Shown: piece by piece, positions 1-43,130 of the stretch | Layout of the letters: every line of letters begins with the position of its first letter | Numbering within the stretch: the stretch's first letter is position 1 | Assembly (NCBI GenBank): GCA_003345595.1 | Contig: PRDI01000007.1 | Span: 1-43,130 of the forward strand | DNA: 43,130 nucleotides | From: Candidatus Thorarchaeota archaeon | Lineage (GTDB): Archaea; Asgardarchaeota; Thorarchaeia; Thorarchaeales; Thorarchaeaceae | Direction of reading: 5' to 3' | Notes under the pieces: model-generated | What the model was told of the DNA's origin: nothing | Seen by the model: the letters and a program-made list of their open reading frames with translations, nothing else | Database searches by the model: none | Translations under genes and position numbers: made by a program

Positions 1-2
1 TG

Positions 3-161
3 AACATTGGCCTTATCCGGCTCATCATGAAGAAGCAGGGTGTTCAGCTCGCAGAAGAGTTGGAGAAGTTCTTGGCAGTCGAACCCACAGCACCATCAAA
101 GGGCAAGGAGCTGGACGAAGAGGATCTGAAGTCCGCTCTGGCAGAGCTAGAAAAGGTGTGA
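3..161 (+). CDS. C-terminal fragment of a probable roadblock/LC7 (MglB-like) protein, truncated by the window start
   Basis: Open frame NIGLIRLIMKKQGVQLAEELEKFL...DEEDLKSALAELEKV* ends at TGA 159-161. NIGLIRLIMKK parallels the last roadblock helix of 984..1364 (KLGLVFLDMKR). Confidence 0.65.
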   Translation, partial: NIGLIRLIMKKQGVQLAEELEKFLAVEPTAPSKGKELDEEDLKSALAELEKV

Positions 162-409
162 GTCCCCGCTGGTCGCCGGAACTGACCTGTCGCGCTCACT
201 CCTGTCTACCTGACGGACAAAGGCTTTTATGAGAGTACAATTGTTACCACAGCCAGTTACCCGATTTGGGATGCCCGGCTCGGGGACTAATACTTGGCTC
301 TCAGAGCATGAGAATTGCCCGGTGGAACATACTCTTACATTGGTGGTGTTTCTTCGCCACCAAGACAGAAATGGTCCACAAGAACAGCATAGCACCGAGG
401 TGTTGAAAC

Positions 410-973
410 GTGCGCAAGGATGACAAGGGCAGGATTCATCTCAAGCTGGTATTCTACGGTCCGAGCCTAGGCGGCAAGACAACAGCCCTGCGTTGGCTGT
501 ATGGAAAGGTCGAGGGTCTTCAGAAGGGAGAGTTCACAGCGATTGAGGATGAAACTAATCGCACCCTGTTCTTTGACTACGTACCGATGAGCGCAGGAGG
601 CCGTGTTCTCTTTGACGTCTTCACTGTTGCAGGACAGAAGCGACACAGGCACCAGAGGAAGGTTGTGCTCCAAGGGACTGACGGGATACTCTTCGTTGCT
701 GATTCATCTCCCGACCAGCGAGAGGAGAACGTTGAGAGCTTCGAGGAGTTGAAGTTGTTCTTGGGCGACGTATTGGGTCGCGACATTCCGATTGTAGTCA
801 TGCTGAACAAGCGTGACCTGCCCAACAGGATGTCTCGTGATGAGATGCTTGATCTACTGGGACTCGGAGGGAATGTGCCAATCTACGAAACCATTGCCGT
901 TCAGGGAGTCGGAGTTAAAAGAGCCTTCCAAGCCATAGCACGGGAAGTCATCCTTAAGAGAATGTACAAGTGA
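410..973 (+). CDS. mglA: MglA-family small GTPase
   Basis: KLVFYGPSLGGKTT (G1), RTLFFDY (MglA switch I with intrinsic Arg), FTVAGQ (G3), NKRD (G4), ETIA (G5). GTG start preceded by GAGGTG. Confidence 0.9.
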   Translation: MRKDDKGRIHLKLVFYGPSLGGKTTALRWLYGKVEGLQKGEFTAIEDETNRTLFFDYVPMSAGGRVLFDVFTVAGQKRHRHQRKVVLQGTDGILFVADSSPDQREENVESFEELKLFLGDVLGRDIPIVVMLNKRDLPNRMSRDEMLDLLGLGGNVPIYETIAVQGVGVKRAFQAIAREVILKRMYK

Positions 974-983
974 ATGCACCCAG

Positions 984-1364
984 GTGAGTCTGATGAGCGA
1001 GTCGCGCGGCGATACACTCGAGGGAGTCCTGAACGAGCTACAAGGCAGTATTCCCGAGATTGAGGCCTGTGCCATAGTGAGTGTTGAGGGGCTTCCAATA
1101 GTTTCAGCCCTGCCAACCGACGTTGATGAGGCAAAGCTTGCAGCAATAACAGCAGCAATGTTGACTCTGGGTGAGAAAGCAGCGGTTGAACTCGGAAAGG
1201 GCAATCTTGAGCAGGTCAACGTGAAGGGTGTTAACGGCTGGATACTTGTGATTCAAGCGGGAATGAACGCATGTCTCACTGTGTCGACAACGGCCAGTGC
1301 GAAGCTTGGCCTTGTGTTCCTTGACATGAAACGAGCTGCAGAGAAGGTGGCCCAACTCATCTGA
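984..1364 (+). CDS. Roadblock/LC7 domain protein (MglB-like)
   Basis: IEACAIVSVEGLPIVS, LAAITAAMLTLGEKAAVELGKGNLEQVNVKG, KLGLVFLDMKRAA. Lies 10 bp after the GTPase. Confidence 0.92.
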   Translation: MSLMSESRGDTLEGVLNELQGSIPEIEACAIVSVEGLPIVSALPTDVDEAKLAAITAAMLTLGEKAAVELGKGNLEQVNVKGVNGWILVIQAGMNACLTVSTTASAKLGLVFLDMKRAAEKVAQLI

Positions 1365-1453
1365 TTCTCTGGGCACCTCAGCATCAAGCCTATTAGGCCA
1401 TCCAATTTCTCACTTCATAGACAGGTCGTCCTATAAACAGGTCGTGGTGTTCG

Positions 1454-2221
1454 TTGAACTTTGCTGGGCCGGTGTACAGGCTCTATGAATACTGGCTATA
1501 CAAGCAGCTGAGTAAGGAGAAGGCACCTCGACACGTAGGCATAATACTCGACGGTAATCGCCGCTATGCTCGAGAGCATGGTTTTGATGTGCCATGGATG
1601 GGACATCACAAGGGCGCACAGAAAGTCATGGAGGTCCTGCGAATTCTCTGGGAGGCGGGTGTTAAGGTGTGCACGCTCTATGCCTTCTCAGTTGAAAACT
1701 TCCAGAGGAGCAATGATGAAGTCAAAGAGATAATGACAATTGCCCGGAAGAAGTTCGCTGATGTCATTGGCGACCCCGACGTACACAGACACAAGGTCCG
1801 CATCAAGGCCATTGGTCGAGTTGATCTCTTGCCTCCAGAAGTGAGGGAGGCAATCCACAAGGCCGAAACCGAAACTGAGAACTATACTGATCATATCCTG
1901 AATGTCGCCATAGGATACTCGGGGAGAGCTGAGCTAGTAGATGCGGTCAGGGCCATCGGCCAGATGATCAAGGCTGGAGAGATTTCTCCCTCTGATGTGG
2001 ACGAACAAGTAATCGAGAGTCACCTGTACACTAATGGAGTCCCGGACCCGGATCTCATCATCCGAACATCCGGCGAAGAAAGGCTCTCAGGCTTCCTTCT
2101 TTGGCAGTCTGCCTATTCAGAGCTGTATTTTGCACAGGTATACTGGCCTGCAGTGAGGCGTATTGACATCTGGCGGGCATTGCGGTCATACGAACGACGT
2201 TCTCGCAGATTCGGCAAATGA
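1454..2221 (+). CDS. uppS: cis-prenyltransferase (polyprenyl diphosphate synthase)
   Basis: PRHVGIILDGNRRYA, YAFSVENFQR, PDPDLIIRTSGEERLSGFLLWQSAYSE. Confidence 0.96.
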   Translation: MNFAGPVYRLYEYWLYKQLSKEKAPRHVGIILDGNRRYAREHGFDVPWMGHHKGAQKVMEVLRILWEAGVKVCTLYAFSVENFQRSNDEVKEIMTIARKKFADVIGDPDVHRHKVRIKAIGRVDLLPPEVREAIHKAETETENYTDHILNVAIGYSGRAELVDAVRAIGQMIKAGEISPSDVDEQVIESHLYTNGVPDPDLIIRTSGEERLSGFLLWQSAYSELYFAQVYWPAVRRIDIWRALRSYERRSRRFGK

Positions 2222-2359
2222 GCCATACATCGGACTGTAGAACCGTTGCTTTGTTCGCAGGAGCCATCGAATGACACAGTGTTTTATATGTCCAGAGCTC
2301 CCCGATGGCCAGATGAGGCAATGCTCAGTTAGAGCTGACAGGACTAACGAAGAGAGTGC

Positions 2360-3610
2360 ATGGCTTTGGTCAGGACGCCAATCGAAGTCTACAGAGGGCT
2401 GGTCCGGACGCGTCTTGGTGACGAGTTGCCAGCACACCTCAGGGCCGTCACTGATCGATTCTCAGAGGGAACATTCGCTGGTCAGAGCACATCGAGCCAC
2501 TTAACAAAGCTTCTGACACTGTTCTCTCGGTTCATGGCATACCTCGACTCTAGAGAGGTTGCCAACTTGTCCGATCTCACTCGTGCAGTAGACTTGCTTG
2601 ACCACTTTGCATCGACTTCTAAGTGGTGGTCAATCACGAGAAAGGCGCCCGGTCTGGTGCTTAGACCGCCGTCACATGATCCACACGAGTTCATGGAGTC
2701 TCTTGCTGCCGTTCAGCTTGGCAACGAAACACTCAGTCGTATTGCAGGCTCCACCGAGAAATTGTCGCAGTATCTGGAAGAGCATGGTATAGCTGAGTCA
2801 CGTACTAAGTCCGATTTGTGTGAGAGTTTCGCTTCAGTCTGGGCCCTCATGAGCGCAATCGTTTCGAAGAGTCAGGGACGCACTATAACCTCGGAAAACG
2901 ACTTCGAAGTGGGATTCGACGTGATTCGGGTGTTGTTGTTCTACAGCTTCGCCGATGACTTCAAGGCGTTGACTGCTGTTCGAACTGTGGGCACAAACCC
3001 CAAAGTGCATCGAGCTGCAGGCGTGACCCTAGCACCGGGTTTTGAGCGAAAGCTGGACTCTTCGGCGATGGCCCGACTTGAACGACTACATGGCGAGAGT
3101 CTGTCGAAGCTCGCATCAATGACATCGGGAGCCGGCCGTTCCATTCTTACAAACTCCCTTCGTTTTCTTGCTCAGCTGCTGGCTGTGGAGCGGGGTTTCA
3201 CGAGAGTTGACGAACAAAGCTATGAATCCACGATAGCGGCAGCGTTGGTTGCGATTAGGAATGTCGGCATTCCTCCTGACCTCTTTCAGGAGGAGTCTGC
3301 AGTAGTCAGCCTCTTCAAGAGCCTCAAACCTTCGGAGGATATCGGAGAGCGAATCAGTCTCCTAATGAGGCGATTCGAAGGGCTAATTGCTGACTCCGCA
3401 GGCAGTCGTGAGTTTCTGCTGCAGCACTCTCGGCTGGTACCTCAACTGGTTTCACTGCTATTGCTTCTCGCTTCTGAAACGAAACCAAAGCCTGAGGGCG
3501 GGCTCCAAGATCCCGACCTAAAGAGAGGCCTGATTCTGCTTGAGCAGCTTCTCAACGACTTGGGCTCTGTGTCTTCTTCGTTTCCTCAATCAGAATCCTC
3601 GCGTCGATGA
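2360..3610 (+). CDS. Hypothetical helical protein with four ~100-aa internal repeats (AAA-lid/histone-fold-like)
   Basis: 416-aa ORF filling the uppS-acdB gap. Repeats are visible by eye and there is no P-loop. Confidence 0.8.
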   Translation: MALVRTPIEVYRGLVRTRLGDELPAHLRAVTDRFSEGTFAGQSTSSHLTKLLTLFSRFMAYLDSREVANLSDLTRAVDLLDHFASTSKWWSITRKAPGLVLRPPSHDPHEFMESLAAVQLGNETLSRIAGSTEKLSQYLEEHGIAESRTKSDLCESFASVWALMSAIVSKSQGRTITSENDFEVGFDVIRVLLFYSFADDFKALTAVRTVGTNPKVHRAAGVTLAPGFERKLDSSAMARLERLHGESLSKLASMTSGAGRSILTNSLRFLAQLLAVERGFTRVDEQSYESTIAAALVAIRNVGIPPDLFQEESAVVSLFKSLKPSEDIGERISLLMRRFEGLIADSAGSREFLLQHSRLVPQLVSLLLLLASETKPKPEGGLQDPDLKRGLILLEQLLNDLGSVSSSFPQSESSRR

Positions 3611-4304
3611 CAAGTGCACCTTTGCCTTTCTCATAGATGAAAGTGGGGTTGCAGTCGAGTTCGACTATCTCTGGGTTTTCCTTCACCATCCTCGAAACAG
3701 ATAGTATCACATTAACCAGTGCGTCCACGTCTCGAGGAGGTTGGCCGCGGACTCCGTCAAGGATCTTCGCTGCCTTTATCTCACTGACCATTTCACGAGC
3801 ATCGAACTCTGACATTGGTATGAGTCTGAAGGTGACATCCTTCAGTACTTCCACGAATATCCCTCCGAGCCCAAACATCAGTGCATGACCAAACTGTGGG
3901 TCTCGCGTCACTCCAATGATGACTTCGGTGCCCGTGTCTGCGAAATCAGAGATGAGCACACCGCGGCTAAGATCAACTTTGGTTCCTTTGTCCTTGCCAT
4001 ACTTCACTGCATTATCCATGATTTCCTGAAAGGCCGTCTTGACTTCGCCTTCGTCCTTGAGGTTAATCTTAACACCTCCAGCATCCGACTTATGGAGGAT
4101 ATCTTTAGACAGCACCTTGAGAACCACAGGAAATCCAATCTTCTTAGCTTTTGAGGCCGCATCTTCTGCTGTCGTGGCAGTGTCATAAGCAGGAATCGGA
4201 ATGCCATAAGCCTTCATGATATCCTTCGCTTCATTCTCTAAGATGTATGTACGCCCCTCCGCCAGAGCGGTTTCAAACACCTTCTTGGCAGTTTTCATTT
4301 GCAT
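3552..4304 (-). CDS. acdB: ADP-forming acetyl/acyl-CoA synthetase beta subunit (ATP-grasp)
   Basis: GFPVVLKV, ILHKSDAGGVK, DPQFGHALMFGLGGIFVEVLKDVTFR, ELDCNP. Start inferred at ATG 4304 (ORF open to 4337). Confidence 0.93.
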   Translation of the reverse strand: MQMKTAKKVFETALAEGRTYILENEAKDIMKAYGIPIPAYDTATTAEDAASKAKKIGFPVVLKVLSKDILHKSDAGGVKINLKDEGEVKTAFQEIMDNAVKYGKDKGTKVDLSRGVLISDFADTGTEVIIGVTRDPQFGHALMFGLGGIFVEVLKDVTFRLIPMSEFDAREMVSEIKAAKILDGVRGQPPRDVDALVNVILSVSRMVKENPEIVELDCNPTFIYEKGKGALVIDARILIEETKKTQSPSR

Positions 4305-4545
4305 ATCAGACCTCGTCAGTTCCAATCGGTGGCTCATTGCCCGTTTTTATTCTTTCGCAGTCCTGGAAGTCAGGCACGTAGAAGCTGCCTAGACGCCAGA
4401 CAATCTTGAGCATGGCTAAGTGGGACTTAAATATCTCCCGAGTTGACCTCTCTCGATTGTTGGCTTCAGACAGCATGATTTCAAGGATTGTGATGGCATT
4501 ACCGTTCCCGGAGAACAAGGGCTCCAGTATCCAATCTCAGACATC

Positions 4546-5979
4546 TCACTGTGATCGATTGAACTCTCCGCCATATCTGATTCTTCCGTACTCCGCGAGT
4601 GCGCTTGCGGCGACTGCCGCCTTCTCACCTGTTGCATAAGTGGGTGTACCCATGAGTTCCATTATTTCTCCCGCTTTCGTAGTGAATGCACCCCCCATTG
4701 AAACAACAACGAAGGGCTTTCCAGACTGGCGCTGGTAGTTCGATATCACATTCGTGACATCCATTCCCAATGAAGGGGTCTGCAGCAGCATGCCTACAAC
4801 AAAAATGTCATACTCGCTGCTCTTGATTGCCTCATCTAACACCGCATCATAGCGGCCAGCGTCAGTATCACCAACGACATCGATCGGGTTGTGCCATGAA
4901 CAGTAGGACGGCAGTCGTGACTTCAACTTCTCCTCCAGTTCCGGGGACGGACTTGGTACCGCCAAGCCCATCGCCTCGAGGGCGTCTGTGGTCATGACTC
5001 CCAGGCCCCCGCCATTGGTGACCATTAGCACCCTGTCCCCTCTTGCAGGCGGCTGCATGGCAAGGGCCTTAGCCATGTCAAACATGTGCTCGAAGTTGTC
5101 TGCCCTAATCACTCCTGACTGCCTGTAGGCTGCATCGGCAATCTGGTCTAGACCTGCAAGGGCACCCGTGTGAGAGCTGGCGGCAGCGCGCGCCCGCTTT
5201 CCTCTTCCTGACTTCACAACCAGCACTGGTTTCCGCAGCACGGTGGTCTTTGCAGTTTCGAAGAAAGTACGTCCCTTGTCTTTATCATAACCTTCTATGT
5301 AGAAGCAGATAACTTGTGTCGACGGATCCTCCCCTAGGTAGCAGAGCAGATCGTCGTCGTCCACATCACACTTGTTTCCCAGACTGATGATCTTGCTGAT
5401 CCCTATCCCGAGTTCAGATGTCCAGTCAGATATAGCCGCAGCAAATGCTCCGGACTGGGAGACCAGAGAGATGTTTGCCACGTTGCTAGGTTTCGGTCGT
5501 CCGCACCTGTACTCCGGCAAGAAGAACGTGTCCACATGAGTCTGGCTGTCTATCACGCCAACACAGTTAGGACCGATTATGCGTATACCGTGTCTTCTCG
5601 CTATCGCCACAATCTCGTCCTCGATCTCTGCTCCTGCAGGACCTGTTTCCGAGAATCCCCCAGAAATCACAATCGCTGCCTTCGTACCCTTTGCCCCGAT
5701 ATCCTCGAATACTCTTGGCGTGATTCTTGCCGGGACTGCGACGACCACTAGGTCCACCGGGTGCGGAATCTCCTGCAGAGTAGGAAAGCAGGGCACGCCG
5801 AGAACGCTAGAATACTTTGGGTTGACTGCGTAAATCTTGCCTGTGTACTGTGGCTTTATGAAATTCTGAATGATGGCTTGGCCAACGCTATTGGGAGTCG
5901 CTGAGGCCCCGTAGACGGCAACGCTTTTCGCATTGAAGAAGTGGTCAATGCCGGTCGTATCTACTCCCGACAATATCAT
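4546..5979 (-). CDS. acdA: ADP-forming acetyl/acyl-CoA synthetase alpha subunit
   Basis: SVAVYGAS, IGPNCVG, SQSGA, SLGNKCD, AASSHTGALAG (phospho-His), TNGGGLG, NPIDVVGD. Start inferred (ORF open to 6027). Confidence 0.93.
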   Translation of the reverse strand: MILSGVDTTGIDHFFNAKSVAVYGASATPNSVGQAIIQNFIKPQYTGKIYAVNPKYSSVLGVPCFPTLQEIPHPVDLVVVAVPARITPRVFEDIGAKGTKAAIVISGGFSETGPAGAEIEDEIVAIARRHGIRIIGPNCVGVIDSQTHVDTFFLPEYRCGRPKPSNVANISLVSQSGAFAAAISDWTSELGIGISKIISLGNKCDVDDDDLLCYLGEDPSTQVICFYIEGYDKDKGRTFFETAKTTVLRKPVLVVKSGRGKRARAAASSHTGALAGLDQIADAAYRQSGVIRADNFEHMFDMAKALAMQPPARGDRVLMVTNGGGLGVMTTDALEAMGLAVPSPSPELEEKLKSRLPSYCSWHNPIDVVGDTDAGRYDAVLDEAIKSSEYDIFVVGMLLQTPSLGMDVTNVISNYQRQSGKPFVVVSMGGAFTTKAGEIMELMGTPTYATGEKAAVAASALAEYGRIRYGGEFNRSQ

Positions 5980-6291
5980 CACCCAGACAAATGGTACGTT
6001 CTCTACAGCTGCGACAAATGTGTCCATCAGTTATACTTGTGGGTGGGCAAAATCTGTTAAAGGATTGAATTGATTCGGATTCTCCCAGACGCGGACTCAG
6101 ACATCTCTTGACCTAATCGACCTCTGAAGTGAGTCGAACGAAATCCATCATCAAGGATTTGGCCCAATCCCGTTTCAATGAGGCCAACTACTCTTGTACC
6201 CAGTCCCATTCAAGAAATAATGGCTATCAGCATCCCAATACACATCACAAGGCTAATAGCAGATGAGCCGTTTCTGACCCCAGAACGCCCA

Positions 6292-7314
6292 ATGACCTTC
6301 TCAATTCTCAGGGACGGCTTTCACATACTGAATGCATCGGTAGAAGAGGCGGGCCAAGCCGCGACAAAGGGTTTTGAGAGAAGAATCCAGCATTTCGGCA
6401 GCAGTCTGATGTGCTATAGCCCGACGTCATATCCGTACAGAATCAGAGACCACAGACAGACTACCTCTACGAGTTTTATATCGCTTAGCATCACAGGCAG
6501 AACCTGTTCACTGAACTGCGAGCACTGCAATGGACGTCTTCTCAGAGGAATGGAACCAGTGCTTACCCCGGAGGGCCTTGTCAAAAGGTGCAAGGAAGTC
6601 AAGGCGCAAGGTGCTGAGGGCGTACTCATCAGCGGTGGGTCTGACAGCGAGGGTCATGTGCCACTTGCTCATTATGCCGAAGAGATCTCAACCATCAAGA
6701 AGGATATTGGACTGAAGGTTGTTGTTCATACGGGTCTTGTGGATGACGACACTGCAAGGATTCTGGCCAAGGCGAAGGTAGACGCAGCGATGCTCGATGT
6801 AATAGGTGACGAGCGTGTGGCCCGAGATGTGTACCACATTGAGAACGGCCCCGCCAAGATGGACAAGTCACTTGAAGTCCTAGCAAGGAATGGTGTTCCT
6901 ACCGTGCCCCATGTCCTTGTTGGACTCAACTACGGACAACTCGGCGGTGAGCTTGAGGCATTGCACTTGATCTCAAGGAGGCCTACTGCTGCTGTGGTCA
7001 TCATCATTCTCAGCCCTATCAAGAAAACAGCCATGGAGGGTGTCGAACCGCCGACACCTGATGTTGTCGGCCGTTTTATGACCATAGCTCGGCTCGGACT
7101 GGAGAGGACTCCTCTCTTGCTGGGCTGCGCTCGGCCCATTGGAAAACACAAAATCGAATCCGATAGGTTCGCTGTCAAGAGTGGCATGAACGGAATCGCA
7201 TACATCAGTCAAGAAGGTGTCGACCTTGCGAGAAGCATGGGCCTGAGGCCCGTGTTCAGGGATGCTTGTTGCTCACTTGCACCTCACGACCTGATACAGG
7301 CAGCCCTCTCATGA
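6292..7314 (+). CDS. lipS1: Radical SAM protein, archaeal lipoyl synthase subunit LipS1-like
   Basis: SITGRTCSLNCEHC (CX3CX2C), LISGG, LGCARP and C-terminal ACC, matching the GC(M/A)R and CC motifs described for LipS1. Start uncertain (ORF open from 6178). Confidence 0.78.
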   Translation: MTFSILRDGFHILNASVEEAGQAATKGFERRIQHFGSSLMCYSPTSYPYRIRDHRQTTSTSFISLSITGRTCSLNCEHCNGRLLRGMEPVLTPEGLVKRCKEVKAQGAEGVLISGGSDSEGHVPLAHYAEEISTIKKDIGLKVVVHTGLVDDDTARILAKAKVDAAMLDVIGDERVARDVYHIENGPAKMDKSLEVLARNGVPTVPHVLVGLNYGQLGGELEALHLISRRPTAAVVIIILSPIKKTAMEGVEPPTPDVVGRFMTIARLGLERTPLLLGCARPIGKHKIESDRFAVKSGMNGIAYISQEGVDLARSMGLRPVFRDACCSLAPHDLIQAALS

Positions 7315-7834
7315 TTCCACCTGCTACTTCGTAACCAGAATCAAGAGACCACATACCCACTGCAGTGGGAAAGAACGAGAGCCAGACCAAAGAGCAAAGC
7401 AGTACGACACATTTCAGGGTGAAACGGTACCTGAAGAAGAAATGTGCTCGTGAGTTCTCTCTTATATCGGCCCAATCATGACCTCGTTCGTCAAATGCTG
7501 CTGCGAGCAGCAATACCAACACTAGGGCCATCCAGTTGACCCAGTTGATGACATTGGGAACTCCCCTGATAGTCAGCACGACCCCAATAAGAAGAAAACC
7601 AATTACGAACTGTGGCTTGTTGACCTTGCCTGTGAGAAGCACGCCAATGACTATCGCGGTGAGCAAGGCCAAGTCCCATTCTGAGAGGCTCATAATCACG
7701 CCGAACAGTACTCCAGAGAGGGCCAAAGGAAACCAAGCGAGGCTGGGCCTGTCAAGCTCATCAAGCAAATCATCACCCATCTTCAGAGTGAGACCTGCCG
7801 ACCAGTACATGAGAAAGTAGACAATCCACCACAC
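7256..7834 (-). CDS. Polytopic membrane protein of unknown function
   Basis: 192 aa with about 6 hydrophobic segments and acidic motifs KMGDDLLDE and FDERGHD. Confidence 0.75.
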   Translation of the reverse strand: MWWIVYFLMYWSAGLTLKMGDDLLDELDRPSLAWFPLALSGVLFGVIMSLSEWDLALLTAIVIGVLLTGKVNKPQFVIGFLLIGVVLTIRGVPNVINWVNWMALVLVLLLAAAFDERGHDWADIRENSRAHFFFRYRFTLKCVVLLCSLVWLSFFPTAVGMWSLDSGYEVAGGIMRGLPVSGREVQVSNKHP

Positions 7835-7884
7835 CCTCTATGTCATCTCACAGGCGCCAAGATTGGAGTATCTCCTCGGACTTA

Positions 7885-7975
7885 CCCTCAGCTTAACTAT
7901 GACTCATCATTGGACTTGCGTCCTAAGATAGCCTTTGGTCATCATTGGATAGCCCAAGAGACTCATCCAAAGGGA
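7885..7975 (-). ncRNA. Box C/D 2'-O-methylation guide sRNA, predicted target LSU rRNA helix 69
   Basis: Minus strand: ATGATGA (7945-7939), ATGATGA (7910-7904), 12-nt spacer GTCATAGTTAAG, CTGA (7891-7888). The spacer is antisense to the conserved H69 sequence UAACUAUGAC. The 5' end is uncertain. Confidence 0.75.
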
Positions 7976-8006
7976 CCGCATATCCCGGTAAAAGATGTTG
8001 TTGGAA

Positions 8007-8291
8007 TCAGAGAAGGGTCACAGGCGTACCCAAAGCCTGTCCCGGTAGGTTAGTCCGGAACTTCGCACGGACTGCCCCACTGTTACCATGAACACCGAGC
8101 ACCTTTCCAACGAACTCACTTCCCGATGTAGAAACCCACTTGATGTCCCGGCCAACTAGGGCTGCGGCACCACTCTTTGATTCGACACCATCAAACTGCA
8201 GAATGACTTGGCCGTGGTGCTGGAGGTGTTTTCCTCTACGATAGCTCATCACGACGCCCTTGCGGCCTTTGATCACATCGCTTGTAGACAT
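8007..8291 (-). CDS. rpl35ae: 50S ribosomal protein L35Ae (eL33)
   Basis: KGVVMSYRRGKHLQ, GKVLGVHGNSGAVRAKFRTNLPGQALG. ATG 8291 inferred as start. Confidence 0.95.
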   Translation of the reverse strand: MSTSDVIKGRKGVVMSYRRGKHLQHHGQVILQFDGVESKSGAAALVGRDIKWVSTSGSEFVGKVLGVHGNSGAVRAKFRTNLPGQALGTPVTLL

Positions 8292-8390
8292 GGCAACCCC
8301 TCGTATTGTGGGTTCTCGATGATGCTCGCCAGACCACATTTAAGACTTACTGAATGATAGCAGATGGCTTCCTAACTCGTCCCTGCATGA

Positions 8391-9041
8391 CTACTCGATG
8401 TCAGCACCCGGTTTCGATCTCTGACCCGTTCTTGGAGTCTTTCCACGGGCGCGTGCTTCCTCTGCGAGACGATCCAGCTCGTCAGCCTTCTCCATGAGCA
8501 CATCACGTACCGACCAGCCTACGCTGTCATCCTTCAATGCGACTCTGAAGACTGCAAACCACTGCCGTCCATCCAACATGGGTCCCTGCCTCAGGAGCCC
8601 ATCCGTAAGTGCTCTCGCCTGTCCTATCTTGTCGGTCGATGCACTGATGTTATCGTAGATGGCTCTCTCAATCTTCGCAACCCCTGCAACACGTGATGCC
8701 GTCTGGACTGTACTCAGGAAGGAGAGTATGACGACAAACAGCAGGTAGGGCAGGTCTTGCACGAAATAGTCGATATTTGCCAAGACAATAGCCACTACAA
8801 GGATCAGCAGGACTAGAATGGTTTCGAGGAAGAACCCGTCGATGACAGCATTACGTGCGGCCGACATCTGCCACCCGCAGTATCTCGAAAGTGGCGAAGA
8901 TGGTCTGTGATAATGAGTGATATCATTGATGTAACGATCGCGGCCCCGCTTAGCTAGGATAAGCCATATGGTCTGAACGATAAGACCTAACATGATGATG
9001 ATAATGCCGAGATCAGTAACTGTCACCAGCGGCATCTGCAT
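8391..9041 (-). CDS. Hypothetical membrane protein (about 3 TM segments plus a helical soluble C-terminus)
   Basis: 216-aa ORF with hydrophobic segments near residues 11-30, 70-88 and 98-112. No recognised family. Confidence 0.7.
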   Translation of the reverse strand: MQMPLVTVTDLGIIIIMLGLIVQTIWLILAKRGRDRYINDITHYHRPSSPLSRYCGWQMSAARNAVIDGFFLETILVLLILVVAIVLANIDYFVQDLPYLLFVVILSFLSTVQTASRVAGVAKIERAIYDNISASTDKIGQARALTDGLLRQGPMLDGRQWFAVFRVALKDDSVGWSVRDVLMEKADELDRLAEEARARGKTPRTGQRSKPGADIE

Positions 9042-9316
9042 GGGCTATCCGCCGAGTTATCTCACGTTTAAGCGTATTGAAATGCCTTTCCGGAAGATTA
9101 CTTTCTGTGCTCTCTCTAGGCACCACGCTTCCTCTTAGTTGCACATTGTACTCCCAGAAGGCTGAATCATGCTCACTACACATACTAACATACTAGTTCT
9201 CTAGTGCGCAGGCCCAGGTTCGGCCCTCCCGGAAAGATACCCGGACCTGCGTTTGTACCTGAGCCTCCACAGAATGCTTTATCACTGGTGACCGTGGCCA
9301 GACCTGATTGATCATC

Positions 9317-10252
9317 ATGGAGCGGGTACAGCACATCGACCCTGAGAAAGACACGTCCGTCGCAGGACTTGTACGTGCCATGGAGAAGGTTGGTGTCCTT
9401 GGAGCAGGTCGCCTTGGGAGGGCCGCAGCAATCACCTCAAGGATGTTCAACGATCCTGAATGCTACACATTTCTCTCTCTCTCTGGTCCAATGGTCCCCG
9501 GCGGGCTGCGAAGGGTTGTGACGTATCTTGTCAGGAATGGATACGTAGATGCTATAGTCACCAGCGGAGCAAACATAGTACATGACGTTGTAGAGGCCTA
9601 CGGCGGGGCACACTACAGAACTGACAACCCAACTGATGACAAGGTTCTTCGAAGTAAACATCTTGGCAGAATCGGCGACATCTTGATTCGCGAAAAGGAC
9701 TTTGCAGTATTTGAGAAGGGAGTTTACGATTTCCTAGACCAGCTGGATCCCCAGAAGACTGCGAGCATGGCTCCTAGCGAGTTCCTGAGAGATTATGGAC
9801 TGACACTCACTGATGAGGAGTCCATATTGCGCCAAGCAGCTCTCAGGGGTGTCCCTATCTTCTCTCCTGGTATCATGGACTCGATGCTCGGCTTCCACAT
9901 ATACGCCTACAGTACAACCAAGAAGTTCACTCTCGACTTCGTGAAGGATCTTAGGATACTGGGAGAGATAGTGCATAAGACGAAGAAGACAGGAGCCATA
10001 ATGCTGGGCGGTGGTCTCAGCAAGCACTTTACCATGGGCTGCACAATCCTCAGGGGTGGTCTGGACCTCGCAGTTCAGATAACGCTTGACCGCCCTGAAG
10101 GAGGTAGCCTCAGTGGGGCTCCTCTTGTTGAGGGAATATCTTGGCAGAAGGTTCAGACAGATGCGAACTGCGAAACCGTCATAGGCGATGCTACAATCGT
10201 CTTTCCCCTACTTGTTATTGCAGCACTCTCCGGGCCGGAAACGGGCACATGA
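9317..10252 (+). CDS. dys: Deoxyhypusine synthase
   Basis: SGPMVPGGLR, VTSGANIVHD, LGGGLSKH, GSLSGA...EGISWQKV (active-site Lys), GDATIVFPL. Alternative start TTG 9308. Confidence 0.93.
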   Translation: MERVQHIDPEKDTSVAGLVRAMEKVGVLGAGRLGRAAAITSRMFNDPECYTFLSLSGPMVPGGLRRVVTYLVRNGYVDAIVTSGANIVHDVVEAYGGAHYRTDNPTDDKVLRSKHLGRIGDILIREKDFAVFEKGVYDFLDQLDPQKTASMAPSEFLRDYGLTLTDEESILRQAALRGVPIFSPGIMDSMLGFHIYAYSTTKKFTLDFVKDLRILGEIVHKTKKTGAIMLGGGLSKHFTMGCTILRGGLDLAVQITLDRPEGGSLSGAPLVEGISWQKVQTDANCETVIGDATIVFPLLVIAALSGPETGT

Positions 10253-10356
10253 AGGCGTGCTATCCCCGACCACTTGGCCGCATAAAGAACAATCTCAAAG
10301 TGACGTGGATCTGCGGATAGCGGTCCGAGTCGCTTGCAGAATTCTGGCATTCGATT

Positions 10357-11031
10357 TCAATGGGGCGAAGGCAGTGACGGAGTCAGTGTGACTTCGTATG
10401 AATAGAAGGTATAGCCGTAATATTGGCATGCCCAAACCGTGGCGTTGGTCGGGAGCCCTGTGCTCATGTCCACGGTGGCATACCATCCCGAGCCTGCATC
10501 ATATAGATACATTCTATGGCCAATCATGAACGATGCGTTCAGAGATGAGAAATAGGTATCACAAATCGGATCTGGTTCCAACATGTCAGGATAGAGGGAG
10601 TCTATGAAGGGCCAGTTTCCCACAGGCAGAATGGACTGAGAAATGACATTATTCAGGAATGAGTAGTCCGCTGAAACAACCTCTGTCCCGTTCCCATACT
10701 CAATGGGCCCCGTGATAGAAGTCTTCACGTAGCTGAGTATGCCTTCCGCGAATGTTTCCCCACTCGGAAAGGAGGGAATTTCAGGAAGGCCATCGATTCG
10801 TATTGTCACGTAGGTATTGTTCAGTTCAACATGGTACGGTGGAGAGAAGGACCCATTGAACGGCCAGTACTCACTGAAGCCCATGACTCTTACGGCATAG
10901 GTGATCTCATCGCCTAGTTCGACCTCCCAGTGCAGACCTGCGCTTTGGTTGTAGAACACGAGGACGCCTCCAGTAACTCCTAGGACACTGACCATGATAA
11001 CAGCAGCGCCTAAGGTTCTTCGTTGCACCAC
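10357..11031 (-). CDS. Hypothetical exported or N-terminally anchored protein
   Basis: Basic N-terminus, one hydrophobic helix, then a Tyr/Ser/Thr-rich region with several N-x-S/T sequons. Confidence 0.72.
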   Translation of the reverse strand: MVQRRTLGAAVIMVSVLGVTGGVLVFYNQSAGLHWEVELGDEITYAVRVMGFSEYWPFNGSFSPPYHVELNNTYVTIRIDGLPEIPSFPSGETFAEGILSYVKTSITGPIEYGNGTEVVSADYSFLNNVISQSILPVGNWPFIDSLYPDMLEPDPICDTYFSSLNASFMIGHRMYLYDAGSGWYATVDMSTGLPTNATVWACQYYGYTFYSYEVTLTPSLPSPH

Positions 11032-11281
11032 TTCCAGTTCCGCCCTTCTTGTTTCCCGTGTCCAGATGAGTGCAGGTTTTCGTGCGTCAAGTGGTTACAG
11101 CGATATTATACGTTATGTACGATAAGTCCAGTCTGGCATGTGACTGTTCCAGCTTCCTCTCGCCGACGATAGATTCCATCATCCCTTACGGTAGTTCGTG
11201 CCACAACCCTTTTATTGAGTGTCAAGAGGCACTCCCTGAGTCTGAGCAGAGAGGTCTATCAAGCAGCCTCAGGTGAACGAT

Positions 11282-11824
11282 ATGGGTAAGCGTCCAGGCC
11301 GCTGTTACAGAGAATGCGATCGGCCCGCGTTTATGCGGACCCGGTACATCCACAGGCAACCAGCGTCAAAGATAGCCAGCTTTGACATGGGTGCTCCCGA
11401 ACTGGATTTCGAAGTGGAGATGTCGCTTGTCGGTACGGAGCGGTGTCAGATCAGAAACCAAGCGTTGGAGGCTGCGCGTGTAGCTGCTAACCGATATTTG
11501 ACTAAGATACTTCCTAGGCAGAAATTCCACTTGAGGGTACGTGTCAAGCCATACCAGTGGCTTCGCGAGAACAAAATGGTCACCGGTGCAGGGGCAGACA
11601 GAGTCCAAGACGGGATGCGAAAGGCGTGGGGCAAGGTTATCGGTAGCGCAGCACGTATTCGACCCGGACAGGCCGTGATTACGGTACGAGTCGACAGAGG
11701 CCAAATCGACGTGGCTCGAGTAGCACTTGAGAAGGCAGCACCAAAGATACCTACGCCATGCAGGATAGTGTTTGACAAGATTGATCCTGAACTGAGGCGC
11801 AAGCTCGGCTACGGTGCAGAGTAG
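11282..11824 (+). CDS. rpl10e: 50S ribosomal protein uL16 (L10e)
   Basis: RPGRCYR, QIRNQALEAARVAANRYL, LRENKMVTGAGADRVQDGMRKAWGK. AGGTGA precedes ATG 11282. Confidence 0.97.
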   Translation: MGKRPGRCYRECDRPAFMRTRYIHRQPASKIASFDMGAPELDFEVEMSLVGTERCQIRNQALEAARVAANRYLTKILPRQKFHLRVRVKPYQWLRENKMVTGAGADRVQDGMRKAWGKVIGSAARIRPGQAVITVRVDRGQIDVARVALEKAAPKIPTPCRIVFDKIDPELRRKLGYGAE

Positions 11825-12582
11825 TCCTCCTGTTTCTCACACACGATGTCTCTCACTAGACGGGCGAATCCCGTCAGTGTGAAAGCTTCCCTCCCAGTCA
11901 GGTATGCGCGACCTAGCAGGTTTCTGAAGACGCGCTTGACTCTGGGTCTTCTGTGCTCCGGAACCGGCAGTCGGTCACTCACTTCATCTATGAACTTGCA
12001 GATTTGCTCGCGTTCTTCTCTTGTCGCTGGCCGTGCCTCGCTGCGCGTTCTTGCTTTCTTGGGTGCATATCTCATGAAGAGATCATACAGGGTGATAGCA
12101 ACAGCGTGGCTCAGGTTGATACTCTGATAACTCGCAGACGTGGGTATTGAAAACGCCAGGTCACATGCATCGACCTCTTTATTGTAGAGTCCGCAACTCT
12201 CTCTCCCAAAGACCAATGCTACACGCCCACCCAGTGATGTGGGATCAGGCAGTTCCATCAGCGGTACGACTGCACGGGAAACGCTGAGGTTTCCGCCAGA
12301 CCTTGCAGTTGCTGCCCATGCGGCTTCGGAACCGGCTAGGGCCGAAGGCAAATCGGAGAAGATTTCAGCGGACTCAAGTATGTCCAAAGCATGGACAGAG
12401 AACATCCGCGCCTGTTCATCTTGCCGAGGATCCGCACCGACTATCCGTAGGGTTGAAACCCCGTAGTTCGCCATGGCTCTCGCGACAAACCCGACGTTGC
12501 CCGGTGATTCCGGTTCGACAAGTACTATGAAGAGGTTTGATAACTCTGTCAAGGCCTGGTGCCACCACAATTCAGTCTTCAA
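11809..12582 (-). CDS. trmJ: TrmJ-family SPOUT tRNA 2'-O-methyltransferase
   Basis: IVLVEPESPGNVGFVARAMANYG, ATAR, LVFGRESCGL, SINLSHAV, TGRE. Confidence 0.9.
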   Translation of the reverse strand: MKTELWWHQALTELSNLFIVLVEPESPGNVGFVARAMANYGVSTLRIVGADPRQDEQARMFSVHALDILESAEIFSDLPSALAGSEAAWAATARSGGNLSVSRAVVPLMELPDPTSLGGRVALVFGRESCGLYNKEVDACDLAFSIPTSASYQSINLSHAVAITLYDLFMRYAPKKARTRSEARPATREEREQICKFIDEVSDRLPVPEHRRPRVKRVFRNLLGRAYLTGREAFTLTGFARLVRDIVCEKQEDYSAP

Positions 12583-12588
12583 GAGGAG

Positions 12589-13764
12589 CTACCTGTGCAG
12601 AAGCTGCAGCACGTCACCATCTTGAAGCGGGTAGTTCAGACCTACTTGTCTCCGTTTTATCTTGTCGTTCTGTCTCAGGATGATTGCAGAACGGAACCTC
12701 TCCACGAATAGCTGCTTGTGTATTTTCCTAGCGGCGTCTTCCACGATGGCACCCTCCGGAAGAACAATGGGCTTGGTTTCGGGTTTCTTGCCTGGGACTT
12801 TCGTATAGATCCTCAGGATGTCAAGATGGTTGTACAGGGCCCACTTCATCGCCTCAAGGTTCTCTCCGCGGACTGCTGAAATCGGAACGACCTCAAACCT
12901 GCTGCCATACTCCGCCTTGAGCTGTTCGTACCGGGTGCTCGAACCCGTCAGATCTCCCTTGGTTGCGACTATTAGCGCCCTGACATAGGCGACACTCGTG
13001 TCCAGAGCGTCTATGAACTGCTGGAACGTCGCTGGTTTCTGGAATCGGACTATGACATTGACCACTCTGCGGGCTCTCAGGTATTCATACACCTCAACTA
13101 TGTCTCCCTGATAATTCTGAGCACCATAGACCATTTGGCCGCCCATTCCGACTCGCTCGACACGTACTGCGGACTTCTCACGATTGAGCCGAATCCTGGC
13201 CCTCTCAATCTCACCAAGAACGACATGCATCTGCTGCTCAACGTCTTGAGATAGATCCACCAAGATGACAATGCAGTCTGCTCCTCGCGCCAGAGCTAGT
13301 GACTGCCTACCAATGCTTGTATCATAGCTGCCCTCAAAGATGCCTGGCAGCTCAATCATCTGGATGTTGATGTTCTCAAACGTCATCATTGCAGGTGTTG
13401 GGACTGTTGTCGTAAAGGGGTAGTCGCCAACTGCCAGATTCGCATTCGTGACTGCGTTGATTAGAGTGGACTTCCCGCTCTTGGTCATTCCGACGAGACA
13501 GACTTGTCCTGCCCCCTCTTTCCTGATGGCTCCTTCCTCGCCGCCCGAGCTTCTTCGGACACGTTCAATCTCCTTCTTCTTCTCGAGTTCGGCCTTGTGC
13601 CGTGCAAGCTTCTTCCTGTAGTCGGATACCATCTTCACTGCTCCCTTGTGGTGGGGAGCAAGAGCTATAAGCTTCTCCAGTTCTGTGATCTTCTGTTCCA
13701 GCGACTCTGCATCTTCGTACCGTTGTCGTTGGGCCTCGAACTGGGGAGTCACGTTGGTGGGCAC
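12589..13764 (-). CDS. DRG/OBG-family GTPase with C-terminal TGS domain
   Basis: PHHKG, IRKEGAGQVCLVGMTKSGKSTL, YPFTT, TKGD, RIYTK, VGLNYPLQDGDVL. Confidence 0.92.
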   Translation of the reverse strand: MPTNVTPQFEAQRQRYEDAESLEQKITELEKLIALAPHHKGAVKMVSDYRKKLARHKAELEKKKEIERVRRSSGGEEGAIRKEGAGQVCLVGMTKSGKSTLINAVTNANLAVGDYPFTTTVPTPAMMTFENINIQMIELPGIFEGSYDTSIGRQSLALARGADCIVILVDLSQDVEQQMHVVLGEIERARIRLNREKSAVRVERVGMGGQMVYGAQNYQGDIVEVYEYLRARRVVNVIVRFQKPATFQQFIDALDTSVAYVRALIVATKGDLTGSSTRYEQLKAEYGSRFEVVPISAVRGENLEAMKWALYNHLDILRIYTKVPGKKPETKPIVLPEGAIVEDAARKIHKQLFVERFRSAIILRQNDKIKRRQVGLNYPLQDGDVLQLLHR

Positions 13765-13793
13765 TCGAGATCACACACTCCCGAGCACGGCGT

Positions 13794-14411
13794 CTACTGA
13801 TACCTCTCGCGGGGTGGCGTTATAGATGTTTCTTCTTGATTTTGCTCGGTGCCATCGCAATACAGGTTCACATCCAGAATGAAACGCTCCGGGTTAGGAG
13901 GACGCGGTAACAATACTACGGGGCGCGTCCCAGAGTACTGACTCATTGTTCCACGAATATCGTACACAAAGATGCCGGTCTGAAACATGCCGCCATCAGA
14001 CAGCATGTCTGGTCCTGCTGCTGCGACTTGTATAGCACCCGGTGGTCCCTGTTCGAACAAATGTATCAGATCGGTCCTCGAAACCGTGATTCCGTTGTCT
14101 AGGACACGAGTGGTACCACGGCCTATTCCTTTGAGGGCTTCTGCACCTTTCATGATGAAGAAGGAGATAGACCTCTCGTCAGGCGAAACCCTCTTCATTT
14201 TGTCGCCTGGAAAGGATATGACATGAAGGTCTGTTTCATCTCCCACCAAGAGGCTCGTTTGGACATCTTTGCGTATGCCATCGGATAAGAAAAGTGACAC
14301 ATTCACACATCTGCAGGCAGTCACCATCTCGGGGCTATTAGACCCGGACGACACCCTCGTCTGGTCAGCTTCCAGCTTCCTGAATGCAACAACAAAGTGC
14401 CGCCTGATCAT
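13794..14411 (-). CDS. TrmY-like (pseudouridine-54 N1-methyltransferase family) SPOUT protein with a divergent C-terminus
   Basis: RRHFVV, CRCVNVSLFLSDGIRKDV and PDERSI are typical of the TrmY N-terminal half. The C-terminal knot motifs are poorly conserved. Confidence 0.7.
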   Translation of the reverse strand: MIRRHFVVAFRKLEADQTRVSSGSNSPEMVTACRCVNVSLFLSDGIRKDVQTSLLVGDETDLHVISFPGDKMKRVSPDERSISFFIMKGAEALKGIGRGTTRVLDNGITVSRTDLIHLFEQGPPGAIQVAAAGPDMLSDGGMFQTGIFVYDIRGTMSQYSGTRPVVLLPRPPNPERFILDVNLYCDGTEQNQEETSITPPRERYQ

Positions 14412-14474
14412 CCAAACCTCTCCTCAACTGAGGACGTGCGGCAGCCGTCCATAGACTGGACAACTGCGAACATA

Positions 14475-15818
14475 TCATACACCGGGCAGACCCGGTATCC
14501 CTGGCAGACCTCCTCTCCTGCCGCGTCGTGACTTCCCGAAAGCTTTCAACATCTTCTTCATCTGTTCATACTGCTTGAGGAGCTCTTTTACATCGCCTGC
14601 TTGTGTCCCGGACCCCATAGCAACTCTTCTGACGCGCGAAGACTTGATTATCTTTGGGTCGTCGAGCTCGTCCTTGGTCATCGAGTTCATGATGACTTCA
14701 AAACGTTTCAGATTCTCCTCCTGCAGCTCTGCGACATCTTCGGGCAGCTTGTACTTTAACCCAAGCATCTCCATCACTTTCCCTAGCGGCCCCATCTTCT
14801 TCAGCTGTTTGAGCTGTGCCATCATGTCGTTCAGCGAAAACTGCCCTTTCATGAGGCGCATTGCTGCATCCTCGTCAACCTCTACTTGTGCCTCTTTGAC
14901 CTTCTCAATCAGTCCCTTGATATCAGACATACCGAGCAGGCGGCCTGCGAACTTGGTGGGGTTGAAGGGCTCAATAGCATCTATGCCCTCTCCAACTCCT
15001 ATGAACTTGATAGGCGCTTGTGTGGCTGCCACAGCTGAGAGTGCGCCACCGCCTTTCGCACTGCCATCGAGCTTGGTGACAATGATTGAACCAATGTCAG
15101 TCGCCCTCTTGAAGGCTGATGCTTGCACGCCTGCTTGCTGCCCGAGTGTACCATCGACAACGAGGATGATCTCCTGTGGGTTGATAGCTTTTGCGATATC
15201 CTGCATCTCCTTGATCAGGCCTGTTTCCTCCCTATGTCGACCCGAGGTGTCTACTAGTATGAGTTCGACTCCTCTCTTCACCATCTCCTCGTAGCCGCGT
15301 TTCGCAAGCTTGACAGCGTTCTTCTCAGTTTCATCTCCATAGAATGGTACATTCGACTTCTCGGCCAATTGCTTCAGCTGACTGAAGGCACCGAGTCGGA
15401 AGTTGTCTGCACATACAACGCCTGTCTTGACTCCTCTCTTCTGGTAATAGCGGGCTAGCTTGCCAATGGTCGTTGTCTTCCCCGAACCTTGGATGCCAAC
15501 CATCATCACTAGGTTTGGCTTGCCTGGATTGATGGTCAACGGCACTGCCTTCTCTCCCAAGAAGTACGCAAGGCTATCCCAGACTACTCGAATAATGTGT
15601 TCTCTGCGAGAAACGCCCCTCGGAAGCGACTCGTCTAGCGCCTGTTTCTGGACTCTTTCAGTTATCTGCATCACAAGTGCGACGTCAACATCTGCCTGCA
15701 AGAGAGCACGCTGAATATCCTTGACCAGCTCCTTCACGAGTTCCTCGTCAATGACTCCCGCTCCAAACAGTTTCTTCAATGCTGAGTTGAGAGCCTTACC
15801 TAGGCCTTCCAAGACCAT
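14475..15818 (-). CDS. srp54: Signal recognition particle 54 kDa protein
   Basis: GIQGSGKTTT, DTSGRH, TKLDGSAKGGGALSA, Met-rich M domain with SRVRRVAMGSG. Confidence 0.98.
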   Translation of the reverse strand: MVLEGLGKALNSALKKLFGAGVIDEELVKELVKDIQRALLQADVDVALVMQITERVQKQALDESLPRGVSRREHIIRVVWDSLAYFLGEKAVPLTINPGKPNLVMMVGIQGSGKTTTIGKLARYYQKRGVKTGVVCADNFRLGAFSQLKQLAEKSNVPFYGDETEKNAVKLAKRGYEEMVKRGVELILVDTSGRHREETGLIKEMQDIAKAINPQEIILVVDGTLGQQAGVQASAFKRATDIGSIIVTKLDGSAKGGGALSAVAATQAPIKFIGVGEGIDAIEPFNPTKFAGRLLGMSDIKGLIEKVKEAQVEVDEDAAMRLMKGQFSLNDMMAQLKQLKKMGPLGKVMEMLGLKYKLPEDVAELQEENLKRFEVIMNSMTKDELDDPKIIKSSRVRRVAMGSGTQAGDVKELLKQYEQMKKMLKAFGKSRRGRRGGLPGIPGLPGV

Positions 15819-15942
15819 CTGCCGTTCACCATTTCAGTTTCGACCACTCTGCGGGTTCGACATATCAAGCTTCGCCTCTATGTTTCGGGGCAATGCCTAA
15901 AACGCAGTGATACCTGTCCTCGGACAAGGACAGGGTGAACTA

Positions 15943-16434
15943 ATGGCCGGAACCGAAACCGATGAGAAGCTAAGGATTGACAAAATCAGGGATGGCACTG
16001 TGATAGATCACATCAGGGCGGGGCACGCCCTTGAGGTGCTTCAGATCCTGGGTATAACGGGGAAGGAAGGAGCTACCATAAGTCTCGCGATGAATGTCGG
16101 TAGCTCTAAGATTGGCCGCAAGGACATTCTGAAGATTGAAGCCAGAGTCCTAGGTGACGACGAGGTCGCCAAGATTGCACTTGTTGCTCCTGAGGCGACT
16201 ATAAACATAATCCGAGAAACAAAGGTTGTGAAGAAGACCCGTGTAGAGCTTCCGGACGTCATCACCAATGTTGTAAAATGCCCGAACACACGATGTATCA
16301 CTAATCAAGAGCGCGAGCCAATCAATCCCAGATACAAAGTGGTTTCTCGGTCACCGATTGAGCTGAAATGCCTCTACTGTTGGAGTCTTGTCAGTGGCGA
16401 CGAAATCATATCACAGTTCACAGAGAAGAAGTGA
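15943..16434 (+). CDS. pyrI: Aspartate carbamoyltransferase regulatory chain
   Basis: GTVIDHI, KDILKIE, APEATINII, Zn site CPNTRCIT...CLYC. GGTGA precedes ATG 15943. Confidence 0.96.
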   Translation: MAGTETDEKLRIDKIRDGTVIDHIRAGHALEVLQILGITGKEGATISLAMNVGSSKIGRKDILKIEARVLGDDEVAKIALVAPEATINIIRETKVVKKTRVELPDVITNVVKCPNTRCITNQEREPINPRYKVVSRSPIELKCLYCWSLVSGDEIISQFTEKK

Positions 16435-16592
16435 CCAGTCTGTCCGGACCCGGACTTGGCTTCTGTTAGGGACGTTTCAGGGTCCGAGGCACTGTTGTGC
16501 TTCTTGGATTCATTACATCAATCTGGTGTCCCGAACCTTTTTAATGGACCGTCTGTGCAGACATGGCGTTTCCAATCACAGGGTGAGTTCCC

Positions 16593-16916
16593 ATGGTCAG
16601 CGACAGAATCGCAATCATAGGCGACAGGGACACGGTCATTGGCTTCCGCATGGTCGGAGTCGCCGAGAGTTCGATTCCTAGTTCTCCAGAGGAAACCAGA
16701 GCAAAGCTGTTTGAGTACTTCAGAAATCCACGCATGGGACTGATTCTCATAGCCGAGCGTCTTGCCTCCAAGGTTGAGGACACAATCCTCGAGCTCTCTC
16801 AGGCTCCAGTTCCAGTCATCCTTCTTATTCCGGACAGACTGGGACCCACCGGGACGCATGAGGTGGTTCTGAAGGACTTGATTCGCAGGGCCGTTGGTGT
16901 TGAGATCAACATGTAG
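16593..16916 (+). CDS. atpF: A/V-type ATP synthase subunit F
   Basis: IAIIGDRDTVIGFRMVGV, IPD, LIRRAVGVEI. Confidence 0.93.
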   Translation: MVSDRIAIIGDRDTVIGFRMVGVAESSIPSSPEETRAKLFEYFRNPRMGLILIAERLASKVEDTILELSQAPVPVILLIPDRLGPTGTHEVVLKDLIRRAVGVEINM

Positions 16917-16943
16917 CTGTGTACCATGATAGGGTGATCAACT

Positions 16944-18749
16944 ATGAGCCATCAAACTGGGAGAATCGAAAACATAGCTGGGCCGGTTGTCAAGTGCAGC
17001 GGAATTCGTGGTGTGCGCATGTATGAGGTTGTGCGAGTAGGAAAGGAAAAGCTGATTGGCGAGGTAATCGAGGTGGGAGCGAATGAGTTTACGGCACAAG
17101 TGTACGAGGAAACCTCCGGCCTTTGCCCAGGCGAGCCTGTCATTTCCACCGGAGATGCTCTCTCCGTGGAACTGGGACCTGGCTTGCTCGGCTCAATCTA
17201 CGATGGAATCCAACGACCGCTACCAGAGCTGCAGTCTCTTTCAGGTGACTTCATAACCCGAGGCTTGACTGTTGAGGGAGTAAACAAGGAGAAGAAATGG
17301 CCATTCACTCCTTTGGTGAAGGTTGGCGACCACGTCAAACCCGGGGACTTCGTCGGGGAGGTTCCTGAAACCGGCATAATAGTGTCGAAGATAATGACAC
17401 CGCTTGGCGTTGAGGGCGACATAGTGAGTATCGTGCCTGCGGGCCAACATACAGTTCTTGAGCCCGTCTGCAGGGTGAAAGATAGTCGAGGGGATGTACA
17501 CGACATTATCATGATGCAGAAAACGCCTGTACGAGTAGGTCGTCCCTTCAAAGAACGTGTCGGAATGAACACACCGCTGGTTACTGGACAGAGAGTAATC
17601 GACACTTTCATGCCACTAGCGAAGGGTGGTACAGGTGCTATTCCTGGCGGGTTTGGCACGGGAAAGACAGTCACGCTCCACCAGTTCGCGAAGTGGGCCG
17701 ATGCTCAAGTGATAGTATACGTGGGTTGCGGCGAACGTGGGAATGAGATGACTGAGGCTCTTGAAGAATGGCCGAAGCTCAAGGATCCGAAGTCGGGCCG
17801 GCCGCTGATGGAGCGAACCGTACTAATCGCTAATACGTCAAACATGCCTGTGGCAGCACGAGAGGCCTCGATATATGTAGCAGCCACACTAGCGGAATAC
17901 TTCAGAGACCAAGGCTACGATGTCGCTCTCATGGCTGACTCGACCTCTCGCTGGGCCGAAGCCCTGCGCGAAATCTCAGGTCGACTCGGTCAGTTACCTT
18001 CTGAGGAGGGCTATCCGGCCTACTTAGGTTCACGCTTGGCACAGTTCTATGAGAGGGGCGGCCGAGTCAAGACTCTCTGTTCTGGTGAACGGCTCGGCTC
18101 GGTGACAATGTGTGGGGCGGTTTCACCACCAGGTGGTGACTTCTCAGAGCCTGTGACACAGGCCACATTGCGCATAGTGAAGGTCTTCTGGGCGCTGGAC
18201 AAGGACCTCGCGGCAAGGAGGTTCTTCCCTGCCATCAACACATTGACTAGCTACTCGCTATACCACGCGAACCTTGAGAAGTGGCACAGGGAGAACTTGG
18301 GGCCAGACTGGCCTCAGCTTGTGGCCGAGGCAATGGCGCTCTTGCAGAAAGATCAGGAATTGAGAGAGATAGTACAGCTTGTCGGTCCGGACGCACTGCC
18401 CGAGTCGGAGCGTGCGGTTCTCGAGGCCGCAAGGATGATCAAGGAGGACTTTCTCACACAGAGCGCAGTGCACGAGATTGACACGTACTGCCCATTCGGC
18501 AAGACTTATCGCATGTTGAGAATCATCATCATCTTCTCGCGAAAGATGGCCGAAGCAGTCAAGATGGGTGCGCACGTTCGGAGAATACTTGAGTTCAGCA
18601 TACTCGACAACATCGCCAGAATGAAGATTGCACCTTGGGACACGTACAGCAAGACGATGGATGCCATTGAGAGCAAGATGGAGCGAGAGTTTGATGCACT
18701 ATTCAAGGAGATGACGGCATCTAGTGTGCCTTTGCCGGCAGCACCTTGA
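16944..18749 (+). CDS. atpA: A/V-type ATP synthase subunit A
   Basis: [62 protein letters not shown]. Confidence 0.98.
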   Translation: MSHQTGRIENIAGPVVKCSGIRGVRMYEVVRVGKEKLIGEVIEVGANEFTAQVYEETSGLCPGEPVISTGDALSVELGPGLLGSIYDGIQRPLPELQSLSGDFITRGLTVEGVNKEKKWPFTPLVKVGDHVKPGDFVGEVPETGIIVSKIMTPLGVEGDIVSIVPAGQHTVLEPVCRVKDSRGDVHDIIMMQKTPVRVGRPFKERVGMNTPLVTGQRVIDTFMPLAKGGTGAIPGGFGTGKTVTLHQFAKWADAQVIVYVGCGERGNEMTEALEEWPKLKDPKSGRPLMERTVLIANTSNMPVAAREASIYVAATLAEYFRDQGYDVALMADSTSRWAEALREISGRLGQLPSEEGYPAYLGSRLAQFYERGGRVKTLCSGERLGSVTMCGAVSPPGGDFSEPVTQATLRIVKVFWALDKDLAARRFFPAINTLTSYSLYHANLEKWHRENLGPDWPQLVAEAMALLQKDQELREIVQLVGPDALPESERAVLEAARMIKEDFLTQSAVHEIDTYCPFGKTYRMLRIIIIFSRKMAEAVKMGAHVRRILEFSILDNIARMKIAPWDTYSKTMDAIESKMEREFDALFKEMTASSVPLPAAP

Positions 18750-18828
18750 CAAGTCCTACGGTAAGATGCAACCATACTACTGTCTGAGTGGCCTTTATCA
18801 GATGATGTGAATGGCAGACAGATGAGAC

Positions 18829-19419
18829 ATGACGCACCTAGATGAGCTACTGAGTCTGCATCGAGAGATAGAGCAATGTAGACGGTGCCCCCTCTGGAAG
18901 ACTCGCAAGAATGCGGTTCCGGGTGAGGGCTCAGCAGTCGCCGATGTGATGTTCGTCGGCGAGGCTCCGGGCGCTAGAGAAGACGAGTACGGCAGGCCGT
19001 TTGTAGGGCGTTCCGGGGATCTTCTCACAAAGCTACTCGCAGAGATAGGTCTCTCAAGGAATGATGTCTTCATCACATCCATCCTGAAATCCCATCCACC
19101 GAGGAATCGTCCTCCAATCAAGTTGGAGATCGATGCCTGTTTCCCCTATCTTCTGAAGCAGTTCGAATTAATCCAGCCCTCAGTGATAGTCCTTCTTGGC
19201 AGCGTGGCTGTGTCAGCAGTCATGGGTCCGTGGAAGATGTCCGACTGTCACGGCAGATTCTACGAGGGGTCCGACAGGGTCTTTTTCATGACCTATCATC
19301 CTGCAGCGGCACTCAGATTTCCTGAGGTCAGAGAAGTGATGAGGACGGACTTCGCAATCCTGAAGACGCACCTAGACCAAGTGGCAGTTATATCCACCGG
19401 CACAGACTCTGAGTCGTGA
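18829..19419 (+). CDS. udg: Family-4 uracil-DNA glycosylase
   Basis: CRRCPL, VGEAPG, GRPFVGRSG, PPRNRPP, TYHPAAALR. Confidence 0.93.
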   Translation: MTHLDELLSLHREIEQCRRCPLWKTRKNAVPGEGSAVADVMFVGEAPGAREDEYGRPFVGRSGDLLTKLLAEIGLSRNDVFITSILKSHPPRNRPPIKLEIDACFPYLLKQFELIQPSVIVLLGSVAVSAVMGPWKMSDCHGRFYEGSDRVFFMTYHPAAALRFPEVREVMRTDFAILKTHLDQVAVISTGTDSES

Positions 19420-19940
19420 AACTCCTAGAAGTGTTCCTAACGTCGGTTTCCATGCTTCAGACACCGCTTCAATTTCAGGTTTTTCCATCATGGTGGTTTT
19501 CCTTACTCGAAACAGTTCTGAATGCGGCATATGCCATTACCATCAGGGGATACTTACTCATTGTTTTGATTGGGCTCATGCTCTATATGACTGGCCTGTG
19601 TGATGAACTTGGCAAGATACTTGTTGTCGGGGGCGTGGGGATCTACTTTGTTGGCCCTTATCTTGTTAGCCTCTTGGCGACTGTAGCCGGCATTGAACCC
19701 ATAACACTTGAGAGCGCGACGAGCGCGTGGCTGAAAGTCTTCGCAATGAGTGACAGCGAGCTGATTGCACTGATTGTGACCCTGGCCGAGGTCCTTGCAG
19801 CCATCTGCTGTGTGGCTGGAGCAATAATGTATCTTGTTCCATCATCAAACGAACTAAAGTCTAGGGGGCAGTCATTGATTGTCAGAGCGCTGATTCTTGC
19901 CCCGGTCTTGGTGTTCTTTCAAGTGTCCCCTTGGATATAG
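19416..19940 (+). CDS. Membrane protein with two tandem helical hairpins (possibly VirB2/TrbC pilin-like)
   Basis: Start overlaps the udg stop (GTGA). Two similar units: LIVLIGLMLYMTG..ELGKILVVG and ICCVAGAIMYLVP..SRGQSLIVRA. Confidence 0.72.
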   Translation: MKLLEVFLTSVSMLQTPLQFQVFPSWWFSLLETVLNAAYAITIRGYLLIVLIGLMLYMTGLCDELGKILVVGGVGIYFVGPYLVSLLATVAGIEPITLESATSAWLKVFAMSDSELIALIVTLAEVLAAICCVAGAIMYLVPSSNELKSRGQSLIVRALILAPVLVFFQVSPWI

Positions 19941-20025
19941 TCTATTCATCTCGACATAACTCTTAAATGAATGCCACGACTCCGGCGGGACGTGGATTGA
20001 CCGTGCACCTTGGGTGAACACACCG

Positions 20026-21426
20026 ATGGCAGACAGGTCCTCAATCGACTATCGAACGGTTTCTGACGTGAGTGGTCCCCTGCTTATCGTACAGAACACA
20101 CACAATGTGGGCTATAACGAGGTCGCGAGGATTCGATCACCCTCAGGGGAGTTGTTGACAGGGACTGTGCTTGAAACAGGTCACGGCAAGGCTATCATCC
20201 AAGTCTTTGAGGGCACCAGCGGGTTGGACACCGATCTGACATCAGTACGTTTCGTGGGCGAAACACTGAAGCTGCCAGTTTCCACTGAGATTCTTGGACG
20301 AGTTTTGGATGGGTCGGGAAACCCACTGGACAAGGGTCCTCCTCTGACAGCAGAAGATCACTGGGACATAAACGGCTTGCCAATCAACCCTTACGCACGT
20401 CAGTACCCACGGCAACCGATTCAGACAGGTCTTTCAGTAATCGATGGGCTCAACACACTTGTCCGCGGTCAGAAGCTGCCGATCTTCTCGGGCTCTGGAC
20501 TGCCCCACAACAGGATTGCTGCACAGATAGTCAGGCAAGCAAAGATTCCTGGTGAGGAGGGTCAGTTTGCCATAGTGTTTGCTGCAATGGGGATTACTGC
20601 AACTGAGGCCCAGTATTTCATGAACTCCTTCGAGGAAACAGGCGCGCTTGAACACACGACTATGTTCTTGAACTTGGCTAATGATCCTGCAATCGAACGC
20701 ATTATTACACCCAGGGCAGCATTGACAGCGGCCGAGTATCTAGCATATCAAGCGGACATGCACATTCTAGTAATACTGACTGACATGACAAACTACGCAG
20801 AGGCTCTGCGTGAGATAAGCGCTGCAAGGTCTGAGGTTCCAGGCCGCCGCGGATACCCGGGGTACCTATACACAGATCTCAGCCTGATTTATGAGCGCGC
20901 GGGACGCATCCACGGCAGAAAGGGAACAATAACACAGATGCCTATACTGTCAATGCCACAGGACGACATGACACATCCTATCCCTGACCTGTCCGGGTAC
21001 ATCACCGAAGGCCAACTCCCACTGAGTAGAGGGTTGCACAGGCGCGGAATCTACCCGCCGATAGACCCCGGCCCATCACTGAGTCGTCTGATGAAGGAGG
21101 GTATCGGTGAGGGGATGACTCGTTTCGACCATAAAGAGATACAGGCACAGCTCTACTACTGTTATTCCGAAGGCAGGGACTTGAGGGACCTCGTTGCCGT
21201 CGTAGGGTCAGAAGCCCTGACAGATCGTGACCAGAAATATCTGAAGTTCGCTGACAGGTTCGAACAGGAATTCATTAACCAGGGAGAGTCTGAAGACCGG
21301 TCGTTCGAGCAGACTTTGGACCTAGGATGGACCCTACTCAGCGAGTTTCCTGAGAGGGAACTCAAGAGATGCGACCCGCAAACTATCTCTTGGGCCAAGG
21401 AGAAAGGTGTCTACAAGCCTGCATAA
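20026..21426 (+). CDS. atpB: A/V-type ATP synthase subunit B
   Basis: [60 protein letters not shown]. Confidence 0.98.
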
Positions 21427-21473
21427 TCGCATCAGATGGACATGACATACCACACAGCTAAGATTGCGACAGC

Positions 21474-21812
21474 TTACTCAAGGCCAAAGCGCAGGTAGTG
21501 GTCCCTCTCCTTCTTCGCTCCGAAGCTTCTGAGCCCCTCCGACCTCAGCTTCTTCTTGATCTCCGATGCTTCCGACTCACTGATCTCTCTTCTCTTGACC
21601 ATGAAGTCGATGATCTCAACTGCTTGGGACTCTGTATCGCATCTCCGTATGTAGTCCACCACATCAGGCATGAATGTCTGTTCAGTACCTGACTCACCAG
21701 ACTTCTCAGAATCGGTACGGACTCCTTCTACTTTGTAGACCTTGGTCTTTCCTTCTTCCAGTTCCTCGCTGAGTGCAGGGAAGTCTTCGCCAAGTTCTTT
21801 CTTTCTAGCCAT
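21474..21812 (-). CDS. DUF2095-like conserved archaeal protein
   Basis: FPALSEEL, PDVVDYIRRCDTESQAVEIIDFM, GLRSFGAKKE..HY. Confidence 0.8.
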   Translation of the reverse strand: MARKKELGEDFPALSEELEEGKTKVYKVEGVRTDSEKSGESGTEQTFMPDVVDYIRRCDTESQAVEIIDFMVKRREISESEASEIKKKLRSEGLRSFGAKKERDHYLRFGLE

Positions 21813-21917
21813 GGTCCACCACCAGACCCTACGAGATGCTATTGATCCTGGCGTGTCTGAGAGAACAGTCTGTGAAACGCCTTATGAACATTCGGCTGAC
21901 GGCTTTCCGTGATTGTT

Positions 21918-23447
21918 TCACTGGTTCTTTATGAAGTCCCAGGGAAGATGCCCATCTATGCGCCGTGTGTCGCTGGCCATGGATAGAATCGGGACTCCCG
22001 ATTCTCTCTCCGCTCTCCTCCATCCCCCATAACCTCCGTACCTCGCTGCCAATAGTATTGCTTTTCCGAGCGATCTGTCACCGATGGACAGGGCCGCCTG
22101 AATGCGCGCGCTTCTGGGATCGAGCGCTTCAAACTCGACACGTTTTGTACTGCGTAGCCCTCTCTCAACGATTCTGATCTTGGCACGCATGTTCTCAATT
22201 GATGGCTGCGCTTCACGCTCCCAATCTGTATGTGCCTTTGGTATGAATGGGTTCAAGCTGACTGTTACTCTCATGCCGCTCATCTTGACTAAGCGTTCCA
22301 CCATCGTCACGATGGTCTTCACGTCCTCGTCAGTCTCTCCGGGCAATCCTATCATGAAGTAGAGCTTCAGGGCGGCGAAGCCCGCCTTCGCTGCCATCTG
22401 CACTGTGTTCTCAATCTCATCATCAGATAGTGTCTTCCCTGCTGACCTCCTCAGTTTCTGCGACCCCGTTTCAGGAGCTATTGTGAAAGTCTTCTGTGCT
22501 CCTCTCACCAAGATGGACAGCAGTTCTCCACTGACAGAGTCTGCTCTTAGGGAGGGCACGGACAGCCCAAGACCTCGGTCCACAATCCATGAGGCTAGGT
22601 CCCCCAAGCCATCGATATCTCCCAGCGAGGAGGCAATTAGTGCAATCTTGTGCACTGGGGTTTCTTGGACTCCCCTTGATATGATATCCTTCAGACGCTC
22701 AAGTGATCTTGATCTCTTGGGTCGGCAGATGTGACCAACTAGACAGAACTTGCAGGAATAGCTACACCCTCTTGTCGTTTCGACAAGCAGCGACCTGCCG
22801 AACACGGGTTCAAGGGTAGAACCCTCCGGCACATCTGGAATGATCTGAGCTGTTGGGTGATACAGGGAATCCAATTGGCTGATTCTGAGCCTGCGCACTT
22901 CGTCCTGTCCAGCCGCAGGGACATACACTCCTTCGATTTCGGCCAATCCCTTGATGATCTCAGAACGCGATGACAGCGAAACCGCTGCATTCACAATCTG
23001 GCTAATGACAAGATCCCCCTCGCCGATCACGAACGCATCCACAAAGTCTGCATAGGGTTCTGGATTGGCGCTGGGTACAGGTCCTCCTACAAGCACAATA
23101 GGATCCGTTTCTGAGCGTTGCTGCGCCATAATCGGTATGTTTCCACTGTCAAGCATTTGGATGAGATTGAGTATGTCCTCTTCGTAGGTGAGTGAGAAGC
23201 CCACGATATGATTCTCCTTCAATGGCCTTCCACTCTCGACGGAATGGCAGGGAGATGCGACATCATACCTGAAGTATCTCTCACACGAAGTGTCCTCTCT
23301 GCCGTTCAATATGGAATAGAAAAGATGTGTAGCAAGACCAGTCATTCCGGCACGATACGTGGACGGGTAGGCATACCCAAAGAGCACGTCTACGTTTCTC
23401 GTGTCCTTGAGAATTGAGTTGAACTCTTTTACACCAGTGGTGGGCAA
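21918..23447 (-). CDS. Radical SAM protein with N-terminal B12-binding-like domain, function unknown
   Basis: YPSTY..GM, GGPVPSANPEP, IGEGD, ETTRGCSYSCKFC, PSLRAD, APETGS, KLYFMIGLPGET, FIPKAHT. TTG 23447 preceded by GAGG is the likely start (ORF open to 23528). Confidence 0.88.
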   Translation of the reverse strand: MPTTGVKEFNSILKDTRNVDVLFGYAYPSTYRAGMTGLATHLFYSILNGREDTSCERYFRYDVASPCHSVESGRPLKENHIVGFSLTYEEDILNLIQMLDSGNIPIMAQQRSETDPIVLVGGPVPSANPEPYADFVDAFVIGEGDLVISQIVNAAVSLSSRSEIIKGLAEIEGVYVPAAGQDEVRRLRISQLDSLYHPTAQIIPDVPEGSTLEPVFGRSLLVETTRGCSYSCKFCLVGHICRPKRSRSLERLKDIISRGVQETPVHKIALIASSLGDIDGLGDLASWIVDRGLGLSVPSLRADSVSGELLSILVRGAQKTFTIAPETGSQKLRRSAGKTLSDDEIENTVQMAAKAGFAALKLYFMIGLPGETDEDVKTIVTMVERLVKMSGMRVTVSLNPFIPKAHTDWEREAQPSIENMRAKIRIVERGLRSTKRVEFEALDPRSARIQAALSIGDRSLGKAILLAARYGGYGGWRRAERESGVPILSMASDTRRIDGHLPWDFIKNQ

Positions 23448-23457
23448 GGTGCAGTCC

Positions 23458-24744
23458 TCAGCTGTCTGTTTCGAGATTGACGATCTTCTTGGGCTCATCA
23501 GACAGGATAAGCTTCCCTGTGGGGACATCCCTGTCTACACCGACACCAATACCTGTACGAGCACCTTGGTGGATCACCACCCCCGGACTGATTAGCGTGC
23601 CAATGCCTGTCTTCACATTGTCCCCAATGATAGCTCCCATTTTGCGGCGGCCCGAACTGACTCTTTCACCCTTGACGGTCACGTGCACAGGCTGATCATC
23701 GTGACGCAGATTTGCAGTGATTGTCCCGGCGCCAAAGTTCGACTTGCGCCCTATGACGGAGTCGCCGACATAGGACAGATGTCCAATGTGTGTGTCCTCC
23801 ATTATGATGCTGTTCTTAATCTCGACCGCATTTCCTACTCTTACGCCTCGACTGAGTGACGTGCTCGGGCGAATGTAGCAGTTTGGTCCTACAACACAGC
23901 CCTCTCCTATGTAGGCTGGTCCCTCAATGTATGCACCACTCTTGATGACGGCTCCTCTCTCCACGATGACATTCCCCTTGATGGTTGCACCATTCTCAAC
24001 CTCGCCGTCAATCCTTCGTACGGCACCCGCTAAGACAAGCTCATTTGCCCTCAGGAGATCCCAAGGTTTCCCTATGTCGAGCCACCATGAAGGGAGCAAA
24101 TAGACTCCAACGATTCTCTGCTTTATCAGCATCATGATTGAGTCGGTTATTTCATACTCGCCGCGCGAAGATAGTCCGGTCTTGTCAATTGCCTGCCACA
24201 TCTCAGGACCAGTTGCGTACACGCCAGCATTGACGAGTCTGCTTGTCAGCTGGTCCTCTCTTGGCTTCTCTACCAACCCCACGGCCCTGTCCTCCTGAGC
24301 TATGACTATTCCATAAGGAGTAGGGTCTTCGACCGGAGTGACTGAGAGAATCGTCCTGAATCTGGCTTTCTCATAAAGGCTGATTAGGCCTGGTATGGTG
24401 TTCGGTCCTACCATCACATCACCATACATCAGAATCAACGGGTCCTGTTTGGCGAACTCGCGGGCGTACACTGCCGCGTGGGCAGTGCCCTTTCTTTCCT
24501 TTTGGAAGGCGTAAGAGATCTTCATCGGAGCCCAGTCATGCGAGTCTATGGCCTCGCGAAGTTCCTCGCCATGGTAGCCATAGACGACCAATGTTTCCGC
24601 TATTCCTGCATCCTTGAGGGCTCTAAGAGTGTGAAAGATCAACGGCTGTCCCGCCACGGGCAAGAGGTGTTTGGGCATGCTTGCAGAGAGCGGCTGCATT
24701 CTTGTGGAGTCGCCTGCTGCCAGTAGGGCTGCCTTCGCTATCAT
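23458..24744 (-). CDS. glmU: Bifunctional sugar-1-phosphate nucleotidylyltransferase/acetyltransferase (archaeal GlmU)
   Basis: LLAAGDSTRMQPL..PK, VEKP, RGEYEITD, hexapeptide repeats, GNAVEIKNS, HLSYVGDS, NFGAGTITANLR. Confidence 0.92.
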   Translation of the reverse strand: MIAKAALLAAGDSTRMQPLSASMPKHLLPVAGQPLIFHTLRALKDAGIAETLVVYGYHGEELREAIDSHDWAPMKISYAFQKERKGTAHAAVYAREFAKQDPLILMYGDVMVGPNTIPGLISLYEKARFRTILSVTPVEDPTPYGIVIAQEDRAVGLVEKPREDQLTSRLVNAGVYATGPEMWQAIDKTGLSSRGEYEITDSIMMLIKQRIVGVYLLPSWWLDIGKPWDLLRANELVLAGAVRRIDGEVENGATIKGNVIVERGAVIKSGAYIEGPAYIGEGCVVGPNCYIRPSTSLSRGVRVGNAVEIKNSIIMEDTHIGHLSYVGDSVIGRKSNFGAGTITANLRHDDQPVHVTVKGERVSSGRRKMGAIIGDNVKTGIGTLISPGVVIHQGARTGIGVGVDRDVPTGKLILSDEPKKIVNLETDS

Positions 24745-24922
24745 ATGTCGCTGGTGAAGTGCGAGGGGTGATAAAGAGTTCGCCATTTGGGACTTCAGAG
24801 GGGGCCTGTGGCGAGGGATATGGTTTTAACTGGGCTGCTGGGACAATTTTCACAGTAGACGCGCTGGCAGTGGGAGAATACCGCGGGTCACGACCGCGAC
24901 ATTATTCCCCAGACGGCGATAA

Positions 24923-24948
24923 GTTAATATACATTAACGTGTGTTAAC
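24923..24948. promoter_or_regulatory. Phased palindromic operator/promoter element
   Basis: GTTAAT-atac-ATTAAC-gtgt-GTTAAC, with TTAA cores at 24924, 24934 and 24944 in the divergent glmU/wHTH spacer. Confidence 0.55.
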
Positions 24949-25008
24949 TACTCAACGTGGAACAGAATCTAGACCACTACAATGGGTTTCGGATTCACAA
25001 TGAGGTGA

Positions 25009-25263
25009 ATGATTACAATGATGACTGATTCGGAACTAGCCGAAGAACTCAAGGAAATGAAGCTGACAAAGAGCCAGATGATAGTGCTAGGCATCCTCAG
25101 AAAGAGCGGTAGGGATGGAGTTACGCCCAAGCAGCTCCTGGACAAGGTTTCGTTTGCCCCAAGGACTGTGAGGTACGCGCTCAGGAAACTACTGAAAAAG
25201 AACCTGATCAAGCGGGTGCCTTGTCTGCAAGACATGCGTCAGTATATCTACACACCAGCATAG
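25009..25263 (+). CDS. Small winged-HTH DNA-binding protein (MarR-like)
   Basis: LTKSQMIVLGIL, TPKQL, RTVRYALRKL, wing PCLQDMRQYIY. GAGGTGA upstream. Confidence 0.88.
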   Translation: MITMMTDSELAEELKEMKLTKSQMIVLGILRKSGRDGVTPKQLLDKVSFAPRTVRYALRKLLKKNLIKRVPCLQDMRQYIYTPA

Positions 25264-25433
25264 TGTCACTAACGGACTAGTGTTTGTCCAGAGTGACTCT
25301 CACCTGAGTTGGCGGGACTTGGAATGATGCGATCCGAAACGGCTTGTTGTCAAACCATGTTTTTGCCTCAGGGCTGTCACGGACGCTGTGACTAGTCCTA
25401 GCCGAACGCCAAGATGAGCGGAGCGAGAACAAG

Positions 25434-26087
25434 ATGAAGAGCCTAGAGGTCCTGACCGGAGAGAAAGCGGCTGCGGCAATACATGCGCTAAATGATGAGT
25501 GCCGAAGGCGTATTCTTGATGCACTCAGGTCAAGAGAGATGCCTACACCAGAGATAGCTGATCTGATCTCCAATAAGGGACATGATCAAGTGAAACCTCA
25601 GACGGTCCGATATCACTTGAAGGAGCTGGAGCGTGCGGGACTGATAGAACAGACAAGATGTGTGCCTGCTGGTGATGACGACACGCACATAATGAAGAAG
25701 GTCTGGAGGGCAACAGCCGAAAGCATATTCATTGCCACCGGAAAGGGGGCCGTGCCTCAGCAAGAAGGCATGGAAGAGCTCGACATAGCCGCCGTGATGC
25801 GCAAACTCGGATTCGAACCTCCTAGCGAAGACTTCGTGAAGGAAACCACGATGAAGTACTTAGAATGGGACTCACTCTGGCGAAGGGGAAAGGAACTCGC
25901 AGACCAGAGTCTCGGTACAATACCCGAGCTCAGTCCGGCTGAGTACTTAGTGCTTAGGAGGCTTCTGAGCGTTGTCCAGCTTCACAACGTGGACTATGCT
26001 CGTTACTGGGAAGTCAGCAAGGAAGTGGCTGACATGTTCAGGAAGGCTTACCTCGAGGGAATTGGCAAGAACCCGGATGTCTACTAG
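25434..26087 (+). CDS. ArsR-type winged-HTH transcriptional regulator with C-terminal helical domain
   Basis: ALNDECRRRILDAL, QTVRYHLKELERAGLIE, KKVWRATA. Confidence 0.85.
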   Translation: MKSLEVLTGEKAAAAIHALNDECRRRILDALRSREMPTPEIADLISNKGHDQVKPQTVRYHLKELERAGLIEQTRCVPAGDDDTHIMKKVWRATAESIFIATGKGAVPQQEGMEELDIAAVMRKLGFEPPSEDFVKETTMKYLEWDSLWRRGKELADQSLGTIPELSPAEYLVLRRLLSVVQLHNVDYARYWEVSKEVADMFRKAYLEGIGKNPDVY

Positions 26088-28414
26088 AATCTCGGCTCGG
26101 TAGTCTTCTCTTCTCGATGTGCCGGGTACTCTAGCTTCAGCAGATGTCTTATTCTGCCGGCCGTCTTCGGTCCCACCCCCTTGACTCTCATCAGCTCGGT
26201 TTCATCTGCCGAGAACACTCTCTCCAAGTTACCGAATTCTGCCAAGATTGCTCTTGATATCACGGTATCGATGCCTGGGAATCCCGAGAGAATGTACTCA
26301 AGGGTTTCAGCATCAGTCCCCTTTGTTTCTGGCGATCGAGTACGCAGAATCTTCTTGGACTCCACCTGTTCAAGGTATGCGATTCTGTAAAGCAGATTTG
26401 CTGTTTCCTCTGCGTTCCTAGTCCAGAGGATTGGAATCCTAAGCCGTGTCGCTATGGAAGCAAGAGCCCCATATATTGACGCAGGATTCACTGCTCTCAG
26501 GCCAGTCAGTTGCTCCCCCTCGATAATCAGCACGGGCCTACGGTAAGTTGAACGCAACGCACTCAACTGCACGAACAGTCTGCCATCGATTAACGATTGG
26601 ATGAAGTCACCAGACTCCTTCCGTTCGATTGCGACCTCCTCAGAAGCTATGTAGTCACCGACCTCAAGGCTCTCGCCCGATATCACGACATCGAGTCTTG
26701 CCAGTTCGCGGGCGACAGCCGTCGGTAGTTCCCTCGAGTCAACAATTAGCTGTATGCCGCCCCTCGGTACGGCAGGTTCTCTTTCTGTATCCCCTGCTGA
26801 TTTTAATGTGGGTCCAGGCTCTCCACCGAAGTCCTCTAGGCGCATCTGCTTCTTCTCTGGTTCCTTCTCTGCGTCTTTGAGAGCCGATGGCATCTTCTTC
26901 AATTTACTAATCACACTCCAGTGGTAATACTCGTCATGTGTGGCTCTGGCCACGAATATTACGACGCGGCCAGGTGATCTTCTGCCTGTCCGGCCGCGAC
27001 GCTGAATGTATGGCACCACAGATGGAACACAATCGTAGAAAATCACGAGATTGCACTCAGGGATATCAAGCCCTTCTTCCCCAACCTGTGTAGCAACCAG
27101 TACGTTGAACTCATTGTTGCGAAAGCTATCCAAGACTTCAATCTGCTTTTTCTGACTGAAGCCCTTGTCGATTCCTCTGGACGCCTGCCCGACAAAGCGA
27201 CTAACTCTCGCACCATCGAGTTGCTCAAGCACTTCAACGACTTCAGCGGCTGTATCGCGAAAACGCGTGAACACTAGCACACGCGAGTCAAGGTTCGTCG
27301 ATAGCTGTTCGCTAATGATTTCGAGCAATGCGTCAGCCTTTGGATGTCGGTAACCCTTGGCAACAAGTGCTTGTAACAGGTTCTCGAACTGGATAAACTC
27401 AGACCTAGAAATGAGGTCCTTGACACCTTTGGAGCTTTTCTTGTTGCGAGCCTCTTCGTACATACCTTGAATGTATCTCAGAGTTGGCTCCAGACCTTGT
27501 GTACCGACAAACTCAATCAGGTGAATCACTCTTAGGGCGGCTGTCAGGTCACGTACCAACAGATACAGATAGGGTGGCGGCTTGGTGAATGACCCAATCT
27601 CCTTTCTGACCTCACTCTGGACGCGAAGAATCTCTTTCCGGCTCAGTCGTCTGTTATCTGGCAGAGAGTACCCATAGTTGACCACACGTGTTGTGTAATC
27701 ATTCAACAACGCCTGCAGTATGTCTATGAGTGCTCGAATTTCCGAAGGCAGACTAACATAGCGAATGTCTGTGGATATGGCAACCACGTAGTCACGCACA
27801 TCAGGACTGTTCTCAGTTCTTACTTCGACTCTTTTGAGCCTCAGGTTTTCGCATACTTGTCTAATGTGCTCGGGATCGTGACCCGGAGAAGCTGTCAGAC
27901 CCATAGAGAGCTGCTTCGATCCCTGCTTTTCGTACAGCTCTGCAACAAAGGTATACGCATAGTTCCCCACACCACGATGTGCTTCGTCATAGACCATCAG
28001 TGAAACGTCGTTGAGACCGTAGCTCCGTTGAATCAGATCGTTCTGGAGTGCCTGTGGCGTCATGACGATCACACGGGCTTCTGACCATACGAGCCGTCTC
28101 TGTTCCGGAGGGTCGTTACCTGTCAGGCAGATTACTTGACTCTTGTCGATATCGAGCGCCTGTTTCAGGAAGCGGGCCTGCTGATCTGCAAGAGGACGTG
28201 ATGGCGCAAGAAACAGTATCTTTGAGTCAGGATATTCAATCAACCGTCTAGCGGCTGCGAGGGCGGCAATCACAGTCTTCCCGAGACCAGTACTAAGCAC
28301 TATCATAGTGCTCTCTTTGGCAGCGACCTCTGAGAGTATGACTTGGTACTCCCTATACTCTATTGTGTCCTTCCTGATAAGCGGCATCTCAACGAAGGAA
28401 GGTCCTACTGCCAT
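26084..28414 (-). CDS. hef: Hef (FANCM/XPF-like SF2 helicase plus ERCC4 nuclease and HhH)
   Basis: REYQ, STGLGKT, DEAH, TASPG, EEGLDIP, QRRGRTGR, then VDSRE, GDY, ERK..DF and HhH motifs. Start set at ATG 28414 because the upstream ORF extension is antisense to the PRC-barrel gene. Confidence 0.95.
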   Translation of the reverse strand: MAVGPSFVEMPLIRKDTIEYREYQVILSEVAAKESTMIVLSTGLGKTVIAALAAARRLIEYPDSKILFLAPSRPLADQQARFLKQALDIDKSQVICLTGNDPPEQRRLVWSEARVIVMTPQALQNDLIQRSYGLNDVSLMVYDEAHRGVGNYAYTFVAELYEKQGSKQLSMGLTASPGHDPEHIRQVCENLRLKRVEVRTENSPDVRDYVVAISTDIRYVSLPSEIRALIDILQALLNDYTTRVVNYGYSLPDNRRLSRKEILRVQSEVRKEIGSFTKPPPYLYLLVRDLTAALRVIHLIEFVGTQGLEPTLRYIQGMYEEARNKKSSKGVKDLISRSEFIQFENLLQALVAKGYRHPKADALLEIISEQLSTNLDSRVLVFTRFRDTAAEVVEVLEQLDGARVSRFVGQASRGIDKGFSQKKQIEVLDSFRNNEFNVLVATQVGEEGLDIPECNLVIFYDCVPSVVPYIQRRGRTGRRSPGRVVIFVARATHDEYYHWSVISKLKKMPSALKDAEKEPEKKQMRLEDFGGEPGPTLKSAGDTEREPAVPRGGIQLIVDSRELPTAVARELARLDVVISGESLEVGDYIASEEVAIERKESGDFIQSLIDGRLFVQLSALRSTYRRPVLIIEGEQLTGLRAVNPASIYGALASIATRLRIPILWTRNAEETANLLYRIAYLEQVESKKILRTRSPETKGTDAETLEYILSGFPGIDTVISRAILAEFGNLERVFSADETELMRVKGVGPKTAGRIRHLLKLEYPAHREEKTTEPRF

Positions 28415-28513
28415 GCCTCTTCTCGTCCGTTTTGGCGTCTTGTCAACACACTTTGATAATACACACTGTAAAAAGCCTCCTACTTGGAATGAAGCGTAAG
28501 GAGTCAAAGCCGG

Positions 28514-28849
28514 ATGACTGCAAAAGAGCCGTTGACGAGTGTCGAGGCGGAACTGTACGAGCTCAGCATGCCTGGTCGCCTTTTGGGGAAAGAGGTTCTC
28601 GACAACCGAGCAAGGCGGATTGGTATAGTGCGTAGCATAAGAATCGGGCTCAATCCCACCCGTTCTGAGCTGATCATAAAGGGCGCAGAAGTGGAGTTTC
28701 CGGTCGATTTCGCGAAGGTTGAAGCCGTCGGCACTGTGGTGCAACTCAACTCCATGGTCAAGGATGCCGAAGAGATTGAGGTTCATGATGTGATTAGGCT
28801 TCAGAAGGAAGTACTAGATGACATCCGCAGTTACTTGGGCGGACATTAG
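28514..28849 (+). CDS. PRC-barrel domain protein
   Basis: LLGKEVLDNRARRIGIVRSIRI...FPVDFAKVEAVGTVVQL plus a C-terminal helix. Confidence 0.8.
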   Translation: MTAKEPLTSVEAELYELSMPGRLLGKEVLDNRARRIGIVRSIRIGLNPTRSELIIKGAEVEFPVDFAKVEAVGTVVQLNSMVKDAEEIEVHDVIRLQKEVLDDIRSYLGGH

Positions 28850-28902
28850 GCACTCTCGATAGGCCTCTTCGAAGACGTTAAGAGCATCAGTCGACGGACC
28901 AT

Positions 28903-29742
28903 ATGTCCGGAGCTGTTTTCATGGACCTCACAGTTGAGAGACTGGCCAAGATGATTGACCACACGGAGCTCAAGCCGGAAACGAAGCGAGAGAAGATTAA
29001 GCAACTCTGTGAGGAGGCGCTTACATATCACTTCGCAACAGTATGCATCAATCCTGTTCACGTTCAGTATGCTGCTGAGCTGCTCAAGGACTCAGATGTG
29101 AAAGTGTGTTGCGTGATTGGATTCCCGTTTGGTGCTACCATGTCCTCTGTCAAGGCATTCGAAGCCCGAGAGGCCGTGAAACTCGGAGCTCAGGAGGTAG
29201 ACATGGTGATGAACATTGGCGCTCTTCGTGACAAGAACAATGATCTTGTGAGGTCTGATATTGAAACCGTGGTCGGAGCTTCTGGGAGCGCCCACATCAA
29301 GGTCATCCTGGAAACAGGCTTTCTCACAGATGATGAAAAGAAGCAGGCCTGTGTACTCGCCAAGGAGGCGGGGGCTCACTTTGTGAAGACTTCGACAGGT
29401 TTCGGTCCTATGGGTGCGACTCCTCATGATGTGAAACTCATGCGTGAAACAGTCGGGGCTTCTATGGGTGTCAAGGCAGCAGGCGGTATCCGAACCTTCA
29501 AGGATGCTCTTCGGATGATTGAAGCCGGAGCTGATCGCCTAGGTTCAAGTTCAGGTGTTGCATTGATTGAGGACTTTCGATGGGCTCAGTACAGTGATGC
29601 ATGGACGCAGCCTGACAAACCCTGCTGGACCTGTCCGAGCCGGCAGGCCAATCTGGCGAAACAGCCGAAGGAAATCTATCTCTACTACAAACAGCGCTGC
29701 TTGACATGCCCGGATCGGGACCAGAACATCTTCAATGACTAG
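28903..29742 (+). CDS. deoC: Deoxyribose-phosphate aldolase with Cys-rich C-terminal extension
   Basis: IDHTELKP, VIGFPFG, EVDMVMN, KVILET, FVKTSTGF, VKAAGGIR, RLGSS, then CWTC...CLTC. Confidence 0.95.
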   Translation: MSGAVFMDLTVERLAKMIDHTELKPETKREKIKQLCEEALTYHFATVCINPVHVQYAAELLKDSDVKVCCVIGFPFGATMSSVKAFEAREAVKLGAQEVDMVMNIGALRDKNNDLVRSDIETVVGASGSAHIKVILETGFLTDDEKKQACVLAKEAGAHFVKTSTGFGPMGATPHDVKLMRETVGASMGVKAAGGIRTFKDALRMIEAGADRLGSSSGVALIEDFRWAQYSDAWTQPDKPCWTCPSRQANLAKQPKEIYLYYKQRCLTCPDRDQNIFND

Positions 29743-29753
29743 AGGGAAACATC

Positions 29754-31550
29754 ATGTCGAAACCATCCTCTGACCAGTACTCTGACGCTTGGATCCTGCA
29801 CGTATCTCTGAGTGACAGAACCGTCCGGAGAGAACCTTTTCCCCATAGTCTATTCACTAACTTTCTCGGTGGTCGCGGTCTCGGTGTGAAGCTCCTGTAC
29901 GACCGTCTTGCGGCTCGGCTCGATCCGTTGTCCCCGGACAATCTCTTGGTCTTTGCAGTGGGTCCCGTGACAGCCACAGCTGTTCCTACTTCAGGGCGCT
30001 TTGCAGTCATCACGAAGTCACCCCTGACGGGCACCATATTCGATTCCAATGCTGGAGGCTCATTTGGAGCACACCTGAGGCGTGCAGGATATGCAGCAAT
30101 CATGTTTGAGGGTCGCTCAAGTTCGCCCGTCTATCTCTGGCTCAATAACGATAACGCTGAGATACACGATGCTTCAAATGTGTGGGGAACTGACACGCGT
30201 CTCACGACCCGGCGACTTCTTGATGAAACTGACTCTCAAGCTCAGGTGGCCTGTATCGGTCCTGCTGGAGAAAACCGAGTCAAACTGGCGGCTATCATCA
30301 CGGATGAGCACCGGGCCGCTGGGCGGGGCGGAGTCGGTGCGGTCATGGGTTCAAAGAACCTCAAGGCTGTAGTAGTGCACGGCACGGGCAAGGCTGCGGT
30401 CAGTAATGAACAGGCACTGAATAAGGCAGTTGAGCGTGCACGTCGACTCATAAAGAAGAATGCGGTCACAGACAAGTCTCTCCCTGTCTACGGCACAGCT
30501 GTGCTGGTCAGTGTCATCAATGAACACGGAATGCTGCCCACATACAATTTCCAAGAGGGCACGTTTAATGATGCTGAAGGTGTTTCAGGAGAGAAACTGC
30601 TTGAGCGCCTGTATGTCCGTCAGTATCATTGCTACGGTTGTCCAATTGGCTGTGGACGCATCAGTCGTGTCCATGGTGAAGAAGTAGGTGGGCCCGAGTA
30701 TGAAACCATATGGGCTCTCGGTCCTCAGTGTGGCATAAACGACTTGGAATGGATTGCTGCAGCGAATCATCGATGTAATCTCTTGGGTATTGATACCATA
30801 TCCATGGGGAGCACTATTGGATGCGCAATGGAGCTGGCCCAGAAGGGCAAACTGAGTGCGCCACTGAGATTCGGTCAGACCGACGGGATCTTCGAACTCA
30901 TAGATGATGTAGCATTCGGTAGGGGGCTGGGAGCGGAACTGGGCGAGGGTTCCCGAGCAACCGCATTACGTCATGGTGCACCAGAGCTGGCGATGCAGGT
31001 CAAGGGTCTTGAGATACCAGCCTATGATCCGCGAGGTGTACAGGGCCATGCACTTGGGTATGCGACCTCCAACCGTGGCGGCTGCCATTTGAGATCCTAT
31101 CTGATCGGGCCAGAGATAATGGGCGTGCCTGTCATCGTTGACAGGGATCGGACAGAGGGTAAACCCAGTCTAGTGATCCTTTACCAGAACCTGTCGGCCT
31201 CGATGGACTCTCTGGTTCTCTGCCGGTTCACCAATTTCGCTTGGACAGTTGACGACTATGCTGACCTGCTAGCTGGTTGTACCGGGCTCCAGATTGATGG
31301 TCCTGGTTTGCTCGCACTTGGAGAACGCATCTGGAACCTGGAGCGCCTGTTCAACCTACGCGAGGGCCTGTCGTCCCGAGATGACAAGCTCCCACCACGC
31401 TTCTCGACACCACTACCCGAGGGTGGCTCACGTAACCGTGTTGTCAACCTTGAAGAGATGCTTCCGAAGTACTACGCCCTTCGGGGGTGGGACAAAGAAG
31501 GTCGGCCCACGAAAGAGAGGCTCAAGCGCTTGGGCCTTGCTAAGGTCTAG
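29754..31550 (+). CDS. aor: Tungsten aldehyde:ferredoxin oxidoreductase family enzyme
   Basis: FLGGRGLG, KSPLTG, CIGPAGEN, AAGRGGVGAVMGSKNLKA, CYGCPIGC, GPEYET, AYDPRG, RGGCH, YYALRGWD. Confidence 0.95.
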   Translation: MSKPSSDQYSDAWILHVSLSDRTVRREPFPHSLFTNFLGGRGLGVKLLYDRLAARLDPLSPDNLLVFAVGPVTATAVPTSGRFAVITKSPLTGTIFDSNAGGSFGAHLRRAGYAAIMFEGRSSSPVYLWLNNDNAEIHDASNVWGTDTRLTTRRLLDETDSQAQVACIGPAGENRVKLAAIITDEHRAAGRGGVGAVMGSKNLKAVVVHGTGKAAVSNEQALNKAVERARRLIKKNAVTDKSLPVYGTAVLVSVINEHGMLPTYNFQEGTFNDAEGVSGEKLLERLYVRQYHCYGCPIGCGRISRVHGEEVGGPEYETIWALGPQCGINDLEWIAAANHRCNLLGIDTISMGSTIGCAMELAQKGKLSAPLRFGQTDGIFELIDDVAFGRGLGAELGEGSRATALRHGAPELAMQVKGLEIPAYDPRGVQGHALGYATSNRGGCHLRSYLIGPEIMGVPVIVDRDRTEGKPSLVILYQNLSASMDSLVLCRFTNFAWTVDDYADLLAGCTGLQIDGPGLLALGERIWNLERLFNLREGLSSRDDKLPPRFSTPLPEGGSRNRVVNLEEMLPKYYALRGWDKEGRPTKERLKRLGLAKV

Positions 31551-31603
31551 ACTGGAAAGAGCTACTTCCGAAAACAGACAACAATGGAACTTCAGAATGA
31601 GGA

Positions 31604-33565
31604 TTGATGCGGCTGACAACAAGACGGGGGCGAGGAAGGAAGTTCCGAAGAGGACACGCTCCTTTCCTGACGAGAATCAGGTTCTATTGGTGTGACAAGT
31701 GTAATGTGCCTCGTATCGCCAACAGCAAATGCTCGGTCTGTGGAAGCTTGCCAAGGCCCGTTGAGTTGTCTCCTCCTGGCGATCCATTCCCGGCAATGGA
31801 TGGCCATCTCGATCAAGCGACAAGGGCTGTCAACCGGCAATTTGGAAACGGTGTGGGCGAGGTACTACTTCCACATGATAAGACGATAGTCATGAATAAG
31901 GTATCGTCCCTAGATGCCATGTACGAGGTGGTCGTGGATGGATATGTGGTAGGACGACTTAGATTCGACATTCCCAAGCTTGACTACACTTTCGTCCTGT
32001 CTCTGGAGGGCGGTAGGAGGATTGCCAGCGTCTGCAAGCAGAAGTTTGTCTCTTGTCATGAGGGGATTCTAGAGTATCTCAAGAAGGGGTCGAACTTGCT
32101 AGTCCCGGGAATTGCAGGCTGCGATATCGGCATTAATCTCGGTGATGATGTTTGGGTGACGGACCTCGAGAAACATGTGATTGCAGTTGGAGTTGCCCGC
32201 ATGACAGGACCAGAAATGAGCAAGTCAGAAAGAGGGTATGCAATCAAGATACGCGAGGTTGACGATCCACTGCAGGCGACTGTGAACTGCCAGTCGTCTT
32301 CTTGGGAGAAAGCAGTGGAGGCGAACTCCAAGGACCTCCATGCGATTGAGACAGAGGCCATCGGATTCATCAAGAACACAATTGAAGCTCATGGCGCCCA
32401 AGTGGTCGTAGGGTTCAGCGGGGGCAAGGACTCCCTCGTCACATATCTCTTGGCTGAGAAGGCTCTGAACAGGAGTCCTCCAATCTTCTTCACAGACACC
32501 GGGCTGGAACTCCCTGAGACTATCTCGTACGTGAAGGATTTTGCCCAGAGCCGTAATGTCGGAATAATCGGAAGAAGTGCAGGTGATCGGTTCTGGGGGT
32601 CCGTTGATGTCTTCGGCCCACCTGCTCGCGACTTCCGTTGGTGCTGCAAGGTATTGAAGCTTGGTCCGGCTGCCAAGTCCATATCTGATGAGTTGGGTGG
32701 AGATGCGCTGGTCTTCATGGGGCAAAGGAGGCTGGAATCCTTCCAGCGTTCTCTCGAACCAAGGGTGACCTCCAATCCTTGGGTCCCGGGGCAAGTCTCT
32801 GCGAGTCCGATTCAGAATTGGAATGCTCTTGAGGTGTGGCTCTATATATTCGGAGAGAGAGCTCAGTTCAACCCTATGTACAACAGGGGATATCACAGGA
32901 TGGGCTGCTACCTCTGTCCCGCCACTCCACTGGCTGAACTGGAGAGCCTGAAGGACACGCATCCCGTTCTCTATGAGCGATGGTATGGCAAACTGCATGA
33001 GTGGGCAAGAAGGTATGCCTATCCTGACGAGTGGGCCAAGCTTGGATTCTGGCGATGGAAGAAGCTGCCAAGTGGTCAGATGAACCTAATTGAAGAGTTG
33101 GGTCTGCAGATCAAGACAACTCGAGAGGCGCCCTCAGAAGCACTTGAGCTAAATGTCGTCAAGGGTGTATCGCCGTGCACATCTTCTGGATTCAGCATGG
33201 AAGGCCAATTCTCCTCGGGGTTGGACCTGAACAGAATTGCCAGAATCATGCCAGTCTTTGGCAAGACGCAACTGTCCGAGGAGCTGGGCGCATTGAGAAC
33301 ACAAGCCGGCGATGTCAGTATTGCCCTGTTCAGCTCGGGATCACTGGTTGTAAGAGGAGAGAGCGAAGCCGCTGTCAATCGAATCGTGAACCAGCTACAG
33401 CGAGCAATCAGGCGGGTTGTCTTCTGTCAAGCATGCGGTTCTTGTCCTCCTCAATGTGAACATGGGGCACTGGGTTTGGAAGACGGCAAGATATCGGTCG
33501 ATGAGGACAAATGCACTCGCTGCCTTAAGTGTGACAACTGGCCCTGCCCCACATATCTTGAATGA
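31604..33565 (+). CDS. PAPS-reductase-family PP-loop protein with Zn ribbon, PUA domain and C-terminal ferredoxin
   Basis: WCDKCNVP..CSVCG, PUA-like KGSNLLVPGI..DDVWV..IAVGVARM, FSGGKDS, RWCCKVLK, RMGCYLCP, CQACGSC..C, CTRCLKC..C. Confidence 0.88.
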   Translation: MMRLTTRRGRGRKFRRGHAPFLTRIRFYWCDKCNVPRIANSKCSVCGSLPRPVELSPPGDPFPAMDGHLDQATRAVNRQFGNGVGEVLLPHDKTIVMNKVSSLDAMYEVVVDGYVVGRLRFDIPKLDYTFVLSLEGGRRIASVCKQKFVSCHEGILEYLKKGSNLLVPGIAGCDIGINLGDDVWVTDLEKHVIAVGVARMTGPEMSKSERGYAIKIREVDDPLQATVNCQSSSWEKAVEANSKDLHAIETEAIGFIKNTIEAHGAQVVVGFSGGKDSLVTYLLAEKALNRSPPIFFTDTGLELPETISYVKDFAQSRNVGIIGRSAGDRFWGSVDVFGPPARDFRWCCKVLKLGPAAKSISDELGGDALVFMGQRRLESFQRSLEPRVTSNPWVPGQVSASPIQNWNALEVWLYIFGERAQFNPMYNRGYHRMGCYLCPATPLAELESLKDTHPVLYERWYGKLHEWARRYAYPDEWAKLGFWRWKKLPSGQMNLIEELGLQIKTTREAPSEALELNVVKGVSPCTSSGFSMEGQFSSGLDLNRIARIMPVFGKTQLSEELGALRTQAGDVSIALFSSGSLVVRGESEAAVNRIVNQLQRAIRRVVFCQACGSCPPQCEHGALGLEDGKISVDEDKCTRCLKCDNWPCPTYLE

Positions 33566-33766
33566 GTGCGTGCCACGTCCTTCCGACAAAGATAGGTGCG
33601 GTTTTCTTCTCTCGCTGCCATGCTTCGACTGCTTCTGCAGCAACAGGATTTGACAAAAGATTAATTACAGCGTCAATTGTGGAAACGGACCCAGTGCTTT
33701 CTAGGCAGCGGCGCACGATGGCGGTCTTCTGGAATGCTCACTGCTATCTCATACAAGATCTACGAG

Positions 33767-35080
33767 ATGCGCAAGTATCTAGTCCTCAGTCTGATTATTT
33801 CTATAGTTGCGATACCAATCGCCAACTCCTTCGTCGTTGAGCGAGATCGCAACCGGAATGAGATGTATGGTGAGGCATTCTGGATTTACGGTTTCGAAAT
33901 CTACAACATGACTGACTCTCAGCTGGCCGATGCTCTCCCTCCTGAGTGGGGTTTCAATGCTAGTCTGTATGCTCTGCCTCCCTATCTAGGCAACATCACA
34001 TACGAGTACCCAGTCTTCGGTCTCATATTCTTCGCAATCGCAGTATGGCTATACCCGGGTGTGGGTGGGCTGCAGCCTCTGTGGTTGAACTTCCTTCTTG
34101 TTCTGGTGTTCAACCTCAATCTGGTTCTAGTAGCCATCTTGTTGCGCGACAAGATCTACAAGGTGTCTTGGGCACGTTTCCTGTTCGGCGCTTACTTCGT
34201 ATATGGTCTCATAATGTCTGCTGGCGGCGGCAAGAACGAACCTATCGCCGACTGTCTCATGCTGATGGCACTCATTCTCAGGAAGGAAGGGCAGATGGGA
34301 AAGGCCATGTTCACTCTCGGCTTGGCTGTGCAGTCGAAGATATACCCTGCAGTGATCTTTCCGATTCTGTTCTTGGAAGCCCCCGTTTCTTCTGTCTGGT
34401 TCCTGATTTCCACGCTCTTGACAGTGATACCTTTTGCTTTTCTGGGGGCGAATTTCGACTCACTGATCTCGCACTTCCTTAACACCACGAGCTATTCGAG
34501 CTACATAGTCAACCCAATGTACCCGGGGCTCTTTCTGGCAACTCCTGACGTAGCTACCAACCCGGTCACATACTACATGTGGCCTCCTGCACTGGTTCCA
34601 CTGATCATCTACGTTACATTCATGACCTATACAATACCGCTGTACCTTCCATCTAGGCAGCAGTTCCAAGGCAAGTCAGTAGTCCAGAAGCTACTGGTTC
34701 TGAAGCCCTTGTATGTCTATCTCCTCCCTGCCATACTCTTTGTGTATCGCTGGGTCATGCCATGGTACCTGTTTTGGCTTGGGATTACTGTCTTCCTATT
34801 TGACGAGGACAAACAGGCCATAGGGTATCTAAAGCAGCTCACCGTGGTCGGCGTGGTCTATACATTTGGCTTGTTGTGCAATGGGCCCTATCTCCTGAGC
34901 GGCCCACTTCCCGACTTCTTGGCAAATTTCACGTCTGGCTGGTACACAATAATAGGGCTCTCTCTCATGGTTGGGCTTACTGCTTTTTCATACTTCGCGT
35001 GGAAGTGGACCTTTGAGCGCAGGGAACGGAAAGCGCGTATCATTCGGGAGGCTGAGGCGCGCGGTGAGCTTGTGATTTGA
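33767..35080 (+). CDS. Polytopic GT-C-fold glycosyltransferase (GT87/PIG-M-like)
   Basis: About 10 TM segments, early loop YEYPVFG, KNE, LAVQSKIYPAVIFP, PWYLFW. Start uncertain (ORF open from 33677). Confidence 0.68.
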   Translation: MRKYLVLSLIISIVAIPIANSFVVERDRNRNEMYGEAFWIYGFEIYNMTDSQLADALPPEWGFNASLYALPPYLGNITYEYPVFGLIFFAIAVWLYPGVGGLQPLWLNFLLVLVFNLNLVLVAILLRDKIYKVSWARFLFGAYFVYGLIMSAGGGKNEPIADCLMLMALILRKEGQMGKAMFTLGLAVQSKIYPAVIFPILFLEAPVSSVWFLISTLLTVIPFAFLGANFDSLISHFLNTTSYSSYIVNPMYPGLFLATPDVATNPVTYYMWPPALVPLIIYVTFMTYTIPLYLPSRQQFQGKSVVQKLLVLKPLYVYLLPAILFVYRWVMPWYLFWLGITVFLFDEDKQAIGYLKQLTVVGVVYTFGLLCNGPYLLSGPLPDFLANFTSGWYTIIGLSLMVGLTAFSYFAWKWTFERRERKARIIREAEARGELVI

Positions 35081-35543
35081 TCTGACGTTCGCTGCCATTG
35101 TTCCCATAGAAATCAATAATTCGCTTCCTTATCATTGTCGAGGAGTACAGCCCTCCAACGTTCCCTCTTGCGAGCCTTACGATTCTTGTGCTCAACCCAA
35201 GTTCCCTAATGCGTTTTTCAAGCCCTTCAATGTCGGTCTTCTGATCGTAGCCTAGCGCTACCACATCAGGTCTGTTGTCAATTACAATCGAAGTGTGATC
35301 ATCAGTATCGTATCCCAAGATTGCTTTGTCGACGACTTTCAAGGACTCAATCAATCGCCGTCTTTGTTCCTGGGGGAAGACCGGTGGGGCGCCTCTCTCC
35401 CTCTCAATCGTCTTGTCAAGTGCGATGACGGCAATCAATTCGCCACCTGGTCCGGCCAATGCCCTTGCCTGCTCCAGATACGCAATATGACCGAGGTGGA
35501 GAATGTCAAACTTGCCAGCCACTAGCACTTTCTTGCCGGTCAC
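35040..35543 (-). CDS. ribL: Archaeal FAD synthase (cytidylyltransferase family)
   Basis: VAGKFDILHLGH, RPDVVALGYDQ, SSTMIR. GTG 35543 preceded by GGAGG. Confidence 0.87.
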   Translation of the reverse strand: MTGKKVLVAGKFDILHLGHIAYLEQARALAGPGGELIAVIALDKTIERERGAPPVFPQEQRRRLIESLKVVDKAILGYDTDDHTSIVIDNRPDVVALGYDQKTDIEGLEKRIRELGLSTRIVRLARGNVGGLYSSTMIRKRIIDFYGNNGSERQIKSQAHRAPQPPE

Positions 35544-35571
35544 TTGCCGCTTGCCTCCGTCTAGAGCACTG

Positions 35572-35832
35572 CTAGTCCTCATCCACCGCTAGGAATTCGC
35601 TACCTTCTGCAATCATCTCGATACGTCGTCTGGTCTTTGTTATCTGACTGACATGAATGATGCCATTGATCTCAAGCTGCATCAGGGCCGAGTTCAGTTC
35701 AGCCTCGCTCGGTTCACCACCAAGTTCCTTCTTCAGTGCGCGCAGAAGTTCGTCATCCAATGCCACACCGTGGCGCTTTTTCAGAATATTGACTACAAGG
35801 TTCCTGAGCGGCACAGCACTCCAAGTTGACAT
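35572..35832 (-). CDS. Small winged-helix protein downstream of cdc48
   Basis: PLRNLVVNILKK..DDELLRAL..SEAELNSALMQLEINGIIHV..RRRI. Alternative start 35850. Confidence 0.78.
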   Translation of the reverse strand: MSTWSAVPLRNLVVNILKKRHGVALDDELLRALKKELGGEPSEAELNSALMQLEINGIIHVSQITKTRRRIEMIAEGSEFLAVDED

Positions 35833-35853
35833 CTCTTCAGCACACTCCACTCT

Positions 35854-38046
35854 TCATATGTATCCCGGAGGTCCAACCGAAACAACCGTGGTCCTACGCA
35901 GTTCCTGGTTCAGCTTCTGGAAGCGTTCGAGGTCTTCGGCTCTGACCGATGGATGAATCGACTTCAACGCGTCTTCGAAATGCCTCCAGGACACCTTCTC
36001 CGCCTGCATGTTCTCTCTGAGTGCACGCATCCCTGCCTCCCTGCAGAGAGCCTCTATGTCACCTCCGACGAAGTACGGAGTAGCTTGGACAAGCTTCTGG
36101 ATGTCGACATCCGAATCGAGGGGCATGTTGGCCATGTAGATTCGGAAAATCTCCTCGCGGCTCTTTTCATCGGGCGCACCGATGTAGACGAACCTGTCGA
36201 ATCGACCTGTGCGGAGTAGAGCAGGATCAATCAGGTCTGGTCTGTTGGTTGCGGCCAGTACAAGTATGTCCTTCGTGGTTTCAAGGCCGTCCATTTCGGT
36301 CAGCAACTGGCTGATGACTCTCTCAGTCACGTGACTGTCGCCTGCGGTCCGGCCTCTGGTCGGAGCAAGAGCATCAATCTCGTCGAAGAATATGATGGCA
36401 GGAGCCGCAGTCCTCGCCTTCCGGAAGACCTCACGGATCGCCTTCTCGCTCTCACCGACCCACTTTGACAAGAGCTCCGGTCCCTTCACGCTGATGAAGT
36501 TCGCTTCGCTCTCGGTGGCGACAGCCCTAGCAAGAAGAGTCTTTCCGCAACCTGGGGGCCCAAAGATCAGGACTCCCTTGGGTGGAGTTATGCCTATCCG
36601 GCGAAACGCTTCCGGTTTCTTGAGCGGCCACTCGACAACCTCTATGAGCTCTTGTTTCTCATTCGTCAGCCCGCCTATCTGCTCCCATCTGACATTTGGT
36701 ATCTCCACAAAAACCTCTCTGACTGCGGATGGCTGCACCTCCCTGAGTGCCCCGAGGAAGTCCTCTGCATTCACTTCTAGTTTGTCCAGAACCTCTTGAG
36801 GGATCTCTTCCTCCTCAAGGTTGATCTGGGGCAGATACCTTCTCAATGCCTTCATTGCAGCCTCTCTGCACAATGCCTGGAGGTCTGCACCAACGAAGCC
36901 ATGGGTGACTTTGGCAAGATACTGCAGGTCGACTATGTTTTCTCCTTCGGTTGTCAGCGGCATGCCTCTGGAGTGGATATGAAGAACCTCCAATCTGCCT
37001 GCTTCGTCGGGGACACCAATCTCAATCTCGCGATCAAACCGTCCTGGCCGTCTGAGAGCAGGATCGAGTGCGTTCAGCCTGTTAGTGGCTCCAATCACAA
37101 CGACCTGTCCTCTTGATTTGAGGCCATCCATCGTAGCAAGAAGCTGGGCAACCACACGTCGCTCGACCTCTCCTTGGACATCTTCACGCTTAGGTGCTAT
37201 CGCATCTAGCTCGTCAATGAATATGATGCTCGGGGCATTCTCTTCAGCATCCTCGAATATCTTCCGAAGCTTCTGCTCGGACTCGCCGTAGAACTTCGAC
37301 ATGATCTCTGGGCCGTTAATATGAGTGAAGTTAGCCTCCGACTCGCTTGCCACCGCCTTGGCTAGGAGAGTCTTCCCTGTGCCAGGTGGTCCATGGAGTA
37401 TCAGTCCCCGCGGGGGGTCAATCCCGAGCCGCTTGAAGATCTCTGGATGGCGCATCGGCAGTTCTACCATCTCACGAATTCTCTGAATTGGCTCTGACAG
37501 CCCTCCAATCTCCTCGTATGTGACCTGAGAGGCACCGATAGTTTCGCCAGTGGGCTTCTCTGCTATCACTAGTATGGTCGAGTGCTGTACCACTACTGTT
37601 CCCACGGGCTTGATTGCAGTAACCTTGAATGGTATCGCTCGTCCGAGGATGGGGATGAAGACAGTATCTTGAACCGTGACCGGGCAGTTCAGAAGCTTCC
37701 TTTTCACGAATTCCTCGAATCTCGGTTCCGGACGGATTGGCACTGACGTTGGGGCCAATGTGACATTTCTGGCTGGCTCTTCATTCGCCTTCACAACAGT
37801 GACCTTCTCACTGAGGCTGACGCCAGCGTTTCTTCTTATCCTGCCATCCATCCGAATGATCTCACGGCCCTTGTCTCCCTGATAGGCGGGCCATGCTATG
37901 GCTGCAGTGGCTCTCTTTCCTTTGATCTCAATGATGTCTCCGGTCCTGACGCCGAGCTTCTCCATTGACACGGTGTCGATTCTCACTATGAACCTGCCTA
38001 TGTCTCTGTGCTCAGCTTCGGCCACCTTGAGTATGATTTCGACCAC
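35854..38046 (-). CDS. cdc48: Cdc48/p97 AAA+ ATPase
   Basis: N domain, D1 [26 protein letters not shown]2 [23 protein letters not shown]. Confidence 0.98.
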
Positions 38047-38152
38047 TGCCTAAACACATCCTCCAAATTGGAAGTCCCATGGTTCAGAAACCGTAACGCC
38101 CCGCTTCTGCGTCGTCAGACGCCCTGTTTCACATCCTTTCGGTTTCCGCTCT

Positions 38153-38180
38153 TGAGCATTTCTCTAGCTACAAATGCTCA
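38153..38180. promoter_or_regulatory. Perfect 9-bp inverted repeat upstream of cdc48
   Basis: TGAGCATTT-N10-AAATGCTCA, downstream of a minus-strand TATA-like TTTATATT (38231-38224). Confidence 0.5.
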
Positions 38181-38259
38181 CCTACAAACATATGGCGTTC
38201 TCACTCGCCCCGACAGCAATCCGAATATAAACTCTCACTTGAAGAGATGCTTGCTTCCA

Positions 38260-38526
38260 TCACACTCTGGAAACCATCTCGACCTCGACCTGCGCAACCC
38301 CTTTCAGAGAGCTTATCGCCGCCTCTATGTCGTCAGTTCCTCCGAGTGCCTCATCTCTTGCGACATTCATCCTAAGCGCCTTCAGGCCGAACGCCACTGG
38401 GATGATCTCTGTGGCTCTGACATCAGTCCCCTTTGGAATAGCCTTCTTGATTCGCTTGAGAAGACTATCAAGGTTGACATCAATATCCTCTGGCATGATT
38501 TTCAGTGTGACTATGACTCTCGCCAT
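38260..38526 (-). CDS. ef1b: Translation elongation factor 1-beta
   Basis: MARVIVTLKIMPED, PVAFGLKAL, GGTDDIE, GVAQVEV. Confidence 0.95.
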   Translation of the reverse strand: MARVIVTLKIMPEDIDVNLDSLLKRIKKAIPKGTDVRATEIIPVAFGLKALRMNVARDEALGGTDDIEAAISSLKGVAQVEVEMVSRV

Positions 38527-38544
38527 CCTGTATCGCCCCCCACT

Positions 38545-38712
38545 CTAAGGTCCGTCAAACCCACAACTGGGGCACTTGTATCTGTTTGAGAAACGTCTGC
38601 ATGATTCGCAACGCCAGATTGTGAATTCGCCGCAGGATGGACACTGGAACTTGACGCAGTTCTCTCTTGGAGAGATAGAGCTGTGACACGAAGTACATCT
38701 GATTGCTTTCAT
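38545..38712 (-). CDS. Small double zinc-ribbon protein (DUF1610/HVO_2753-like)
   Basis: [31 protein letters not shown]. Lies directly upstream of EF-1beta, as is usual in archaea. Confidence 0.9.
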
Positions 38713-38905
38713 GACGGCCAAGACTATCACCAAAGAATCTCAGAAGGTGCTGGTCTTTGGGGCCCATCGGGGGACTTTTTATAAATCTACCGAACTAGAG
38801 CTGTCGTTGATTACCCTACGATGCTGGATGTATAGTCTTGGGTTGGCCAAGCCATATATGGACTGCCTGACGTAGACATTTCAGAGCGATGCTGGGGATG
38901 ATCTC

Positions 38906-39940
38906 TTGGGAACAAAGCTCGGCGACATAGTGAAGGCAGAAGCAATCTCGCTGGGCCAGCTGAAAGGGCGAGCGATTGCTGTAGATGCCTACAACACTCT
39001 CTATGCTTTCTTGTCGACCATACGCCAACCCGACGGGACTCCACTGATGGATAAGAAAGGCCGCGTGACGAGTCATCTCAGTGGACTGTTCTACAGAAAT
39101 CTGAATCTGCTAGAGGCTGGCGTGCGTCCCGTCTATGTCTTTGATGGCACTCCTCCAGTGCTCAAGGCCGATGAGATCCAGCGCCGACGGACTCAGCGGG
39201 ATGCAGCATTCAAGGCTTGGGAGATAGCCAGAGAAGAAGGCAGGATCGAAGATGCCCGACGAGCGGCTCAGGCAAGCTCACGTCTCACATCGGAGATGGT
39301 TGAGGAAGGCAAGAAGGTGATTTCGGCATTGGGGATTCCCATCGTTCAGGCGCCGTCAGAGGGTGAGGCTGCTGCCGCGAAGATGGCGCGGGAAGGGCTT
39401 GTGTGGGCCAGCGCGAGTCAAGACAACGACTCGCTCCTCTATAACTGTCCTCGAATGATACGCAACCTAACGATTAGCGGCAGGCGTCGTGTGGCGCGTT
39501 CAAGGTCGTACAAGACCATTGAGCCTGAGCTGATAGACCTAGACCTCAACTTGAAGTACCTAGGTGTTACAAGGGAGCAGCTAATCGACATAGCTATCTT
39601 GGTGGGGACTGACTACAATGCCGGAGTGAAGGGTATAGGTCAAAAAACTGCTCTGAAACTGGTCCTGAAGCATGGCTCACTGGAGGGCATAATAGCTCAG
39701 ACTGATACAATCCTTGACTTCCCGTTTCAAGAGATTCGCAGCATCTTCTTGAACCCACCTGCGGTAGACCTTAAGCCCCTGAAGTGGTCCGCCTTAGATC
39801 CGGATCTGCTGACTCGGGTTCTGTGCGATGAGCATGACTTCAGTATGGAGAGGGTCCAGACATCAATCAAGAAGCTTCAGGAACACCTGGAAGAAACTCT
39901 CGGTTCGACAGAGCAGAGTGCGTTGACTGACTTCCTGTGA
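38906..39940 (+). CDS. fen1: Flap endonuclease 1
   Basis: AVDAYN, IRQPDGTPL..GRVTSHLSGLFYR, VFDG, APSEGEA, SQDNDSLL, ILVGTDY, C-terminal PIP box QSALTDFL. Confidence 0.97.
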   Translation: MGTKLGDIVKAEAISLGQLKGRAIAVDAYNTLYAFLSTIRQPDGTPLMDKKGRVTSHLSGLFYRNLNLLEAGVRPVYVFDGTPPVLKADEIQRRRTQRDAAFKAWEIAREEGRIEDARRAAQASSRLTSEMVEEGKKVISALGIPIVQAPSEGEAAAAKMAREGLVWASASQDNDSLLYNCPRMIRNLTISGRRRVARSRSYKTIEPELIDLDLNLKYLGVTREQLIDIAILVGTDYNAGVKGIGQKTALKLVLKHGSLEGIIAQTDTILDFPFQEIRSIFLNPPAVDLKPLKWSALDPDLLTRVLCDEHDFSMERVQTSIKKLQEHLEETLGSTEQSALTDFL

Positions 39941-40040
39941 TTGTCAGGTCTTGAAACCGAGCATGGGTTTGGTTGATAGTCGATTCCGAGAATGATAAAT
40001 ACCGACCTGTGCATCAAAAGATGCGGAAAGGGACCCACGA

Positions 40041-40730
40041 ATGCGTGACCGAATGACTGCAGTCCGTGCATCTGTCGCTGACATAGTGAACGGCGAGTAC
40101 ACGGAAGACGAGGGGGCTAAGGTGCTGTCTCCCTTCGGTGTTGAACTGAGACGCGTGGTGCTGGTCGGTCTAGTGGTCAACAGGTACTCGGGGCAGGGCT
40201 TTTCCAGTATCACCATAGATGATGGATCTCAGACGATTCGGGTAAAGGCTTGGCGAGAAGATGCCAGTTCTCTCGAGAAAATCAGCTCCGGTTCGCTTGT
40301 TCTTGTTGTTGGAAAGATACGGAAGTACAATGAAGAGATACACATAGCACCTGAGATTGTTCGTGAGATGAACGACCCAAACTTCATGACTCTTCACACA
40401 CTCGAACGTCTTAGGGGTGTCATGACTCTAAGCGGAGTGTCAACTCCCGAGAGTTCTAGCCTTGAGGACGAGGAAACGGGCGCGGTCATCTCGGTGCAGA
40501 AGGAGCCAAGTGCTGTTGAAGATTCAACATCGGGGCTAAAGCTCAAACACATTCTGCAGTACATCCAGCAGAATGCGCGTCCTGATGGGGTGCCAATCGA
40601 AGACATTGTGGCATTCTTTGGGGCAAGAGGTCATGCAAAGACTGACATTCAGCTCAAGGTAATTGACCTTCAGGGTGAAGAGAAAATCAGGGAGGTCAAG
40701 GCAGGGCGCTACGTTCTGACCGAGCTGTAA
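40041..40730 (+). CDS. RPA2/RPA32-like ssDNA-binding protein (OB fold, acidic linker, C-terminal wHTH)
   Basis: RRVVLVGLVV, IDDGSQTIRVKAW, VVGKIR, PEIVR..DPNF..LHTLE, tail ILQYIQ..GVPIEDI..KIREVKAGRY. Confidence 0.83.
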   Translation: MRDRMTAVRASVADIVNGEYTEDEGAKVLSPFGVELRRVVLVGLVVNRYSGQGFSSITIDDGSQTIRVKAWREDASSLEKISSGSLVLVVGKIRKYNEEIHIAPEIVREMNDPNFMTLHTLERLRGVMTLSGVSTPESSSLEDEETGAVISVQKEPSAVEDSTSGLKLKHILQYIQQNARPDGVPIEDIVAFFGARGHAKTDIQLKVIDLQGEEKIREVKAGRYVLTEL

Positions 40731-40802
40731 TCAGTATCACGTTCTGACTGCCTTGCCCTACAGGCACACTGCCGGAGCAGAAGCTTCAATAGTGCAGGCA
40801 AC

Positions 40803-41228
40803 TTGCCCTCAAGCATGGACAACTACGAGAAGATGCTCCAGAGAGCAAGGTCTCAAGTTCCCGCTGATGCATTCAAGAGATCCGGCGAGCGATTTCAAGT
40901 GCCCAAAGCTCAGCTTATGATTCAAGGCAATAGAAGCCTCTGGCAGAACTTCCACGAGATTGTCGGTGTTGTAAACCGGCCGGGAAAGGAGGTCCTCAAA
41001 TACATTTCAGGACAGCTTGCTACGGCAGGGACTTTCGAGGGCAGTAATGCGGTCTTCCAGGGCAAATTCACTTCTGATGCAGTTGATGATGTGTTGGCAC
41101 ACTACATAGAATACTATGTCATATGTCCTGTCTGCGGGCGTCCTGATACGGCTGAGATCAAAGACGAGAATGCATATTGGCTTCAATGCTCAGCGTGTGG
41201 CGCACGAACATCAATACGACCTGTCTGA
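40803..41228 (+). CDS. eif2b: Translation initiation factor 2 beta subunit
   Basis: YEKMLQRA, ERFQVP, NFHEI..VNR, LATAG, YVICPVCGRPDT, CSACGA. Alternative start ATG 40815. Confidence 0.95.
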   Translation: MPSSMDNYEKMLQRARSQVPADAFKRSGERFQVPKAQLMIQGNRSLWQNFHEIVGVVNRPGKEVLKYISGQLATAGTFEGSNAVFQGKFTSDAVDDVLAHYIEYYVICPVCGRPDTAEIKDENAYWLQCSACGARTSIRPV

Positions 41229-41472
41229 GTCCCGTGTGCCATAGACTGCTTGTCCTTCCCTAGACTCAGATGGCCAATCCAAGCTGCAATACAACGTGTT
41301 TCATTGCCGGTACGATTCCTGTCGCCACATAATCCTTTATAGCCCACAAGGGGTACTGAAGACTACTGATGCTCTCAGAATCACAATTGACAAAGAAACT
41401 CGACGTCCACTTGCGAATTCCGACGGCGGCCGCGCGAATCGTTTCACCGGTCTTGCTCTAGGAGGTAATTGG

Positions 41473-41772
41473 TTGGTTTCCGTGTATATGCGGGTGCGAG
41501 AAACACTCGAACACTACCTCGTGGCCATATGTGATGAGGCTCTGCTTGGTCAGACTCTGGTCCAAGGCAAGATTCGTTTTAAGGTCAGTGAGGAGTTCTA
41601 CGGCGGTGAACTCATCGACATGGAAAAGTGTCTTGAGCACCTGAAGAGAGCGACAATCGTGAATATGATTGGAAACAATACTGTCAAGGCCGCAATCGAA
41701 GCCGGGATTGTCCACAAAGGGGCTGTGTTGTACATCGACGGTCATCCACACGCGCAGTGGGTCAAACTTTGA
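41473..41772 (+). CDS. DUF424 family protein
   Basis: LVAICDEALLG, VSEEFYGG, ATIVNMIG, IDGHPHAQ. GGAGGT at 41461 precedes TTG 41473. Confidence 0.88.
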   Translation: MVSVYMRVRETLEHYLVAICDEALLGQTLVQGKIRFKVSEEFYGGELIDMEKCLEHLKRATIVNMIGNNTVKAAIEAGIVHKGAVLYIDGHPHAQWVKL

Positions 41773-41905
41773 TAGGTTTGTCATTCTATGATAAGCCTTT
41801 CAGCCTAACACGAGATGCCTTTCTCTATCCAAACATGGAACCTAGCTGTCCGCCTGATACGTCCACGTTTTAAGCAGAAGAAATGATGAACCGCTGGCGA
41901 TTGCC

Positions 41906-43006
41906 TTGAATGCACCATGTTATCTCTGTGGCAAAGATGCCGTGCTAGATGGCCTGTGCGCCGAATGCTACAACAGAGAGCATCCCCTCATACGCGTTTC
42001 GTCCCCACTAGAGATAATTGCCTGTAAGCGATGCGGTTCCGTCAAAATCCCCGGTGGATGGAGGACGATACCACTCTCGTCCTCCGAGTCAGACGAGCTA
42101 ATGCTCAGACAGATAGACAACCTACTGTCGCGTGAGGTTGAACGTCTCACAGATGACGTGGAAATCACCTATAACGTCGAGAACAGGCTCGACAGGGTCC
42201 TGTACATCAGGGTCAAAGCCGCAGGGAGGTCTCATACATCTCTAGAGCCTCATACTGAGGAATATCCAGTAGAGGTGCGCTTAAGCTACGTGACATGTGA
42301 TACCTGTGGCATGATGAGCGGCGGTTATCACGAGGCCATTCTCCAAATCAGGGCGGACGGCCGCGAAGTCACTGACGTGGAGGAAGAGGAGATCCTTTCC
42401 ATTGTCACCCAAATCGCAGAGAAGGAGTATGGAAAGGATGCCAAAGCTTTCGCAACCGAAAGCAAGCGGACTAAGATCGGCTTTGACTTCAAGATGGGCT
42501 CTGATCATATGGCTCGGCTCGTAGCGGACGAATTGCAGTCTAGATACCTTGCTGATAGGAAAGAGAACTACAAGCTGATCGGGCAAGAGCATGGAGGGAA
42601 GGGAAAGTATCGCGTGACAATACTCATAAGACTGCCGCGATGGGTCGCAGGTGATTTTGTGAGGGTCGCAGGCAGGCCATGCCAAGTGATATCAATCAAC
42701 CGGAACGGAATGACCTGTCAAGACCTGACCGATGGTCAGAAATCCACAATAAACCCCAAGAGCTCGAAGTGGCGCACATTGGAGTTCTTGGCGTCCCAGT
42801 CTGTTAAACGGGAGTACATGGTTCTATCCCGAGGGTACGGGCAGTCTGTTCAGCTAATGGATGCAAAGACATTCACAACGGTAGACGTTGTGGAGACCCC
42901 GCTGAGTTCGGAGTGGCGCTCCGGAAGCAGAGTGTTTCTGGCTGAGATCGATGGTGTTCTTTACCCCTTGCCCGAATCTGCTGCCCTTGAATCTGATGCC
43001 GTGTAG
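41906..43006 (+). CDS. nmd3: NMD3-family ribosome biogenesis protein
   Basis: CYLCG..LCAEC, CKRCG, CDTCG..GGYHEAILQIR, KLIG..GKGKYRVTILIRLP, C-terminal SH3/OB-like region with QLMD. Confidence 0.92.
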   Translation: MNAPCYLCGKDAVLDGLCAECYNREHPLIRVSSPLEIIACKRCGSVKIPGGWRTIPLSSSESDELMLRQIDNLLSREVERLTDDVEITYNVENRLDRVLYIRVKAAGRSHTSLEPHTEEYPVEVRLSYVTCDTCGMMSGGYHEAILQIRADGREVTDVEEEEILSIVTQIAEKEYGKDAKAFATESKRTKIGFDFKMGSDHMARLVADELQSRYLADRKENYKLIGQEHGGKGKYRVTILIRLPRWVAGDFVRVAGRPCQVISINRNGMTCQDLTDGQKSTINPKSSKWRTLEFLASQSVKREYMVLSRGYGQSVQLMDAKTFTTVDVVETPLSSEWRSGSRVFLAEIDGVLYPLPESAALESDAV

Positions 43007-43130
43007 AACTGATGGCCGTTTTCGTCGTGGGAAATCTCTTCGCACGAGTATGACAGAAGCAACTCGACCAAGCTCAGTGCGAGGCCTTGGCTGTCAAAGA
43101 TGGATTGAATGGCTTTGCGTCGCTACGCTT

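Follow-up and report, generated by a model that had tools for sequence, protein, structure and literature searches.

A box C/D guide RNA gene downstream of rpl35ae in a Thorarchaeota genome, predicted to direct 2'-O-methylation of A1913 in helix 69 of 23S rRNA

In hyperthermophilic archaea, helices 68, 69 and 71 of the large-subunit rRNA are predicted to be hotspots of methylation (Dennis et al. 2015, PMC4644070), with a hotspot position given as 'around E. coli position A1912 (A2178 in our alignment)' (PMC4644070). Two crenarchaeal guides are described for this site: Iho-sR91 of Ignicoccus hospitalis, with predicted targets at 23S A2179 and G2211 (PMC4644070, supplementary file 1), and Sac-sR113 of Sulfolobus acidocaldarius, assigned to A2177/9 (PMC4644070). 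A2179 of that alignment corresponds to E. coli A1913 and G2211 to E. coli G1945. The N+5 rule applied to the printed sequences AUCAGAGUUACG-CUGA (Iho-sR91) and CUCAGAGUUACU-CUGA (Sac-sR113) selects in both cases the second A of UAAC, which is A1913. As the preliminary description of the present locus had stated, the same nucleotide is Am2256 in yeast, guided by snR63; it lies two nucleotides 5' of psi2258, the equivalent of E. coli 1915, and human rRNA shares the modification (PMC2794176). Close spacing of D and D' targets is familiar from archaea (PMC6009581). The literature searched yielded no catalogue of Asgard C/D sRNAs.

The locus lies in a stretch of 43,130 nucleotides of Thorarchaeota DNA that was analysed at its full length (hereafter the window), and comprises a predicted box C/D sRNA gene of about 70–78 nt on the minus strand, at approximately 7955–7878. 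An rpl35ae-like ORF (8339–8007) stops 52 nt before its terminal stem and a 192-aa membrane-protein ORF begins 44 nt downstream of the sRNA. The 5' strand of the terminal stem, GGGC-UAUCC (7955–7947, minus strand), faces the 3' strand GGGUA-A-GUCC (7887–7878, minus strand); UAUCC (7951–7947) pairs with GGGUA (7887–7883), and GGGC (7955–7952) can extend the helix to 9 bp by pairing with GUCC (7881–7878) across a bulged A7882. Box C, AUGAUGA (7945–7939), fits the consensus RUGAUGA, and its columns vary little or not at all among 62 homologues. Next comes a 15-nt stretch, ccaaaggcuaucuua (7938–7924), made up of the 11-nt D' guide CCAAAGGCUAU (7938–7928) and a degenerate box D', CUUA (7927–7924). 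A hairpin, GGAC-GCAA-GUCC (7923–7912), closes the C'/D' kink-turn with a 4-bp stem found in all homologues, and leads to a canonical box C', AUGAUGA (7910–7904), the 12-nt D guide GUCAUAGUUAAG (7903–7892) and a canonical box D, CUGA (7891–7888), exactly 12 nt past C'. Boxes C, C' and D are thus canonical in the window copy and the guide spacers measure 11 nt (7938–7928) and 12 nt (7903–7892). The internal kink-turn is laid out as a stem, a 3-nt bulge AAU and then GA; in CUUA the third position of the box has changed from G to U, which leaves no G for the second sheared G-A pair and puts an A-U at that position instead. The boxes, spacers, strand and coordinates given in the preliminary description, including a degenerate D', were exact throughout. 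Two plus-strand ORFs of 47 and 48 aa (7910–8091) run antisense to the sRNA gene and its promoter and are most likely spurious.

Homologues were present in 62 of the 65 Thorarchaeota rpl35ae loci fetched, and these 62 sequences constitute our alignment. Their consensus reads GGCUCC-G-AUGAUG(C/A), AAUUGGCUAU, CUGA, a GGGC-loop-GCCC hairpin, A-GCGACGA, GUCAUAGUUAGA, CUGA and GGAGCC. The core of the D guide, UCAUAGUUA, is invariant in all 62, C' is in most relatives a degenerate GCGACGA in which the two GA steps are kept, and the D' columns read CUGA or CCGA in most relatives, CCUA in the sister genome L007 and also in L037 and L051, and AUGA in others. In the terminal and internal stems 97% of cells pair, compared to 89.5% in shuffled alignments, of which none in 500 reached the observed value; both sides have changed in seven of the ten stem pairs, and controls in which the strands were slid pair at no more than 52%. 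Three of the four internal pairs have changed on both sides (GGGC/GCCC, GGAC/GUCC, GAGC/GCUC, GGAU/AUCC) and compensatory changes also mark the homologous terminal stem, GGCUCC/GGAGCC in relatives. RNAalifold predicted the same two helices unprompted. A covariance model of the family, R1, gave a single match in the genome from which the window derives (67.3 bits, E 1e-12; 7953–7877 in the window). Among 151 genomes sampled from the phylum it matched 25 of 26 in the Thorarchaeota family (f1), 1 of 1 in f2, 11 of 13 in f5, 3 of 25 in f9 and 1 of 1 in f18, and a pattern search added f17 (5/5) and one f13 genome. The window copy scores fourth-lowest among the Thorarchaeota-family matches, at 67 bits versus 90–100 for typical copies, and may be partly decayed. 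The whole element, boxes and guide included, is kept, with covariation, in dozens of genomes, and conservation in relatives was one of the points on which the preliminary description had staked its identification.

Anatomy, conservation and stem covariation together bear out the proposal of an unannotated box C/D guide RNA. The Rfam search suggested in the same description gave less: no family matched anywhere in the window at gathering score, and in E-value mode only weak CD-box matches were returned (snoR38 with 23 bits; sR11 and others with no more than 14), with every Rfam model of archaeal C/D sRNAs (sR) at or below 14 bits on the window copy. These matches were rejected because they involve the boxes alone; the guide of snoR38 is unrelated.

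The position beside rpl35ae, to which attention had been drawn earlier, is a conserved feature, the linkage being kept in several Asgard families. The rpl35ae relatives retrieved come nearly all from Thorarchaeota MAGs, and downstream of them the homologue usually lies some 45–100 nt away. Five loci depart from this arrangement (L018, L033, L045, L055 and L060), with the sRNA 600–1100 nt off, and loci of f5, f9 and f17 likewise place it at such distances or in unrelated contexts. About 23 nt upstream of the 5' stem a motif, (A)AGTTTTATC, recurs in nearly all relatives; its homologue in the window is the TATA-like element CTTTTAC (7994–7988, minus strand), 36 nt upstream of the terminal stem. 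TATA-like sequences (GCTATAAG, ACTATAAG and GTATAAG) are also present upstream of copies no longer near rpl35ae, and we infer that the motif is the sRNA's own promoter. Between CTTTTAC and the stem (7994–7956, minus strand) the window has 13–14 nt more than other Thorarchaeota genomes, an insertion common only to the window and a sister genome (L007/G124), which probably forms a 5' leader that needs trimming. This insertion contains a C-box-like GGAUGAG (7968–7962), which was not taken as a further box because the sister genome reads GGAGGAG; it belongs to a lineage-specific insertion absent in other relatives. In one f17 genome (G021, locus L115) the homologue stands outside the rpl35ae context, in a small RNA-gene cluster (692–746, 783–845 and 966–1053), where the H69 guide directly follows another C/D-like sRNA (weak Rfam sR12/sR3 matches) and precedes a tRNA gene whose anticodon region has 15 nt inserted.

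The cognate 23S rRNA is available as a partial sequence on contig C46 of the same genome. Its helix 69 (H69) reads GGGAC-UAACUAUGA-GUCUC, followed by UUAAGGUAGCCAAAUGCC (H69 is also given as UAACUAUGAG), and the pair closing the loop in Thorarchaeota is C1910-G1920, not G-C. With positions 1911–1919 of this rRNA the D guide forms 9 Watson-Crick bp, with mismatches at N+1, N+2 and N+12, that at N+2 being A-C in the window copy. The N+5 nucleotide, U7896, stands opposite the second A of UAAC in a Watson-Crick U-A pair, so that the arithmetic that had placed the target at the equivalent of A1913 was correct. A1913 (E. coli numbering) is a nucleotide that we take to belong to intersubunit bridge B2a. 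The region 1911–1919 is the unique best site for the D guide in the 16S and 23S rRNAs of the genome; the match goes beyond chance, with shuffled guides of matched composition reaching at least 9 bp including N+5 in 34 of 2000 trials. The preliminary description had supposed a 10-nt pairing with a loop reading UAACUAUGAC, but the cognate H69 differs at position 1920 and the duplex is therefore 9 bp rather than 10. That exact string, whose absence from H69 the preliminary description had named as a refutation, is missing from the 23S rRNA, and a search of the genome found it only as the guide's own complement; the nine-nucleotide match in H69 is there nonetheless. The duplex, AU-rich and at the low end for efficient guiding, has a calculated energy of -10.1 kcal/mol, versus -12.8 kcal/mol for the Thorarchaeota consensus guide.

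To compare guides with their targets, H69 sequences from 53 of the sampled genomes were set against them. In Thorarchaeota and f5, where H69 has C1910 and G1918, the D guide is UCAUAGUUAG, with G at N+2 and C at N+10. In f17, with G1910 and G1918, it is UCAUAGUUAC and N+2 is C. G023 (f13) and G025 (f18) combine G1910 and A1918 with UUAUAGUUAC, that is, C at N+2 and U at N+10, and genus g37 of f9, with the same G1910 and A1918, has GUUAAUAGUUACG, in which N+2 is C and the C at N+10 is gone. The exceptions are the window, L007 and a few other Thorarchaeota copies, which carry A at N+2 opposite C1910. Another Thorarchaeota genome, G075 (A1910-U1920), was considered as a compensated case and discarded, since N+2 of its guide is A and the change is uncompensated. 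Overall, exceptions aside, the guide tracks H69 positions 1910 and 1918 across families, and the Watson-Crick U-A pair at N+5 is present in every homologue. No computational evidence for a functional pairing is stronger than this agreement of guide and target in three independent states. As to H69 itself, Thorarchaeota and f5 close the loop with C1910-G1920, most other Asgard families with G-C and G075 with A-U, and several Asgard families have a bacterial-like A1918 or the loop variants UAACUGUGA and UAACUCUGA.

In Thorarchaeota the core of the D' guide, GGCUAU, is conserved, usually within UUGGCUAU, and in most of these genomes it forms 8–9 bp with 1930–1938, with N+5 at C1934. The window version reads AAGGCUAU, of which only GGCUAU pairs with GUAGCC (1930–1935) of its own 23S rRNA, giving 6 bp with one G-U and N+5 again at C1934. 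Judged from these comparisons, the D' half of the window copy is weakened in both box and guide, and no target found for its guide is convincing. The preliminary description had proposed a longer pairing of the upstream spacer, GGCUAUCUUA:UAAGGUAGCC with one G-U, and had built on it the usual archaeal dual-guide layout. This 10-bp pairing is correct as arithmetic, but its last four bases, CUUA, are the D' box, which leaves the actual D' guide with only 6 bp, so that the layout as drawn from GGCUAUCUUA does not hold. CUUA is aligned with CUGA or CCGA of most relatives, and is thus a degenerate D' box, not guide. As a guide for UAAG of the 23S rRNA it was rejected because relatives have CUGA, CCGA, CCUA or AUGA at this place though the rRNA segment is invariant, which indicates that complementarity of these four bases is not under selection. 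An alternative D' box, AGGA (7924–7921), which would validate the earlier proposal as a 9–10-bp pairing with N+5 at U1931, was also discarded, because in the alignment it is CUUA that lines up with CUGA, and GGAC forms part of the covarying hairpin.

In other families the D' guide addresses further segments of the same strand. The f5 version, ACAAGGCAUU, pairs with 1937–1946 and has N+5 at G1940, and those of f13, f17 and f18 (e.g. UAACCCGGCAAG) pair with CUUGCCGGG at about 1942–1950, with N+5 at G1945; the target variant in G023 is CUUGUCGG. The Thorarchaeota guide is shifted to 1930–1937. As far as these predicted pairings go, the second guide drifts along the strand near H69 across Asgard families. 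The f5 23S rRNA has G instead of C at position 1934 (UAAGGUAGGC). A tRNA target for the D' guide of the window was considered and rejected, a scan of 12 intron-less tRNAs giving one 8-bp match, which is about the level of chance. The partner, on contig C56 (approximately 10008–10100), is a doubtful tRNA-like sequence of 93 nt with an 8-nt loop (ttga); CCAAAGGCUAU forms 8 Watson-Crick bp with its anticodon stem and loop, which places N+5 at the first loop C (position 32); should the D' half have been retargeted, this tRNA-like match would be a lead.

Among the closest described guides is Iho-sR91, whose D guide AUCAGAGUUACG-CUGA is assigned to A1913 and whose D' guide UAACUCGGCAAG is assigned to G1945; the f17 RNA (D' guide UAACCCGGCAAG, D guide AUCAUAGUUACG) aligns with it box for box, through both guides. 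The window copy differs in that its D' guide is replaced (GGCUAU core, N+5 at C1934 and not G1945), its D' box is degenerate and its guide fits another H69 (UAACUAUGA, C1910-G1920). Of the dual guide for A1913 and G1945, the window copy has the D part and not the D' part, and f13, f17 and f18 have both. Sac-sR113 resembles the window copy in its D guide, CUCAGAGUUACU-CUGA, with N+5 on the same H69 adenosine, but its D' and C' are joined by a short k-loop, no target is predicted for its D' guide, and its backbone is another. With archaeal C/D sRNAs in general the element shares the order C, D', C', D, spacers of 11–12 nt, the N+5 rule and close D and D' targets in rRNA. The usual D'-C' k-loop of such RNAs spans 3–9 nt; here, in contrast, the D'-C' interval is 12–16 nt and is taken up by a covarying 4–5-bp hairpin, that is, a closed kink-turn. 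SNORD46 (RF00218) and snR63 have the same target nucleotide, and the end of the SNORD46 consensus, GUCAUAGUUACA-CUGA, is nearly the same guide, but the eukaryotic RNAs are longer and without a matching C'/D' half. The best Thorarchaeota copy (G116) scores 23.2 bits (E 0.28) against the RF00218 model, versus a gathering score of 40, and the window copy is not listed at E up to 10. At the level of sequence comparison the resemblance is limited to the boxes and a guide dictated by the target.

The genome (2.73 Mb, 129 contigs, 83% complete) encodes the proteins of a C/D RNP. A nop5-fibrillarin pair lies adjacent on contig C14 (2071–3554; PF01798 209 bits, PF01269 291 bits) and L7Ae on contig C75 (643–921; PF01248 95 bits). 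A strict genome-wide scan for C/D sRNAs yielded four candidates in all. One of them, on contig C2 (approximately 19421–19471, minus strand), has a 6-bp terminal stem and the succession GUGAUGC, 11 nt, UCGA, 7 nt, CUGAAGA, 11 nt, CUGA, and its D' guide forms 9 Watson-Crick bp with 16S rRNA near position 980; two others lie on contigs C17 and C115.

Taken as a whole, these data point to a real, hitherto unannotated box C/D sRNA gene, and the best explanation of it, to which we would give a probability of roughly 85%, is that the sRNA guides 2'-O-methylation of A1913 in H69. Transcription, RNP assembly and methylation are proposed here from anatomy, conservation and co-variation. The RNA would probably be transcribed from its own promoter just downstream of rpl35ae, and its fold would comprise two kink-turns, one terminal (C/D) and one internal (C'/D'), the latter closed by the 4-bp hairpin and not by a k-loop. 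L7Ae, Nop5 and fibrillarin of the same genome would assemble on it, and the D guide would pair with the loop and 3' side of H69 (1911–1919) in the nascent 23S rRNA, placing the ribose of A1913 in the active site of fibrillarin for 2'-O-methylation. The weakened D' half would probably contribute at most auxiliary binding to the adjacent H70/H71 strand.

The shortness of the duplex, 9 bp with a mismatch at N+2, would also suit a C/D RNP that acts mainly as a chaperone of rRNA folding, with methylation of A1913 inefficient or absent in the window's lineage. Throughout the Asgard families compared, D and D' guides are directed at neighbouring segments (H69 and 1930–1949), and for guides so arranged a role as chaperone has been suggested (PMC4644070, PMC6009581). 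Against it stand the N+5 U-A pair in every homologue, an invariant guide core that follows the changes in H69, and methylation of the same site in eukaryotes, and chaperoning and methylation are in any case compatible; we regard a mainly chaperoning RNP as unlikely. The features in which the window copy falls short of its relatives could instead be read as those of a decaying, non-functional pseudo-sRNA in the genus-level lineage of the window: D' is CUUA and not CUGA, the D' guide is down to 6 bp, an A has replaced the G at N+2 and makes a mismatch, about 14 extra nt separate the TATA-like box from the stem, and the R1 score is below those of typical Thorarchaeota copies. Decay beyond function is, however, very improbable given that boxes C, C' and D show no flaw, the internal stem is whole, and the terminal stem has been rebuilt by compensatory changes (UAUCC/GGGUA versus GGCUCC/GGAGCC) and not lost; the sister genome (L007/G124) has the same layout, and this is the sole copy of the family in the genome.

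L7Ae is described as binding kink-turns in mRNAs (PMC5539422). With 52 nt between it and rpl35ae and 44 nt between it and the next ORF, the element might be an L7Ae-binding regulator in cis, acting from the 3' UTR of rpl35ae or from the 5' UTR of the membrane-protein gene that follows, with no guide function in trans. The most conserved part of the element is, however, the 9–10-nt guide, which co-varies with H69, its TATA-like motif is kept, and several copies lie 600–1100 nt from rpl35ae or in unrelated contexts, so that a cis-acting role is barely conceivable. Guided methylation of A1913 thus remains our preferred reading.

What the guide says about ancestry is a separate matter. The preliminary description had implied a special link between Asgard archaea and eukaryotes. 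This does not follow, as the same nucleotide is the published predicted target of Iho-sR91 and Sac-sR113; since Crenarchaeota have predicted guides for the same site, its presence in an Asgard genome has by itself no bearing on eukaryogenesis. The predicted target and its guide are common to Crenarchaeota, Asgard archaea and eukaryotes, and we read the window copy as the Thorarchaeota member of an old family of archaeal guides directed at the adenosine in the H69 loop. The same sites and guides in three groups may fit descent or convergence on two invariant, functionally important nucleotides. It is a speculative and rather doubtful idea that the family descends from an archaeal ancestor into eukaryotes, a dual guide for A1913 and G1945 giving rise to SNORD46/snR63 and perhaps to the guide of Gm2288; if it were true, the ancestral dual guide would survive in Ignicoccus and several Asgard families, and the Asgard copies would already possess a eukaryote-like closed C'/D' kink-turn.

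For a specialist the locus is a sound annotation that holds no surprise and opens no new category. To the annotation of Asgard genomes it contributes a well-supported non-coding gene, an sRNA that Rfam misses, and it shows cleanly how a guide RNA can change in step with its rRNA target, at positions 1910 and 1918, while the second guide drifts nearby. It also predicts that Asgard ribosomes would carry Am at the bridge-B2a nucleotide modified in yeast and human.
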